Shown here: positions 1 to 64,000 of the stretch, piece after piece | Layout of the letters: the number at the start of each line of letters is the position of its first letter | Numbering within the stretch: position 1 is the stretch's first letter | Assembly (NCBI GenBank): GCA_965207065.1 | Contig: OZ242260.1 | Span: forward strand, 2,656,001-2,720,000 | DNA length: 64,000 bases | Direction of reading: 5' to 3' | Source of the DNA: a bacterium | GTDB lineage: Bacteria > UBA8248 | Notes under the pieces: generated by a model | Databases searched by the model: none | Seen by the model: only the letters and a program-made list of their open reading frames with translations | What the model was told of the DNA's origin: nothing | Position numbers and translations under genes: made by a program

Positions 1-69
1 GGCTTCCCTCCACAGGGCGACCAGCCCCCTGGCGTCCAGATATTCGGGATGCAGACTCCACAAGCGCAT
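1..69 (-). CDS. Pyrimidine dimer DNA glycosylase/endonuclease V-like protein, 5' end only (runs off window)
   Basis: Manual translation from ATG at 69 gives MRLWSLHPEYLDARGLVALWREA, the typical N-terminus of this family; GAGGAG RBS upstream; absent from ORF track. Confidence 0.75.
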   Translation of the reverse strand, partial: MRLWSLHPEYLDARGLVALWREA

Positions 70-119
70 CGTTCATCGCTCCTCGGCGGCGGGAGCGGGT
101 GCTGTTTCCGGCGTGCGGG

Positions 120-920
120 CTATTTTTCCTTTCGCGGCTTTCCGTTGATGAACGCTTCCCGGACGTAGCGGACGACCGACCAGATATCCTTGTCATTCAG
201 CAGGTGGCCGTAGGATTTCATGAAGTCGTATTTCTTAAGCTCCGTAACGTCGATGCGGCCGAGATTGATGTTCCAGAAGAGAAACCCGTCGTCGAAGCGC
301 GCCATCTGCTCCTTCAGGTGATAGTTCATCGGCGGCGGCTGGATGTGGCTGATGAACGGCTTTTCGGGGTCCTGATCCTCCACGGGACGGGTCCCGTCCC
401 CAAGGCCCTTTTTCCCGTGGCACTGGGAGCAGGCGTCGGCGAAGATTTTCCGGCTCTTCGCATCTTTCGGTTGTTCGCTTTTGCCGAAGCCGCGCACCCA
501 TTTGACGAGCTTCCTTATCTGAGCGTCTTCGAGCGCTTCGCCGAAGGAGGGCATGGCGGTGGGGACGCCGTTAATTACCTTGTGGCCCTTCGTCCGGTTT
601 TTGAGCACGTTCATCTTGCCGAACTTGACGACGGAGAACATGTAGTCGTCCGTCATGCGCTTCATGTAGGGGCTGATGAACACCTGGGGTCTCGGCCTCA
701 CCGTCCGCCAGATTGGCCCCTTGCCGTCGCCCTTGACCCCGTGGCAGGAGAAGCAGATTTCCCCGTATATCTTCTTGCCCCGCCAGTAGTCCCCGCCGTT
801 TTGTTTCGCCGTCTCGGGATTGGGCGGGATTCTCCTGGCCGCAAGGGAGGCGGGGGGTGCGATGAGACTCAAAGAGAGAGCAAGAACGATCCATACCCCC
901 TTTTCCCTCATAAACTTCAT
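120..920 (-). CDS. Periplasmic diheme c-type cytochrome
   Basis: Signal peptide; two CxxCH motifs (CFSCH, CSQCH), each followed by a Met-ligand-like segment (AMPSFG, FMKSYG); start set to MKFMREK after AGGA. Confidence 0.85.
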   Translation of the reverse strand: MKFMREKGVWIVLALSLSLIAPPASLAARRIPPNPETAKQNGGDYWRGKKIYGEICFSCHGVKGDGKGPIWRTVRPRPQVFISPYMKRMTDDYMFSVVKFGKMNVLKNRTKGHKVINGVPTAMPSFGEALEDAQIRKLVKWVRGFGKSEQPKDAKSRKIFADACSQCHGKKGLGDGTRPVEDQDPEKPFISHIQPPPMNYHLKEQMARFDDGFLFWNINLGRIDVTELKKYDFMKSYGHLLNDKDIWSVVRYVREAFINGKPRKEK

Positions 921-1024
921 TTCCTGTCCTCTTCCAGCGGTCTCGTCGATACGGGTTAGAGGGGCTTCTGAAACGCGGACGCGCGGGATGCCCACCCGAT
1001 TATGTCGGCCAAGTCTCCGTTATT

Positions 1025-2023
1025 TTATTTCTTCGCGCAAGGATTTCTGGCGCACGGATTCTTGGCGGCGCACGGGTTTTTCGCTGCGCAGGGGTTCTTC
1101 GGCGCGCAGGGGTTGTTCGCACATGGGTTTTTGGCGGCGCATGGGTTGCTGGAAGCAGGCGGAATTTTTCCCGCGCAGGGATTCTTCGCAGCGGGCGGGC
1201 TTTGGGGTGCGCAAGGGTTCTTGGCGACGGGAGCATCCCCACCAGGAATTTTCGACTTGCCCGGATCGCTTACGCCGGGATTACCGCCACCGGCGACGGA
1301 TTGCAGCGTTTTCATGAACCCCTTGCGCTTCGCCTCCCACTCGAGCATGCGCTTGTAGCGCGCGGGCGAGAGCGAAACCACATAAGTTTCCAGGTCCTTG
1401 TAGTCCTGAGATTTGGGGTCCATGGGCGGATTGCCGATGAACGCCGTGGCGCACCAGTCGTTGAACTGCCCGACGCTCACCACATGGTCCGCAGGGCTCA
1501 GGCGCGGGAAGTGCTCCGCCGCTCCGATGAGCGTGGGCACCGGAACGGGATATCTCGCGCCCGTTACGTCCACTACGGTGCCCCGGATGGTGCGTCCCCT
1601 GGGGTGGCAGCCCACGCAGCCGATGCTCCGGAAGATTTTCCTGCCCCGGGCGACGGCGTCCTTCACGCTTACGTCACGCTTCCGGGTGAAGGAATAAGGC
1701 GGATTCGTGATGCCCGCCGCCTTGCTCCCCGCCGGGGCCTTGCCGCCCGGAGAGGGGGTGAATGGTTTGACGATGCGCGGACTCTTCTCCGTCCTGGCGC
1801 AGGCGTTCTTCGCCGCGCATGGGTTTTTGGCCGCGCCCGGATTCTGGGCCGCGCATGGGTTACTCGGTGCGCAGGGATTCTGGGCTGCGCAAGGGTTTCC
1901 GGCGCACGGGTTCTTGGACGTGCAAGGATTCTTGGATTGATTCGCCGCATGGACAGAAATGACGGCCCATATCGAGACGCTCAGGAGCGCGCCGAGGAGG
2001 ACGAACCTCGATTTTCTCAGCAT
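1025..2023 (-). CDS. Secreted monoheme cytochrome c with N- and C-terminal Cys-rich NPC repeats
   Basis: Signal peptide; CVGCH; 6 NPC (plus NPG and NAC variants) before and 9 NPC after the heme domain. Confidence 0.8.
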   Translation of the reverse strand: MLRKSRFVLLGALLSVSIWAVISVHAANQSKNPCTSKNPCAGNPCAAQNPCAPSNPCAAQNPGAAKNPCAAKNACARTEKSPRIVKPFTPSPGGKAPAGSKAAGITNPPYSFTRKRDVSVKDAVARGRKIFRSIGCVGCHPRGRTIRGTVVDVTGARYPVPVPTLIGAAEHFPRLSPADHVVSVGQFNDWCATAFIGNPPMDPKSQDYKDLETYVVSLSPARYKRMLEWEAKRKGFMKTLQSVAGGGNPGVSDPGKSKIPGGDAPVAKNPCAPQSPPAAKNPCAGKIPPASSNPCAAKNPCANNPCAPKNPCAAKNPCAAKNPCARNPCAKK

Positions 2024-2137
2024 GGTCTTCTCTCCCCTGAGGAATGGATTCGATGCGGCGGAAGGAAGCGGAACAGGGTCATGGATTCTGCCTCGTGAGG
2101 CGGCTGCTTCCTCCCGATTCTATCAGAATCGAGGGCG

Positions 2138-2560
2138 CTAGGGGAGCAGCCGCATCCCCAGAACGGCGACGAACAGGGCGATAAATACGGCCAGAAACCC
2201 GCAGTAGGAGTGAATCTGCCTTAAATCCTCGTTCCCCAGGTTTCGCCTCAGCCTACGGCCCAGATACGCCGTCGTCCAGAAAAGGCCGAGCGCCAGGGTG
2301 GCGAAATAGCTGTGCGCCGTCTCGTAGAGAGGGCCTTCTAGGGCGAAGCGCATGCCGCCAAGACCCAGGGCGTAGCCCACAGAGAAAAGAGCGATAAACC
2401 AACGCCCGAGCCGCATGTGCAGGCGGGCGACCCGCACCGTCTCGGGGCCGGCTCCTAACTTGCGCGAGCGCCTCACGCGCAGGCCGTTCGCCAGCGTGAT
2501 CAGGCCGAGCGAGAGCGTCGCGATCTGAAAAGCCGGATGAATGTAGGCCGCCAAATTCAT
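2138..2560 (-). CDS. Four-TM membrane protein, DUF4079-like
   Basis: Four hydrophobic helices with one His each (IHP, LHM, AHS, IHS); ends in LLP. Confidence 0.6.
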   Translation of the reverse strand: MNLAAYIHPAFQIATLSLGLITLANGLRVRRSRKLGAGPETVRVARLHMRLGRWFIALFSVGYALGLGGMRFALEGPLYETAHSYFATLALGLFWTTAYLGRRLRRNLGNEDLRQIHSYCGFLAVFIALFVAVLGMRLLP

Positions 2561-2705
2561 GCGTTCGCGCTCCGGGGGGTCAAGAAACCTCGCGTTCATC
2601 TCCACCCCTGTTTACCTTGCCCGATGGGCAGACGCAAAGCTATAGTAGCCGAAACGCGAATCCGGCCATCGGCCGCAGTCCCTTGAATTATCGAGTGAGG
2701 GGACC

Positions 2706-3500
2706 ATGAACATAGAAGACGTACGCGCCATCGCGCGCGGCAGCAGAGTATTCGATCTGGGCGTCGAGCTTTTTCCCGGAATGCCCCACGTGCCGCTGCA
2801 CGGCCCGTTCGGGTTCTCGATGATCAGGGAACACGGCGACCACATGTATTCAGGCGGGGCGTGCTCGGCGGTTGAGGCGATTTTCTGCACCGGCCACACC
2901 GGCACGCACATCGACGCCCTGGGCCACGTCGCAAAGGACATGAAGCTCTACGGCGGCCTGGACGTCGCCGAGCACCAGAGCAAGACGGAAGGCATGAAAG
3001 CCCACGGGGTCGAGACCGTAGCGCCCGTGGTGAGGCGCGGCGTGTTTATCGACGTGGCGGCTTACTTGAAAAAAGACGTTTTAGAGGCGGGCCGGCCCAT
3101 CACGAAAGAAGAACTCGAAGCCGCCGCAGCCGCCCAGGGGGTCAAGGTGGAAGAGGGAGACGTCGTCCTGGTGCGAACGGGCCACATGCAAAACTGGCCG
3201 GGCCGGAATTATTATTTCCAGAAAGGCGGCGTGCCCGGAATCGACCTGGATGCCGCGAAATGGCTCTCGGATCAGGGAATCTTCATGGTCGGGAGTGATA
3301 CCTTCGCGGTCGAGGTGCTGCCCGCCCCCACGATGCCGGTGCACTGCCACATGCTGGTGGACTGCGGCATCCACCTGCTCGAGGTGTCCGTGCTCGAGGA
3401 ATTGAGCCAGGCGCGCGCCCATGAGTTTCTCTTCGTCTGCCTGCCGCTCAAGGTGCGCGGCGGCACGGGCTCGCCCGTCCGTCCCGTGGCCATCCTGTAA
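2706..3500 (+). CDS. Cyclase family (kynurenine formamidase-like) metal hydrolase
   Basis: HTGTHIDALGH motif; GGTGSPVRPVA C-terminus. Confidence 0.9.
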   Translation: MNIEDVRAIARGSRVFDLGVELFPGMPHVPLHGPFGFSMIREHGDHMYSGGACSAVEAIFCTGHTGTHIDALGHVAKDMKLYGGLDVAEHQSKTEGMKAHGVETVAPVVRRGVFIDVAAYLKKDVLEAGRPITKEELEAAAAAQGVKVEEGDVVLVRTGHMQNWPGRNYYFQKGGVPGIDLDAAKWLSDQGIFMVGSDTFAVEVLPAPTMPVHCHMLVDCGIHLLEVSVLEELSQARAHEFLFVCLPLKVRGGTGSPVRPVAIL

Positions 3501-3531
3501 ACCCACCTTTTCTGAATCCGGTGAGATAGTC

Positions 3532-4779
3532 ATGCCCCGCGTGTTCGAGGACAGGGCCAAAGCGCTTCTGAATAGCGCGGGCGTGCGCGTCCCCAAGGGA
3601 CACTCCGTGACGACGCCCTTAGAGGCGGCGGAGGCGGCGCGCGCCATCGGCGGCCCCGTGATGGTGAAGGCCCTGGTGCCCGCGGGAAAACGCGGCAAGG
3701 CGGGGGCGATCCTCGCTGCGGATACGCCCGATGAGGCGAAGGAAGCGGCGCGGAAACTCCTGGGCCGTGTGGTGCATCATTTCCCCGTGAAGCGCCTGCT
3801 GGTGGAGGAGAGGGTCTCGATCGCGCAGGAGTGGTATCTCTCGGTCGCCTTCGACAGCGCATCGCGCGGGCCGCTCGTCATGTTCAGCACCGAGGGCGGC
3901 GTGGAGATCGAGTCGCTTTTAGAAGAAAACCCGGACGCTCTTAAACGGCTGGAAGTCGATATTCTGGAGGGACTCACCGAGGAGCGGTGCGTCTCCTTCC
4001 TGCGCGCGATGGGCGTGCACGGGGAGGGCCTCTACCGCGCGGCCATGGCGCTCGAGGCCTGCTACGCGCTTTTTCGCCGGAGCGAGGCGCGGGTACTGGA
4101 GGTGAATCCACTCGTCCTGACTGATACGGACGAAGTGATCGCCGCCGCGTGCGTTCTCGATCTGGACGCGGACGCCCTGTTCCGCCACGCAGACCTCAAA
4201 GAACTGCTCGATGATGACTCGGACGGCGGCTGGCGTCCGCCGACGCCCGTGGAGGCGAGGGTCGCGGAGATCGACGCCATGGTCCCTCCGTTCAATACGG
4301 CGCGCTTCACGGAAATCGATGGCGGGGAGATCGCCCTCATGTGGAGCGGGGGCGGGGGCGGCCTGTATTTGCTGGACACGATGGAGCGCCTGGGCGGCAA
4401 GCCCGCGACGGCGTTCGACATCACTCCGGGCCCGCTTGAGGAGAAGTATTTCGAGATCACCAAAGAGATTCTCGCGATGCCGAACGTGAAGGGCGCGCTC
4501 GCGGGCAGCAACATCACGAGTTTCTCGCGCGTTCAGCTCAAGGTCCGCGCCATCGCCCGCGCGGTCGAGGAGACGGGGGTCGACCTCGCGAAATTTCCCT
4601 TCATCGTGCGCTTCGCGGGCGCGGGCGGGGAGGAGGCCAGGGAGATCGCCGCAAGCTGTCCGGGCCTTCAGTATCTTGGGGATGAGGTGACGCTCGAAGA
4701 AGCCGCCGAGCGTATCATCGCCCAGGTCGAGGCTGTGAAGCGCGGGGAGTCGTGGACGAGTATAGGAGGCGCGCCTTGA
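3532..4779 (+). CDS. ADP-forming acyl-CoA synthetase beta subunit (SucC-like, divergent)
   Basis: ATP-grasp motifs GKRGKAG, EGGVEIE, EVNPL; start MPRVFE. Confidence 0.85.
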   Translation: MPRVFEDRAKALLNSAGVRVPKGHSVTTPLEAAEAARAIGGPVMVKALVPAGKRGKAGAILAADTPDEAKEAARKLLGRVVHHFPVKRLLVEERVSIAQEWYLSVAFDSASRGPLVMFSTEGGVEIESLLEENPDALKRLEVDILEGLTEERCVSFLRAMGVHGEGLYRAAMALEACYALFRRSEARVLEVNPLVLTDTDEVIAAACVLDLDADALFRHADLKELLDDDSDGGWRPPTPVEARVAEIDAMVPPFNTARFTEIDGGEIALMWSGGGGGLYLLDTMERLGGKPATAFDITPGPLEEKYFEITKEILAMPNVKGALAGSNITSFSRVQLKVRAIARAVEETGVDLAKFPFIVRFAGAGGEEAREIAASCPGLQYLGDEVTLEEAAERIIAQVEAVKRGESWTSIGGAP

Positions 4780-5693
4780 GCATTCTGGTTGACGAGACAA
4801 CGCGCGTCGTCGTGGCGGGCATCACCGGCTGGCAGGCGCGCGCCCACACCGGCTTCATGCGGGCGTACGGCACCCGCGTGGTGGCGGGCGTAGTGCCCGG
4901 CCGCGCGGGCGAGGATTGCGACGGCGTGCCCGTGTATGACTCGTTCGCCTCCGCTCTGGGTGAACACCCGGCGGACGCGGCCGTCCTGTTCGTGCCGGCC
5001 GCCGCAGCGGCGGAATCGGCCATCGAAGCGGCGGTGGCGGGCGTCGGGATGATTCTCGTGTGCGCCGAGGGCGTCCCGCAGCACGACGTGGCGCGGATGA
5101 TCGCCCATGCACGGCGCGCAGGGGTGCGGCTCGTGGGTCCCAACAGCCAGGGGGTCATCAGTCCCGGACGCGCGAAGATGGGCGGCACGGGCGGCGATCT
5201 GCCCGTCACGAACCTCCTGTTCCGGCGCGGGCCGGTGGGCGTGCTGAGCAGAAGCGGGGGCATGGGCAGCGAGACCTGCTGGCTCCTGAGCCGCGAGGGA
5301 ATCGGCCAGAGCACCTACGTGAGCGTGGGGGGAGACGCCATGGTGGGCGCGCCCTTCTCTGAACTCTTGCCCATGTTCCAAGCCGATCCGGATACGGAGT
5401 GCGTCGTCCTGTTCGGCGAGCCGGGCTCGTGCGCCGAAGAGGACGCGGCGCGCCTGATGGGCGAGGGGGGATTCACCAAGCCTGTGGTCGCCTTCATCGC
5501 GGGGATGGTGAACGAGTCCGCTCCCCAAGGTGTGAGCTTCGGCCACGCGGCGGCCATCATCGAGCGCGGCGAAGGCTCTCCCGCACGGAAAAAGGCGCTG
5601 TTGAGAGAGGCGGGGGCCGCTGTGGTGGAGGATATGCGCGAGATTCCAGACGCCGTGCGCGATGCCTTGGGCGCTGGATTTTTCGCTCCTTAG
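4776..5693 (+). CDS. ADP-forming acyl-CoA synthetase alpha subunit (SucD-like)
   Basis: GITG CoA-binding motif, GPNS, SRSG, phospho-His FGHAAA; TTG start overlaps upstream TGA. Confidence 0.85.
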   Translation: MSILVDETTRVVVAGITGWQARAHTGFMRAYGTRVVAGVVPGRAGEDCDGVPVYDSFASALGEHPADAAVLFVPAAAAAESAIEAAVAGVGMILVCAEGVPQHDVARMIAHARRAGVRLVGPNSQGVISPGRAKMGGTGGDLPVTNLLFRRGPVGVLSRSGGMGSETCWLLSREGIGQSTYVSVGGDAMVGAPFSELLPMFQADPDTECVVLFGEPGSCAEEDAARLMGEGGFTKPVVAFIAGMVNESAPQGVSFGHAAAIIERGEGSPARKKALLREAGAAVVEDMREIPDAVRDALGAGFFAP

Positions 5694-5793
5694 CTGATAA
5701 TTCTATCCGGTATTCCCTGAAAAATCCGAAACTGGTGGTTTCGTATTTCATCGTCCCAAGAAAATATTGTGTAAAGACAAGGAGAAATTGCAA

Positions 5794-7473
5794 ATGCCGA
5801 AAATGACAGGCGCCCAGGTCATGGCCGAGATGCTCAAGGGCTATGGCGTGACTCACACTTTTCTGGTTCCCGCTGTTCTCAGGCGCTCGATGGCCGAGAT
5901 GGAAGAGCGCACGAACATCGCCCGCATCCAGACGCACGGCGAGAAATCCGCCGCCTACATGGCGGACGGCTACGCCCGCGCGGGCAAGAAGCCGGGCGTC
6001 TGCATGGCGCAGGTCATCGGCGCGCTGAACCTGGCGGCGGGCCTGCGGGACGCCTATCTGGCGAAGGCTCCCGTCCTGGCCTTCACGGGCGGGCGCGTGC
6101 CCGAGACGAAGTTCCGCAAGGTCTACCAGGAGGTGGACGACGTTCCCGCCTTCGAGCCGGTGACGAAGTTCAACGCCACGGTGGACGACGTCTCGCGCTT
6201 CCCGGACATGCTCCGGCAAGCCTTCCGCGTGGCCACCTCGGGATGCCCGGGGCCGGTGCACCTGCAATTCGCAGGCAACGAGGGCCAGCTCGACATCGGA
6301 GAGGCCGAGATGGAGGTGGTCATCGAAGAAGATTTCAAGGAACTCCCTCCATATAGGCCCGAACCTGAAATGGCGCGCGTGAAAAAAGCGGTCGAGTTGC
6401 TGGAAAAAGCGGAGCGCCCCGTCATCGTCGCTGGCGGCGGGGTTCGCTCATCGGGAGCGTCGAAAGAACTCATCGCCCTGGCGGAGAAGCTGAACATACC
6501 GGTGGCGACGTCGTTGAACGGCAAGGACAACATTCCGGGCAACCATCGGCTTTCCGTCGGCGTAGTGGGCACCTATTCGAGAAAGAGCGCGAACCGCGTC
6601 GTGAACGGAGCCGACCTGGTCTTTTTCGTCGGCACCGAGACGGGCGGCATGACGACGCACTTCTGGGCCGTGCCACCCATCGGCACGCCCGCCATCCAGC
6701 TCGACATCGAACCAGAGGCGCTTGCGCGGAACTATCCCCTGCAAGCCGCGGTTCTGGGCGACGCCAGGGTGAGCCTCCAGAAGATGACCGATGCGACGAG
6801 TGGAGATTCCGCCGCCTCGCGCGCGGGCTGGGTCGAGCGAGCACAGGGCTTCGTGCAGGGATGGCGCGATGAATTCAGCGAATATCTCGCATCGGACGCA
6901 GCACCCATGCGTCCCGAGCGCATCTGCCAGGAGTTGACGGATTCGCTGCCTTCGGACTGCGTCGTGCTGGGCGATACGGGCCATTCGGGCATGTGGATGG
7001 GCGGCATGTACGACCTCTCGCACCCCGAGCAGAGCTACATACGGAGCGCGGGCCACCTGGGCTGGGCCTTCTCGGCGGGTCTGGGGGCGAAGTGCGCGGT
7101 GCCCGACAGGCCGGTGCTCGCCTTCAACGGCGATTCGGGCTTCTGGTATCACCTGTCTGAAATCGAGACCGCCGTGCGCTGGAATATCAACGCGGTGACG
7201 CTGGTGAACAACAACGCCTCTGGGAATCAATCGAAGCGCGGCTTCGATCGCGCCTACGGCGGCGAGCAGACCGAGCAGGCTCATGAACTCTGGAAGCTGA
7301 ACGCGGTGAATTTCGCCGAGATAGCCGAATCCATGGGCGCATTGGGCATCCGGGTGGAAAAACCGGGTGAGCTGAAAAGCGCGCTCGACCAGGCCTTCAG
7401 CGCGAACCGGCCCGTCGTAATCGACTGCGTGAGCGACATCGAGGCCATGGCGCCGTTGGCTGTTACGGAGTAG
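5794..7473 (+). CDS. Thiamine pyrophosphate-dependent enzyme (acetolactate synthase-like)
   Basis: E..AAYMADGYAR motif; GDSG...NN TPP-binding motif. Confidence 0.9.
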   Translation: MPKMTGAQVMAEMLKGYGVTHTFLVPAVLRRSMAEMEERTNIARIQTHGEKSAAYMADGYARAGKKPGVCMAQVIGALNLAAGLRDAYLAKAPVLAFTGGRVPETKFRKVYQEVDDVPAFEPVTKFNATVDDVSRFPDMLRQAFRVATSGCPGPVHLQFAGNEGQLDIGEAEMEVVIEEDFKELPPYRPEPEMARVKKAVELLEKAERPVIVAGGGVRSSGASKELIALAEKLNIPVATSLNGKDNIPGNHRLSVGVVGTYSRKSANRVVNGADLVFFVGTETGGMTTHFWAVPPIGTPAIQLDIEPEALARNYPLQAAVLGDARVSLQKMTDATSGDSAASRAGWVERAQGFVQGWRDEFSEYLASDAAPMRPERICQELTDSLPSDCVVLGDTGHSGMWMGGMYDLSHPEQSYIRSAGHLGWAFSAGLGAKCAVPDRPVLAFNGDSGFWYHLSEIETAVRWNINAVTLVNNNASGNQSKRGFDRAYGGEQTEQAHELWKLNAVNFAEIAESMGALGIRVEKPGELKSALDQAFSANRPVVIDCVSDIEAMAPLAVTE

Positions 7474-7489
7474 GGGCGCGCGGCGGTTT

Positions 7490-7710
7490 TGTATGTAGCG
7501 CTCCAAAGATGGGAGCGCTACATACACTAGGCTTACGACCAAAACGACGTACGGGGTGAGGACGTGACAGAGACGAAATGACAAAGTCCCTGGATTCCGG
7601 CATGCGCCGGAATGACGATCAAAAGCGCATTCACCCGTAGGGGCGGCCCCCCGTGGCCGCCCTGGTCGTATCCACCTTGACATAGGACAGGCACAGGGGC
7701 CTGTCCCTAC
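7490..7710. repeat. REP cluster: 15-bp-stem GTAG palindrome (7490-7526), CGTC-type REP (7590-7617), inverted GTAG REP pair (7637-7662 and 7685-7710)
   Basis: TGTATGTAGCGCTCC/GGAGCGCTACATACA; CTGGATTCCGGCATGCGCCGGAATGACG; GTAGGGGCGGCC.. and ..CCTGTCCCTAC. Confidence 0.8.
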
Positions 7711-7783
7711 GAGGCGGTGCGGTTATGTTTGTCATTCCGAGGTGGTCACGTGAAGACGTGTGGAAATAAGGGGCGTATCAGAT

Positions 7784-8656
7784 TCAGACCGTCCGGGATG
7801 CGCTCGGCTCACTGATTGAGGAAATCTTCCTCGCCAGAAATTCGCGCGTTACGCGGATGAATGCCTCTGGTTCGTCCATGAAGACGTGGTGGTGCGCGCC
7901 GGGGATGACGGCTGTCTCCACATGCGGAACCTTCTCGCGGACCCATTCGAGGGAATCCGATTTCAGGCGGTCGGAGAGTTCCCCCGCCACGAGCAGGGCA
8001 GGGGTCTCGACCCGCTGCCAGCCCGCGCGCTGATCCGTCTCGGGACGCGCGGCGTGAAAACGCCTGTCCGCCTTGACCGTCCAGGTGCCGTCGCCGTTTT
8101 GCCTCACGGCGTGGCGCGCGATATGGGCGATTGTATCGGGGTTCACCTTGTCCGATGCGGGCAGTAGCCTGAATTTCTCCACGAAAAGCTCTCGCGACGC
8201 CCAGGGTCTGGCGGGCCGGTTCCCGAACGCGCGCACCTCGGCGAGAATCGCGTCCGTCGTCCGGAGCGGGGAATCCACGATGATGATGCCCTCGACGTCG
8301 GGCGGCTCCAGGGCGAAGAGGTTCAGCGCGATGACGCCTCCCATCGAGTGCGCCAGCAGCCAGGGCTTTCGTCCGCTCTCTTCTTTCGCCCATTCCACCC
8401 AGGCCGTCACGTCGCGCAGCAGGTCCTCGAAGACGTATTCATCCTGCCATCCGGTGTCCCCGTGGCCGCGGTGATCCGTCGCCACGGGCCGGAGCATGTC
8501 CGTGTAACCGGGGGCGATGTGATCCCACCAGCGCGCGTGGGCCGCAGCGCCGTGCAGCATCAGGATGATGGGCTTGTCCTCGCCCTCGTCCCCGTGGTCC
8601 AGGGCGTGCAGCCGCACGCCGTCTCTTTCGATGAATACGCTCTTTGGTTCCGACAT
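7784..8656 (-). CDS. Alpha/beta fold hydrolase
   Basis: HG oxyanion motif, DHRGHG, AHSMGG nucleophile, C-terminal His (GAHH). Confidence 0.9.
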   Translation of the reverse strand: MSEPKSVFIERDGVRLHALDHGDEGEDKPIILMLHGAAAHARWWDHIAPGYTDMLRPVATDHRGHGDTGWQDEYVFEDLLRDVTAWVEWAKEESGRKPWLLAHSMGGVIALNLFALEPPDVEGIIIVDSPLRTTDAILAEVRAFGNRPARPWASRELFVEKFRLLPASDKVNPDTIAHIARHAVRQNGDGTWTVKADRRFHAARPETDQRAGWQRVETPALLVAGELSDRLKSDSLEWVREKVPHVETAVIPGAHHHVFMDEPEAFIRVTREFLARKISSISEPSASRTV

Positions 8657-8779
8657 TCGTCTTGACTCCGGATATGATGAGGCCGTTTCAGATTTCGAGG
8701 GAGAATCCACCATCAGCGCGGGAATGGCAAGCCTGCTTGCTCATTTGGCGGTGTTTCAGGGGAGTGGACAGTGCTTAGG

Positions 8780-8995
8780 AGGCTGTTGAAAAGCCCGAAT
8801 AGGGCCCCTGCAAGTAGAGGGTTTGTAGGGACAGGCCCCCGTGCCTGTCCACGTGAAGCACAACCACGGGGTTGGACATATCCGATACGGGCGGCCACTG
8901 GGGGCCGCCCCTACGTCTCAAAACATGGGTGGGTGTGTATACCCTCCCCGGTCGGCTACATACGCCGTTCACAAAATCAGGTTTCTTAACAGTCT
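8780..8995. mobile_element. Degenerate MITE-like element containing an inverted GTAG REP pair (8825-8850 and 8889-8914)
   Basis: Ends AGGCTGTTGAAAA and TTTCTTAACAGTCT resemble the TIRs of other copies; no target duplication visible. Confidence 0.55.
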
Positions 8996-9021
8996 TTTGA
9001 AATGCGTTCGGGTTCCAGGCG

Positions 9022-9675
9022 TCAACGCTCCTCGGGCCATACGGCGCGCGCCAGGCGCCAGCCCGCTAGCGCGCCTATAAACTGGGCGATGATGAAGGCG
9101 AGCGCGTCGAACGGCTGAATGCCCGAGAACGTGTTGGTGTAAACCCGTGCGACCGTGACCGCCGGGTTGGCGAAGCTGGTCGAGGCCGTGAACCAGAGGG
9201 CCGCCATGATGTATAGCCCGACCATCGCGGGGATGAGGGCGGGGTTCGTGCGCAGCCCGCCCAGGATGACGAAGATCAGCCCCGCCGTCGCTATGACTTC
9301 CGCCGACCACTGGCCGATGCCGCTGCGCGTTTTCACCGAGACCTGGGCGATGTCCAAGTCGAACATCAGATGCGCGGCGAGCACGCCGAGGATACCCGCG
9401 AGGAATTGCGTGGCGACGTAGGGCGCGGCCTCGCGCTGTTCCATCTCCCCATTCAAGGCGAAGACCATGGTGACCGCGGGGTTGAAGTGCGCGCCGGAGA
9501 CCGGCCCGAGCAGGGTGATCATCACGAAGAGAATCGCGCCGATCGCCAGGGAATGCGGCAATAGCGCCGCGCCCGCCTGCCCGTTCGAGAGGGCGTCGCC
9601 CATGATGCCCGATCCTGTGATGGCGGCGAGGAGAAACGCGGTTCCAACGGCTTCGGCCAGGAGTTTACGGCTCAT
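9022..9675 (-). CDS. MIP family aquaglyceroporin, AqpS-like arsenite channel
   Basis: HFNPAVT and SFANPAVT motifs; directly downstream of arsC. Confidence 0.85.
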   Translation of the reverse strand: MSRKLLAEAVGTAFLLAAITGSGIMGDALSNGQAGAALLPHSLAIGAILFVMITLLGPVSGAHFNPAVTMVFALNGEMEQREAAPYVATQFLAGILGVLAAHLMFDLDIAQVSVKTRSGIGQWSAEVIATAGLIFVILGGLRTNPALIPAMVGLYIMAALWFTASTSFANPAVTVARVYTNTFSGIQPFDALAFIIAQFIGALAGWRLARAVWPEER

Positions 9676-9687
9676 CGGGTTACCTCC

Positions 9688-10164
9688 TCATACTCGGGCG
9701 ATGGCGTCCAGGCGCGTCTTGAGCGCCGCGCGGTCCATGTCTTCGAAGTCAAGGGCCAGAAAGGCGTTGATTCGGGCGCTCAGGCGGTGGTAGGCGACCC
9801 GGAACGCCCGGTCGATTTGGTCTTCCGGCGCAGCGGCGGGGTCGTCCACTCCCCAGTGCGCCTTGAGCGGCGCGCCGGGCCAGACGGGGCAGATTTCGCC
9901 CGCCGCCGAATCGCAGACGGTGACGACGAGGTCCATTTTGGGGGCGCCGGGGGCGGCGAACTCATCCCAGCTCTTCGAGCGGTAGCCTACCGTCGGCAGG
10001 CCCAGCCTCTCGAGGAGGCGAACCGCGCCCGGATTGACCCGGCCCGTCGGGCGGGAACCCGCCGAATAGGCCCGCACCCTCCCCACGCCGTCGCGGTTCA
10101 GGACGGCTTCCGCGAGTATCGAGCGCGCCGAGTTGCCCGTGCAAAGAACGAGAATATGGCGCAT
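9688..10164 (-). CDS. arsC: Arsenate reductase, LMW-PTPase/thioredoxin type
   Basis: LCTGNSARS, VTVCD, CPVWPG, HWG.DDP motifs. Confidence 0.9.
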   Translation of the reverse strand: MRHILVLCTGNSARSILAEAVLNRDGVGRVRAYSAGSRPTGRVNPGAVRLLERLGLPTVGYRSKSWDEFAAPGAPKMDLVVTVCDSAAGEICPVWPGAPLKAHWGVDDPAAAPEDQIDRAFRVAYHRLSARINAFLALDFEDMDRAALKTRLDAIARV

Positions 10165-10409
10165 GGAATCTCCCTCGTCTCGTCGTCTGGAACTCGACGA
10201 TCCCCTCACTAGAAAACGCTCTCAGTTTCCGGGATTCGCCTCGCTCCAGTTTCAGGATGTCGTTTTGAATTTTGGATTATATCGGGGGGTGGAATCTCCA
10301 CCGGGCCGCCCGGAAATCATGTAGCCCAATTCGGCGGCGAGATCAAATCAAGCGGCCCGTTTTCCGGGATTTCTTATTCCGTGCTCCGCAGCGCAAGCGC
10401 GATGGTTTT

Positions 10410-10486
10410 GCAGGGACTGGCCTCCGTGCCTGTCCTACCCTCCGTGGTTGTCCTTCGTCAGGATAGGCACGAAGGCCTGTCCCTAC
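10410..10486. repeat. Inverted pair of GTAG-type REPs
   Basis: GCAGGGACTGGCCTCCGTGCCTGTCC and GGATAGGCACGAAGGCCTGTCCCTAC. Confidence 0.7.
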
Positions 10487-10532
10487 AGGGTCCAATCGGG
10501 TTTACCAGGAATCCTGCGGGAGAGCGCTCCTC

Positions 10533-11621
10533 TCAACGCTCAAGGATGCGCACCTGCTCGCCGCGGAGGCCCACGGCGACATCATCTCCCACGGCGAAGG
10601 CGCGGCGGCCCGGATGGTGGGTGTCGTCGACCAGCAGGGTGTCCTCGCCGATGACGACGGAGTAGCGCAGCAGGTTGCCGAGGAACTCGCGGTGCTGCAC
10701 CCGGCCGGTCAGGACGATACCGGGGAGCGTTTCGCCCGGTGCGGCGATGGCGATGTCCTGGGGCCGGAACACGGCGGTATGCTCCTCACCGGGCGCGTGG
10801 ACCTCACCCGAAAGCGGCACGGCGATGCCGCCGGCCGCGGCGAAGCGCGCGCCATCGGCCCCCGTCTCGATCCGCCCGTCCATGAGATTCGCCGTGCCCA
10901 GGAAGTGGGCGACGAAGCGGTTCACCGGCTCGTCGTAGAGTTCCATGGGCGCTCCCACCTGCTGGAGTATGCCGTCGTCGAGCACGGCGATACGATCCGA
11001 GATGGTGTTGGCCTCTTCCTGGTCGTGGGTGACGAAGATGGTGGTCAGTTCCAGTTCGCGCTGCAAGTCCAGAATCTCGCGGCGCATCTGTACGCGCAGG
11101 TTGGCGTCCAGGTTCGAGAGCGGCTCGTCGAGCAGGAGCACGCGGGGTTCGACGACGATGGTGCGCGCCAGGGCGACGCGCTGCTGCTGTCCGCCGGACA
11201 GCTGCGAGGGGCGCCGCTCGGCAAGCTCCAGGAGTCCGACCATGTCCAGTGCGGCGTCGACGCGCCTGGGAATTTCGGCGGCGGGCGTCTTGCGCTCCTC
11301 GAGGCCGAAGGCGACGTTCCTGCGCACCGTCATGTGCGGCCAGAGCGCATAGGACTGGAACACCATGCCGACGTTGCGCCGCCAGGGGGGGAGCCGCGTC
11401 ACGTCGTCCTCGCCTATCAGGATGCGCCCCCGGGGCGCAGGGCCGAAGCCTGCGACGGCGCGCAGGAGGGTCGATTTGCCCGACCCCGACGGCCCCAGGA
11501 AGGTGAACAACTCGCCCGGTTCGATGCGAAGGTCCACGTCTTTCAGCACGTCGGTCGTGTCGTAGGCGAGGCTCAGTTGTTCGATGACGACGCTTGCGGC
11601 GTTTTGCGATGCCATTCTCAT
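10533..11621 (-). CDS. ABC transporter ATP-binding subunit (FbpC/PotA-like, TOBE domain)
   Basis: GPSGSGKS, LSGGQQQR, DEPLSNLD; ATGA overlap with the permease stop. Confidence 0.92.
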   Translation of the reverse strand: MRMASQNAASVVIEQLSLAYDTTDVLKDVDLRIEPGELFTFLGPSGSGKSTLLRAVAGFGPAPRGRILIGEDDVTRLPPWRRNVGMVFQSYALWPHMTVRRNVAFGLEERKTPAAEIPRRVDAALDMVGLLELAERRPSQLSGGQQQRVALARTIVVEPRVLLLDEPLSNLDANLRVQMRREILDLQRELELTTIFVTHDQEEANTISDRIAVLDDGILQQVGAPMELYDEPVNRFVAHFLGTANLMDGRIETGADGARFAAAGGIAVPLSGEVHAPGEEHTAVFRPQDIAIAAPGETLPGIVLTGRVQHREFLGNLLRYSVVIGEDTLLVDDTHHPGRRAFAVGDDVAVGLRGEQVRILER

Positions 11622-13333
11622 ACTCCCGCGACGATGGCCATGTCCGGCGTCTGGCGCGTCTCTTTGCGCTGGATGAAGCGGTGCGAGACGTAGGTGGCGA
11701 CGCCGACGATGACTACGGCGATGATGCCGAGCGCGGCGCCCGGGCCGCGGCCCGCCGCCGACTGCATGAACTCGTAAATCCCGAAGGCGAGCGGAGCGTC
11801 CGATTCCTGCGAGACGAGCATGATGGTCGTCGACAGCTCGACCGCCGCGGTGGCGAAGCTGGTGATGAAGCCTGCGACGATGCCGCCCGACATGAGCGGC
11901 ACGACGACCCGGTAGATGGTGCGGCCCTTGGTCGCCCCCAGATTCTCGGCGGCTTCTTCGAGCATGACGCTCAGCTGCTGCAGCGCCGCCATGCAGGCGC
12001 GCAGCGCGTAGGGCAGGCGCCGGATGGCGAGGGCGACGACGATGATGACCCACCACGAGGCCAGGGGTTTATCTATAATCGGCACGTTGAACGCGTAGAA
12101 GGTACGCAGATAGCCGATGCCGAGCACCACGCCGGGAATCGCCACCGCCCCCATCGCGGCGTAATCAAGCCACTGCCGGCCGGCCAGCCCGGTGCGCAGG
12201 ACGATGTAGGCGATGGCCGTGCCGAATACGACGTCGATGCCCGCGGCGAGGCCCGCGTAGAGCAACGTGTTGGTGATGAATTCCGATGAGTCCGAGATCA
12301 CCCGCAGGTAATGCGCGTAGGTGTAGGCGTCGGGCAGCACGCTGAAGGACCAGACCGTGCCGAGAGAGAGGATGGCGAGGCCGAAGTGCGGCGAGAGAAC
12401 CAGCAGCAGTATGAAGACGACGACGCCGTAGCAGGCGGCCTTCTCCCAGGGCCTCAGGTCGCGCTTCATCAGCCCGCCCCCGCCCTTTTGCACGGTCGCG
12501 TAGTCCTTGTTCCGAAGCGCCAGAAACGAGGTCCAGAGCGCCAGCAGGGAGAATATGACCAGGATGACCGAGATCACGTAGCCCATGGGGTCCGAGATGC
12601 CGATGGAGGCGATGCGCAGGTAGGCCTGGGGCGCCAGCATGTTGTTGATGTTGAGCAGCAGCGGCGTGCCGATGTCGTCGAACACCTTCAGGAACACCAG
12701 TGATGCGCCCGCGACGTAGCCGGGCATGGCCAGCGGGAACACGATGCGGCGGAACAGGCGCACCCCGCTGGCGCCCAGGTTCTGGGCGGATTCCTCCATC
12801 GACCGGTCGATGTTGTTGAGCGAGGCCGAGAGATTCATGAGAATGAAAGGGAAATAGTGGATGCTCTCGACCAGGATGACGCCGTTCAACCCCTCCATGA
12901 AGGGGACCTTAAAGCCGAACCATTCATCCAGCAGCAGGTTGACCGATCCGTTCTCGCCGAGGAGCAGGAGCATCGCCACGGCGCCGACGAAGGGCGGCAT
13001 GATGAGCGGGAGCACGCCCAGGGTCTGGATGAGGATGGCGCCGCCGAAATTGAAGCGTGTCGTGAAGTAGGCGAGCGGAAGCGCAAAGCACGACGCCAGC
13101 ACCACAGACATCAGGGCGACGTAGATCGAATTGATGGCGGATTCCTGGAACAGGTTGTTCCTGAAGAAATCCACGAAGTTGATGAGCGTCAGCGCGCCCG
13201 TGTTCGGGTCCTGGAAGGCGACGTAGATCACGTTCACGACAGGCACGACCAGGAAGGCGAGCAGGAACAGGCCGACAATGAGGCCCACCGCCGCCGGCCC
13301 CCACTGGCCGCGCGCCATCGCTTCCAGAGACAT
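11618..13333 (-). CDS. ABC transporter permease (FbpB-like, two modules)
   Basis: Two EAA loops (EESAQNLGA, EEAAENLGA); many TM helices. Confidence 0.92.
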   Translation of the reverse strand: MSLEAMARGQWGPAAVGLIVGLFLLAFLVVPVVNVIYVAFQDPNTGALTLINFVDFFRNNLFQESAINSIYVALMSVVLASCFALPLAYFTTRFNFGGAILIQTLGVLPLIMPPFVGAVAMLLLLGENGSVNLLLDEWFGFKVPFMEGLNGVILVESIHYFPFILMNLSASLNNIDRSMEESAQNLGASGVRLFRRIVFPLAMPGYVAGASLVFLKVFDDIGTPLLLNINNMLAPQAYLRIASIGISDPMGYVISVILVIFSLLALWTSFLALRNKDYATVQKGGGGLMKRDLRPWEKAACYGVVVFILLLVLSPHFGLAILSLGTVWSFSVLPDAYTYAHYLRVISDSSEFITNTLLYAGLAAGIDVVFGTAIAYIVLRTGLAGRQWLDYAAMGAVAIPGVVLGIGYLRTFYAFNVPIIDKPLASWWVIIVVALAIRRLPYALRACMAALQQLSVMLEEAAENLGATKGRTIYRVVVPLMSGGIVAGFITSFATAAVELSTTIMLVSQESDAPLAFGIYEFMQSAAGRGPGAALGIIAVVIVGVATYVSHRFIQRKETRQTPDMAIVAGV

Positions 13334-13362
13334 TCTTTCCCCTTCTCCGCGCAGGCTTCAGG

Positions 13363-14712
13363 CTAGAGCATGGACGCCGCCTTCTCGGCCAGCGCCCTGG
13401 CCTTGGCGTAATTCGCCTTGACCTGCGCGTCCCATTCACGTTCGACCTCGGCCTGGCGGCCCGTCACCTTCGTGGTCGCCTTCTTGCGCTTCTTCTTGAA
13501 GATCGCGTTGAATTCCTTCTTGCTCGCCTGGGCCGCGGTGATCGGCACCTTGGCCACCAGCGCCTTGGCCTCGTCGATCAGCTTCTTCGCCGCCATGTTC
13601 TTCTTGCCGCCCATTTGCGCCTCGGCGGTCTGGATGGCCTTGGTCGCCGCGCGCAGGTCGTTCAGGCGGTAGGTGACCATCACGTCGAACAGCGAATTGA
13701 TGACGTTGTAGCGGTTTTTCGAGAGCTGGAGGTCGAACTTGACCGCTGAGCCGATGGACTTGTCCTTGAACGGATTCGGGAAGTCTTTGGGCGCTTTGGC
13801 GTACGTCGCCGGGTTGACGGGCAGGCGGCGGATTTTCTTGTCGAGCAGCACTTCCTGTCCCGCAGGCGAGAGCAGGAACTCGATGAACGCAGCCGCGGCC
13901 TTGGGGTGCGGCGCGTTCTTGACGATGGCGATGTTCGCGGGCACCAGCGTCGTCACCGGCGGGTAGATGAATTTGACGGGGAAGCCCGAAGCCTCGGACG
14001 ACAGCCCGAAGAAGTCGATGACGATGCCGAGGCCGAACTGGCCCGAGTTCACGCCGTCGGGCACGCCGAAGCTGCGCTCGGTGACGGTCTTGAAGTTGCC
14101 GGCGATGGCCTTCCACTCGGCCCAGCCCTTCTCCCAGCCCTTGCCCTGCAGGAGGGTCTCGACGGTGAGGTGGGTGGTGCCCGAACGCGAAGGCGCGCTC
14201 ATGCCGACGTGGCCGTGGTAGACGGGCATGGCCAGATCGGCCCAGGTCTTGGGCGCGGGCAGCTTCTTGGCCTTCAGGTAGCGGGTGTTCCACATGATGC
14301 CGTAGCCCGAAGCCGCGAAACCCTTGTAGTAGCCCTCGGGGTCGTTGATCGGGAAAGCGCCGACATTCTTGGGAATGCCCTTTATCTTGACCTTGTATTT
14401 CTGGAGAAGGTTGTCGCCCTTGAGCACTTCGAAGGCGTCCGGCGCGGATGCCCAGAACATGTCGGAGCGGTTGTTGGAGGCGGTCTCCTGGAGATACTTG
14501 ATGCCGGCGGTGGTCTTTTTCTTGAGCATCTCGACCTTGACGCCGGGGTGTTTCTTCTCGAAAGCCTTCTTGACGGTGGTCGTCGTGTCCGGCGGGTAGG
14601 ACGTGACGATGACGAGCTTCTTCTCGAGCGCGATTGCGCCGAGGGGCGCCGCCAGGACGGCGAGAGCGAAGCCGAAGACGATGGTCCAGAAAGTGGTTTT
14701 CCTGATGGTCAT
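13363..14712 (-). CDS. ABC substrate-binding protein (Fe3+/PgtC-like family)
   Basis: Signal peptide; PSRSGT motif; first gene of the ABC operon. Confidence 0.85.
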   Translation of the reverse strand: MTIRKTTFWTIVFGFALAVLAAPLGAIALEKKLVIVTSYPPDTTTTVKKAFEKKHPGVKVEMLKKKTTAGIKYLQETASNNRSDMFWASAPDAFEVLKGDNLLQKYKVKIKGIPKNVGAFPINDPEGYYKGFAASGYGIMWNTRYLKAKKLPAPKTWADLAMPVYHGHVGMSAPSRSGTTHLTVETLLQGKGWEKGWAEWKAIAGNFKTVTERSFGVPDGVNSGQFGLGIVIDFFGLSSEASGFPVKFIYPPVTTLVPANIAIVKNAPHPKAAAAFIEFLLSPAGQEVLLDKKIRRLPVNPATYAKAPKDFPNPFKDKSIGSAVKFDLQLSKNRYNVINSLFDVMVTYRLNDLRAATKAIQTAEAQMGGKKNMAAKKLIDEAKALVAKVPITAAQASKKEFNAIFKKKRKKATTKVTGRQAEVEREWDAQVKANYAKARALAEKAASML

Positions 14713-14906
14713 TGGTTTATTCCTCCTCGTTTTCCCTAAGGGGAGTTGTGTGTTGAGGCGTCAATGATACCCGATGGATCAGAGATATACTGGAACATAA
14801 TATTATACCACAAATCATGCGAATCAAGCGGCGAAAACTATGCTGTAGACGCAAGCGTGACGCGCGCCGTCAGGCGGCTCGCGAGAGTTCAAAGAGCGCC
14901 CTCGCG

Positions 14907-15506
14907 CTAGAGCTTGTTCAACTCCACGTCGATGGTGATGCGCACCTCGTTCCCAACGACGAGCCCGCCCGCTTCGAGCAGGCGGTTGTACTTCACCCCG
15001 AAATCCTTGCGGTTTATCCGCGTGGTGGCGCTCGCGCCCATCTTGACGGTCCCGCGCCCCGTTCTGACCTCCCCGCTGATGTCGGCCACCTTCAGCACCA
15101 CTTCTCTCGTGACGCCGCGGATGGTCAGGTCGCCGACGAGTTCGAGGCCCTCCGCGCCCGCATTCTTCACGGCCCTGGACTTGAAGGTGATGGAGGGATG
15201 CTTCTCGACGAGCAGGAAATCGTCGGTCCGCAGGTGGTTGTCGCGCCGCGCGTTGCGCGTATTGATCGAGTCGGCGTCGATGACGATGTCCGCCGCCGCG
15301 GCGCCGGGGTTCTTCCGGTCGTAGCGGACCGTGCCCGACACTCTTTGGAATTCCCCCTGCACCCAGGTGACGCCCAGGTGCCGCACCTTGAAGGAGACCG
15401 TCGTGTGGGTGGGGTCGATTCTCCACTCAGCGGCGTGTGCGAGGGCGGGAGCTACCAGCCATGACGCCGCGATTATCATCGCTGCAAGTTTCACAAATCG
15501 TTTCAT
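14907..15506 (-). CDS. yceI: YceI family lipid/polyisoprenoid-binding protein
   Basis: W.ID..HT.V.F.VRH, RDNHLR..DF, GDLTIRGVT. Confidence 0.9.
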   Translation of the reverse strand: MKRFVKLAAMIIAASWLVAPALAHAAEWRIDPTHTTVSFKVRHLGVTWVQGEFQRVSGTVRYDRKNPGAAAADIVIDADSINTRNARRDNHLRTDDFLLVEKHPSITFKSRAVKNAGAEGLELVGDLTIRGVTREVVLKVADISGEVRTGRGTVKMGASATTRINRKDFGVKYNRLLEAGGLVVGNEVRITIDVELNKL

Positions 15507-15572
15507 GAGTCTCGTTCTCCGAATGAATAGGTGTGAAAACGGCGGCGATTCTTTCCAATCTGCGATGTTCTG

Positions 15573-15944
15573 CTATGCGTCGCCATACCTTTCCGGGGAC
15601 TCCTCCTCCGCCTTCTGCCCCTCCAGGTACTTTCCGTACTCATCGTGCGTGGTCTCGGCGCAGAGGTCGGGCCCGCGCTTGTAGGCCGCCCTCGATATGA
15701 GGTGCGCGGCGACGGGCGCGGTCAGGAACAGGAAGAAAATGGCCAGGAGCGCCTGCGTCGTGACGGCGGCGCTTTGGAAGATGATGCTCGCGCCCAGGAG
15801 GATGCCGCCCATGCCGAAGGTCGTCGCCTTGGTGGCGGCGTGCATGCGGCAGTAGACGTCGGGCAGGCGGATGAGGCCGATGCTGGCGACCAGCATGAAG
15901 AACGAGCCTCCCAGCAGCAGGACGGCGGCGAGTGCGTCACTCAA
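15573..15944 (-). CDS. mrpG: Mrp Na+/H+ antiporter subunit G
   Basis: RLPD.Y.RMHAATK and LTAPVAAH motifs; TTG start inferred. Confidence 0.9.
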   Translation of the reverse strand: MSDALAAVLLLGGSFFMLVASIGLIRLPDVYCRMHAATKATTFGMGGILLGASIIFQSAAVTTQALLAIFFLFLTAPVAAHLISRAAYKRGPDLCAETTHDEYGKYLEGQKAEEESPERYGDA

Positions 15945-16206
15945 TGATCTTCCCCCTCTCGAGGAACTTCGCATACACCGTCGTGCCGACGAAGCTCAGA
16001 ATGGCCAGGGCGAGCACGGCGATGATGAACAGCTTGTTGTGCGTCTGGATGGCGAATAGCGCGATGACGCCGAGCACGTTCGTGGCGAGGGTGTCCGCCG
16101 CCACCACGCGGTCCGACGTCGTGGGTCCCTTGGCGAGGCGGATGAACGCCAGGAGCACCGACGCGCCCATCATGACGAGGCTTATCTGAACGGCGATCTC
16201 TATCAT
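15937..16206 (-). CDS. mrpF: Mrp antiporter subunit F
   Basis: R..KGPT..DRVVA.D motif. Confidence 0.9.
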   Translation of the reverse strand: MIEIAVQISLVMMGASVLLAFIRLAKGPTTSDRVVAADTLATNVLGVIALFAIQTHNKLFIIAVLALAILSFVGTTVYAKFLERGKIIE

Positions 16207-16676
16207 TCCACCGCTCCTACGATGGGTTCTTCCAGCCCCTTGCGGATGCCTTCGGCCACCTCGTCGGGGTGGTCGATATCCAGCGTGTGGACGAAAATCG
16301 TCTCATCATCATCCGACACGTCGATGCTCAGCGTGCCGGGCGTGAGCGTGATGGAATTCGCCAGCATCGTCACGCCCAAAGGCGTCTTGCAGACCGTCTT
16401 GTAGGGGATGATGCCCGGGCGGATCGACAGCCGGGGCGAGAGCACGATCTTCAGCACCTGGACGTTGGCGATCAACAGCTCCCAGGTGAAGCTCCGCAAG
16501 TATTTGAAATAGCTGCCGATGCGGAAGAACGTCCTGTCCTGGTAGTAGGATTTCTTTAAGAAGCGGATGATGAACAGCGCCATGACGAGGCCGACGAAGA
16601 AGTGCCCCGGCGTCGCGCTCCCGTGCAGGAATATCCAGATGGTGGCGATGGTGAATGCGAGCGTGGCGAGCGGCAT
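16203..16676 (-). CDS. mrpE: Mrp antiporter subunit E
   Basis: LANSITLTPGT motif. Confidence 0.92.
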   Translation of the reverse strand: MPLATLAFTIATIWIFLHGSATPGHFFVGLVMALFIIRFLKKSYYQDRTFFRIGSYFKYLRSFTWELLIANVQVLKIVLSPRLSIRPGIIPYKTVCKTPLGVTMLANSITLTPGTLSIDVSDDDETIFVHTLDIDHPDEVAEGIRKGLEEPIVGAVE

Positions 16677-16686
16677 CGTGCGTCTC

Positions 16687-18162
16687 CTAGCCCAAGTCCC
16701 GCATGGCGGATATGTAGAGTTCGGGCTTCGTGATCTGGGCGGCCACGAGCTGCGCCCACTCGAAGAGCCAGTACGCGCCGAGTCCGAAGATGACCGCGAA
16801 GGCCGAGAGAAAGGCGACCGAGCCGTATATCCCTGCGCCCGCCGCGCCGACCTCGCCGCCGCCCGTCCCCCAGGCGTAACGCTGGTACGTCGTGAAATTA
16901 TAATAAAGCGATATGACGCCGAATCCCAGGGCTATTCCCGTCGCAAGTATCGCGCCCTGCGAGAACCCCGCCTGGAGCACGAAGAGTTTGGCGAAAAAGC
17001 CCGTGAACGGCGGAAAGCCCGCCAGGGAGAGGAACCCCACGAGCATGAGCAGGCTAGCGAAGGGCGCCTTGCCCATCATGCCGCCCATTTCTTCGAGGTC
17101 CACCGTGCCGGTGAGCTTCTGGTTCAGGCCCGCGCCGAGCAGCATCGCGCTTTTTAAGTACGCGTGGCCAACGATGTAGAAGACCGCCGCCGCGAGTCCG
17201 GCCTGTGAGAGCAGGGCGATCCCGAAGGCGATGTAGCCCAGCTGGTTGATGGTGCTGTAGGCGAGGATGCGCTTCAGACTCGTCTGGGGCAGGGTGCCGA
17301 GCGCGCCCATGGCGATGGTCAGGAGGCACAGCAGTATCAGCCCGGGTTGTAGTATCAGGAAAGCGGCCGGGAAGATGAGCGTGGCGCAGCGGATGATGGA
17401 GTAGATGCCCACCTTGACGAGCACGCCCGCCAGGATGGCGCTGATGGGAGTGGGCGATATCGAGTGCGCGGAGGGCAGCCACAGGTGCATCGGGAAGATC
17501 GCCGCCTTGACGCTGAACACGAAGACGAAGATGAGGGCCGTCACCACGATGAGCGGCGTGGGGCCCAGGAGCTTTATCTTCACGGCCAGGTCGGCCATGT
17601 TCACGGTGCCCACCTGGGCGTAGAGGAGCGCGACGCCCAGCAGGAAAAGCGCCGATGCGATCAAGTTCATGCAGGTGTACTTGAAGGCCATCTCGAGCTG
17701 GTCGAGGTTGTAATAGAAGCCCAGCAGCGCGTAGGTGGCCATGAGCATGACCTCGAAGAAGACGAAGAGGTTGAACAGGTCGCCCGTGATGAAACAGCCC
17801 TGCATCCCCATGAGCAGGAAGTGCAGCAGGGGGTGAAATGCCTCTTTCCGCTGCGCATCCGTGAGATAGCTCCCCGCGAAGACGGCGCACGCCCCCACGA
17901 TGGAGGAGGAGAGGCACAAGAGCGTGGCGGTGAGCCTGTCCGCCGCCAGGACGATGGCGTACGGGAAGGGCCAGAGGCCCATCCGGTGGACGAATATCGT
18001 CCCGTCCGCCGTCGCGCTCAGGAGTACGCCCGCCAGGATGAGGTTCACCAGCAGGGCGATCATGCTCACCGATTCCTGGATCGCGCGGTTCTTCCTCACC
18101 AGGAACAGGAACGTGCCCGTGGCCAGCGGCAGGACGACGAAGAGCGGGAATACGGCGTTCAT
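16687..18162 (-). CDS. mrpD: Mrp antiporter subunit D
   Basis: DLFNLFVFFEVML, WLP.AH, KRILAYST. Confidence 0.92.
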   Translation of the reverse strand: MNAVFPLFVVLPLATGTFLFLVRKNRAIQESVSMIALLVNLILAGVLLSATADGTIFVHRMGLWPFPYAIVLAADRLTATLLCLSSSIVGACAVFAGSYLTDAQRKEAFHPLLHFLLMGMQGCFITGDLFNLFVFFEVMLMATYALLGFYYNLDQLEMAFKYTCMNLIASALFLLGVALLYAQVGTVNMADLAVKIKLLGPTPLIVVTALIFVFVFSVKAAIFPMHLWLPSAHSISPTPISAILAGVLVKVGIYSIIRCATLIFPAAFLILQPGLILLCLLTIAMGALGTLPQTSLKRILAYSTINQLGYIAFGIALLSQAGLAAAVFYIVGHAYLKSAMLLGAGLNQKLTGTVDLEEMGGMMGKAPFASLLMLVGFLSLAGFPPFTGFFAKLFVLQAGFSQGAILATGIALGFGVISLYYNFTTYQRYAWGTGGGEVGAAGAGIYGSVAFLSAFAVIFGLGAYWLFEWAQLVAAQITKPELYISAMRDLG

Positions 18163-18509
18163 CCCTTGAGCCTCCGGATCTCGTCGATGTCGTCGGTGCC
18201 GAACTTTTTGTAGGTGAAGAACGCGAGCACGAGCAGAAAGGCCGTCACGGCCAGGCTGATGACGATGGCAGTCAGTACCATGGCCTGGGGCAGGGGGTCT
18301 ACGTAGGCGAACGGGTCGAGCGGGCCGCCCGTCTTGGGAACGATGGGCGCCTTGCCGTCCCCCACCCAGCCTGAGGCGACGATCATCAGGTTCGCGGCGT
18401 GGCTCAGCACCGCCATGCCGAGCACGACCTGTATGATCCTGCGCTGCATGATGAGGTAGGAAGCCACCGTCACCAGGGCGCCGATTATGATCGCCAGTAT
18501 CCAGAGCAC
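18159..18509 (-). CDS. mrpC: Mrp antiporter subunit C
   Basis: DPLPQAMVLTAIVI motif; GTG start after GGAGA. Confidence 0.92.
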   Translation of the reverse strand: MLWILAIIIGALVTVASYLIMQRRIIQVVLGMAVLSHAANLMIVASGWVGDGKAPIVPKTGGPLDPFAYVDPLPQAMVLTAIVISLAVTAFLLVLAFFTYKKFGTDDIDEIRRLKG

Positions 18510-18535
18510 GTTAATATCTCCTTGCCGCTTCTGCT

Positions 18536-18627
18536 GTAGGGGTCGCATATATGCGACCCGGCCTTTTACACCTGCCGACTATGGGCCGCATATATGTAGC
18601 GTTCCCAAGAAGGGAGCGCTACATACA
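18536..18627. repeat. Two GTAG-type REP palindromes between mrpB and mrpC
   Basis: GTAGGGGTCGCATATATGCGACCC and TGTAGCGTTCCC..GGGAGCGCTACATACA (similar to 7490-7526). Confidence 0.75.
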
Positions 18628-18652
18628 GTTACAGCCGCTTCTGCGAGACTCC

Positions 18653-19084
18653 TTAACCTTCCGGCTCCTGCGTTTCCCTTTCGTACAGGTTGGTGAAGAT
18701 GCACATCACCACCCCGACCACCACGCCGTACACGCCCACGTCGAAGATGAACGCGGTGAACAGTTCCACGTCGCCGATGAAGGGCAGGGCGAAGTGGTAG
18801 ATCGAGCTTTTGAGATACGCTCCCTTGATGTAGCCCCACACCCCCGTCAAGGTGGAGAGCGCCAGCCCCGCGAGGAATATCCCCTCGTAGGGCCAGTTGA
18901 ACCGCCTGCGGCCTTCTTCGGCGTCCACCGCCACCCACTGGAGCACGATGCCCACCGACGTCATGAGGCCCGCGATGAAGCCGCCGCCCGGCTGGTTGTG
19001 GCCGTAGATGAGCAGGAACATGGAGAAGAGCAGCGTCAGGTGCAGCACGGCGGGCGCTATGGTCTGCAAGATCAATGATCGCAT
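18653..19084 (-). CDS. mrpB: Mrp antiporter subunit B
   Basis: [13 protein letters not shown] and FDVGVY motifs. Confidence 0.92.
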
Positions 19085-21417
19085 TTCATCTCTCCCACCA
19101 GCCGCAATAGGGCGTAGACGGCTATCCCTGCGATGACCAGCACGGTGATCTCGCCCAGCGTGTCATACCCTCGGTAATCGACGATGATGGCGTTGACCAC
19201 GTTCTTGAAGCCCGCCACGGGCTTGCTCGTGCGCATGAAGTAGTCCGCAATGGTGCGGAACTTGTGCGTGTTCATGGCGGCGGCCATGACGAGCGTCGTG
19301 CAGACGCCGAGACCGATAGCGATTCCCCAATCCCGAATCTTCTTCGCGGTCGATGACGGTACGGGCTTGAGCTCGGGCAGGTAGTAGAACACGAGCAGGA
19401 ACAGCACGACCGAGGCCGATTCGACCATGATCTGCGTGAGGGCCAAATCCGGCGCTTTTAAGAGCAAATAAAGCCCCGCGATGCCGTAGCCCATCGTGCC
19501 GAGGGCCAGGATGGCGGCGATCCTCCGCTTGAAGAGCGCCGTGGCGAGGGCTGCGCTCGTGATCATGAGCGCGATCACGACGAGCAGGAACGATGCGCCC
19601 GCGAAATTCTCAGGAAATACCTTCGTCCCCCAGTCCATCCGCCAGACGAGGTAGAGCGCGGCGGCGGTGGGGAGCACCATCATCCAGCGCATGTAGCGCC
19701 TGAGATTCCCGTCCTGAATGAGGAGAAGAATCTCCCAGGTGCCGTTTCTCAGCCAGTCGATGGAGCCGTCGTATATCCTGTTGGGAGAGGGGGCATTGCC
19801 CCAGGCGCGGGCGACCGTGTCCAGTACGGTCTTGACGTGCGCGAAGCCGAAGTAAAGCGCCAAGCCCAGTGCCATCGTGATGATCGACATGATGAGCGGC
19901 ATGTTCACCCCGTGCCAGAGGCCCAAGTGGAGTTCCAGGTGCGCCTTGCCGCCCAGAGTGGCCTGCGCCGCGGGCGCGACGATGGCGTTCTCGATGAGAC
20001 CGGGCGCGAGACCGAAAGCCAGTGCCAAGAGAACGAGGATCGCGGGCGCCGCCAGCATCCCGAGGGGCGGGTCGTGGGGATGCTTGGGCGCTTCGCCTTC
20101 CGCCGCCTGCCAGTAGGGTTCGCTCAGGAACCTTAAGTGATAGAGCGCGGTGAACACGCCCGCGAATACGGTGATGTAGGGCCAGAACCAGCTCCAGTTC
20201 CCCGGGCCGCCGGGGTGGAGGCTGACTTCGTAGAGCATCTCCTTGGTGATGAACCCGCCCATGGGCGGTATGCCGATCAAGCTCAGCGCTGCGATGACGG
20301 CCAAGATGTGTGTCTTCGGCATGAGTTTTCTCAGGTTGCCGAGCAGACGCACGTCGCGTGTGCCCGCCTCGTGGTCGATGATGCCCACCGTCATGAACAT
20401 CGCCGCCTTGGCCGCCGCGTGGTTGTAGAGGTGAAGCGTCGCGCCGATGATCGCCCCCTTGCCGCCGTAGCCCAGGAAGGTGACGATGAGGCCCAACTGG
20501 CTGATGGTGCCGTAGGCCAGAATGGCCTTTAAGTCATACGCGCGCAGGGAGAGCAGGCCGCCCGCTATCATCGTCGTCATGCCGAAGCCCGTCACCACGT
20601 AGCCCCAGGCGGGGTGCGCGCCGAGGATGGGATAGAAGCGCGACAGGAGATAGATGCCCGCCTTCACCATGGTGGCCGAGTGCAGGAACGCGCTGATGGG
20701 CGTGGGCGCTTCCATGGCGTTCGGCAGCCAGATGTGGAAGGGCCACTGCGCGCTCTTCGTCACCGCGCCCAGGATGATGAGCAAGAAGACACCGAACGAT
20801 ATCTGGCTCGCGATTCCGGGCATGAGTACGAGTTGGGAGAGCCGCCACTCGCCCGCCACGTCGCCTAAGAGCAAAAATCCCCCGAGCATGGCGAGGCCGC
20901 CGCTGCCCGTGATGAGGATGGCCTTCGTCGCGCCGTAGTTCGAGGCGTCCCTGTCCGACCAGAAGCCGATTAAGAAGAACGAGGTGATGCTCGTGAGCTC
21001 CCAGAAGATGAACAAGGAGATTAAGTGGTCGGAAAACACGACGCCCAGCATCGAGCCCATGAACGCGATGAGAAAGCCGTAATAGCGGCCGAGCGCTTCG
21101 TGCTCGTGCAGGTACCAGTGGGAGTAGAGGACGATGAGCGCGCCCATGCCCGCCACGAGGAGGCCCCACATGAGGCTCAGGCCGTCCACCATGAAGGAGA
21201 TTTCGACGTTCGCGGCGGGGACCCAGGCGATGGCGCGCGTAAAAGTCTGCCGGCCGCCGGCGGCCCATTCGCCGTAAAGATTAAAGAGCGCCCATGTGCT
21301 GACGAGGGGCGCGACCATGGCGAACCACGCGGCGTTTTTGCGGAAACGTTCTGCAAACCAGGGGATGATGAGGGCGGCTGCGAACGGGAAGAACACGATG
21401 ATGAAGGTGTTGTCCAA
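19072..21417 (-). CDS. mrpA: Mrp antiporter subunit A
   Basis: [39 protein letters not shown]. Confidence 0.95.
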
Positions 21418-21555
21418 AACGAGCGCCCTTCGGGAATGGTTTTCTGTGAACCGAATACCGAAATTTACGTTTTGAGCTTCGGTGATAATGGCATAATCTC
21501 ACCCTTCGGACAACGAAGCGCCGCATCGTCATGCACACTGTCGCCTGGGTTATCG

Positions 21556-21742
21556 GGGTTGTTGAAAAGGATCTTTTTTATGGGGCAGAGGGGACGCCCC
21601 TCTCGACTGGAAAACCAACCCCCCCTACCCCCCCTTAACAGGGGGGTAAAGGCAATACCCCCGACGAGGGAGTGGAAGAAAAGCCCCCCTGACAAGGGGG
21701 GTTGGGGGGTTAATCTCTTGGCAAAGGCTTTTTCACCAACCC
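21556..21742. mobile_element. MITE-like element; uninterrupted homolog (opposite orientation) of 31495-31999
   Basis: TIRs GGGTTGTTGAAAA and TTTTCACCAACCC; shares GAGGGGACGCCCCTCTCGACTGGAAAA and CCCCCCTGACAAGGGGGG blocks. Confidence 0.75.
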
Positions 21743-21774
21743 CCATCCGAACGGGAAAACACGGAGGTATCATC

Positions 21775-22545
21775 TTGAGCGAGACGACCTACAATCTTTA
21801 CGCCCTGTGCCAGGGCTCGCGCGCGTGCGACGCCTCCTGGCTCCTTTACTTGAGCGAATCGGGCCGGACGCGCACGCTCCCCTATTTCTTCTGGGTGCTC
21901 AAGCCCGACGATGGCGGCGCGCCGGTCGTTATCGACACCGGCTTCAGCGAGGATGCGCAGAAGGCGCGAAACCCCGATTACGCGGACTACCGCCCGCAGC
22001 ATGAGCTTCTGAAGCATTTCGATCTCAAGCCGTCAGAGGTCGAGACGCTCATCGTGAGCCACCTGCATTGGGATCACTTTATGTCTCCCCGGCTGTTCAC
22101 AGGGGCGCGGTTTTATCTCCAGAGTCGCGAGCTCGATTTCTGGCGGAGCGACGCGGCGGAATACCACTTCATCAACCATTTTCTGGGCGATTTGGAAGAA
22201 GCCGAGAAGCTGCTTGAAGCAGGCCGTATGAATCTCGTGGACGGGGAGGCGGAGATAGCTGAGGGCGTACACGTCCACTGGACGGGCGGCCACACGCCGG
22301 GCCACCAGATAATCCGTTTCCGCACGGCGCGGGGCTGGGCGGTGCTGGCCGTGGACGCGGCCTATCTCTACAGGAGCCTCGAATCCATGATACCGCCGGG
22401 CATCCACATCCACGTGGACGACGCCCTGCGCGCCCTCGAGACCGTGAAGGACCTCGCCGACGCGCCCGACCTCATCTTCGCCGGACACGACGAGACGGAT
22501 TTGAGAAGGGAGGAGGTGTATCCGGGGGTTAGGTTGTTTGTGTAG
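21775..22545 (+). CDS. N-acyl homoserine lactonase-family metallo-beta-lactamase
   Basis: DTG, SHLHWDH, GHTPGHQ, GHD motifs; TTG start after GGAGG. Confidence 0.85.
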   Translation: MSETTYNLYALCQGSRACDASWLLYLSESGRTRTLPYFFWVLKPDDGGAPVVIDTGFSEDAQKARNPDYADYRPQHELLKHFDLKPSEVETLIVSHLHWDHFMSPRLFTGARFYLQSRELDFWRSDAAEYHFINHFLGDLEEAEKLLEAGRMNLVDGEAEIAEGVHVHWTGGHTPGHQIIRFRTARGWAVLAVDAAYLYRSLESMIPPGIHIHVDDALRALETVKDLADAPDLIFAGHDETDLRREEVYPGVRLFV

Positions 22546-22656
22546 CTGAAATGCTCTTGCCGGGGACGTATAGGCTGGGTATGTTGGCGGTATCCGAGGA
22601 GGAGTTATTGATTAGTAGAAATTCGGGCAATAAAACTTCTTGATTAAGAGGGTAGG

Positions 22657-24471
22657 ATGACTGAACTGAACTTCAAGGGGAAGGAATTCGTTTACAACCA
22701 CCATTTATCCGTGCCGTTCCATCCGCTTGAAATGCACTCGGATAAGGGAATTGGTGAAGCAAGTTTAGACGGTAACCTGATCATTCATGGAGACAATCTG
22801 AAAGCGCTGAAAGCATTAATGCCACTCTATGCTGGCAAGGTGGACTGTATCTTCATCGACCCACCTTACAACACCGGCAACGAAAGCTGGTGCTACAACG
22901 ACAATGTGAACGCACCAATGATCAAAGAATGGTTGGAAGCGAACCCGGTTGGGATCGAGGATGGTCTCCGTCATGACAAGTGGTGTGCGATGATGTGGCC
23001 GAGGCTACGCTTGTTGCATGATTTGCTTGCCGATACGGGGAGTTTTTGGGCAACTATTGATTACATAGAGGTTAACCGGTTCAAGCAAATTTTGGATGAA
23101 ATATTTGGCGAGAATAACTATATAGGTATGATTTCTTGGGAAAAAACCTATACACCAAAGAGTAACAGCAGAGTAATAAGTGCCGATACAGACTATATAT
23201 TTTGTTATGCTAAAAATAAATCTGTATTCGAGTCGGATGGTTGGAATTTGATAACTAAGGATAGTGAACAACTTGGAAGATATTCCAATCCAGATAATGA
23301 TCCCAAAGGACCTTGGCGGACTTTTCCAATAGATGTTCGCACCGAAGATGCCGGGAAACGTGAGAAATATCGATATCAAGTTGAATTGCCGTCGGGTCGT
23401 ACGGTACGACCTGCCGCTGGGCGTCATTGGTCTCTCCCTGAAGATGTGTTCAATGCTGAGAGAACAGCCGGAAGGATCTACTTTGGCATGAAAAATGATG
23501 CAATACCAACAGTCAAAGCATATCTTTCTGACGGTCGGGATAAAATCATAGCGAGAACGTGGTGGCCATACAGTTCTGTCGGAGGTAATCAGGATGCAAA
23601 GAAGCAAATTTTGAATATTCTTGGCAGTGATTGCGATTTTCTTACACCTAAACCTACAAGCCTGATTCGTAGAATATTAGATATTGCTACTCATCGACAC
23701 TCGATAGTTCTAGATTCGTTTTCTGGTTCGGGATCGACAGCACATGCTGTTCTCGAAGCGAATCGGGACGATGACGGAGAACGCCGCTTTATTCTTGTTG
23801 AGATGGAGGACTACGCGAACCGGATAACTGCCGAGCGAGTCCGTCGTGTTATCAATGGCTATGACTTCACTGGCACTCTGCGTACGGAATTGATGCGGGA
23901 AAAAATCACTTGGTCCAAGCTGAAGAACTCCCGCAAACTGACGGAGTCGGTAGAGGTAATCGAGAATCTGCATGGCCACGAGTACGACCGAATTAAGAAG
24001 GAAGTCAAGAACGGCGAATTGATTGTCACTGGCGAAGAGTCGATAGCGGAATGCGTCGAGGGGCTTGGCGGTTCCTTCACCTATTGCACCCTTGGCGATC
24101 CTGTGGAACTCGACAAGCTGCTTAGCGGAGAAACTTTACCACCGTATGAGGGAATTGGCGCGGCGCTCTTCCACATGGCGACCAATTACGCAATTGACGC
24201 CGAGATCGTGCGCAAGGCGGAATACTATCTTGGCGAGGCCGACGGCCAACATGTATGGCTGATCTACAAATCCGATTTGGATTGGCTGAAATCGCCTGAA
24301 GCAGCGCTGACATTGGACCGCGCTAGGACATTCGCATCGGCGGACCCAGAGAAGCGCCATCTTGTTTTCGCTCCGGTCCGCTATGTCAGTCAGAAGATGC
24401 TGGAGGAACAGAACCTTCCCGTCGAGTTTGTGCCGCTACCCTTCGCGCTCTACCGCATTGACCGGGGTTAA
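22657..24471 (+). CDS. mod: Type III restriction-modification methyltransferase (N6-adenine)
   Basis: GDNL..LK, IDPPYNTG, PKP..LI, DSFSGSGST. Confidence 0.92.
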   Translation: MTELNFKGKEFVYNHHLSVPFHPLEMHSDKGIGEASLDGNLIIHGDNLKALKALMPLYAGKVDCIFIDPPYNTGNESWCYNDNVNAPMIKEWLEANPVGIEDGLRHDKWCAMMWPRLRLLHDLLADTGSFWATIDYIEVNRFKQILDEIFGENNYIGMISWEKTYTPKSNSRVISADTDYIFCYAKNKSVFESDGWNLITKDSEQLGRYSNPDNDPKGPWRTFPIDVRTEDAGKREKYRYQVELPSGRTVRPAAGRHWSLPEDVFNAERTAGRIYFGMKNDAIPTVKAYLSDGRDKIIARTWWPYSSVGGNQDAKKQILNILGSDCDFLTPKPTSLIRRILDIATHRHSIVLDSFSGSGSTAHAVLEANRDDDGERRFILVEMEDYANRITAERVRRVINGYDFTGTLRTELMREKITWSKLKNSRKLTESVEVIENLHGHEYDRIKKEVKNGELIVTGEESIAECVEGLGGSFTYCTLGDPVELDKLLSGETLPPYEGIGAALFHMATNYAIDAEIVRKAEYYLGEADGQHVWLIYKSDLDWLKSPEAALTLDRARTFASADPEKRHLVFAPVRYVSQKMLEEQNLPVEFVPLPFALYRIDRG

Positions 24472-24479
24472 AGCGCGAC

Positions 24480-27086
24480 ATGTTCCGCCAACTGGAATAT
24501 CAGGATCGAGTTCTTGCGACGCTCGATACTTATATTGACCAACTTAGGGCTAGGAAACTGGAAGCCGATGAGATTGCGGAACTGGCGGCAAGCAAGCCGC
24601 ATTTGGCCGTGCCGATCCCCGATTTCACATATGAGGCATGGGAAGCTTTAAAAGCAGAAGGCAAGTTGCCTACCTCGCGTGCTGCGATCCCGTTTTCGCC
24701 ACGTGAAGACGGGTGTGGTCGTCCGGTTCCGAACGTGGTGCTTAAAGTACCGACAGGCGGCGGCAAGACTTGGTTAGCCGTCTCCGGACTCTCACACATC
24801 ATGGGCCGCTATCTCGAAAGGAACACGGGCTTTGTGTTGTGGGTCGTGCCGAACGAAGCGATATACAGCCAAACACTTAAGCATTTGAAAGACCGACAGC
24901 ATCCTTATCGACAAATGCTCGACCGCGCGGCAGCCGGGCGTGTTCGAGTCATGGAGAAAATTGACCGCCTCGATGCGCGGGACGTGGAAACTAACCTCTG
25001 TGTCATGCTACTGATGCTTCAATCGGCAAACCGGAAGTCTCAGGAATCACTAAAGATGTTTCAGGATCGGGGAGACGTGCACGGCTTCTTTCCGCCCGAA
25101 GGCGAACAGCAGGCGCACAGGGAAGTGCTGGAGAGGACGCAAAACCTCGCTGCTTATAGCGGTATCTTCCAGATGGTGAAAGATTCACTCGGCAACGCTT
25201 TGCGGATCATTCGCCCTGTTATGGTGCTGGATGAGGGACATCGGGCGATCTCCGATCTGGCATTTAAGACGCTCTATGGGTTTAACCCATGTTTCGTACT
25301 GGAACTGACGGCGACCCCGCAAGACGTGCAGCCGCGCGGCGGTCAGAACCCGAGGGAGGGGCGCTATGCCAACCTGCTTGTTGAGGTGTCAGGTCGGGAA
25401 CTGGACCGCGAGGGCATGATTAAGATGCCGCTTAATCTTGAGCCCAGGCAGGGTACCGATTGGCGGTCAACCCTCAACGCTGCGCTCGCGAAGTTGGACA
25501 CACTCCATAACAAAGCAAAAAATTTACGTGCCAATACCAATCGTTTTATTCGCCCGATCATGCTGGTTCAGGTCGAACGCACCGGAGCAGATCAGAGGGA
25601 AAGCGGTCATATTCACGCAGAGGATGTTAGCGACTGTCTCTTGGCAGCCGGATTCGATGACGCGGAGATTGCCATCAAAACGGCTGAGCAGAATGACCTG
25701 AAACAACCGGAGAACCAGAACCTTCTTTCGCCTACCAACCGTGTGAGAGCGATCATCACGAAGCAGGCGCTCCAGGAAGGCTGGGACTGCCCGTTTGCCT
25801 ACGTGCTTTGCGCATTGGCAGCAAACACGAACCTTAATGCCATGACCCAACTTGTGGGTCGTATCCTTCGCCAGCCAGGCGCAATCAAGACTGGCGTCGA
25901 AGCGCTTGACGAGTGCCATATCATCACACACCACGCCGAAACCGCTTCTGTAGTGGAAGCGATCAAGGCTGGGTTGGAACAAGACGGACTTGGCGATCTC
26001 GTGCTTCAGGTCTCTCAGGATGATACAAGTGAACCAAAGAGCGAGTCGCGAAAGATCAAACGACGCTCCGACTTCGAGTACACGGAAATCTACCTACCAA
26101 AAGCTATGGTCGTGGAGAATGGCGAGTCGCGGGAACTAGATTACGAGACCGACGTTTTGTCCCGTATCGACTGGCGCGATTTCAACCCTAAGGAGATCGC
26201 GGCTCGCATTCCCGAGAACGCACAGGCGGTTGAGAACCAATTGCAACGCATCGGGTTGGCCGAGGATGGGGATGAGCCCTTTGTCGGCGAAATTGTTTCG
26301 AGAAACAGTGAAGTTTTGACATTCGATCCGGTACATGCGGTGCGTATGATACTAGATATCATACAGAACCCCTTTGTGGGGCACGAAATCGTAGATCGGC
26401 TTCTTGCAGAGCTTTCTAGCCGCGGATTCGACAACAAGAAATTAGGACAACTTGACGGGCTAATCGTTGAAGAACTACGTAAAAGATTGAATATCGAGCG
26501 TGACGCACGTGCCGAAGCTCTGTTCAAAGACAGTGTGACGACAGGGCACATCCAGTTCCGACTGCGTTTGGACGGCAAAAACTGGCGAATGCCCTTCCAG
26601 ATCGAAACGACCGAATCGGACACGGCACGTCAGCTTGTGAGCAAGACAGGTGGTCCTTTGGAGAAGAGCCTGTTCGCACCAATCTATGAGAACGAGTTGA
26701 ACAGCGACGAGCGAGAAGTAGCTGTCTATCTCGACAGCGAGGAGACATTGACCTGGTGGCACCGTAACGTCGCACGCAAGCAGTATGGAATACAGGGCTG
26801 GAAAAAGGGGATAATCTATCCTGACTTCATCTTTGCTGGGAAAATGGTGGATGGTAAATCAAGATTGTTTGTTCTGGAAACAAAAGGCGACTATCTCGAT
26901 AATTTGGATACAAAGTACAAACGCAAATTGCTAGATCTTATGTCCGAGAATTTTTCATGGGACAATACGATACAAGCTGGAGAACTGGCACTCGTTCAAG
27001 AAAATGGCGAAACTGTTCAGTGCGCATTGGTGTTGATGAGCGAATGGAGAACGGAATTGCCGGAACTATTAAATCAAACTAAATGA
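24480..27086 (+). CDS. res: Type III restriction endonuclease subunit (SF2 helicase plus PD-(D/E)xK nuclease)
   Basis: PTGGGKT, DEGH, TAT, EGWD, Q..GR.LR, YPDF...LETKG; starts 8 bp after mod. Confidence 0.92.
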   Translation: MFRQLEYQDRVLATLDTYIDQLRARKLEADEIAELAASKPHLAVPIPDFTYEAWEALKAEGKLPTSRAAIPFSPREDGCGRPVPNVVLKVPTGGGKTWLAVSGLSHIMGRYLERNTGFVLWVVPNEAIYSQTLKHLKDRQHPYRQMLDRAAAGRVRVMEKIDRLDARDVETNLCVMLLMLQSANRKSQESLKMFQDRGDVHGFFPPEGEQQAHREVLERTQNLAAYSGIFQMVKDSLGNALRIIRPVMVLDEGHRAISDLAFKTLYGFNPCFVLELTATPQDVQPRGGQNPREGRYANLLVEVSGRELDREGMIKMPLNLEPRQGTDWRSTLNAALAKLDTLHNKAKNLRANTNRFIRPIMLVQVERTGADQRESGHIHAEDVSDCLLAAGFDDAEIAIKTAEQNDLKQPENQNLLSPTNRVRAIITKQALQEGWDCPFAYVLCALAANTNLNAMTQLVGRILRQPGAIKTGVEALDECHIITHHAETASVVEAIKAGLEQDGLGDLVLQVSQDDTSEPKSESRKIKRRSDFEYTEIYLPKAMVVENGESRELDYETDVLSRIDWRDFNPKEIAARIPENAQAVENQLQRIGLAEDGDEPFVGEIVSRNSEVLTFDPVHAVRMILDIIQNPFVGHEIVDRLLAELSSRGFDNKKLGQLDGLIVEELRKRLNIERDARAEALFKDSVTTGHIQFRLRLDGKNWRMPFQIETTESDTARQLVSKTGGPLEKSLFAPIYENELNSDEREVAVYLDSEETLTWWHRNVARKQYGIQGWKKGIIYPDFIFAGKMVDGKSRLFVLETKGDYLDNLDTKYKRKLLDLMSENFSWDNTIQAGELALVQENGETVQCALVLMSEWRTELPELLNQTK

Positions 27087-27391
27087 TTATTTCAGACGTC
27101 ATAAAGTTATTCTTCGCATATCCTTTCCCATAAAATCCGCATTTCCCCGCAATTGCCGTACTCCCCCCAATCCCGCCCTGCGCTATCGTGCGCGCGTCGC
27201 GGGAAAACGATTTCTCCCGCATGAGTCGGCATTGAACTGGCGGTAGAGGGGTAATCATGGAATCAGGTGCAGGGGCGAAAATGATGACGGCAATTTCAAC
27301 CGCATTGGCCTGGTTCGGCCTCGATTCTCTCTCGGGTTTCATCACCATGAGCAGGGGAGGGGTATTCGTGGACCTGGGGCTCGCAATGAAT

Positions 27392-27449
27392 ATGCAAATA
27401 ATCATATTTTCCGTAAAATTAGATAAATTCACGGGGTTTTTCGATAAAT
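27392..27449 (+). repeat. AT-rich ~60-bp element; inverted copy at 29919-29983
   Basis: ATGCAAATAAT...AGATAAATTCACGGGGT(T/A)TTTCGATAAAT occurs in both places in opposite orientations. Confidence 0.75.
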
Positions 27450-27697
27450 ATCTGAAAGCGAACGGCAAGGAAATCGAGGGAGTAACCGATATTATTTCAG
27501 TCGGTTACGAGAATGGATTCAAGCAGAAGGTGAATAGTTTTTCGAATTTTATCGAATAAAAAAAGTTTTTTCGGACCCCGCATTTCCCCGCAACTGCCCA
27601 CATTTCCTCACGCCCAAAAGCGCTGTTAGCATAGCGGCGTCCTGCCCCTTGCGGTATGGTGGCCCCCAACCATCCACTTACATATAGGGAACGCGAC

Positions 27698-28711
27698 ATG
27701 AAAGTAGGGCTCTTCATCACCAACCAGCAGCACCTGGAAACCGACATGGTCAGCGCCCTGGACGAGCAGTACGCCATGGTGCGCCTCGCGCGCGACAAGG
27801 GCTGGGATTCGCTCTTCACCGGGCAGCACTACCTGAACGAGGGCGACAACAAGCAGCTCCAGATCGTGCCGTTCCTCGCGCGCCTGCAGGCCGAAGCGGG
27901 CGAGATGACGCTCGGGCTCGGCATCCTGCTCATCAACCTGCACAACCCGGTCTACGTGGCCGAGACGGTGGCGACGATGGACGTGCTCTGCCGGGGGAAC
28001 TTCGTGTTCGGCATCGGGCTGGGCTACCGCAAGGCGGAGTTCGACGCCTTCCAGGTGCCGAAGGGCCAGCGCGTGCGCCGCTTCGAGGAGTGTCTCGAAC
28101 TCGTGAAGCGCCTCTGGACGGAAGAGGAGGTGACCTGGGAGGATGAGATCTGCAAGCTCGACGGCGTGCGCATGAACATCCGCCCCGTGCAGAAGCCATA
28201 TCCACCGATATGGGTGGCGGCCAATAATGACAAGGCCATCGAGCGCGCCGCGCGCATCGGCGACAACTGGTTCATCAACCCGCATTCGACCACGGCGACC
28301 ATCAAGCGGCAGATGACGCTCTACCGCGCGGAACTGGAGCGGTGCGGCAAGCCGTTCCCGGCGGATTTCCCCTGCATGAAGGAGATTTTCTGCAGCCGCG
28401 ACAGGAAGACCGCCCTCGAGATGGCGGGGCCGTATCTGTTCGGCAAGTACCAGGATTACGCCAAGTGGGGGCAGGACGACGCCATGCCCGATGATGAGAG
28501 CTTCGATCAGGAATTCGACGATTTGCTGAAAGATCGCTTCATCATCGGCTCGCCCGAGGAGTGCTACGAGCAGCTTCGCCCCTACTGGGAGGAGGTGGGC
28601 ATGAGCCATCTCATCATCCGTACGCACTGGGCGGGAATGCCGCTCTCCACGGCGCTCCACAGCATGCGGATGATCTCGGACGAACTTATCCCGGAGCTCA
28701 GGAAGATTTGA
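27698..28711 (+). CDS. LLM-class flavin-dependent oxidoreductase
   Basis: P..VAE..AT.D...G...GIGLGYR..EF; P.Q.P.PPIW. Confidence 0.9.
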   Translation: MKVGLFITNQQHLETDMVSALDEQYAMVRLARDKGWDSLFTGQHYLNEGDNKQLQIVPFLARLQAEAGEMTLGLGILLINLHNPVYVAETVATMDVLCRGNFVFGIGLGYRKAEFDAFQVPKGQRVRRFEECLELVKRLWTEEEVTWEDEICKLDGVRMNIRPVQKPYPPIWVAANNDKAIERAARIGDNWFINPHSTTATIKRQMTLYRAELERCGKPFPADFPCMKEIFCSRDRKTALEMAGPYLFGKYQDYAKWGQDDAMPDDESFDQEFDDLLKDRFIIGSPEECYEQLRPYWEEVGMSHLIIRTHWAGMPLSTALHSMRMISDELIPELRKI

Positions 28712-28795
28712 GGGATTCCGTGCACGCCGGGCGGAATCATGGTATAGTGGAAGCATAGAAAAACAGCGCATGACCGCAAAAAGTGGGGGATCGAA

Positions 28796-29317
28796 ATGTC
28801 TGAAAAAAAGATGATATCCTTCGTTCTCAACGGAGAGCCCGTCGAGGTGATGGTTCCCGTAAACCGCTATCTGGTGGACCTCATCCGCGAGGATTTGGAC
28901 ATGATGGGCACCAAGCGCGCCTGCGATCAGGGCGCGTGCGGGTCCTGCTCGATCATCATGGATGGGGATCTCATCAGTGCCTGCCTCGTCCTGGCGGTGC
29001 GCGCTGACGGCGCGAACGTCGAGACCATAGAAGGCCTCGGCGGCCTCGAGGACTTGCATCCCTTACAAGCCGCATTCGCTTCCTACGGCGCCACGCAGTG
29101 CGGCTATTGCACGCCGGGGATGATCATCTCGGCCAAAAAGCTGCTCGATGAAAACCCCGACCCCTCAGAGTCCGAGATTCAGCACTGGCTCACCGGAAAC
29201 CTCTGCCGCTGCACGGGGTATCGCCAGATCATCTCGGCGATTCGCGCCGTGGCCGAGGGCAGAACCGAACCCGAATCCCCCATCACGGTTCCCACGGTGA
29301 AGGCCTACGACGACTGA
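28796..29317 (+). CDS. (2Fe-2S)-binding protein, CoxS/XdhC small-subunit type
   Basis: C..G.CGSC, QCGYCTPG, GNLCRCTGY. Confidence 0.92.
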   Translation: MSEKKMISFVLNGEPVEVMVPVNRYLVDLIREDLDMMGTKRACDQGACGSCSIIMDGDLISACLVLAVRADGANVETIEGLGGLEDLHPLQAAFASYGATQCGYCTPGMIISAKKLLDENPDPSESEIQHWLTGNLCRCTGYRQIISAIRAVAEGRTEPESPITVPTVKAYDD

Positions 29318-29345
29318 TCCCTCACCTCCGGTAAAGGAGGCCGCC

Positions 29346-29801
29346 ATGAAACAAATGATCGAACACGTCGCCCTGCGCGTCACGAATCTCGATAAATCCA
29401 TCGCGTTCTACCGAGACGTGATGGGCTTCAAGCCCGTCGGACGCCGGCTCATCCACAATGGGGAGATCGATCAGGTTGTCTTCCGCGTGGGGGAGGACAT
29501 TCTCGTCCTGTTTCACGCTAAGGATTTCGTGTCCGATGACGTCGAGGTGAAAGGCGGGATGGACCATCTCGCGTTTTGCATGGACGATGCCGAATACAAC
29601 AATGTAATCAATCGTTTACGAGAGAGCGGCCGGGAACCTCACCGGGGCGAGGAGAAGAACCTGGGCGCTTTCGGCGTAGGCTACGCCACCTATTTCTACG
29701 ATCCCGACAACGTCGAACTCGAGATCAAGCGCTATGACGATCCTCCCGAACAGCCTGGTCCCGAGTGGTACGAGAGCGGGCGGAAGATGAGCGTCTCCTA
29801 G
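29346..29801 (+). CDS. VOC/glyoxalase family protein
   Basis: EHVAL.V..L..S..FY, DHLAF, YFYDPDN. Confidence 0.85.
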   Translation: MKQMIEHVALRVTNLDKSIAFYRDVMGFKPVGRRLIHNGEIDQVVFRVGEDILVLFHAKDFVSDDVEVKGGMDHLAFCMDDAEYNNVINRLRESGREPHRGEEKNLGAFGVGYATYFYDPDNVELEIKRYDDPPEQPGPEWYESGRKMSVS

Positions 29802-29918
29802 GCGCAACTCCCCGCAGTTCCGCGCATTTGCCGTCATCGCAGAAGGCGCGGAACATGGCAGAATCCTCATGCGTCGCGGTTCTGCGGCGTCATGTCCCAG
29901 CAAAATAAATTGTCGGTA

Positions 29919-29983
29919 ATTTATCGAAATACCCCGTGAATTTATCTGAATTTATCGATATTTCCGGAAATTATTATTTGCAT
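29919..29983 (-). repeat. Inverted copy of the 27392-27449 element
   Basis: ATTTATCGAAATACCCCGTGAATTTATCT...ATTATTTGCAT. Confidence 0.75.
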
Positions 29984-30186
29984 TATCAGCTTCTCCACAT
30001 CGCTTGAGTGTACGACCGCAGCCGTCTATCCGCATCGTCCTCAGTCCTGAAAAAACGAGGGCTTCGGACGGTTTCTCCGGCATGTCCGTCGCCGCGTAAA
30101 AAACCATGACGCCGATTACAAGGAAATGCGTTGGTCGAATCCGACCGAGGAGGTAGGTCGCACCTGATCGAGAAGGGAGGACGAAC

Positions 30187-30245
30187 CCGACTGAGCAAGG
30201 AGGGTTCGCCGACTGAGCAAGGAGGGTTCGCCGACTGGGGAGGGT
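30187..30245 (+). repeat. 22-bp tandem repeat (two perfect copies plus one partial)
   Basis: CCGACTGAGCAAGGAGGGTTCG twice, then CCGACTGGGGAGGGT. Confidence 0.85.
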
Positions 30246-30328
30246 CAGGCTTTTCCGGGGAGGGGATGGCTGCGCATTAAGAGTGAGGAACAAGAGATCG
30301 CCGACCGGGGCGGCGACCTCCCGCGTCT

Positions 30329-31324
30329 TCAGGCTCGTCCGCCCGCCCGCTCGAAAATTTCCTGCAGCTCACCTGAATCCTGCGTGTGCGCCAGCGCCAC
30401 CATCAGCAGTGTCCGGGCCTTGATGCCGCTCAGATAGCCTGCCGATATCGCCCCGCGCTCGATCAGGCTGCGGAAAGAGCCCTCGTGCGCCTTGGCGCGG
30501 TGTGGCGCGCCGGCGAAGATGCGCACCCCGATCACCACGGGGATGCCCGCATCGAGTGCGTCGCACAGGGCGTGGTGGAAGGGCACGTTCACGTTGCCCG
30601 CGCCGACGCCCTCCACCACGACGCCGTCCACGCGCTCTTTGATGCACGCGCGCACGAGCATGTCGTTCACTCCCTGGGTCACGGTGAGGAACTGCACGTT
30701 TTCGCGCAAAGAATCCACGTCGAAGTGAAGACGCCGCTCCGGGCGGTAGTGGAAGAAGACGCCCTCATCCGAAACCACGCCGATGGGCCCGCCGTCTCTC
30801 GACGCAAAGGCATGGGGCCGCTGACTGTGCACCTTGATGACGTCGCGCGCGGCGAATATCTCGCCGTCCAGCGCGACCATCACGCCCCGGCCCCGCGCCT
30901 CGGGGGAAGCCGCTATCTTCGCGGCGTAGAAGATGTTCCGGGGTCCGTCCGCATCGCGGGCGACGGAGTTGCGCATCGCGCCCGTGATCACGACGGGCTT
31001 CTCCCCGCCCAGTGTCAGGTCCAGGAGATAGGCCGTCTCCTCCATCGTGGCCGTCCCGTGCGTGACCACGGCCCCCGCCGTTTCCTCATCCGCCAGAATA
31101 CCGCGCAGGCGGTCGCGGAGGCCGAAGGCGGTAGCCGTCTCCATCACGTCGCTGGTGACGTTCGAATGCTCGACGACGCGCACCTGGGCCGCACCCTCAA
31201 GTTCGGGAACGGACGCGATCAACTCTTCTGCGCTCGCCGCGGGTACGTTCTCGCCCCCGCGCGTGTCGTATTTCGATGAAATCGTTCCCCCGGTCGTCAC
31301 TATCGCAATGGAAGGCTTGCTCAT
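30329..31324 (-). CDS. L-asparaginase family protein
   Basis: TGGTI, HGT.TMEETAY, TGAMR, DGPRN, G.GAGN. Confidence 0.9.
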   Translation of the reverse strand: MSKPSIAIVTTGGTISSKYDTRGGENVPAASAEELIASVPELEGAAQVRVVEHSNVTSDVMETATAFGLRDRLRGILADEETAGAVVTHGTATMEETAYLLDLTLGGEKPVVITGAMRNSVARDADGPRNIFYAAKIAASPEARGRGVMVALDGEIFAARDVIKVHSQRPHAFASRDGGPIGVVSDEGVFFHYRPERRLHFDVDSLRENVQFLTVTQGVNDMLVRACIKERVDGVVVEGVGAGNVNVPFHHALCDALDAGIPVVIGVRIFAGAPHRAKAHEGSFRSLIERGAISAGYLSGIKARTLLMVALAHTQDSGELQEIFERAGGRA

Positions 31325-31569
31325 GGCGTCTCCCTTTTCGTTTCTTGAAGTACGGTTCGTGAATGGCCGCTGTGTTCCTGAGATGAGGCGAGCGCATTGT
31401 GGCCCCGCAAGGGGACGACCGCAAGGCTGGGTGGAAGGTCGCTGGTCGCCTGTTCCAGATGGTCGTCATTCCGTTGTCAATTCCAACCTTGGAGGGGTTG
31501 TTGAATAAGCCTTTGTTAAGGGAGCGAACGCTCCCTCCCCGGTTGCGTTCGCCCCAACCCCCCTTGTCA

Positions 31570-31884
31570 GGGCTGTTGAAAAAGCCCCGATTTCTTGATT
31601 CCAAGTATGAAGCCGACTTGGGAGGGATGAAACTTTACTCCTTCCTTGTAAAGCGCCAACCAACCACTCCCCCCTTGAGGGGGAGTCGCAGAAGCCGAGC
31701 GGTTTGTGCGAAGGCTGATGCGGTGGGGGGTAAAATGCGTTTTCTTGCCATTCCGAATCATACCCCCCACCAGTTCACTTTCGGGCTTACGCCCTCAGTT
31801 CACTGACTCCCCCTCAAGGGGGGAGTGAACTTCAAAGGCGTTCGCGCAACCCAGATTCGCTGGTCGGGAGTTTTTCAACAGCCC
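31570..31884. mobile_element. Inner MITE-like element with 7-bp target duplication CTTGTCA
   Basis: TIRs GGGCTGTTGAAAAA and TTTTTCAACAGCCC; CTTGTCA at 31563-31569 and 31885-31891. Confidence 0.85.
31665..31827. repeat. Structured repeat 'element A', copy 1
   Basis: Terminal IR CACTCCCCCCTTGAGGGGGAGTC and GACTCCCCCTCAAGGGGGGAGTG; internal GGTGGGGGG/CCCCCCACC stem. Confidence 0.85.
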
Positions 31885-32029
31885 CTTGTCAGGGGGGCTT
31901 TTTTTCTTACCCCCCTGTCAAGGGGGGTAGGGGGGGTGCTTTTCCAGTCGAGAGGGGCGTCCCCTCTACCCCCTGAAAAGAGGGGTTTTTCAACAACCCC
32001 TTGGAGGGAAGTCTTGCGGTTTTGCTTTT

Positions 32030-32056
32030 GTAGGGGCGGCTCGCGAGCCGCCCTTA
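32030..32056. repeat. GTAG REP
   Basis: GTAGGGGCGGCTCGCGAGCCGCCC. Confidence 0.75.
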
Positions 32057-32181
32057 TGGTTTATGAATCGACCCTGTGCAGAGTCGCTTCTTGCTTATGT
32101 CCCCTCAATGGCGAAAAATGAGTATGGGCGAGGCGGCCTATGAGCGACCTCGGCCCAACTCGCCGTCTTTGAGGAAGTGTA

Positions 32182-32673
32182 ATGTCGATGTCCTTTGGCT
32201 ACTGGCTGCGTCTGGCCTGCGCCGTCTGGGTCGGCGTGATGGCCGGGTTTTTCTTCGCGTTCTCCTTCGTGGTGATGCCCGGCCTCTCGGTGATGGAGCC
32301 GCTTGCCGCCCTGGCTTCCATGCAGGCGATCAACCTGGCCGTCAGGAACGCCGTTTTCGCGCTCGTCTTTTTCGGCGCCTTGATACTTTGCATCGGCGTT
32401 GCGCTTCACGCGCTGATCCGCCGCGACGCCCCCGCGTGGCGGCTCGCACTTTCCGCCGCCCTCATCTACCTGGTCGGCGCCTTCGGCGTGACAATGCTTT
32501 TCAACGTTCCCTTGAACGCCGAGATCGCGCCTTTGGATCCCGCCCGGCACGAAAACGCCGGGGCGATGGTCGCCTATATCTCGCAATGGACGCTCTGGAA
32601 CCACGTCCGCACCCTCGCGAGCCTCGCGGCGTTCGTTCTGCTGCTGTTGAGCCTGCGGTCTTGGAAAGAATGA
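32182..32673 (+). CDS. DUF1772/anthrone oxygenase-like membrane protein
   Basis: AGFFFAFS..VMPGL, MQAIN, NVPLN, W..WNHVRT. Confidence 0.85.
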   Translation: MSMSFGYWLRLACAVWVGVMAGFFFAFSFVVMPGLSVMEPLAALASMQAINLAVRNAVFALVFFGALILCIGVALHALIRRDAPAWRLALSAALIYLVGAFGVTMLFNVPLNAEIAPLDPARHENAGAMVAYISQWTLWNHVRTLASLAAFVLLLLSLRSWKE

Positions 32674-32854
32674 TGGGTACTGACCCGTGCCTGCGTGGTG
32701 AGTGGTTCCCGAACACAGGGACAACTCTCTCGAGTTCTCCCGCCCGTGCCCGAAGTAAGCTGTGAGACCGGCGCAGTATACCTCCGGTGCGGCAGAATCA
32801 CCCCACCCCTGCGCCCGGGCCGGTTTCCCGCCGCCGTCTCCACTGAGGTAACCC

Positions 32855-34165
32855 GTGCTGGATATCCTCGCCGACCGCACCTATCGCCATCTTTTCGCAG
32901 CACAGGTCACGGCCCTTGTGGGCACGGGGCTCGCCACGATTGCGCTGGGCCTTCTCGCCTACGACCTCGCGGATGAAGAGGCGGCGATGGTGCTCGGCGC
33001 CGTCTTCACCATCAAGATGGTGGCCTACGTCGGGGTCGCGCCCATCGCAGGCGCCTTCGCCGGCCGGGTCCCGCGCCGGGCGCTGCTCGTGGCGCTCGAT
33101 ATCGTGCGCGCCGCCGCGGCCCTCGCATTGCCCTTCGTGACGCAGGTCTGGCAGCTCTACCTCCTGATCTTCGTCCTTCAATCGGCCTCCGCCGCCTTCA
33201 CCCCGACCTTCCAGGCGACGATTCCGGACGTGCTGCCCGAAGAATCCCGCTACACCCGCGCGCTGTCGCTCTCACGCCTCGCCTACGACCTCGAGAACAT
33301 CTTCAGCCCGACCCTGGCGGCGCTGCTTCTGGCGGTGATGTCCTATGACGCCCTGTTCATCGGCACGGTGGCCGGATTTCTCGCCTCGGCTTTGCTGGTC
33401 CTCTCGGTGATTCTGCCGAGTCCTGCGACTGCGGCCACACGAGGCGTCTACGAGCGCACGACCCGCGGGGTCCGCATCTATCTCGCCACGCCCCGGCTCC
33501 GTGGACTCCTGGCGCTGAATCTCGCTGCGGCGGCTGCGGGCGCGATGGTGCTGGTCAACACCGTTGTGCTGGTGCGAAGCGGCCTGGGGTTGGGCGAGAG
33601 CGCCGTGGCATGGGCGATGGGCGCATTCGGAGGAGGTTCGATGCTCTCCGCGTTCGTCCTTCCGCGTCTGCTGGACCGGGCGCCGGAGCGGGTGGTGATG
33701 CTGACGGGCGCGGCGCTGATGATCACGGGCCTGTGTGCGCTTGCCGTGATCATCCCGAGCGTCGGGCTCTCCTGGCCCCTCCTGCTCGGCGCATGGGTCA
33801 CGGTAGGTATCGGCTATTCCGGCGTACTCACGCCGTCGGGGCGGCTTCTGCGGCGCTCCTCGAATCCCGGGGACCGGCCCGCCCTCTTCGCGGCGCAGTT
33901 CGCGCTCAGCCATGCCTGCTGGCTGATGACCTACCCGCTCTCGGGCTGGTTGATGACAGCCTTTGGAGCGTTCGCCGCACTCGCCGGATTGAGCGCGCTG
34001 GCTCTCCTCGGCGCGGTGCTCGCATTGCGCCTGTGGCCGAACTCCGATCCGCTCGAGATAGCGCATCGTCATGACGACCTCCCGCCCGGTCATCCGCACC
34101 TGCGCGGCGGGCGCGAACACGTTCATCCATATGTGATCGATGATTTGCACAGGCGCTGGCCATAG
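32855..34165 (+). CDS. MFS transporter, NreB/NrsD nickel-efflux type
   Basis: SRLAYDLE and AAQFALSHACWL motifs; His-rich tail HRHDDLPPGHPHL..HVHPYVIDDLH..WP. Confidence 0.85.
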   Translation: MLDILADRTYRHLFAAQVTALVGTGLATIALGLLAYDLADEEAAMVLGAVFTIKMVAYVGVAPIAGAFAGRVPRRALLVALDIVRAAAALALPFVTQVWQLYLLIFVLQSASAAFTPTFQATIPDVLPEESRYTRALSLSRLAYDLENIFSPTLAALLLAVMSYDALFIGTVAGFLASALLVLSVILPSPATAATRGVYERTTRGVRIYLATPRLRGLLALNLAAAAAGAMVLVNTVVLVRSGLGLGESAVAWAMGAFGGGSMLSAFVLPRLLDRAPERVVMLTGAALMITGLCALAVIIPSVGLSWPLLLGAWVTVGIGYSGVLTPSGRLLRRSSNPGDRPALFAAQFALSHACWLMTYPLSGWLMTAFGAFAALAGLSALALLGAVLALRLWPNSDPLEIAHRHDDLPPGHPHLRGGREHVHPYVIDDLHRRWP

Positions 34166-34208
34166 GTGATCCTGAGTTCATCCGAGGAACGCATCACGAA
34201 TGGCCCCG

Positions 34209-34272
34209 GAAACCAACTAGGCGCTCGAAGATCGAAACAAGTCGCTCATGGAATTCATCCGCCGCACGTCTA
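34209..34272 (+). pseudogene. Remnant 3' end of a paralog of the 34407-34802 gene
   Basis: Translates ETN*ALEDRNKSLMEFIRRTS versus ETMKALEGQNNALMELIRRTS. Confidence 0.7.
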
Positions 34273-34406
34273 CGCGGGAGAACGGTTGAGGAGCGCGCGC
34301 AGCGAACTCTCCCTCATCGGTTGGGTACGACTCTTTGACTTATCCTCCGCACTGGGCGAGACTGGCCGGACTGGCTGCTCCACGAGGACAGACAGGAGAG
34401 AACCGA

Positions 34407-34802
34407 ATGACGGAATACGAAGCCGCAAACCTCGCCGTGCAGCAAGCCGCCCTTGCCCTGCAAAAAGACACGCTCGCACTGCAACAATCTGCCTTTGCCC
34501 TGCAGAAAGCCTCCCTCGCCCTGCAAGAAGCCTCCCTCGCCGTGCAGCAAGCTTCCGTATGGGTCGCCGCCCTCGTCGGGGCTGCGCAATGCAGCCTCAT
34601 CGGGTTTGGACTCTACATCATGCGCCAGGCCTCGATTCAACGCGACGCACTGCATCAGGAAACCATGGCGGCGCTCCAGGCTCAGCGTGATGCGCAAAGA
34701 GAACAGCATCGAGAAACCATGAAGGCGCTGGAAGGCCAAAACAACGCGCTGATGGAACTCATCCGCCGCACGTCCGCGCCTTCGGCGCAAGGAGATAGTT
34801 GA
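34407..34802 (+). CDS. Small coiled-coil single-TM hypothetical protein with six heptad (21-bp) repeats
   Basis: AGGAG RBS; six LA(L/V)Qxxx repeats at 34431-34556; hydrophobic helix; C-terminal HxETMxAL twice. Confidence 0.7.
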   Translation: MTEYEAANLAVQQAALALQKDTLALQQSAFALQKASLALQEASLAVQQASVWVAALVGAAQCSLIGFGLYIMRQASIQRDALHQETMAALQAQRDAQREQHRETMKALEGQNNALMELIRRTSAPSAQGDS

Positions 34803-34846
34803 AGGGGGAGCGGAAATCCTCCTGGCGCAGGCTGTTCGTTTTTGAG

Positions 34847-35113
34847 CGTCATTCCGGCTGATGCCGGAACCCAGCGACTTTATCTTTGTTTTTTGTCTTT
34901 TCGTTTTATCGTTTTTGATGGTCCTTCTGCGATACGGCCGACCCGGTCGGTTCTGGATTCCGGCATCCGCCGGAATGACAACACGATAGATACATTACGG
35001 ATGATGAGGAAAGATTCCGTAGGGGCGGCTCGCGAGCCACCCCTACAGGTTCATCCCAATGGGAATGAGAAGGAAATAGCGCCAACAGGACAGACACGCA
35101 GTTCCGCCCCTAC
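34847..35113. repeat. CGTC-type REP pair (34847-34874 and 34953-34980) plus GTAG REPs (35019-35046, 35088-35113)
   Basis: CGTCATTCCGGC..GCCGGAACCCAG; CTGGATTCCGGC..CCGGAATGAC; GTAGGGGCGGCTCGCGAGCCACCCCTAC. Confidence 0.8.
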
Positions 35114-35153
35114 CCAGGCAAGGCGAAAGACCGATTCGCGTCCCTTATGAAAA

Positions 35154-35597
35154 CTACTTCTTGATCGACAAGAACTTCAGCACCACGCCGTCGGGGTCTT
35201 TACAGAAGAATATCTTGGAGCCCTGTATGGGGCCGCTGGGCACCGTGGCGGGTTCCGGCGAGCACATGGTGGTGCCGTCCGCCTGGAGTTTCGCATAAAG
35301 CGCCTCGGCGTCGTCCACCACGAAGCCTATCTGCAGGCAGCCCGTGTTGTTGGGGTCGGTGTCTATCGCCTCGCCGGCAGCGCCCTTGTACTCCATGAGT
35401 TCGAGGTGAAGCCCGTGGCCGCCCATGTGCACCACGCGAAGGTGCGCGCCGGGCACGCCCGTCACCTGGGCCGAGAACTCCGGCGTGCGCTCGGAATCGG
35501 ATTCCACCTCGAAGCCGAAGTTCTCGGCGTACCATTTCGAGGATGCGTCCGCGTCTTTTACCGTAAGCGATACGTTATGAAAGCGTTGAATCGTCAT
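35154..35597 (-). CDS. VOC family protein
   Basis: V.D...S..WY...GF, LELMEY, KDPDG. Confidence 0.85.
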   Translation of the reverse strand: MTIQRFHNVSLTVKDADASSKWYAENFGFEVESDSERTPEFSAQVTGVPGAHLRVVHMGGHGLHLELMEYKGAAGEAIDTDPNNTGCLQIGFVVDDAEALYAKLQADGTTMCSPEPATVPSGPIQGSKIFFCKDPDGVVLKFLSIKK

Positions 35598-35681
35598 GAA
35601 TAAACTCTCCAGTCATTCGTGAAAAGGACGCTCCGCACCGCGCGTGAAGCGTCCCTGGTTGCATGCGTTTCCCGCCCTGCC

Positions 35682-36080
35682 TTAATCGGCTGCGGGCTTG
35701 GGTTTCAGGTCCAGCGATGCCGAGTTCATGCAGTAGCGAAGGCCGGTGGGCGCGGGGCCGTCCGGGAACACGTGGCCCAGGTGCGCGTCGCAGTTCGAGC
35801 ACACCACCTCCACGCGGCGCATCCAGAAGGAGTTGTCCTCCTTCTCGCCCACGTTTTCGGGCTTGAGCGGCTGGTAGAAGCTCGGCCAGCCCGTGCCCGA
35901 GTCGAACTTGGTCTCGGCGTCGAAAAGCTCCGCTCCGCAGCACACGCACGTATAGATGCCGTCATCGTGGGAGTCGCAATATTTCCCGCTGAAGGCGCGC
36001 TCGGTGCCCGCCTCCCGGGTGACGTGGTACTGCTCGGGCGTGAGTTGCTCGCGCCACTCCGCATCCGTTTTCTCTATCAT
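35682..36080 (-). CDS. msrB: Peptide-methionine (R)-S-oxide reductase
   Basis: [35 protein letters not shown]. Confidence 0.97.
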
Positions 36081-36114
36081 TTCGATATTCCTCCCTTGCA
36101 GAGCGTCAACCAAC

Positions 36115-36298
36115 CACTCCCCCCTTGAGGGTCTGGCTTCCCGAGGGGAAAGCCAGACAGTGAGCTGAGGGCGTAAGCCCGAAAGTGAACTGGTGGGGGG
36201 TATGATTCGGAATGGCAATAGAACGCATTTTACCCCCCACCGATTCAGCCTTCGCAAATATCGCTCGGCTTCATCGACTCCCCCTCAAGGGGGGAGTG
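36115..36298. repeat. Element A copy 2 (core inverted; extra GTCTGGCTTCCCGAGGGGAAAGCCAGAC hairpin)
   Basis: Same terminal IRs as copy 1; core is the reverse complement of the copy 1 core. Confidence 0.85.
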
Positions 36299-36482
36299 AA
36301 CTTCAAAAGCGTGCGCGCAACCCAAAATCGATTCCGTATCTTTCTAGACAACCCTGTATGCGTCCCCTACGGATTTCAATATAGGCCGGTTTTCCAAAAT
36401 ACGCTCATCGGTTGAACACCTCTAACGGACAGAATCCTCAAAAACCGCGCGAAAGACAAGAGGCGCGCAGTAGATGGATTCC

Positions 36483-37658
36483 TCACAGGTGGGGCAGGGC
36501 TTTCAGGACGTTCACCTGGTTCGTGTTGCCCATGTGGAATAGCTGAATCGCGTCGCGGTGCACTTTCTCGACCGGCGCGTCCTTCATCACGCCCATGCCT
36601 CCCCATATCTCCACGGTCCGCATGGTCATGTAATTCAGCATCTCGACGGTGAGCACTTTCGTCGCCCGCGCGAGTTTCTGGTCATTCAGCCCATTGTCGA
36701 TGCCCCAGGCGGCGCGCCAGAGCAGCGTCCTCGAAGCTTCGAGCCGCGTGTACATATCAAGGAGGAGCGAGCCGATGAGGTCGTGTTCGATAATGGGTTT
36801 CCCGCCCTGCACGCGCTCGCGCGCGTAGCCCAGCGCCAGATCGTAAGCCCGCTGGGCGATTCCCAGAGCCGTGGACGTCGCCTCGAGGGTGCCGACGTTG
36901 ACGACGCTCCTCCTGCCTTCCTGGAACTTGTCCTCCTCGCCCAGGCGGTTCTCCAGCGGGACCCGCACGTCGCGGAAGATGAGGTCGTGCTGGGGATAAC
37001 ACCTGAGTCCCACCTTCTCGTGCAGCCTGCCGACCTCGAAGCCCTCGTGCGGCGGGAAGAGCATGAACCCCGTCACGCCCTTCGTCCACGGGACGCTCCT
37101 GTCGGTCCGGGCGAAGGCGGTGACGTACTTCGCCTGCGCGCCCATGGCGATGAACTGCTTCATCCCGTTCAGGACGTAGGAATCCCCGTCGCGCACCGCG
37201 CTCAGGGCGGGGCCGGCCGCCGGGTCCGCGTCGAAGGGGAGCGCGTTGTCGCTGCCGGCGTTGGGCTCCGTGATGGCGATGCCGATGCAATAGAGCGGGT
37301 CTTCCAGGTAGTCGGGGATAACACGGGCGAGTTGTTCTTCGCTCGCCACGGCGATGAGGCCCGCTATCGCCTTCCAGTTGTGGCTGTACACCTTGGAGAC
37401 GGCGGGCGAGCCGGAGGAGAGTTCGCTCATCACGATGCACTGGGTGAGAACGCTGGCCCCGTCGCCCCCATGCGCTTGGGGCACGCCCAGGGAATGAAAC
37501 CCGAGCGCGGCGCCGCGCTTCACCAGGTCGTAGGCGAACTTGTCCTCTCCGTCTGGCCGCTTTTCCAGTTCCGCCACGACGGGAAGCATTTCCTCCATCG
37601 CGAATTTCCGCGCGAGAAGCTGGAGGCTCTTTTGCTCTTCACTCAGTTCGAAATCCAT
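36483..37658 (-). CDS. Acyl-CoA dehydrogenase family protein
   Basis: TEPNAGSD, LNG.K.FI, YA.ER.QGGKPI, GG.G...D.PVEK..RDA. Confidence 0.92.
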   Translation of the reverse strand: MDFELSEEQKSLQLLARKFAMEEMLPVVAELEKRPDGEDKFAYDLVKRGAALGFHSLGVPQAHGGDGASVLTQCIVMSELSSGSPAVSKVYSHNWKAIAGLIAVASEEQLARVIPDYLEDPLYCIGIAITEPNAGSDNALPFDADPAAGPALSAVRDGDSYVLNGMKQFIAMGAQAKYVTAFARTDRSVPWTKGVTGFMLFPPHEGFEVGRLHEKVGLRCYPQHDLIFRDVRVPLENRLGEEDKFQEGRRSVVNVGTLEATSTALGIAQRAYDLALGYARERVQGGKPIIEHDLIGSLLLDMYTRLEASRTLLWRAAWGIDNGLNDQKLARATKVLTVEMLNYMTMRTVEIWGGMGVMKDAPVEKVHRDAIQLFHMGNTNQVNVLKALPHL

Positions 37659-37753
37659 GCGGGTTTCCTTATCGGTTTATTTCCCGGTACTCCGTTAGAT
37701 GAGAGGTTTCCTTTTTCTCCGTAATATGATGCCTCACTATCCATATCCCTATG

Positions 37754-38216
37754 GGGCTGCTGAAAAAAGCCATTGTACAACCCCTACGAAGATATCTCTC
37801 CATCAAGGAGAATTTCAAATCCACTCCCCCCTTGAGGATCACTCCCGACCAAGGCGGGTTTGTTAAAAAATCCTGGAACTCTGGATTTGTCGTATGTAAC
37901 CGACCGACGAGAGAGAAAAATCACTCCCCCCTGGAGGGTCTGGCTTCCCGAGGGGAAAGCCAGACGAGGAAGCCGAGCGGTTTGTGCGAAGGCTGAATCG
38001 GTGGGGGGGAAAATGCGTTTTATTGCCATTCCGAATCATCCCCCCCACCGAATCGCTTTCGGGCTTACGCCCTCACCTCTTCGACTCCCCCTCCAGGGGG
38101 GAGTGAATCCAATTCTTGTTTCCCTGGCAACGACCCTCAAGGGGGTAGTGATATTTCGTTTTTCCCCGGTCGGCTCCATACGCCGAATCACGATATCAGA
38201 GCTTTTTCAACAGCCC
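37754..38216. mobile_element. Composite MITE-like element with 7-bp target duplication CCCTATG; contains element A copy 3 (37922-38105)
   Basis: TIRs GGGCTGCTGAAAAA and TTTTTCAACAGCCC; CCCTATG at 37747-37753 and 38217-38223. Confidence 0.8.
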
Positions 38217-38218
38217 CC

Positions 38219-39487
38219 CTATGAGCCGGCTTTCTCGCCGCAAATCGAGAGTGCTGCGGCGAGGTAGACTTTCGCTGCCGTCACCACGTCCTCGACGAGA
38301 ACGTGCTCGCCTACGGCGTGCATCAGTCCTTTTTGTGCGGCGTCGGGGTGCATCCGCCCGCCGGGGCCGTAGCAGATGCACGGGATGCCGTAGCGGTTGA
38401 AGTGGGTGGAATCGGCCGCGGGCCTCCTGATAATGGGCGCGGAGGCCTCGCCCGTCACCTCCTCGTGCGCTGCAAGCGCAGCCTGTACGAGCGGGGCGTC
38501 CGCATCTAAGAGCGTGGGCGGGTCGTTCACATAGAACGAGAGAGCGGCGCGTCCGGTTTCATCCGCCGCCTCATCGAGCACACTGCGCAGCTCACGCTTG
38601 ATGTCCTCGGTGCTTTGGCCCGGCACGGTGCGGATGTCCAGGTAAAGGCTCGCCTCGGCGGGGTTTCTCGAAAGCCGCCAGGGCCAGCCGCCCCGCACGG
38701 CGGCTATCGTCACGTTGGGATGCTCGCTCATGCAGGAATGTCTGGCTTCATAATCGGGTATCCATCGCTCGACCGCGGTTTGTATCTTGTGAATGGCGCG
38801 CACGGCGTTCGTGACCCCCGGGCGGTTCGAGAAAACGCTGTGGCTTATCGTGCCGCTCACCGTGATCTTCGCCCACACGACGCCCATGTTCGCGTTCGAG
38901 ACCTTGAGCCCCGTCGGCTCGGCCAGGATGGCGCAATCCGCCGTCACGCCGTGGAGAATAAGGTGGCGCGTGCCCGTCCCGTAGCCCGAGTAGGATTTGC
39001 CCGAGAATTCATCGATCGGCGCTTTTTCTATCTCGCCCACCACGCCCGCGAGGGTGAGGTCCCCGCGCAGGATGAGGTTTTCGCGGCAGATGGCCTCAAG
39101 CGCCGCCAGCGCGCCCGCAAGCCCGCTCTTCATGTTGTTCGCGCCCAGACCCCATATCCAGCCGTCCCGGTGGACGGCCCTGGGCTTGAATCCCTCGCCG
39201 CTCAGGTAGTCCTCGTTCCCGTCATAGGAGGTATCCATGTGGCCGGTGAAGAGGAGGTTCGCGCCGTCGCCCGCGCCCTCGCGCACGCCGACCGCGTTCG
39301 GCCTGCCGGGGTCTACCTCCTGCAAGCGGGTTTCCATTCCCGCGCGCGCCATGCGCCCCTCCAGATGGCGCGCCATTTGCGCCTCACCGCCCGTGGGGCT
39401 TGCAATATCCACCATCTCGCTCAGGAGTTCGCGCACGGTCTCTGCGGTGATGTGGCGCGCGCAGCGCTCGAAGTCGGGGTGCGGCAT
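38219..39487 (-). CDS. M20 family metallopeptidase/deacylase (ArgE/DapE-like)
   Basis: GHMDT, GLGA.NMK.G, GEIE, EPT, YGPG. Confidence 0.88.
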   Translation of the reverse strand: MPHPDFERCARHITAETVRELLSEMVDIASPTGGEAQMARHLEGRMARAGMETRLQEVDPGRPNAVGVREGAGDGANLLFTGHMDTSYDGNEDYLSGEGFKPRAVHRDGWIWGLGANNMKSGLAGALAALEAICRENLILRGDLTLAGVVGEIEKAPIDEFSGKSYSGYGTGTRHLILHGVTADCAILAEPTGLKVSNANMGVVWAKITVSGTISHSVFSNRPGVTNAVRAIHKIQTAVERWIPDYEARHSCMSEHPNVTIAAVRGGWPWRLSRNPAEASLYLDIRTVPGQSTEDIKRELRSVLDEAADETGRAALSFYVNDPPTLLDADAPLVQAALAAHEEVTGEASAPIIRRPAADSTHFNRYGIPCICYGPGGRMHPDAAQKGLMHAVGEHVLVEDVVTAAKVYLAAALSICGEKAGS

Positions 39488-39570
39488 CGGTGTATCTTTC
39501 TCCTTTAACGTATCGAGTGCCCTAGCGTATCATGGGCGCGTCGCATTCCGGTATCTCAGCTTTCATCGAA

Positions 39571-39686
39571 GTGCGCCTTCTGAATCCCTCCAAAATCACA
39601 CGCAGATATGACTGTACCCGTGGCTCGGTCGGCCGGGTCATCTCGCGCCTCTCGATGCCCATCTAGGGCGAGCGCATCACGCGCGC
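39571..39686 (+). pseudogene. Degenerate duplicate of the MATE gene 5' end
   Basis: Translates MRLLNPSKITRRYDCTRGSVGRVISRLSMPI*GERITR versus MATE MRLLKQATRTRGYDYTKGSVGWAITRLSVPICGERILR. Confidence 0.8.
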
Positions 39687-39757
39687 GGTGAATTGAAGCA
39701 AGCCGTTTTTCTATAAGAAATAAATTCGGTTCATACGTTTGGCGGGGTCTTTTCCGA

Positions 39758-41953
39758 CTAGCCGCTTTCTGACTCGGTCTGGAAACGTGCGGCGAGCAGA
39801 TAACGATACAGCTTGAGGGCAAGCCCCTCTTCATGCTCGTCCAACCAGTGCAGGGCCGTCAGCGGTAGCACCATCGTCCGGCAGGGTTGGTCTGCAACTA
39901 CCGAGGTCGCTTTATCGTTCTGCGTACCGGCCGGCCAAATTGCGTCGCCCGGACTGTAATCATGAAGACGCGCGCCCGCGGAATCGTAAGCGGAAGCCCG
40001 GCCCGCAAGCAACAATTGGAGTTCTTCGCCTGGCGCATCCGATCCTGCGAGGGCTTCGCCGGCGGCGTACTGACGAGAGTCCAGCCAGCTTTTGAGTTCT
40101 TCGATGAGTTCCTCGAAATGAATTTGCCGTTCCAGGTAGCGCTCGAGGTCATCGGCAGTGTGCGCCAGCAGCGAGGCGCGCCGCTTGTCCGACAAGTTCA
40201 CGTCCGCCCTCCATGCCGCAATGACGGTCTCCTCGCAGCGCTCCAGCGCACTGTCCGCATTCGGCTCAATCACCAGCTCCTGAAATATAGAAGGCGGTAG
40301 GTTGCGCTCCAGCCCCTGTCGCAACTGTTCGTCCAATGCGCTCAGAACCACGGGAACTTCGGCCGCCTGCGCCGTCTGCAGGAACCTGGACAGGACGCTC
40401 ACCGCCGAGTAGTCGAAGCCGGAGACGGCGGCGAAGTCCAGCATCAGGCAGGCGGGACGCGAATCGCCACTGAGGGATTTTTTCAGTTGTTCGGCTAGTG
40501 GATAGGCGCTTCCGAAGAAAATGTAGCCGCGCAGCCGGTAGGCATGCACATGCTCGCCTTCGGCCAGCAGGATGGCTCGATCGGGGATGGGCCGGGTCTT
40601 GTTGCTTCTGCGTTCTCGTGCATTGAACCGGGATTCGACAAGGTCCACGCGACTGAGGCGCACGGCGAAGAACACGAGGGTGGCCAGCATACCGGCGCCG
40701 ACGCCCTCGAACAGTCCGAAGGAGATGATGACGACGAAGATCAACACGATAATGCCGTATTCCGACCAGGGGAGCCGCCTGCGGCTTCTCACGAGTCCTT
40801 CGTCTATCATGCCGAAGCCGGCAAAAAACAGAATTCCGCCTACGAGCGGCGTCGGAACCAGTTCCAGCATCCCGTCGCCCAGGAACAACGCGCCCCCGAT
40901 GAGGAGGGCGGCGACGATGCCGGTCAGGCGGGTGGCGGCTCCGAGAAGCTTGCTGCGCAGCGAGGCGGGCACGATCGTGCTTGCCACCGTCCCGCCGCCC
41001 AGTCCTGCGACCACGCTCGCGAGCCCGGCCGTCCTGAACTCCAGGTCCCAGTCCAGTTCGTGATTTGCGGCCAATTCTAGGCCGGCGAAATTCATGATCA
41101 CGACGATGAGCGCGATCAGCATCAACGTCAGCATGTTGGGAACCTGTTCCGCCATCGCCGCCCAATCCAGATGCACCAAATCGGCGATCCCCACAACCGG
41201 CCAAAGGGTTCCCTCCGCGGTGCTCTTGAACAACAGACCTGCCGATCTCGCCTCGTCACCGGAAATATCGAGAGTGGCCAGGGCGAAGTGGTATGCGCCG
41301 ACGGCCATCGCCACGCTCACCGGGAGGATCAGCGCATTTCCCCAGCGTTTTATGGCGAGGTACAGGGCGATTCCGAACGCTGCGCCGGGGGCCCACCTCC
41401 ATAACGTGGATGGCTCCAGAAGCGCCGGGATCGCACGCCAATCAGGCTCCGCTCCCATCAGGGACATGGCCGCCAGGCACACGGCCCCCCCGATTCCGGC
41501 CACGAATCCGCCCGCCACCGGGTAGGGGATGAAGCGCACCAGGTTGGCGAGCCGGAAGTGGCCGATAACGAGACAGCAGACGCCGGTGGCCATGGCGCTG
41601 AGCATGAGCGCGCCCGCCGTGGTGACGAACAGCGCATCGCCTTCGGCGTCCATCGTGGAGCCGATCAGCGCCATCACGATCACGAGCGCGGGAGAAAGCC
41701 CCGAAATCGCCCCGCGGTAGCCGCCTGCGAGGGCGATAATGAGGCAGGCGGCGAAGTTCCCGAACAAAATCAGGCCGACGCCCTGGGAGGTATATGGGGC
41801 CAATGCGCCCGAGAAAATGAAGCTGCCGAAGGCGATCTGGGCGACGAGCAGGCCCAGGCCAGAGGTGAATCCGGCGGAAAGCGCCGGAACTGTCTTTTGG
41901 GAGAGGACGTCCGCGCGAAGTTCGGACGCAATATCTCGGAACAAGGATTTCAC
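39758..41953 (-). CDS. SulP family anion transporter with STAS and degenerate cNMP-binding domains
   Basis: RFIPYPV.GGF.AG motif; STAS segments LRGYIFFGSA and LDF..VSG.D.SA. Confidence 0.88.
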   Translation of the reverse strand: MKSLFRDIASELRADVLSQKTVPALSAGFTSGLGLLVAQIAFGSFIFSGALAPYTSQGVGLILFGNFAACLIIALAGGYRGAISGLSPALVIVMALIGSTMDAEGDALFVTTAGALMLSAMATGVCCLVIGHFRLANLVRFIPYPVAGGFVAGIGGAVCLAAMSLMGAEPDWRAIPALLEPSTLWRWAPGAAFGIALYLAIKRWGNALILPVSVAMAVGAYHFALATLDISGDEARSAGLLFKSTAEGTLWPVVGIADLVHLDWAAMAEQVPNMLTLMLIALIVVIMNFAGLELAANHELDWDLEFRTAGLASVVAGLGGGTVASTIVPASLRSKLLGAATRLTGIVAALLIGGALFLGDGMLELVPTPLVGGILFFAGFGMIDEGLVRSRRRLPWSEYGIIVLIFVVIISFGLFEGVGAGMLATLVFFAVRLSRVDLVESRFNARERRSNKTRPIPDRAILLAEGEHVHAYRLRGYIFFGSAYPLAEQLKKSLSGDSRPACLMLDFAAVSGFDYSAVSVLSRFLQTAQAAEVPVVLSALDEQLRQGLERNLPPSIFQELVIEPNADSALERCEETVIAAWRADVNLSDKRRASLLAHTADDLERYLERQIHFEELIEELKSWLDSRQYAAGEALAGSDAPGEELQLLLAGRASAYDSAGARLHDYSPGDAIWPAGTQNDKATSVVADQPCRTMVLPLTALHWLDEHEEGLALKLYRYLLAARFQTESESG

Positions 41954-42065
41954 CCTTTCGATCGTTCGTAATCGGTAGGCGGCATCTGCGTCTCTCTCCC
42001 TTAACGTATCGGACGCTCTATCGTATCATGAGCTGATCGCTTTCCGGTATTATTTTCAGTGAGAG

Positions 42066-43478
42066 GTGCGCCTTCTGAAACAAGCCACGAGAACGCGCGG
42101 ATACGATTACACGAAAGGCTCGGTCGGCTGGGCCATCACGCGCCTCTCGGTTCCGATATGCGGCGAGCGCATCCTCCGCAATCTCGACGGCATTTTTGAG
42201 ATTTACTGGCTCGGCCGGATGGGGGCCGAATTCCTGGCGGCGGCGTCTCTGGGTTTCATCACCCTGTTGTTCATCCGTTCGGCCCCTTTCGGAATCAGGA
42301 TCGCAGGCCAGGCGCTCGTGGCCCAGCGCGTGGGCGCGGGCGATGGAGAGGGCGCCTCGGTCATGGCGGGGCAGACCATCTTCCTCGTCGGCGTCTTCAG
42401 TCTCATCGCCACGTTCCTGGGTCTATGGTTCGCTCCCCTCCTGATGGACTTGATGACGCGTGACCCCGCGCTGGCCGCCCTGGGCGTCGTCTACATCCGC
42501 GCGGGCTTCGCCGTGCTGCTCGCCGCCGAGGCGATGTTCGTGGTCGGCCAGATATTGCGGGGAACCGGCGAGCCGGGCATCACCATTGCGGGCGTCGTGG
42601 CCTCCACCGTTTTGACGCTCATCTTCATCCCCCTCTTGATGTTCGGATGGGGGCCGATTCCCGCTTTGGGGATAGCGGGCAGCTTTCTCGGCATCGGCGT
42701 GGGGCGGCTGGGCGGATTCGCAACCATGCTGACCTTCATCGTGAAGGGAAAATCGAGGCTCAGGCTGAGGTGGGCCGATTTGCGCCCGCGCGCGTCCGAG
42801 ATATCCCGCGTCGCGCGTCTCGCCTGGCCCGCCATGGTGCAGAACCTCCTCGAGCGAAGCGCGCTCCTGCTCATGGTGCGGATGCTTTCTCCCTTCGGGG
42901 CGAGTGCGCTGGCCGCGTGGAGCATCGGCAACCGCGTGACGATGATCGCCCGGATGCCGAGCTTCGGTCTGCAAAGCTCGGTGCGCACGCTGGTGGGCCA
43001 GAACATGGGCGCGGAGAAGCCCGAGCGCGTGACGCGCACGGTATGGCTTGCAGTCGCCGCGCTTGTGATGCTGATGGCGGCGGCGAGCATATTTTTATTC
43101 GCCTGGGCGCAGGAGGTCGTCTCGTTTTTCGGCATGGCGGGGAACGACACGGCCGTCATGGCGCTCAGAATCCTGTGCGCGGGCCTGCTCATGGAGTCCA
43201 TCCGCCGGGTGATGGCGGGCGCGTTCCAGGGAGCCTCGCGCTCGAAGCCGCCCATGCTGGTGGAGGGCGTCGTTCGCTGGGGTGTTCAGCTTCCCGCCGC
43301 CTATCTGCTCTCGTTCTGGTTTGCCGTGGGAGCGGGCGGCGTCTGGTTAGCGGTGAGCGGGGGCCAGATCCTGAGCGGTGCGCTCCTCCTCGTATGGTTT
43401 TTCCGGTGGTCACGGAGCGGGGATATCCGGGGTTTTATGGGCGTTCGGGGTTTGAAATCCGCGATCAAATCCACTTAA
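42066..43478 (+). CDS. MATE family efflux transporter
   Basis: About 12 TM helices; AQ..GA, RG.G, VGQNMGA motifs. Confidence 0.9.
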   Translation: MRLLKQATRTRGYDYTKGSVGWAITRLSVPICGERILRNLDGIFEIYWLGRMGAEFLAAASLGFITLLFIRSAPFGIRIAGQALVAQRVGAGDGEGASVMAGQTIFLVGVFSLIATFLGLWFAPLLMDLMTRDPALAALGVVYIRAGFAVLLAAEAMFVVGQILRGTGEPGITIAGVVASTVLTLIFIPLLMFGWGPIPALGIAGSFLGIGVGRLGGFATMLTFIVKGKSRLRLRWADLRPRASEISRVARLAWPAMVQNLLERSALLLMVRMLSPFGASALAAWSIGNRVTMIARMPSFGLQSSVRTLVGQNMGAEKPERVTRTVWLAVAALVMLMAAASIFLFAWAQEVVSFFGMAGNDTAVMALRILCAGLLMESIRRVMAGAFQGASRSKPPMLVEGVVRWGVQLPAAYLLSFWFAVGAGGVWLAVSGGQILSGALLLVWFFRWSRSGDIRGFMGVRGLKSAIKST

Positions 43479-43571
43479 GCTGTCTGCGCCGCTTCGGGTG
43501 CTCTCTTGTATTTTCAATGAGAGATGATGTGATTTGTGGAGCGCGCGATTCGGGAAGCGAAGACGCTCCCC

Positions 43572-43979
43572 ATGAGGAGTTTGTGGACGATGAACAGGGC
43601 GTTGGCGGCGGGGCTTTTTCTCATAGCGGGGTTTGGGTTGATCGTGACGTTGACGAAAAGGCCCGAGCCGCCGGGACGGGTTCCCGCAACCGAGGATATG
43701 GCGCAGATCAAGAAGGGGAAATCGCTGTTCTCGCGCAACTGCATGCGCTGCCACGGGCCCGAAGCCAAGGGTTCGCGAATCGGGCCGCCGCTGGTGCACA
43801 AGGTTTACGAACCCTCCCACCACGGGGACGCCGCGTTCTTCATGGCCGTTTCGCGCGGGGTGAGGAGCCACCACTGGAAGTTCGGCGACATGCAGCCCGT
43901 GCCGGGTGTGAAACCCGAGGATGTGGCCCTGATCGTGCAATACGTGCGCTGGCTGCAGCGGAAGGCCGGTATTTTTTAG
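43572..43979 (+). CDS. Monoheme cytochrome c
   Basis: N-terminal TM; CMRCH; GPPLVH..YEPSHHGD; HHW.FGDM; start uncertain. Confidence 0.85.
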   Translation: MRSLWTMNRALAAGLFLIAGFGLIVTLTKRPEPPGRVPATEDMAQIKKGKSLFSRNCMRCHGPEAKGSRIGPPLVHKVYEPSHHGDAAFFMAVSRGVRSHHWKFGDMQPVPGVKPEDVALIVQYVRWLQRKAGIF

Positions 43980-43997
43980 GCGAGGGAGCAAGACCTG

Positions 43998-45338
43998 GTG
44001 AACGAACGAGACGCGTTGCACGAGTTGAGGAGAAAACGCCTGCAGAGAATGGTGGCTCTGTGCGGTCGGGCGCACCCGTTCTACAAGCGCCGCTTTGCAG
44101 AGGCGAACCTCATCCCCGAGGCGGTCAAGGAACTCGACGACCTCCAGAAAATTCCCCTCACGAAAAAAGAGGATTTCATGGCGGCGCCCGAGGATTTCAG
44201 CCTCGACCCCGCCTGGCTGCCCGAGCTTCCCTTCGAGGAGCGCACCATGTGGAACGTGGCCTACACCACGGGCACCACGAGCGGGCGGCCTTCTCCTTTT
44301 TTCAACACCACGCACGATCAGTACCACATCATGCTCCAGGCGCGGGTGTGCAACGAGGCGGAGGGTCTCGGGGCCGGCGACGTCATCGCCAATCTCTACC
44401 CGCTATCGCCCATGCCCCTGGGCGGGTTCCTCTGCTGCGTGCGCTCGGCGGAAATCATGGGGCTTCCCGTGGTGAGCGCGCTCACGGGCAGCCCGCATCC
44501 CGAATACCCCGTAAGGCGCTCGCTCGATGAAGCCGTCGACGTGGTGGCTGCCTCGGGCGCCACCGTCATCTGGGGGGTGCCGAGTTTCGTCCGCCGCTTC
44601 CTGAGGAGGGCGCGTGAGCGCGGCGTCAAGCTCGACCGCGCGCGCATGGTGCTCACCACCGGTGAGGCGGTGAGCGACGCCCTGCGCGAGGAGTATATGG
44701 ATCACCTGCGCTGGTTCGGGGCGGATGACCCCCAAGTGCGGGTGCGCTACGCGGCGACGGAGATGCAGGGCGGCCTCGTGCAGTGCGCGAACGACGCGAT
44801 GCCGCACAACGTCGTGCCCGAACTCTACCTGCTCGAAGTCGTCGACCCGGAATCCGGCGAGCGCGTGCCGGAAGGAGAAGAGGGCGTGATAGCCCTCACG
44901 CACCTGCATCGCCGCGGCACGGTGTTTCTGCGCTATCTCATCGGCGACCTCATCGCGCTCAGGTGGGAGCCTTGTCCGGGTTGCGGGCGCCTGGGCGAGC
45001 GCATCGTGCGTCTGCCTAGGCGGACGGGCGACCTGCTCAAGGTGCGCGGGATGCTCATGAATCCGGATATCGTCTTCGACCTTCTCTCGAAAGAGCGCGC
45101 GATACGCGAGTTTCAGGTGAGGATCCGCAAGTCCGCGCCCGATGACGTGGATTCGATGGACGAGATGGTCATCCGCCTGGAAGCCGAGGATTCAGAGCGC
45201 GAGCGGCTCGGCGCCTCCGTGCCGGACAGGGTGCGGGGAGCGGTGATGATACGGCCGGTCCTCGAATTCGTGGCGCCGGGCGTTATCCACGACCCGATGC
45301 GCGACGTGAAGGCCCGCCGCCTCGTCGATGAGCGGTGA
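43998..45338 (+). CDS. Phenylacetate-CoA ligase-like AMP-binding enzyme
   Basis: IP.T.K, TTGTTSGRP, YAATE, RY.IGD. Confidence 0.85.
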   Translation: MNERDALHELRRKRLQRMVALCGRAHPFYKRRFAEANLIPEAVKELDDLQKIPLTKKEDFMAAPEDFSLDPAWLPELPFEERTMWNVAYTTGTTSGRPSPFFNTTHDQYHIMLQARVCNEAEGLGAGDVIANLYPLSPMPLGGFLCCVRSAEIMGLPVVSALTGSPHPEYPVRRSLDEAVDVVAASGATVIWGVPSFVRRFLRRARERGVKLDRARMVLTTGEAVSDALREEYMDHLRWFGADDPQVRVRYAATEMQGGLVQCANDAMPHNVVPELYLLEVVDPESGERVPEGEEGVIALTHLHRRGTVFLRYLIGDLIALRWEPCPGCGRLGERIVRLPRRTGDLLKVRGMLMNPDIVFDLLSKERAIREFQVRIRKSAPDDVDSMDEMVIRLEAEDSERERLGASVPDRVRGAVMIRPVLEFVAPGVIHDPMRDVKARRLVDER

Positions 45339-45420
45339 GGCCAATCGCGATCGGGGCGGGGACTATTGAATAAGTCCTGATTTCGTGATTCGACGAATGA
45401 ATCGAACCAGGGGAGGGTCC

Positions 45421-45448
45421 GTAGGGACAGGTCGCGACATGTCCCTAC
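45421..45448. repeat. GTAG REP; a one-ended MITE-like remnant starts near 45359
   Basis: GTAGGGACAGGTCGCGACATGTCCCTAC. Confidence 0.7.
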
Positions 45449-45497
45449 GAAACCGCAAGCAATCTTCCCGCATCGGTCGGTATTGACTCACCTCCCG

Positions 45498-45923
45498 CTA
45501 CCAGGCGAAGTTTCCCTTATCATCGAGAGGTGAGAAGGGATTCCAGGCGACTTCCCAATAATGCCCGTCCGGATCCTTGAAGTATCCCGAGTGGCCGCCC
45601 CAGAAGACGTCCTGCGCATGCTTGACGATTGTGCCGCCTGCGCGTTCGGCTTCGGCTAACACCACGGCGACGTCCTCACGCGTTCGGACGTTGTAGGCCA
45701 GGGTGATCGCGCCGGTCGCCGCGCCGCTGCCGGCCCGCGGCCCGATATCCTCGATGAGCTTCTCGCGGGGATAGAGGGCGAACCCGATTCCGTTGAGCGT
45801 GAAGCAGACGATGGAATCGGCTAACTCCTCGCTCGCAACGCGCCAGCCGAGCGCCTCGTAGAACGCCCGCGCGCGCGGAAGATCGTCCACGCCCAGGGTG
45901 ACGATGCTGAGACGCTGGTCCAT
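45498..45923 (-). CDS. VOC family protein
   Basis: VTLGVDDL.RARAFY and FWGGHSGYF.DPDGH.WEVAWNP. Confidence 0.9.
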   Translation of the reverse strand: MDQRLSIVTLGVDDLPRARAFYEALGWRVASEELADSIVCFTLNGIGFALYPREKLIEDIGPRAGSGAATGAITLAYNVRTREDVAVVLAEAERAGGTIVKHAQDVFWGGHSGYFKDPDGHYWEVAWNPFSPLDDKGNFAW

Positions 45924-45982
45924 ATCGTCTCCTCCTTGGTTGTCGAAAGGCGGGAAGGTTTGCGGGTTTTGCTGTATTTAGC

Positions 45983-46687
45983 CTAGACGCCGAGATACCT
46001 CATGCGGGTTTCCTGGTCTTCGAGCAGGTCGGCGGAGGCGCCTTCCCACTGGATGATGCCTTTTTCTATCAGGTAGGCGCGCTTGGTGATGCTGAGCGCC
46101 ATGCGGAAGTTCTGCTCTACGAGCAGGATGGCGATGCCTTTTTTCTGGATCTCCACCAGCACATTCTCGATGGTTTCGACGTAGGCGGGCATCAGGCCCT
46201 CGGTGGGTTCGTCCACCATGATGAGTTTGGGCTCGGTGCCAAGGCCCCGCGCCATGGTGAGCATCTGCTGCTCGCCGCCGCTCAACTGGTTCCCCTTGTT
46301 GTTGATTCGCTCCTTCAAGCGCGGGAAGAGGGAGAAAATCCAGTCGAGATGCGTGTCCAGGTTCTTGGCACCGTCGATGGGGATGCGGCTGATCTTGAGG
46401 TTTTCGAACACTGTGAGGTTGGTGAACACCTGGCGATCCTCGGGTATCCATGAAACCCCCGCGAGCGAGACGGTGTGCGCCTCGGCCTGCGTGATGTCGG
46501 CTCCCTCCATGGTGATTTTACCGCTTTGGGGCGTCAGAAGCCCCATGACGGTCTTCATGGTGGTGGATTTTCCCGCCCCGTTCCTGCCGAGGAAGGCCAC
46601 CGCCTCGCCTTCGTCCACCTTGAGGCTCAAATCGTGAAGCACGTGGCTTAAGCCGTAAAACGTGTTGATGGAATCTACTTCGAGCAT
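45983..46687 (-). CDS. Branched-chain amino acid-type ABC ATPase (LivF-like)
   Basis: GRNGAGKS, LSGGEQQM, DEPTEGL, VEQN. Confidence 0.92.
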   Translation of the reverse strand: MLEVDSINTFYGLSHVLHDLSLKVDEGEAVAFLGRNGAGKSTTMKTVMGLLTPQSGKITMEGADITQAEAHTVSLAGVSWIPEDRQVFTNLTVFENLKISRIPIDGAKNLDTHLDWIFSLFPRLKERINNKGNQLSGGEQQMLTMARGLGTEPKLIMVDEPTEGLMPAYVETIENVLVEIQKKGIAILLVEQNFRMALSITKRAYLIEKGIIQWEGASADLLEDQETRMRYLGV

Positions 46688-47421
46688 TATTCCCTCAGGT
46701 ATACGCGCTGCACTTCTGCGTTCGCGCGGACTTCCTCCACCGTGCCCTCGGCGAGAAAGGCGCCGTTGTGCAGCACGGTGATTTTATCTGAAATGCCCAG
46801 CACCACCTCCATGTCGTGCTCCACGAGCACGATGGTGAGCGGATCGGCCAGGCTCTTGATGAACTCGCCCGTCTGAATCGTCTCCTCGGGGCTCATGCCC
46901 GCCGTCGGCTCATCGAGCAGGAGGAGCTTGGGGTCGGTGGCGAGGGCGATTCCGATTTCGAGATATCGTTGCTCGCCGTGCGCGAGCGTACCGCCCAGCT
47001 CGCCGCGTTTCTCCGTCATGTTGATGCGCTCGAGTATCTCGTCCGCCCTTTCGATCAACTCCTTGTGGTTACCTATCGTCGACCACAGGTTGAAAGTCAT
47101 CTTCCGTGATTGCACGGCGATGCGGATGTTCTCCAGCACGCTCAGTTTCGGGAAGATGTTGGTGATCTGGTAGGTGCGGCCAATCCCCAGGTGGGAGCGC
47201 TCATGAGCGGGGACTTCCGATACGTCTTCTCCATCGAAGAGCACCTGCCCCGACGTAGGCAGCAGATCGCCCGCGATCATGTTGAAGAATGTCGTTTTCC
47301 CCGCGCCGTTGGGGCCGATGATGGAGCGCAACTCGCCGGCGTCGACCGAATAATCCACGGCGTCCACGGCGACGAGGGCGTCGAAATGCTTGCTCAGGCT
47401 TCTGGTTTCCAGGATAGGCAT
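46687..47421 (-). CDS. ABC ATPase (LivG-like)
   Basis: GPNGAGKT, DEPTAGM, VEHDM. Confidence 0.92.
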   Translation of the reverse strand: MPILETRSLSKHFDALVAVDAVDYSVDAGELRSIIGPNGAGKTTFFNMIAGDLLPTSGQVLFDGEDVSEVPAHERSHLGIGRTYQITNIFPKLSVLENIRIAVQSRKMTFNLWSTIGNHKELIERADEILERINMTEKRGELGGTLAHGEQRYLEIGIALATDPKLLLLDEPTAGMSPEETIQTGEFIKSLADPLTIVLVEHDMEVVLGISDKITVLHNGAFLAEGTVEEVRANAEVQRVYLRE

Positions 47422-47433
47422 TTTGTCTTTCCG

Positions 47434-48636
47434 TTATTCCGGGTCGGCGGCCGCCTCGGCCGCGGCTTGTTTCGCCAGATATTTCTTCTCGCGGTATTCG
47501 AGCGTCATGTTGCGGATGGTGCCCAGAATGCCCGAGGGCACGAAGAGCACGATCAGCACGAAGATGCCGCCCACCCACGCTTCCCAGTACTGGAAGATCG
47601 CCAGATACTTCACGAACTCCACGCTCATCAACTGCCTCAGGTACCAGTAGATGAACGACCCCACCGCAGGCCCCAGGAATGTCCCCGCTCCCCCGAAGAG
47701 GGTGATGATGACGATCTGACCCGAGGTGATGAAGTGGATGTTCTCGATCGGCACCGTCTCGCCGTAAATGATCGCCAGCGCGCCCGCGACTCCCGAGATG
47801 GCCCCGCTCATCGTGAACGCCATGAGCCGGACCTTCGCCACGTTGTAGCCGCAGATGCGCGCGCGGTCTTCGTTTTCGCGAATCGCTCTGAGCACGTGGC
47901 CGAACGGCGAGCGCAGTATCTGCCAGATGATGGCGATGAAGACGACGCTCAGAAAAAAGACGAAATAATAGGTGATGTTCGCGTCCATGATGCCCACGCG
48001 CAGGTTGATGGAGCCCAGCCGCATGTTTTCGAGGCCCCCCAGCCCGTCCGTTCCGCCGGTGAGGTCGTCGAACGTCTGCGCGGAGTAGTAGAAGATCATG
48101 CTGATGGAGAGGGTGACCATCGCGAAATACACGCCGCGCTTCGAACTGCAGATGGTGCCGATGAGCCAGGCGACGAAGGTGGAGACGATGACGCAGGTGA
48201 TGAGCGAGATTTCCAGGGGCAGCACCTTGAAGGCGCTGACCATCCAGTCGGGCGCGTAGGTGTCGGGTTTGATCCAGGCGTGCATGATGCCCACGGTGTA
48301 GCCGCCCACGCCGAAGAATGCGCAATGGCCCAGGCTGAGCATTCCGGTGTTGCCGAGCAGGATGTTGAAGGCGATGCCGAATAAAGTGTAGATGAGAATC
48401 TGAATCATCAACGGCGTGCTCGGTACGAAGCCGCGAATCTCCGCGAGAATCTCAGCGGATGTTTCCCAGTCGTTGTCCTCGAGCCAGATGATCGAATCGT
48501 TCAAGGTGGTGAAGAAAAACGGGTACACCAACAGGAGACCGGCGAGTATCAGTATTCCGTAGTTGTCGAAAACTTCCGATATCCAGGCCCAGAATTCCTT
48601 GGGGGTGAATCGGTTTTTTGGAGCTGCAGAGTCCAC
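47434..48636 (-). CDS. ABC permease (LivM-like)
   Basis: SLGH.AFFG.G.Y and SPFG..L.AIRENE. Confidence 0.9.
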   Translation of the reverse strand: MDSAAPKNRFTPKEFWAWISEVFDNYGILILAGLLLVYPFFFTTLNDSIIWLEDNDWETSAEILAEIRGFVPSTPLMIQILIYTLFGIAFNILLGNTGMLSLGHCAFFGVGGYTVGIMHAWIKPDTYAPDWMVSAFKVLPLEISLITCVIVSTFVAWLIGTICSSKRGVYFAMVTLSISMIFYYSAQTFDDLTGGTDGLGGLENMRLGSINLRVGIMDANITYYFVFFLSVVFIAIIWQILRSPFGHVLRAIRENEDRARICGYNVAKVRLMAFTMSGAISGVAGALAIIYGETVPIENIHFITSGQIVIITLFGGAGTFLGPAVGSFIYWYLRQLMSVEFVKYLAIFQYWEAWVGGIFVLIVLFVPSGILGTIRNMTLEYREKKYLAKQAAAEAAADPE

Positions 48637-48667
48637 TTAAAAATCTCTCCCGAGACGATAAGGATCT

Positions 48668-49717
48668 TTAATCAAAAGCGCCTTCCTGGCCGAACAACCC
48701 TCTTGGTCTCAAGAGAAGGATTACCGCCATCACGATGAAGAGCAGGATGTCGGACGCTTTTTCCCAGAAGTCGGGGCCAATCACCGTGCCCGTCCAGTTT
48801 TGAACCACGTATTGGGTTCTGCCCACCAGGGGCGTGAGCGCCCAGAGCTGACCCAGAATCAATCCCCCGATCACCGGGCCGATGAAGCTCCCCATGCCGC
48901 CGACGACGACCACGATGAAGGTCTGCACCAGAATCAGTTCGCCCATCGTGGCGTCCACCGCGAACAGGGGCGCTATCATGACGCCCGAGAATCCGGCCAG
49001 GGCTATCCCCAGACCGAACGTGAGCCGCCAGATACGCGACACGTTGATGCCCAGCACCTTCACCATCGTGTTGTTGTTGGTGCCCGCGCGGATCATCATG
49101 CCCAGGTTGGTTCTGTAGATGAGCACCCAGAGGAGGGCGACGAGGACCGCCGCGGTGATGATGGTGAAGCTCCTGTAGGCGGTGATGTCGAGCGTACCCG
49201 TCTTCAGGAGCGAGAACTGAAACATTGGCGGGATGTTGAAGGGTTTTCCCGGCCTGCCCCAGATTAAGCGGACGAAGTCCGGCAGGAAGATGGACATGCC
49301 GAACATGATGAGAACGCCCGAGAATCGCTCGTTTTCCGTATTGTATATATTGCTGATGACGTATTTCTCGAAAACCATCCCGATTCCGAACATGACGACG
49401 GGTACCATGGCGATTGCCATGATGAAACCCACGTTCGGTCCGAAAATCGGCGTGAAAATGAGGTTCGAGACCGTGTACCCCACATACGCGCCCAGCATAT
49501 AGAAGGCGCCGTGCCCGAAGTTGATAATGCCCATCAGTCCGAAAACGATCGAAAGGCCTAAGGCCAGCAGAACCCAGAAGGAACCTTGCACCAACCCCAG
49601 GAATAGATGCTGGACGAATTCCGAAAACTCTACGCCGCCGCTTGGCAAAACACGCTCCTTGAGAACGGGGAAGTCGTAAGAGGGCCAATGTCTAGGATGA
49701 AACGGCCCCATTGTCAA
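48668..49717 (-). CDS. ABC permease (LivH-like); start uncertain
   Basis: NFGHG.FYMLGAY, VVVVGGMGS, RPRGLFG. Confidence 0.88.
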   Translation of the reverse strand: MTMGPFHPRHWPSYDFPVLKERVLPSGGVEFSEFVQHLFLGLVQGSFWVLLALGLSIVFGLMGIINFGHGAFYMLGAYVGYTVSNLIFTPIFGPNVGFIMAIAMVPVVMFGIGMVFEKYVISNIYNTENERFSGVLIMFGMSIFLPDFVRLIWGRPGKPFNIPPMFQFSLLKTGTLDITAYRSFTIITAAVLVALLWVLIYRTNLGMMIRAGTNNNTMVKVLGINVSRIWRLTFGLGIALAGFSGVMIAPLFAVDATMGELILVQTFIVVVVGGMGSFIGPVIGGLILGQLWALTPLVGRTQYVVQNWTGTVIGPDFWEKASDILLFIVMAVILLLRPRGLFGQEGAFD

Positions 49718-49732
49718 ACGCCGTGAGAAAAG

Positions 49733-49762
49733 CCCGGGCGGCCGGATTTCCGGCCGCCCGGG
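49733..49762 (-). terminator. GC hairpin after the SBP gene (terminator or mRNA stabiliser)
   Basis: CCCGGGCGGCCGG/CCGGCCGCCCGGG stem, followed by CTTTTC on the minus strand. Confidence 0.65.
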
Positions 49763-49798
49763 TGGGCGTTTTCAGGGGGCGCTTCTGTGCGCCGTTTC

Positions 49799-51085
49799 CT
49801 AGGCCCTTCTCTCGCTGGCGGGTTCTTTCAGGCCTTTCGCTTCGCAGGAGACGGTGTTGCCCTCGCCGCTCGAGGAGCCGATGACCTCGATGTGGTCGAA
49901 TTTATCCTTCATCTCGGCCTTGGATTTTCCGCGCATCACAAACACTTCCGAGATGCAGACGTGGTCGCAGGGACGAATCTGGCACTCGCCCTTGCTGTAC
50001 TGGAATTTTATGCCTTCCAGCACTTTCGCGAGCTTGAAGTGATCACGGCGTTTGTAGAGCTTGGTCTCTTTCGCCGTGTCCAGGATCAGCCGCGTGAGGT
50101 CGTGGGCGAGCATTCCGTAACTCGAGCACGGGCGCTTGCGGCGCGCCAGGAACTTGTCGTTCAGCGCCTTGGCGGCCGGATACTTGCTTCCGAGAGAGGG
50201 GTGCCACATCATCGCCGCGTTGAAGCCGTCATACGAACCGGGGCCGGCGGCCTCGGGCATGGTGATCTCGGTGGCGCCGAGGACGATCTTCACCTTCTTG
50301 TCGAGACCGGCTTCGCGCGCCTGCTTGACGAAGGCGACCTGGCGCTGTCCCCAGTTGAGCGCGTAGACGACGTCGGGCTTTTCCTTCAGGATTCTCGGGA
50401 ACGTCGCCGAATAGTCCATCGATGTCGGGAAGGGCACCCAGGAGATGGAACTATTCTTGTTCCACGTGAGGTTGAAGTCCTTCGTCAGCTTCTCGAAGGC
50501 CGGGATGAACATCTTGGGCCAGATATAGTCGTCGAACACACAGTGGATCTTTTTGCCTAAATTGTTCTTGGCGATATACGTGAGCGAACTCGCGCATAGC
50601 TGGTACGGCGTGGTGTTCGCAGTGAAGAACAGGGGCGACATCTTCTTCGCGTTCCCCGGGGTGGACATGATGTGCTGGGGGTAGTTCGCATAGATGATAT
50701 TGCGCTTGCGGGAGAACTCGTTGAGGCGTACTTCTTCGGGGCCGACCATGGAGCCCGCAATGAAGTCGACCCTGTGGTTGTCAATCAGGTCGAGCGCGTG
50801 CGTGGTGGTCTGGTCCCATTTGAACTGATCGTCGCGGAAGAGCAGCTTGACTTCGCGCCCGTCCACGCCGCCTTCCTTGTTGACGTCCTCGATGGCGATC
50901 TTGACGCCTTCCACCTGGTCGAACGCCTCGGTGGCGTAGGGGCCCGTCGTCGGGTGGATGGAACCCCATTTGATAGGCCGGGCGCCGAGCCCTTCTCTCA
51001 GGAAGGGGGGCGCGGTCTGGGCGGCGACGATGCCGCCGATAAGGCCTGCGCCTTTCAGGAATTTTCTTCTGTCCAAACGACTCAT
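49799..51085 (-). CDS. Liv-type substrate-binding protein with Tat signal
   Basis: DRRKFLK twin-arginine motif; N..GGV.GR...DD. Confidence 0.9.
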   Translation of the reverse strand: MSRLDRRKFLKGAGLIGGIVAAQTAPPFLREGLGARPIKWGSIHPTTGPYATEAFDQVEGVKIAIEDVNKEGGVDGREVKLLFRDDQFKWDQTTTHALDLIDNHRVDFIAGSMVGPEEVRLNEFSRKRNIIYANYPQHIMSTPGNAKKMSPLFFTANTTPYQLCASSLTYIAKNNLGKKIHCVFDDYIWPKMFIPAFEKLTKDFNLTWNKNSSISWVPFPTSMDYSATFPRILKEKPDVVYALNWGQRQVAFVKQAREAGLDKKVKIVLGATEITMPEAAGPGSYDGFNAAMMWHPSLGSKYPAAKALNDKFLARRKRPCSSYGMLAHDLTRLILDTAKETKLYKRRDHFKLAKVLEGIKFQYSKGECQIRPCDHVCISEVFVMRGKSKAEMKDKFDHIEVIGSSSGEGNTVSCEAKGLKEPASERRA

Positions 51086-51373
51086 TGATACTCCTCCTTG
51101 TGGTGAATGAATGACATAAAGGCGTTGTATGCGCTGCTACGGATACCCCCAATTTTGATGCGATGAGAGGATCATAGAATCTCGCCTTCTAAGTGTCAAC
51201 AAGTGAAAAATGATGTGGTTTCATTTTTTCGTTTCGGGCGCTCTTGAGTGCGAGGCGGTCAAGGCCGGGGAGTTTTTGACATTCCAGGAAGCGTGTGTCT
51301 CTTATTCCGGGTAGTGTGGAAAGTGAAATTTCCGCCGGTGCACATTTATTCGAGCAATCATAAATTGAGGAGT

Positions 51374-51811
51374 ATGAAAATGTTCAAGAAGATTCATCAC
51401 GTGGGCCTCATCACCGACGACATGGAGCGCACCACCAGGATGTTCCAGGAAAAACTCGGCTGCGAGCCCAACCGCGTGCAGGTGGCCGATACCGGCTGGG
51501 CGCACGCCACGTTCCTGCGCATGGGCGACGTGGAAATCGAGATCATGCAGCCCTACGACCCGGAGAACCTCTACACGAAGATGCTCGAGCGAAACGGCGG
51601 GCCCTGCCTCTCGCACATCGCGCTCTCCGCGCCGGACACGGGCGCGGCGGGCAAGCATTTCACGGAGAGCGGCGTGCAGTTCCTCGAAGGCTTCGGCCCC
51701 GGCACCTACACGCCCAGAGGGTATGAAATACTCTTTCTCCATCCCGATGAGACCGAGGGCATCGTCATACAGGTGGCCTCTGACGCCCCCGCCAGGGAAA
51801 TGGGGTATTAA
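51374..51811 (+). CDS. VOC family protein (methylmalonyl-CoA epimerase-like)
   Basis: IHHVG, EIE..QP, HIAL, FLHP..T.G. Confidence 0.85.
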   Translation: MKMFKKIHHVGLITDDMERTTRMFQEKLGCEPNRVQVADTGWAHATFLRMGDVEIEIMQPYDPENLYTKMLERNGGPCLSHIALSAPDTGAAGKHFTESGVQFLEGFGPGTYTPRGYEILFLHPDETEGIVIQVASDAPAREMGY

Positions 51812-51910
51812 CTTCGTCTTAATCTAAGGACGGAGAGCAGTTATTGTCCTGAGAAGTGGTAATGTGGAGAAGAAGTTGGTGATCCGTGCAGCGAATCGCT
51901 GCGCGCCGCC

Positions 51911-52642
51911 TCACACCCCGAGATAGTATTTCTTCACGAGTTCGTGACCGACGAGGGCTTCGGTGTTCTCGCCCGCGAAGGCGATCTCCCCGTGGACGAT
52001 GATGTAGCCCCTGTCGGCTATCTTGACCGCCTGGTTGAAGTTCTGCTCGGCCATGAGGACGGTGAGTTGGTATTCTTCTTTCAGTTCCCGGATTTTGGAG
52101 ATCACCCGGCTCACGAGGATGGGCGCGAGGCCGACGGAGGGTTCGTCCACCAGGAGCACCTTGGGCGCGGACATGAGCGCGCGGGCCACGGCCAGCATCT
52201 GCTGCTCGCCCCCGCTCATGCTGCCCGCAAGCTGGTTCTTGCGCTCGGCGAGAACCGGGAAAGCCTCGAAGGAGAAGGCCAGGTTGCGGTCGATGCCGCG
52301 GCGGGCCTCTTCGCGATAGGCGCCCAGGAGGAGGTTTTCCTCCACCGTGAGGCGCGGGAACAGGCGCCTGCCCTCAGGCACGAGCGCGACGCCCAGGTTC
52401 ACGATCTCCTCGGGTTTCTTGCCCGCCAGATCGATCCGCTCGCCGTCGGCTTCCAGGTAAATCGCGCCCTCATCGGGCTGGATGATGCCCATGATGCACT
52501 TGATGAGCGTGCTCTTGCCGTTGCCGTTTGTGCCGAGGAGCACCACGGTCTCCCCGTCGTTCACCTCGATGGAGACCCCGTGCAGCACGCGCACGGCGCC
52601 GTAGCCCGCGGATACGTTGTCGACGACGATGCTATGCGCCAA
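51911..52642 (-). CDS. ABC ATPase (LivF-like)
   Basis: GTNGNGKS, MSGGEQQM, DEPSVGLAP; TTG start inferred. Confidence 0.9.
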   Translation of the reverse strand: MAHSIVVDNVSAGYGAVRVLHGVSIEVNDGETVVLLGTNGNGKSTLIKCIMGIIQPDEGAIYLEADGERIDLAGKKPEEIVNLGVALVPEGRRLFPRLTVEENLLLGAYREEARRGIDRNLAFSFEAFPVLAERKNQLAGSMSGGEQQMLAVARALMSAPKVLLVDEPSVGLAPILVSRVISKIRELKEEYQLTVLMAEQNFNQAVKIADRGYIIVHGEIAFAGENTEALVGHELVKKYYLGV

Positions 52643-53357
52643 GGTAGGCCCTTTCCACGTCCTTGTTGTTGACGATCTCATCGGGCGTCCCCTCGGCTAT
52701 CTTTTCCCCGGCGTCGAGGACGACGATGCGCTCCGAGAAGTTCATGACCGCCCGCATGATGTGCTCGATCATGATGACCGTGAGGCCTTCCTCGTTCAGA
52801 CGCACGAGGATTTCGAGAATGTCGTCCACCTCGGTGTTGGAGAGGCCGGCCATGGCCTCGTCCGATATGAGGAGCCTCGGCTTGGCCGCCATGGCGCGGG
52901 CGAGTTCGAGCTTGCGCAGTTCGATCTGGGTGAGTCCCCCGGTTCGCACGTCGGCCTTGTCCGCCATGCTCATGATCTCGAGTATCTCCATGGCCTCGCC
53001 CTGAAGTTCCGCCCCGTGGGAGTGCTGGTGGGCGGCGTATTCGAGAGGAATGCACAGGTTCTCGAGAACCGTCATGCTGACGAACGGCTTGGGAATCTGA
53101 AAACTGCGGGCGATGCCCAGGCGGGTTCGCTTGTAGGCGGGCATGGTGGTGATGTCCCGGCCTGCGAAGACGATGTTCCCCTCGTCGTTGTTGAGAGCGC
53201 CCGAGATGCAGTTGATCATTGTCGTCTTGCCCGAGCCGTTGGGGCCGATTAGGCCGAAGCGCTCGTTTTCCTTCACGTGCAGATCCACTTTGGTGAGTGC
53301 GCTGAATCCGCCGAAGCGCTTGGTGACGCCGTGTACGTCGAGGAGGTTTTCGTTCAT
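52632..53357 (-). CDS. ABC ATPase (LivG-like)
   Basis: GPNGSGKT, RSFQIP, IEHIM. Confidence 0.9.
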   Translation of the reverse strand: MNENLLDVHGVTKRFGGFSALTKVDLHVKENERFGLIGPNGSGKTTMINCISGALNNDEGNIVFAGRDITTMPAYKRTRLGIARSFQIPKPFVSMTVLENLCIPLEYAAHQHSHGAELQGEAMEILEIMSMADKADVRTGGLTQIELRKLELARAMAAKPRLLISDEAMAGLSNTEVDDILEILVRLNEEGLTVIMIEHIMRAVMNFSERIVVLDAGEKIAEGTPDEIVNNKDVERAYLGA

Positions 53358-54316
53358 CACGCCTCCTTGCCCACGAGTCGTGCGCGAATCTTGCCGAACA
53401 GGCCCACGAGGCCGTCGGGTGCGAACACCACGAAGCCAACGAGCAGGCTGCCCACGATGAGCAGGTTCATCTCGGCGGAGAGCGTGACGGTGGCTATCTG
53501 CTGGGCAGTACCGACCAGAACCGCGCCGACCAGCGGGCCGAGCCATGAGGTGGTGCCGCCGATCATGGGCATGGCGAGGCTGTTCACCGCGTAGTCGAGG
53601 TGAAAGGCCGATGTGGGTTCAATGTAGACGACGAAATAGGAAAACGGCGCACCCGCGATTCCCATCAGCGCGCCGCTCACCGTGGTGGCGAACAGCTTGA
53701 TTTTGAGAATGGGCACGCCCATGCACTCGGCCGCTTCCTCGTTGTCGCGGATGGCGGCCATTCCCCGCCCGACCCAGGATTTCTCGATGAGCCAGGCGAC
53801 GGCCACGGCGACCACGGCGAGCGCCGCCATGACGAAGAAGAGGAACTCGTCGTAGTTCGAGAACAGCGGCACGCTCCTTGGTTTCAGGATGGCCGTGCCC
53901 GCGCCGCCGCCCACGTAGTCCCAGTTCGAGACGACCATCTGGAGCACGACGGCCAGCGCGAGGGTGGCGATGGAGAAGAACACGCCCCTGAGCCTCAAGG
54001 TCAGGTAGCCGATGCCGAGTCCCAGGAGGCCCGAAACGATGCCGCCCGAAATGAGCAGCACGTAAAGGGGCGGCTTCCAGGTCTTGATGAGCGCGACGGC
54101 GGTGTAGGCGCCCATGGCGAAGAACGCCGCCGTGCCGAAATTCACATATCCGGTGTAGCCGCCCAGGATGTTCCAGGCGGTGGCCAGGACGACGTACTGC
54201 AAAACGACGTAGGCCGCCTTGTAGTAGAAGCGGTTCTCCATCTGGGTCGTGATAAGGAATGCCCCGACTACGAGTACGGCGGCCACGATCAGGAAGAGCC
54301 TCTTTTCGTTACTCAA
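53357..54316 (-). CDS. ABC permease (LivM-like)
   Basis: WNILGGYTGYVNFG, AIRDNEEAA. Confidence 0.9.
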   Translation of the reverse strand: MSNEKRLFLIVAAVLVVGAFLITTQMENRFYYKAAYVVLQYVVLATAWNILGGYTGYVNFGTAAFFAMGAYTAVALIKTWKPPLYVLLISGGIVSGLLGLGIGYLTLRLRGVFFSIATLALAVVLQMVVSNWDYVGGGAGTAILKPRSVPLFSNYDEFLFFVMAALAVVAVAVAWLIEKSWVGRGMAAIRDNEEAAECMGVPILKIKLFATTVSGALMGIAGAPFSYFVVYIEPTSAFHLDYAVNSLAMPMIGGTTSWLGPLVGAVLVGTAQQIATVTLSAEMNLLIVGSLLVGFVVFAPDGLVGLFGKIRARLVGKEA

Positions 54317-54319
54317 GGG

Positions 54320-55192
54320 CTACCTCCCGAAGAGGCCGGACGGCCGGACCGCCAGGCAGATAAGCAGAATGCCGAACGAGACGGCCAGCGCCCACGAGGG
54401 GCCGAAGAACGAAGAGGTGAAGCTCTCCGCTACGCCCAGGATGAGCGCGCCCACGAGCGTGCCCGTCATGCTGCCCAGCCCGCCGAGCACGGTGACCGCG
54501 AACACGCGGCCGATGTACTCGCGTCCGATGGTCGGCTCGACCGGGCCGATGATGATCAGCAGGGAGCCCGCGATCACGGCGGTGGCGATGCCGATGCCGA
54601 AGGCGACCGTCTTGATGCGAATCGGGTCGACCCCCATGAGTTGGACGGCGAGGCTGTCCTGCGCCACGCCCATGATGGCGCGGCCGAAAAACGTTTTTGT
54701 GAGAAACAGGTACAGGACGGTGGAGAGTATCCCCCCCACGAGGAAGGGCACGAACAGCCGATAGGCGATTCCCACCGGACCGATAGACGTGGACTTGCCG
54801 ATGTAGAACGCGCGGACGAGGCGGTAGTCCACCCCGAAGGTGATGATGAGTATGACCTCGATGAGGAAAAAGAGTCCGAAGAAAAACACCAGTCCGCGCA
54901 GGGATTCCGCCCCCGTCTTTTCGAAGCTGTTGTAGTAGATGCGGTAGACCGCGACGCCCACGAAATAGGCGGGAACCGCGAAGATAAGGCCCGCGAGCAC
55001 CGGGTCGAACCCGAAGTGCTCGTTTGCGTAGAAAGTCAGGTAGGAACCGAAGAGAATGAACGCCGGATGGGCGATGTTCACGACGTCCAGCAAACCGAAT
55101 GAGAGCGAAAGACCGGCGCTTAACGCGGCGTAGAAGCCTCCCAGCAGGAGGCCCGCGACGAGCGCATTCAACAAGAATTCGATGCTGAGCAT
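54320..55192 (-). CDS. ABC permease (LivH-like)
   Basis: VNIAH, VLGGLGS, RPSGLFG. Confidence 0.9.
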   Translation of the reverse strand: MLSIEFLLNALVAGLLLGGFYAALSAGLSLSFGLLDVVNIAHPAFILFGSYLTFYANEHFGFDPVLAGLIFAVPAYFVGVAVYRIYYNSFEKTGAESLRGLVFFFGLFFLIEVILIITFGVDYRLVRAFYIGKSTSIGPVGIAYRLFVPFLVGGILSTVLYLFLTKTFFGRAIMGVAQDSLAVQLMGVDPIRIKTVAFGIGIATAVIAGSLLIIIGPVEPTIGREYIGRVFAVTVLGGLGSMTGTLVGALILGVAESFTSSFFGPSWALAVSFGILLICLAVRPSGLFGR

Positions 55193-55224
55193 GGATGCTC
55201 TCCTGCGACGAGCCGGACGCGGAC

Positions 55225-55247
55225 CGGGGGGAGAAAGTCTCCCCCCG
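55225..55247. terminator. Hairpin between the SBP and permease genes
   Basis: CGGGGGGAGA/TCTCCCCCCG stem. Confidence 0.5.
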
Positions 55248-55270
55248 ATCGCAGTTTTATGTCCGGTTCG

Positions 55271-56530
55271 TTACTTGCCTTTCGCGTATGGATAGATGAG
55301 GTTTCCAGACTTGAAGTCCTCGGGATACAGCACGATCATCTTGCCGGGTTTGCTGAACTCGCTCATCTTGTTGCTCTTGATGTTCTGCAGCTGCACCTGG
55401 AACGTCCGGGAGGTCGCCCACTCGCCGTTCTTGCCGAACTTCACGTTTCCGACCACGGTGGAATGTGTGTTGTTGCGAATGTAGGCGCCGACCTTCGCCT
55501 GGTCGAAGCTCTTGGTGGCCTCGATCGCATTTCCGAGCAACTGCACGTAGGCGTAGGCGAACGGCGGCAGGTAGTAGCCCAGGGGGTCGAGTTTCTGCTT
55601 GGGCGCTTCTTTCTGGTATTTCGCCAGGAAGGCTTCGATGCCGGGGAATTTCAGGGTCTTCTCTGGCGCCCAGAACCAGTAGTTCGTGATGCCGTTCAGC
55701 AGTTTGCCGAGGTTCATCTGGATGGCGGTGTACTGAAGTCCCACCATGCCGCCGCCGAAGAGCTTGGGTTCCAGGCCGATCTCATGCGCGGCCTTCACGA
55801 TGCCCACCGAGCCGCCCGGGTAGGAGCCCACGTAGAAGAGATCGGGATTCGCGGCCTTGACCGCGCGCAGAATCGGCGTGAAGTCGGACGTGCCGGGGAA
55901 GGGGTATCGTTGGTCGTAGACGACCTTCAAGCCGTATTTCTTCGCGTTCCGGCGGGCGCCGGCGACGGCGTTGCGCGCGAACTCGGAATCAGCCGAGAGC
56001 AGCGCGATCGTCTTGGGCTGGGGCTTTTGCTTCTTGGCGAGTTCGAAGAAGCCGCGCGACCAGTCCACTATCGGGTCGGGGCCGGCCGGCATGATCTGGA
56101 AGTAGTTGTTGTATTTGAACTTCGCGTTCGCATCCAGACCGAAAAGACCCATGAACACCATGCCGCGCTCCATCGCGATGGGCAGCGCGGGAACGATGAG
56201 GTTCGTTCCGTAGCCTGATACGATGAAGTCCACCTTGTCCACGTCGAGCAGCTTGGCGTAGATGCCCGGAACGTTGGCGGGCTTGGTCTGGTCATCGTAA
56301 TAGACCAGCTTGACCTTGCGGCCGAGCAGTCCGCCCTTGGCGTTCACGTCGTCGCGCCAGATCTGCATGGCCAGCAGCGCCGCCTTGCCTGCGGGGCCGA
56401 GCGGTCCGGTCAGCGCCATGCTGAATCCGATCTTCACTTCCTTGGCCGCATGCGCCGCGGGCGTGAAGGCGATGCTCACTGCGAGGAGCAGCGCAAACCC
56501 GAGAATGACGTGCCTGATTATCCTGCCCAT
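55271..56530 (-). CDS. Liv-type substrate-binding protein
   Basis: Signal peptide; IG.SMALTG; N..GGLLGR.V.L..YDD. Confidence 0.9.
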   Translation of the reverse strand: MGRIIRHVILGFALLLAVSIAFTPAAHAAKEVKIGFSMALTGPLGPAGKAALLAMQIWRDDVNAKGGLLGRKVKLVYYDDQTKPANVPGIYAKLLDVDKVDFIVSGYGTNLIVPALPIAMERGMVFMGLFGLDANAKFKYNNYFQIMPAGPDPIVDWSRGFFELAKKQKPQPKTIALLSADSEFARNAVAGARRNAKKYGLKVVYDQRYPFPGTSDFTPILRAVKAANPDLFYVGSYPGGSVGIVKAAHEIGLEPKLFGGGMVGLQYTAIQMNLGKLLNGITNYWFWAPEKTLKFPGIEAFLAKYQKEAPKQKLDPLGYYLPPFAYAYVQLLGNAIEATKSFDQAKVGAYIRNNTHSTVVGNVKFGKNGEWATSRTFQVQLQNIKSNKMSEFSKPGKMIVLYPEDFKSGNLIYPYAKGK

Positions 56531-56688
56531 TTTTTTCTCCCTCTCGATTTCGACTATAGAGTTTCGGTTTCGAGACGCTGCGCCGCAAACGTGTCTGCGG
56601 CAATACATTCATACTTACTTATTTTGAGGTAGCGAAATTTATCATAATACGTCTTAGCTTACAATAACTTGACAATCATAAAGGGATA

Positions 56689-57474
56689 TCAGGGAGAAAA
56701 TCGCTGGAGAATGGCTTTTGCATGTACTCTAATTTCTGGTGTCCAGTTCTGTTCCCAGTCTGTCAGCAACTCCCCATAGGTGCAGGCAATAAATTTCACC
56801 TCGTCTTCCATTACTTCTTTTCTGAAAATATCGATTTCCTCCTTGTGATTAATTTTGGTTATTTCGTCGATGGGTCTGCCATTTTTTGGCCAACACTCGG
56901 GTTCTGCATAAATATAGAATAGGGTGGCCTTTTGGTCTTCGAATTTGCGCCCCGGTTGGATTTGCGTTCTCAAAGCAAAGGCGTGTTTGACGAGTTGGGT
57001 CGCGTCGAGATGCTCAAAGTGTCTTTCGTTTTTATGAAGCTTGTCTCTTACGTTCTCGTAACCCTTCATACGCTTGCCCCAAACTTGCCTCCAATACGCA
57101 CACGAAAAAGAAGCTTTCTTGTTTCTTCGAAAAGGCTCGAACCTTTTTGACTCGATGCCGATGAGTTCAGATGGCGTGATAACCAGGGCATCCAGAACGG
57201 GGTGGCGGCCGCCACGCCAAGGGAAGCGCACTGTCTTCTCAAGAGCCAACGAAACCGCTGATCCTTTCCATTGGTCACATTCAGGAAGGAGGGGCAGATC
57301 CCACGCTCGATTGAGAAAGAACCCAAAGGTATTGGCCGCGAGCGCGGCGGAGGATTCCGGACTGTCAAACTTCCCGCTCTCTATTTCGTTACCTGCTGCG
57401 GCGTTGAATATTAATTCGATTTCTTCACCCGGAACGCCGGGCAGCCATCTTTGGGAACTGTTAATTGTTGTCAA
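56689..57474 (-). CDS. Putative PD-(D/E)xK restriction-endonuclease-like protein (PGN_0703-like), AT-richer
   Basis: SSAAL..N.F, LE, D, IESK..EP, QL.KH motifs; TTG start. Confidence 0.55.
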   Translation of the reverse strand: MTTINSSQRWLPGVPGEEIELIFNAAAGNEIESGKFDSPESSAALAANTFGFFLNRAWDLPLLPECDQWKGSAVSLALEKTVRFPWRGGRHPVLDALVITPSELIGIESKRFEPFRRNKKASFSCAYWRQVWGKRMKGYENVRDKLHKNERHFEHLDATQLVKHAFALRTQIQPGRKFEDQKATLFYIYAEPECWPKNGRPIDEITKINHKEEIDIFRKEVMEDEVKFIACTYGELLTDWEQNWTPEIRVHAKAILQRFSP

Positions 57475-57590
57475 ATCGGCCGTCTCCTATATCGAGGGAT
57501 TGCCCCATGCAATCCCTCACTTATCGGTATATACCGAGAAACGGCGTTTTTATTCACCAAAAAATGAAATAATCGAGAGATTCGTTGGAT

Positions 57591-58871
57591 TTACGCCTTC
57601 ACCTTCTCGTTGGCGAGGTGCGCAATGGAGGAGGCGAGGATTTCTGCGCCCTTCACCATGTCGTCAAAGTGCGTGAACTCCTCGGGCGTGTGCGAGAGCC
57701 CGCCCACCGAGGGAATGAACACCATTCCGATCGGGCATATCGCCGCCATGCGGCAGGCGTCGTGCACCCCGCCGCTCGATAGCGTGAGCGCGGCGTGTCC
57801 CGTTTCTTTGGAAGCGCGGCGGAGCGCCTTTTGAATGTTGTTGGAGGTGGGGCAGACGGCCAGCTTCTTCACGTCGGAGAGGCGGCCTTCGACGCCCCGC
57901 TCCTTCTCGATGGCGGCAAGCGTTTTTTCCATCCGCGCGAGGGTGCGCTCCATCACCGCCTGGCTTCTGCTTCTGAGATCGAAAGAAAGCCTCGCCCCTC
58001 CGGGCACGATGGACACCCATCCCGGGAGCGCTTCCATCTCCCCGAAGGTGATTGTTACGCGCTGAGACTCGGGCGCGCGGTTCACGAAGTTCTCCATGCG
58101 CACCATGAAGTCCGCCGCCGCGATTCCGGCGTCCTTTCGGTAGGGCATGGGCTGTCCGCCCGAGTGTGCCGTGACGCCAGTGAAGTGAACCTCGCCCCTC
58201 GTGTATCCCACCACCCTGTCCACGATGCCGATGGGTATCTCGGCCGATTCGAGCACCGGCCCCTGTTCGATGTGAAGCTCCAGAAAGGCCTTGAGTGAAC
58301 CGTCTTTAATCCGGCACGAGCGTACGCGCGCAGGATTGCCGCCCACCGCCTCGATGGCCTCATAGAGTGATTTTCCCGTAGGCGGATGCTCCGTGTTCTT
58401 CAAATCTTTCACGCCCACGACACCCGTGGCGACGCTGCTGCCGAACACCGTCATCCCGCATGCGGATTCCTCACCCACGAAGGCCATCACCTCGATGGGG
58501 TGATCGTGGGCGAGTCCCGTTTCGTCGATGCGCCGGAACGCTTCGAGAGCAGTGAGCACGCCCGCGGGGCCGTCGAAGCGTCCGCCCGGGCTCTGGGAAT
58601 CGAGATGCGAGCCGGCCATCACGGCGGGAAGTCCGCGCACGCGGCCCTCTTTTCGTCCATACAGATTCCCCACGGCGTCGACCCGCGTCTCAAGGCCCGC
58701 GTTCTTCATCCAGCCCTCGACGAGGTCTCGCACCTCGTTGTAGACCGGCGTGAAGGCCACGCGGTCGAGGCCCGTTTTTCCGTATTTGCCGATCTTCGCC
58801 TGGGCGTTGAACTCACGCCTCATGCGGGCGCGGTTCGCGCGGAGGGGAAACGTTTCTTTAGACGGCATCAA
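57591..58871 (-). CDS. Zn-dependent amidohydrolase (allantoate amidohydrolase/N-carbamoylase, M20 family)
   Basis: GSHLDS, GRFDG..GV, EES, ELHIEQGPVLE, HDA, SH.PEE. Confidence 0.92.
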   Translation of the reverse strand: MMPSKETFPLRANRARMRREFNAQAKIGKYGKTGLDRVAFTPVYNEVRDLVEGWMKNAGLETRVDAVGNLYGRKEGRVRGLPAVMAGSHLDSQSPGGRFDGPAGVLTALEAFRRIDETGLAHDHPIEVMAFVGEESACGMTVFGSSVATGVVGVKDLKNTEHPPTGKSLYEAIEAVGGNPARVRSCRIKDGSLKAFLELHIEQGPVLESAEIPIGIVDRVVGYTRGEVHFTGVTAHSGGQPMPYRKDAGIAAADFMVRMENFVNRAPESQRVTITFGEMEALPGWVSIVPGGARLSFDLRSRSQAVMERTLARMEKTLAAIEKERGVEGRLSDVKKLAVCPTSNNIQKALRRASKETGHAALTLSSGGVHDACRMAAICPIGMVFIPSVGGLSHTPEEFTHFDDMVKGAEILASSIAHLANEKVKA

Positions 58872-58898
58872 GCGGCCTCCTTGGAAAACAAAACTGGA

Positions 58899-59651
58899 CT
58901 AAAAGAGATCCTTTGGCACAGGCACTTCTTCGTAGTCTTCGGGTTGCAGCGGGTTATCCGGCACTATCTCCAGCATCTCGAAATAGTGGTAGGTTTGCCG
59001 TAGGTGCTGGAAGGCGTGCCCGAGCGAGAGAATCATCAACTCATGTACGGTAATGGGTCCCATATAGCTCGACACTTTTTTGGCGAGCGCCTCGCCGCCG
59101 TCTGTCAGAAAGTCGGTGAGCTTGGCCTGAATTTCATCCCCATAGGCGCAGATATCTTCGTTGGTATCATAATCGTTCGCCATCGTTTCATACCGCCGCA
59201 CCATATCTTCGGTGTACTCTCCCGATGCGTGAGTCTGCATCACGAGGTCCGGACGCTCGAAGCTGTGCCATGTGAGCTGGCGAAGCGTGCGGGGTCTGCC
59301 GGGGGATACCCAGTCGAGCGTTTCGTATGGAATCTGGCGGATCACGCGGCGAAAGGCGTCGAACACCATCTCGAAATAGTGGAGCATTTTTTCAGACGAG
59401 AGGGGACCGGCGCCTTCCTGTTCGATGTCAAAGGCCTCGCGAAGGGCATCCACGTCGTAGCCCACTACCACATTTTCTCCGCGCACGGCGACGGGCAGGG
59501 CCTTGATACCCAGCGCCTTGAGTTCCGCCTGGGCTTCGGCGTCGTTCGTGCAGTCTCTGTTGACGACTTCCAGACCGCTGGACGAGAGAAACTCTCTCGT
59601 AAGGGCGCAGGTGTATCAGCCGTGCCGCGTGTAGACTTTGACAGCTTCCAT
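58899..59651 (-). CDS. Probable selenoprotein: glutaredoxin (UxxC)-DinB fusion, 250 aa
   Basis: ATG 59651 after GGAG; MEAVKVYTRHG-UGA-YTC continues in frame into ORF 58899-59486; Grx-like LP and VVGYD; DinB-type His residues (WH, H...H). Confidence 0.8.
59582..59600 (-). promoter_or_regulatory. Putative bacterial SECIS hairpin
   Basis: ACGAGAGA-GTT-TCTCTCGT stem begins 15 nt after the in-frame UGA (59616-59618); loop starts with G. Confidence 0.65.
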
Positions 59652-59824
59652 CGATTTTCTCCCCGATGAGCGCGAAAGTGATTTTTTATGGGCGAATCAT
59701 ACCAAAACGATTGGGGTGAGAAAAACTGCCTCGTGCGCTTTGGCGAACAAGCCCGCGTGTTTTACTATCCCGTGAGTTGCGGTGTGCTCGGTTTGAAGTG
59801 TTGACCTTGAACAAGGGAACTCCA

Positions 59825-61351
59825 ATGCCTAGATGGTTCGTGAAGGGTGATATCGACGGCTTTTTCGGCCTGTGGATGGACAACCTCATCAATCTTCTGC
59901 TCATCGTGAGTTTCTTGAAAGGGTTGCTGGGTTTTCCCGAGTCACTAATATTCGGGCGCGTATTGCCCGCTGCGGCCCTGAGTCTTCTGGGGGGCAACCT
60001 TTTCTATACTTGGCAGGCGCGGCGTCTGGCCGTACGCGAAGGCCGAGACGATGTGACCGCCATGCCTTACGGCCTCAACACGGTGACGCTGTTTGCGTTC
60101 ATCTTTTTCGTCATGCTGCCCGTCAAGCTCAAGACCGGAAGCGCCGAAGCGGCCTGGCAGGCAGGTCTGGCGGCCTGTTTCGTGAGCGGGGTGATCGAGA
60201 CAGTCGGTGCGCTGGTGGGCGGGTGGATCAGGCGGGTCGCGCCAAGGGCCGCTCTGCTCTCCGCACTTGGAGGCATCGCGCTCACTTTCATTGCGATGGA
60301 TTTCGCATTCAGAATCTGGGAGAATCCGCTCCTCTCCATGGTGCCCCTGGGAATCATCCTGGTCCATTATTTCGGCGGATTCAGATTTCCCTTCGGCGTG
60401 CCGGGTGGCCTCGTAGCGGTGGCGTTGGGAGTGGTTCTCTCCGCTGTCATCAAGGGGTTTCCGGTCGGTATCCCGGCGCCTGTAGGGCTGGCGCTTCCAT
60501 CCTCCGCCCTCGGGCCTTTGTCTGACGCTCTTTTCGGTCCGCTGGCCTGGGACTACCTCGCGGTTTCCATCCCCATGGGTCTGATGACGCTGGTGGGCAG
60601 CCTGATGTGCCTGGAAAGCGCAGCTGCGGCCGGTGACAGTTACGACACGGGTAGCTCCCTCGCGGTGAACGGCGCGGGATCGCTTCTCGCGGCGTGCTTG
60701 GGGAGTTGTTTTCCCACGACGATATATATCGGACATCCGGCCTGGAAGAGGGTTGGGGCGCGCGCTGGTTACAGCGCCTTGAACGGGACGGTGATGACGG
60801 TTCTCTGCTTTACTGGTTCGATAGCGGCGCTTTCGAAAATCATTCCGGGCGAGGCGCTCTTCGCCCTCATGCTCTGGATCGGGGTGATGATGCTCACCCA
60901 GGCATTTCAGGCTGTGCCGAAGAACCACGGGCCGGCCGTGGCTATCGGTTTGATACCCGCCATCGCCGCCTGGGGTTTGCTGATGGTGGAATCCTCCCTC
61001 AGGGGAGCGGGCACAACCTTGTGGAAAGTGGGACAGGACGCGTTCGCCAAAGTGGGTTTTCACCTGGTGGGGATGGTTACCTTGGAGCGTGGATTTCTAT
61101 TTACGTCCATCATCCTTACGGCCATCGTAGCGAAACTGGTAGATAAGGAACCGAAACAGGCGGGAGGATGGGCGTTGGCCGGCGCGGTATTGAGCTGGTT
61201 CGGGATAATTCACGCCTGGAGAATCACGCCCGGCGGCGTCGTTAGTTTTTTCGGCTGGGGGGCGGCGCCTGGCATAGCTGTCGGTTACTTGCTTATCGCG
61301 GTCTTGTTTTTCTTGTTCGGGCTGAAACCCTTGGATAAAGTAACATCTTGA
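59825..61351 (+). CDS. NCS2/AzgA-like nucleobase permease
   Basis: GD.DGFFGL..DN, TA.PYG.N, TIYIGHP.WK..GAR.GYS; many TM helices. Confidence 0.82.
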   Translation: MPRWFVKGDIDGFFGLWMDNLINLLLIVSFLKGLLGFPESLIFGRVLPAAALSLLGGNLFYTWQARRLAVREGRDDVTAMPYGLNTVTLFAFIFFVMLPVKLKTGSAEAAWQAGLAACFVSGVIETVGALVGGWIRRVAPRAALLSALGGIALTFIAMDFAFRIWENPLLSMVPLGIILVHYFGGFRFPFGVPGGLVAVALGVVLSAVIKGFPVGIPAPVGLALPSSALGPLSDALFGPLAWDYLAVSIPMGLMTLVGSLMCLESAAAAGDSYDTGSSLAVNGAGSLLAACLGSCFPTTIYIGHPAWKRVGARAGYSALNGTVMTVLCFTGSIAALSKIIPGEALFALMLWIGVMMLTQAFQAVPKNHGPAVAIGLIPAIAAWGLLMVESSLRGAGTTLWKVGQDAFAKVGFHLVGMVTLERGFLFTSIILTAIVAKLVDKEPKQAGGWALAGAVLSWFGIIHAWRITPGGVVSFFGWGAAPGIAVGYLLIAVLFFLFGLKPLDKVTS

Positions 61352-61406
61352 GCGGACTGGTTCGAGTTCGTTACGGTAGAGACGCTTTTCGCCGTCTGGA
61401 GAGGAT

Positions 61407-62927
61407 ATGAAGATGCAAAATGAGTCGGTATTTGATTTGGTATCCATCGGTGGGGGTGTCGGCGGTCTGGTGGCGTCCGTTGGGGCTGCCCAACTGGGGG
61501 CCAAAGCCGCGCTCGTGGAGAAGGCGAAGCTCGGCGGAGATTGCCTGAACTATGGGTGCGTGCCTTCGAAAGGTCTTATCCGCTCGGCGCGGCTTGCTGC
61601 GCAGGCGCGCTCGATGCCCGAGTTCGGGATTGACGTGAGCGACGTGCGGGTCGATTTTCCCCGTGTCATGAAGCGGATGAAGGCGGCCCAGGCCCACATC
61701 GGCGAGCATGATGCGCCAGAGCGTTTCGAGGGCATGGGAATTGAGGTGATCTTCGGAGATGGCGCTTTCACCGGTCCCGATACGTTTCAGATTGGGGACA
61801 GGACGCTGCGGGCCAAGCGGTTTTTGCTGTCCATGGGCAGCTCTCCCTTCGTGCCGCCCATCGCCGGTCTCGATAGCGTGCCCTATCTCACGAACGAGAC
61901 CGTTTTCGATTTGGAGGAGTTGCCGAGACGCCTGGTTGTGCTGGGAGCGGGACCGATAGGACTGGAATTGTCACAGGCGTTTCAGCAACTCGGCGCAGAG
62001 GTGGAAGTGCTGCAAAGCGCACCTAAGCTCTTGCCGAGACTCGATAAGGAAATGGCTGAAATTCTGGCCGATTCCTTGACGGAATCCGGTCTCAAACTCC
62101 ATTTCAACGTGAACACGCAGAGAGTCGAGAAACGAGGGGAAGAGATTTTTTTAGAGGCCGATACGCCGTCTGGAAAAAGGGAGTGGGTGTGCGATCAACT
62201 GCTCATTGCGACTGGACGATCGCCCAACGTGGGTGGGATGGACCTGGAGAAGGCTGGCGTGATTTACACCCCGCACGGTGTGGAGACGGATGAATATCTT
62301 CAAACCGCGAATCCGCGCATCTTCGCCGCAGGCGATATCAGGGGCCAGTATCTCTTTACCCACATGGCGGAGTATGAGGCGGGTGTGGCGCTCAGGAACA
62401 TGCTCTTCAGCGCGCCATTTGGCATCTCGCTCCCGTTTCTGAAGAAGAAAACGAACTATGACGCCGTGCCGTGGACGATCTATACCACACCCGAGGCGGC
62501 GCATGTCGGTATGAGCGAAGCTGACGCCGAAGCGGCATTGGGGGCGAATCGCATCCAAGTGTTTCGCTTTCCGATGAACCGTGTGGATCGCGCCGTCCTG
62601 GACGGGGAAACGGAAGGAATCTGCAAGGTCGTGTGCGACGAGAAGGGAAGGCTCGTGGGAACTGATCTGGTCGGGCCAGCAGCGGGCGAGATATTACACG
62701 AGTTCGTGCTGGCCGTCCGCAAGAAGATGCACATCAAGGAGGTGGTGGATACGGTTCACGTCTATCCCACTCTGGCGCAGGTGAACAAGAGGGTGGCGGG
62801 TCGATATTATGCCGAAAGGCTCTTCACGCCGGCCTTCAGGAAGAAAATGCAACGCTTGTTCGGGCTTAAGGGTAGCTTGGAAGTGACCGACCCTGCTGAT
62901 CTCAACGGGCACGGCGCGGAGGAGTAG
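61407..62927 (+). CDS. FAD-dependent pyridine nucleotide-disulfide oxidoreductase (LpdA/MerA-like)
   Basis: G.G..G, GGDCLNYGCVPSK, G.GPIG.E, GD, HVYPT; no C-terminal Cys-Cys. Confidence 0.9.
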   Translation: MKMQNESVFDLVSIGGGVGGLVASVGAAQLGAKAALVEKAKLGGDCLNYGCVPSKGLIRSARLAAQARSMPEFGIDVSDVRVDFPRVMKRMKAAQAHIGEHDAPERFEGMGIEVIFGDGAFTGPDTFQIGDRTLRAKRFLLSMGSSPFVPPIAGLDSVPYLTNETVFDLEELPRRLVVLGAGPIGLELSQAFQQLGAEVEVLQSAPKLLPRLDKEMAEILADSLTESGLKLHFNVNTQRVEKRGEEIFLEADTPSGKREWVCDQLLIATGRSPNVGGMDLEKAGVIYTPHGVETDEYLQTANPRIFAAGDIRGQYLFTHMAEYEAGVALRNMLFSAPFGISLPFLKKKTNYDAVPWTIYTTPEAAHVGMSEADAEAALGANRIQVFRFPMNRVDRAVLDGETEGICKVVCDEKGRLVGTDLVGPAAGEILHEFVLAVRKKMHIKEVVDTVHVYPTLAQVNKRVAGRYYAERLFTPAFRKKMQRLFGLKGSLEVTDPADLNGHGAEE

Positions 62928-62932
62928 AGCCG

Positions 62933-63526
62933 CTACACGCCGAAATCCTTGATTTTTGGTTCATCAAGACCCAGGGCGTGACCGATTTCATGCAGCAGCA
63001 GGTCGCCTATTTTTTCTCTGTAGCGCTTCGGGTCTCGCCTGCATTCGCTTTTGACAACTGAAGCGTATATCTCAATCGCGTTCAATTGAGGAATCCACAC
63101 GGCCACGGGATAGCTTCCCACTGCGCGTACGATTTCAGGCGGCGGGAGGGTCAGCAGCCGGACGGGGATGCCCCGGGCTTCAATTTCACGCGCCATTTGC
63201 GGATGAATATCCTCCTTCATGACGTCGTCGAGGATTTGCTCCATCAGTATGATCTCTTCTTCGGACGCTTCCGGGAAGTAAGACTCCATGAAATCGATAA
63301 GTTCCGCCTCGTCCTCAGGAATCTCGGGTTCTTTGGGAGGGAAGAGGGCTTCTCTGTATTCGGAGAGTCTGGCGCTCCCCATAACCGCGAAGAAGATGAT
63401 CGCACCCAGCGCGATGACGCCCGCAAACCAGGCCAGACCAATAAGGGGTTTGATGTAGGGTTTCCACCACCAGGACTGCAGGAAATTCCAATCGCCCAAG
63501 AGATTCGTCATCGAGAAGGCATCCAA
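62933..63526 (-). CDS. Membrane-anchored zincin-like metallopeptidase
   Basis: N-terminal TM; C-terminal HEIGHALG. Confidence 0.7.
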   Translation of the reverse strand: MDAFSMTNLLGDWNFLQSWWWKPYIKPLIGLAWFAGVIALGAIIFFAVMGSARLSEYREALFPPKEPEIPEDEAELIDFMESYFPEASEEEIILMEQILDDVMKEDIHPQMAREIEARGIPVRLLTLPPPEIVRAVGSYPVAVWIPQLNAIEIYASVVKSECRRDPKRYREKIGDLLLHEIGHALGLDEPKIKDFGV

Positions 63527-63647
63527 AAGGCAAATCGGGGAGAATTTCTAATTGGAGACGCTGGAACTGATCGATCTAGAGGATTCCGGGGGCGTGCATC
63601 CCCGCCATGCACAAACAGAAGGCCGTATGCGCATCCGAAAGATTCGT

Positions 63648-64000
63648 TCAACCCTCGAGGGTCATGAGCATGGGCTCTTCCAACGCATCGGCCACCCACC
63701 TCAAGAATTTGACGCCATCCGCTCCGTCAATAATGCGGTGATCGTAAGAAACCATGAGCGGAAGCATCAGGCGCGGTTCGAATTTCTTCTCGGCTTTCGC
63801 CCAAACCGGTTCCATCCGCGCCCGGGAGACGCCGAGGATGGCGACTTCGGGCCAGTTCACTATCGGGGTGAAATAGGTGCCGCCAAAGCCTCCGAGGTTC
63901 GTGATGGTGATGGAGCCGCCCTGCATGTCGTCAGGAGCGAGTTTTCGGGAGCGGGCGCGTTCCGCCGCTACACCTAGTTCCACTGATAGTTCGACGATGT
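63648..64000 (-). CDS. 2-oxoacid dehydrogenase E2 (dihydrolipoamide acyltransferase), 3' end
   Basis: TITNLGG.GG..FTPIVN.PEVAILG and [10 protein letters not shown]. Confidence 0.95.

Follow-up and report, generated by a model that had tools for sequence, protein, structure and literature searches.

The window, that is the whole stretch of 64,000 nt of bacterial DNA analysed here, carries on its minus strand a gene in which a TGA codon occurs close to the start (Table 1). From the ATG (59651-59649), the frame remains open down to a TAG stop (58901-58899), so that the protein ends in ...PKDLF-TAG, and its sole in-frame stop is the TGA at codon 12 (59618-59616); a second in-frame UGA was looked for throughout the 250-aa frame and none was found. 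Of the 40 sequences that were aligned, almost every one has a GGAG-type motif ahead of its ATG. The original prediction, made from this DNA alone, had proposed an ATG with a ribosome-binding site at 59651, a single UGA at the first Cys position of a CxxC motif and a frame that reads through this codon into a 195-aa ORF to give 250 residues; all of these were found in the sequence at the positions proposed.

The next gene on the same strand begins 27 nt further 3', has its own GGAGG and encodes an amidase of the M20 type, the two genes being probably co-transcribed. Among the 19 family loci examined, a homolog of this amidase lies directly downstream in 11 and is absent from 8. On the opposite strand, a divergent gene encodes a membrane protein of 524 aa, for which no Pfam or NCBIfam family was found, and is followed by a gene for a class-I pyridine-nucleotide disulfide oxidoreductase. 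The latter is a weak candidate for the reductase of the UxxC domain; this flavoprotein was rejected as a dedicated partner, being linked in only 3 of the 19 loci, all of one genus. Members of the family from other phyla adjoin GntR regulators, MFS transporters or, at one locus, an egtB-egtD-like pair, and those of a second branch (see below) adjoin ChaC in 33 of 80 loci. With neighbours that vary to this extent, no partner is universal.

RNA-library contigs (four runs, two of which are seemingly one data set filed twice) map to 58729-58900, 58917-59067, 59107-59294, 59229-59410 and 59670-59800, which leaves the UGA uncovered; neither strand nor level can be read from them, and DNA carry-over is possible.

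Table 1. Positions of the features discussed in the text, in window coordinates (A3, alignment of 21 Sec-clade sequences; A4, alignment of 33 Sec and Cys forms)
Feature	Position	Strand	Basis or remark
CDS of the predicted selenoprotein, full length	58899..59651	minus	250 aa + TAG stop, UGA read as Sec
Ribosome-binding site GGGGAG	59659..59664	minus	7 nt 5' of ATG
Predicted Sec codon UGA (U12), first position of U-Y-T-C	59616..59618	minus	TGA in 39/39 loci
Codon of C15, second (resolving) Cys of UxxC	59607..59609	minus	Invariant in 21/21 (A3) and 33/33 (A4)
Putative SECIS hairpin, 8-bp stem ACGAGAGA/UCUCUCGU, apical loop GUU	59582..59600	minus	Homolog comparison and bSECIS fit
Glutaredoxin/NrdH-like thioredoxin-fold domain, residues 4-78	59418..59642	minus	Pfam PF00462, phmmer, Foldseek
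DinB_2/YfiT-like four-helix-bundle domain, residues 93-219	58995..59375	minus	Pfam PF12867, Foldseek
H129 codon, within LTWH; His 1 of the putative metal triad	59265..59267	minus	Conservation
H212-H216 codons, within G-H-A-F-Q-H; His 2 and His 3 of the putative triad	59004..59018	minus	Conservation
Hydantoinase/carbamoylase-family M20 amidase	57591..58871	minus	TIGR01879 348.8 bits vs cut-off 204; Pfam Peptidase_M20
524-aa membrane protein, putative permease, divergently transcribed	59777..61351	plus	Homolog upstream and divergent in 8/19 loci
Class-I pyridine-nucleotide disulfide oxidoreductase	61407..62927	plus	Pyr_redox_2 182 bits; NF004991 496 bits, below cut-off 620

The UGA codon and its downstream hairpin in relatives

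The original prediction turned on whether homologs carry UGA or Cys at this codon, and both are found. The homologous codon is TGA at all 39 related genome loci that cover the site, which belong to MAGs of Nitrospinota, Tectomicrobia, Acidobacteriota and Thermodesulfobacteriota, while among distant full-length homologs CxxC occurs in 52 of the 54 representatives covering the site, with one showing WxxC. An assembly error, which would also have accounted for the codon, is ruled out because TGA recurs in 39 independent assemblies. At 38 of 40 related loci, matches of the tblastn type extend over residues 1-250, and each of the 26 full-length matches obtained from the genome of the window and 40 relatives contains exactly one TGA.

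The segment 5' of the UGA, whose conservation had been put forward as a further test, is conserved at the protein level. Residues M1, V4, Y7, R9 and G11 are invariant in 40/40 sequences, and variation in the 11 codons before the UGA is mainly synonymous: in codons 2-11, all ten third positions vary versus six first and five second positions, with 1805 synonymous versus 750 non-synonymous codon differences.

The same genome, a single contig, encodes the whole machinery for selenocysteine (Sec), as the original prediction called for. Adjacent selA and selB genes (579 and 386.1 bits, respectively) both score over their curated cut-offs, as do selD (334.5 bits), which has a TGA of its own at the active site AGGUGSK, and a tRNA-Sec (75.9 bits).

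A perfect 8-bp hairpin with a loop starting with G had been reported 15 nt 3' of the UGA and was found there, its arms ACGAGAGA (59600-59593) and UCUCUCGU (59589-59582) enclosing the loop GUU (59592-59590). The bSECIS model describes a loop of 3-9 nt with a G in its first two positions, a stem of 4-16 bp, 16-37 nt between UGA and loop, and an MFE of <= -7.5 kcal/mol (PMC13188914). Here, the loop has 3 nt and starts with G-U, the stem has 8 bp, the distance from UGA to loop is 23 nt and the energy of the isolated hairpin is -9.6 kcal/mol, all of which fall within these ranges. An Rfam scan of 59400-59720 (E up to 10) gave two chance-level matches and none at a family threshold.

When a single sequence of 66 nt is folded, z is -1.45 and 18 of 200 shuffles fold equally well; this fold was rejected as evidence by itself, not being beyond chance, and the significance of the hairpin comes from comparison across homologs. 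In 34 distinct sequences, 96.0% of 272 cells are paired, versus 33-71% with slid partners and with none of 500 shuffles attaining this value, a conservation that could be largely at the protein level since the hairpin overlaps the codons of a conserved T-R/K-E-F-L-S peptide. Pair 23-33 is compensatory, being G-C in 26 sequences and A-U in eight, and the switch always combines an R-to-K change (AGA to AAA) with a synonymous change of CTC to CTT. This is the only pair with a double change, and its eight sequences belong to two lineages. Pair 24-32 is A-U in 27 sequences and G-U in seven.

Domain architecture and family

Both domains named in the original prediction, one of the glutaredoxin/NrdH type and one of the DinB type, score over their Pfam cut-offs and are supported by Foldseek. 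Glutaredoxin PF00462 reaches 33.5 bits versus a cut-off of 22.9 over residues 4-56, and phmmer aligns residues 4-78 with PDB 7c10 (E 1.4e-10), with U12 facing the first Cys of CPHC. DinB_2 PF12867 exceeds its cut-off by a margin of 0.3 bits (25.1 versus 24.8) and is found at the same place, with 26.6 bits, in a whole-genome search. The AF2 model (pLDDT 90.6, pTM 0.83) has a glutaredoxin domain of the order beta-alpha-beta-alpha-beta-beta-alpha, separated by a linker of ~10 residues from the DinB domain. Foldseek matches the former to 7c10/7c12 (TMt 0.89-0.90) and to NrdH structures, and the latter, with a probability of 1.00, to 6iz2 (TMt 0.83), 2p1a (0.75-0.78) and 1rxq (YfiT; 0.69); 8f5v (mycothiol S-transferase) and 2nsf (MDMPI) are also matched, and several of the DinB matches are labelled 'putative metal-binding protein'.

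Comparison of the sequences places Sec at the N-terminal position, that of the attacking residue, in a U-x-x-C motif of the glutaredoxin/NrdH type. U12-x-x-C15 and P53 of the cis-Pro loop are invariant in A3 and, with Cys admitted at position 12, in A4. The motifs LTWH and GHAFQH are present as previously noted, and A3 shows no variation at their histidines H129, H212 and H216, which would form a putative three-His metal site like that of the DinB superfamily. When Cys forms are included (A4), H216 and R218 remain invariant and the conservation of H129, H212, R119 and R121 is 90% or more; overall, a group of Arg and Tyr positions in the DinB bundle is also invariant.

The closest solved relative of the redox domain is cGrx1 (PDB 7c10/7c12), which presumably comes from a natural selenoprotein and which is 39-41% identical over ~75 residues; its motif is CPHC in 7c10 whereas that of the present protein is U-Y/F-T/S-C. 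Sec-containing glutaredoxins (PF00462, UxxC) are given as experimentally verified in a selenoprotein table (PMC13188914) and have in common with the present domain the thioredoxin fold, the position of U/CxxC and Sec as the attacking residue. The known ones, however, are single-domain proteins of about 75-85 aa, whereas a C-terminal DinB domain of 170 residues is added here. The best NCBIfam resemblances are YruB (TIGR02196, 44.4 bits) and NrdH (TIGR02194, 38.9 bits), both below their cut-offs (88.55 and 85.75, respectively), and 1h75, 4fiw and 4hs1 are fold matches of this NrdH/YruB-like kind. Unlike NrdH, the present protein has no link to a ribonucleotide reductase, contains Sec and is fused to DinB. 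The UXX-star and HUGP/GUXX-star selenoproteins also share a glutaredoxin-like fold and, for some, a G-U-x-x context, but scores for NF041212, NF041114 and NF045501 (38.4, 16.0 and 22.4 bits) stay below their cut-offs (66, 72 and 325, respectively), and the Sec that defines families of the UXX-star type is C-terminal (U-x-x-stop), an end that the present protein lacks.

On the side of the DinB/YfiT superfamily (BstA/YfiT, MST, mycothiol-dependent maleylpyruvate isomerase), the four-helix-bundle fold is common to all, with an identity of 11-17% to solved members and a marginal Pfam score, and the conserved H...HxxxH pattern is consistent with the three-His metal site described for it (PMC10950700). 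Known members have neither a redox domain nor Sec and use a free low-molecular-weight thiol, whereas a UxxC domain is fused here. Cysteine-type GSTs (Omega, Xi and Lambda, which are thiol-conjugate reductases or lyases) likewise place a thioredoxin-fold nucleophile next to an all-helical domain, by analogy only since the fold of that domain differs from the DinB bundle; a GST-like global fold was rejected (full-length Foldseek TMq 0.24-0.35, rmsd 10-17 A).

The protein belongs to a Sec-containing clade of a large, uncharacterised family of glutaredoxin-DinB fusions that also includes Cys forms. In a metagenome scan with a 4-sequence alignment as the query, the codon in a second branch of this family, the one branch of truncated entries followed to the DNA level, is TGA at 78 of 80 loci, TGC at one (L113) and aberrant at one. 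No NCBIfam model covers the family, and a literature search for a link between selenoproteins and DinB found no paper. The main text of a selenoproteome review of 2026 is without any mention of DinB (PMC13188914), and the family may stand in BSepDB under 'Grx'.

Reading of the UGA codon

Judging from sequence comparison, we consider it highly likely that the minus-strand gene 59651-58899 is a genuine 250-residue selenoprotein, and the stop-like codon near its start almost certainly encodes the active-site selenocysteine. SelB together with Sec-tRNA(Sec) would read the UGA at codon 12, directed by the hairpin 15 nt downstream.

It is very improbable that the UGA is a true stop, in which case a leader peptide of 11 residues would be followed by a shorter DinB-family protein with a start of its own. 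Such an arrangement would agree with the longest ORF under table 11 (195 aa, from GTG 59486), with public records, in which homologs are named 'DinB family protein' and have 190-233 aa, and with a hairpin that is not significant in the single sequence. However, the GTG lies within the glutaredoxin domain, and starts called in homologs differ from one to the next (profile positions 17-63) and fall inside this well-folded domain, 86 of the best 150 family representatives beginning there. In addition, residues 1-55 are conserved in frame over 39 loci with variation at synonymous sites, the ribosome-binding site precedes ATG 59651 and not GTG 59486, the Sec machinery is present, and the Cys forms of the fusion are full-length. 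Scarcely credible is a reading of the UGA as Trp or Gly (codes 4 or 25), or by near-cognate read-through, instead of Sec: it would fit the W found at this codon in two database entries, which indicates that some pipelines used code 4, and the WxxC of one representative, but W or G as the CxxC nucleophile would be inactive and homologs have Cys, one TGA only occurs in each of the 26 full-length matches, TGA is still the terminal stop in 5 of 39 homologous genes, and the genome has a dedicated tRNA-Sec with SelA, SelB and SelD as well as a conserved hairpin at SECIS distance.

With the UGA read as Sec, what had been anticipated of automated annotation is seen in databases, where homologs are cut short: 41 of 43 are without the active site and only two span the entire query, both with W at the U position. 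The glutaredoxin-DinB family is thus systematically mis-annotated, and selenoproteins of soil, marine and symbiont bacteria have therefore probably been undercounted. For the same family, analyses of DinB domains overlook the fused redox partner.

Possible function

Analysis of the two domains suggests that the protein is probably a thiol transferase or reductase that depends on selenium and is assisted by a metal. Among the members of the DinB superfamily are S-transferases that use bacillithiol or mycothiol and depend on a metal, and an amidase later cleaves mycothiol conjugates (PMC10950700). In the mechanism proposed, the metal of the DinB domain would bind a small thiol-reactive substrate, or a thiol conjugate, and polarise it, as in these S-transferases, and the tethered selenolate would attack the bound substrate. 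C15 would then resolve the adduct, which would give an intramolecular selenenylsulfide, and this would be recycled by a flavoenzyme of the thioredoxin-reductase type rather than by glutathione. The probably co-transcribed amidase of the carbamoylase family could handle the product, following the S-transferase-then-amidase logic of mycothiol detoxification. Such an enzyme would link selenium with the DinB/S-transferase-like superfamily, for which few physiological substrates are known, and the fact that a UxxC or CxxC domain is always attached gives a concrete clue to the role of the DinB metal sites.

Redoxins of the NrdH/YruB type are reduced by thioredoxin reductase rather than by glutathione. 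In the 96%-complete genome of the window, gshA was searched for with PF04262 alone and not found, and the sole gshB-like match scored 73 bits versus a cut-off of 299; as canonical gshA and gshB were not found, a redoxin reduced by thioredoxin reductase would suit.

A reasonable minority possibility is that the protein is a true selenoprotein but a plain disulfide reductase, that is an electron donor of the NrdH/glutaredoxin type, in which the DinB domain would serve only for docking or for recognising the substrate, or would sense metal or redox state. The redox domain is indeed nearest to YruB/NrdH redoxins and to cGrx1, many DinB proteins are without known activity, and no operon partner is common to the family. 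Set against this, the three histidines of the DinB domain and several of its Arg and Tyr residues are as well conserved as UxxC across Sec and Cys forms that share 20-29% identity, and this equal conservation argues for a catalytic or ligand-binding site and not for a passive scaffold. The constancy of the fusion and the high pTM of 0.83 also suggest that both sites act jointly.

A more far-reaching form of the thiol transferase or reductase reading, which we regard as doubtful when taken as a whole, would have the U12 selenolate swing into the His3-metal pocket as a built-in 'low-molecular-weight thiol'. The protein would then be the first selenoenzyme of the DinB/S-transferase-like kind, a reductase or lyase that needs no cofactor, acts on small thiol-reactive molecules and is recycled through a Se-S bond, and would act with the amidase in a mercapturate-like pathway of bacteria that apparently lack glutathione; with at least four Sec/Cys switches, Sec forms might make up more than half of the sequence clusters, all hidden by mis-annotation.

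A role in the metabolism of histidine-derived thiols or selenols of the ergothioneine/selenoneine type, for instance in removal or transfer of S or Se before the amidase acts, is quite unlikely. EgtB uses a DinB domain, the paralog L064 adjoins an egtB-egtD-like pair composed of an FGE-sulfatase-domain gene and a histidine-specific methyltransferase (PF10017, 293 bits), and the amidase of the window scores 367 bits with ErtE, a model from ergothioneine catabolism. However, this adjacency occurs in one of 19 loci, where the genes are convergent, the ErtE score is under the cut-off of 520 bits and also under the 385 bits obtained with the generic model for allantoate amidohydrolase, and PF10017 has no match in the genome of the window (0 matches, 96% complete).

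Finally, at least four changes between Sec and Cys are found in the family on a quick tree, and such repeated exchange within one family offers a natural experiment on the conditions under which selenium is advantageous.

The in-frame TGA and its downstream hairpin

When its internal TGA is read through, the gene under study encodes a product of 250 residues with the N-terminus MEAVKVYTRHG-U-YTCALTREFL; with translation table 11, no ORF exceeds the 195-aa one that starts at GTG 59486. The original prediction of a hidden selenoprotein had described an ATG with a GGAG-type ribosome-binding site, a frame with a single UGA and, after it, a perfect 8-bp hairpin with a G-starting loop, all of which are present in the sequence (see the table).

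Features of the Sec-encoding gene, its neighbours and selD
Feature	Position	Strand	Remark
Ribosome-binding motif GGGGAG	59664-59659	minus	precedes the start codon
Start codon ATG	59651	minus	opens the 250-residue frame
Internal TGA	59618-59616	minus	sole in-frame stop; candidate Sec codon
Perfect 8-bp hairpin: ACGAGAGA, loop GUU, UCUCUCGU	59600-59582	minus	15 nt past the UGA
Terminal stop TAG	58901-58899	minus	end of the gene's frame
M20 amidase, hydantoinase/carbamoylase family	begins 27 nt after the gene's stop	same strand	own GGAGG
524-aa multi-pass membrane protein	59777-61351	plus	upstream, divergent from the gene
selD (locus L011, window's own genome)	G000:C1:543537-544499	-	SelD itself a selenoprotein, AGG-U-GSK

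The window's contig, a single contig of 4.48 Mb, carries selA (579 bits) with selB adjacent (386 bits), selD (334 bits) and a tRNA-Sec (75.9 bits), all above curated cut-offs, so that the Sec machinery for which the original prediction had proposed a search is found in the genome. selD has its own in-frame TGA at the active site, and a strong stem-loop directly follows this codon (-25.3 kcal/mol over 60 nt).

A homolog scan with one genome per species detected 40 loci in Nitrospinota, Tectomicrobia, one Acidobacteriota MAG and three Thermodesulfobacteriota contigs. All 39 loci that include the N-terminus have TGA at this codon, in the context G-U-[YF]-[TS]-C, and none has Cys (L059, a locus cut by a contig end, was left out of this count); distant full-length homologs mostly display CxxC. 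The gene is matched in 28 of 41 genomes (the window's genome and 40 relatives), with exactly one TGA in 26/26 full-length matches, and in all 24 other genomes searched from the same family. An assembly error as the origin of the UGA is ruled out because TGA recurs in so many independent assemblies. As to the region upstream of the UGA, the other point on which the prediction could be checked, its conservation is at the protein level: M1, V4, Y7, R9 and G11 are invariant in 40/40 sequences, the codons vary at 10 of 10 third positions versus 6 first and 5 second positions, and synonymous differences over these 11 codons predominate over non-synonymous ones (1805 versus 750).

The single-sequence fold of the 66-nt stretch is no better than chance (z = -1.45, equalled by 18 of 200 shuffles), so that the case for a selenoprotein rests on the comparison of homologs. 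The hairpin (loop GUU, stem of 8 bp, spacing of 23 nt, -9.6 kcal/mol) fits the bacterial SECIS model as given in a 2026 review (PMC13188914), namely a loop of 3-9 nt, a stem of 4-16 bp, a G in the first two loop positions, a UGA-to-loop distance of 16-37 nt and an MFE <= -7.5 kcal/mol. Across 34 distinct sequences, 96.0% of the 272 cells for its eight pairs are paired, a value attained by 0/500 shuffles; shifting the 3' partners by 1-3 columns gives 33-71%. The codons in which the stem lies specify a conserved peptide, T-R/K-E-F-L-S, so that selection on the protein could account for most of the invariance. At pair 24-32, 27 sequences have A-U and 7 have G-U. Covariation is confined to pair 23-33, with G-C in 26 sequences and A-U in the other 8. 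In this double change AGA becomes AAA, a conservative R-to-K replacement, and CTC becomes CTT, which is synonymous (Leu); the coupling is seen in AT-rich marine Nitrospinaceae and in GC-rich Acidobacteriota/Thermodesulfobacteriota contigs and is not required by protein selection alone.

Domain architecture, Cys forms and a distant Sec branch

Pfam models recognise a Glutaredoxin domain at residues 4-56 (33.5 bits, cut-off 22.9) and, marginally, DinB_2 at residues 93-219 (25.1 bits, cut-off 24.8). No NCBIfam model attains its cut-off on the product, the nearest being YruB-type (44.4 versus 88.55), NrdH (38.9 versus 85.75) and Uxx-star (38.4 versus 66). An AlphaFold2 model with 21 full-length homologs as input is confident (pLDDT 90.6, pTM 0.83), and Foldseek resolves it into two separate parts: a DinB/YfiT bundle resembling 6iz2 (TMt 0.83) and also matching YfiT (1rxq), the M. 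tuberculosis mycothiol S-transferase (8f5v) and MDMPI (2nsf), and a Grx/NrdH fold resembling cGrx1 (7c10/7c12; TMt 0.89-0.90, 39-41% identity). U12, the residue at the UGA, falls opposite the first Cys of CPHC in 7c10 in a phmmer alignment. Matches of the whole length to a GST-like fold are poor (TMq ca. 0.3, rmsd 10-17 Å), so that the GST resemblance is an analogy only. Both halves of the proposed Sec-glutaredoxin-DinB fusion are thus above their Pfam cut-offs and recovered by Foldseek; with observation and interpretation both upheld by the comparison of homologs, the gene almost certainly encodes a real selenoprotein of Grx-DinB architecture.

A profile of 21 Sec forms searched against 1.84 billion cluster representatives yielded 3260 proteins at E <= 1e-3 (412 at E <= 1e-10). 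Among the best 150 of these 3260, the active site is covered in 54, with CxxC in 52 (typically W-Q-P-G-C-[ST]-S-C-L-R), SxxS in one and WxxC in one, the last being a TGA translated as Trp. Another 86 of the best 150 are N-truncated, their called starts being scattered over profile positions 17-63 with none before the U/C position, and 10 more are other fragments. A side remark concerns the representatives P0171 and P0183: P0171 (721 aa) carries the whole module at residues 471-716 as part of a larger fusion, and in P0183 SxxS replaces CxxC. When 6 Sec and 27 Cys forms are aligned (the latter 20-29% identical to the window's protein), U/C12, C15, G48, P53, G198, H216 and R218 are invariant and G11, K19, E20, R119, R121, H129, H212 and Q219 are at least 90% conserved; the correspondence at U/C12 is the classical Sec/Cys pairing.

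Four N-truncated representatives of a second, distant branch, all starting MKEFLS, were scanned against metagenome contigs. Of the 80 loci of this branch, 78 carry TGA at the active-site position (W-Q-P-G-U-T-S-C-L-R); TGC occurs in one, and the last is aberrant. Since the query was picked for truncation, this count tests whether truncation means TGA and not how frequent Sec is in the family. The stem-loops downstream of the TGA differ in this branch: some copies retain the window's ACGAAAGA/UCUUUCGU hairpin, and most show a pair of hairpins, of which the second has a GUG loop ca. 37 nt from the UGA and arms GGUCC/GGAUC or GGCCC/GGGUC. In a quick maximum-likelihood tree of 75 chosen, non-random rows (37 Sec, 38 Cys; SH-aLRT support only), the window's 21-member Sec clade is recovered as a single group (support 100) whose sister consists of Cys forms (support 84); parsimony counts 7 Sec/Cys changes, at least 4 of which are forced by well-supported branches.

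The whole query is covered by 2 of 43 database homologs, both with W at the Sec position, and the 41 others fall short of it, as anticipated from the truncation expected of automated annotation. Tectomicrobia orthologs are entered at NCBI as a 224-aa 'DinB family protein' and Cys forms as 'glutaredoxin' or 'hypothetical protein'; none of eight Cys forms tested is above the cut-off of any NCBIfam model. The Grx-DinB fusions to which the gene belongs make up a large family with Sec and Cys forms that is uncharacterised and systematically mis-annotated. Prokaryotic selenoprotein families tabulated in the 2026 review include 'Glutaredoxin (Grx) PF00462 UxxC' (PMC13188914); the word DinB is absent from its main text, and a full-text literature search found no paper linking selenoproteins to a DinB domain. 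According to the BSepDB paper (PMC13326102), UBA8248-type 'Nitrospinota' MAGs, at 48-54 genes each, rank in the top ten organisms by selenoprotein content, and locus L049 comes from one of them. The gene may be filed somewhere under 'Grx', for example in the BSepDB family list. Sec-glutaredoxins are known and so are DinB transferases; none of the inventories examined lists the two fused in a selenoprotein.

Genomic neighbourhood and predicted function

The downstream M20 amidase matches TIGR01879 (348.8 bits, cut-off 204) and is below cut-off for the closest specific models, allantoate amidohydrolase (385 versus 399) and ErtE (367 versus 520). Homologs occur directly downstream on the same strand in 11/19 loci, with identity down to 55%, and a homolog of the membrane protein, for which no Pfam or NCBIfam family was found even at E <= 10, is upstream and divergent in 8/19. 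A class-I flavoprotein disulfide reductase is nearby in 3/19 loci, all of one genus. Homologs of the gene in other phyla adjoin GntR/FCD regulators and MFS transporters. The sole case of an ergothioneine egtD/egtB-like pair is that adjoining, in convergent orientation, the Thermodesulfobacteriota paralog L064 (L064:3309-5175); it comprises an FGE-sulfatase-domain gene that runs off the contig and a gene for a histidine-specific methyltransferase (PF10017, 293 bits). A ChaC-like gamma-glutamylcyclotransferase (e.g. L147:2498-3331; PF04752, 127 bits) is part of a neighbour cluster that recurs in 33/80 loci of the distant branch, which hints at a link of that branch to glutathione or gamma-glutamyl compounds. 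There is no universal partner gene across the Grx-DinB loci examined. The window's genome has nine DinB_2 matches, no PF10017 (EgtD) gene, no PF04262 gshA and a sub-threshold gshB-like match (73 versus 299 bits).

The comparison shows a SECIS-directed Sec as the attacking residue of a thioredoxin-fold UxxC site in which the resolving Cys and the cis-Pro are invariant. A DinB bundle is permanently fused to this site, and its predicted His triad and several of its Arg/Tyr residues match the redox motif in strength of conservation. PMC10950700 describes DinB/YfiT proteins as homodimeric metalloenzymes, with bacillithiol and mycothiol S-transferases among them; an amidase cleaves the mycothiol conjugates, which are then exported. 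In the most likely scheme, which is tentative and rated somewhat less probable than not, the predicted metal site of the DinB domain would bind a thiol-reactive substrate or conjugate for attack by the tethered selenolate, C15 would resolve the resulting adduct to give a selenenylsulfide, a flavoenzyme of the thioredoxin-reductase type would recycle the latter, and the adjoining amidase and membrane protein would handle the product. The Grx-DinB selenoprotein is useful for selenoproteome annotation and would provide a lead to DinB function.

Just downstream of the amidase, a 261-aa gene (56689-57474, minus strand) matches 'Restriction Endonuclease associating with ARP' (PF22558, 44 bits); it is present in the closest relative, locus L025, and absent from locus L041. 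Finally, seven relatives (G001, G011, G013, G017, G018, G020 and G023) display weak Grx-domain matches (27-37% identity over ca. 80 residues) in short frames containing one or two TGAs, which are possibly small Uxx-star-type Grx-like selenoproteins of the same genus and family.
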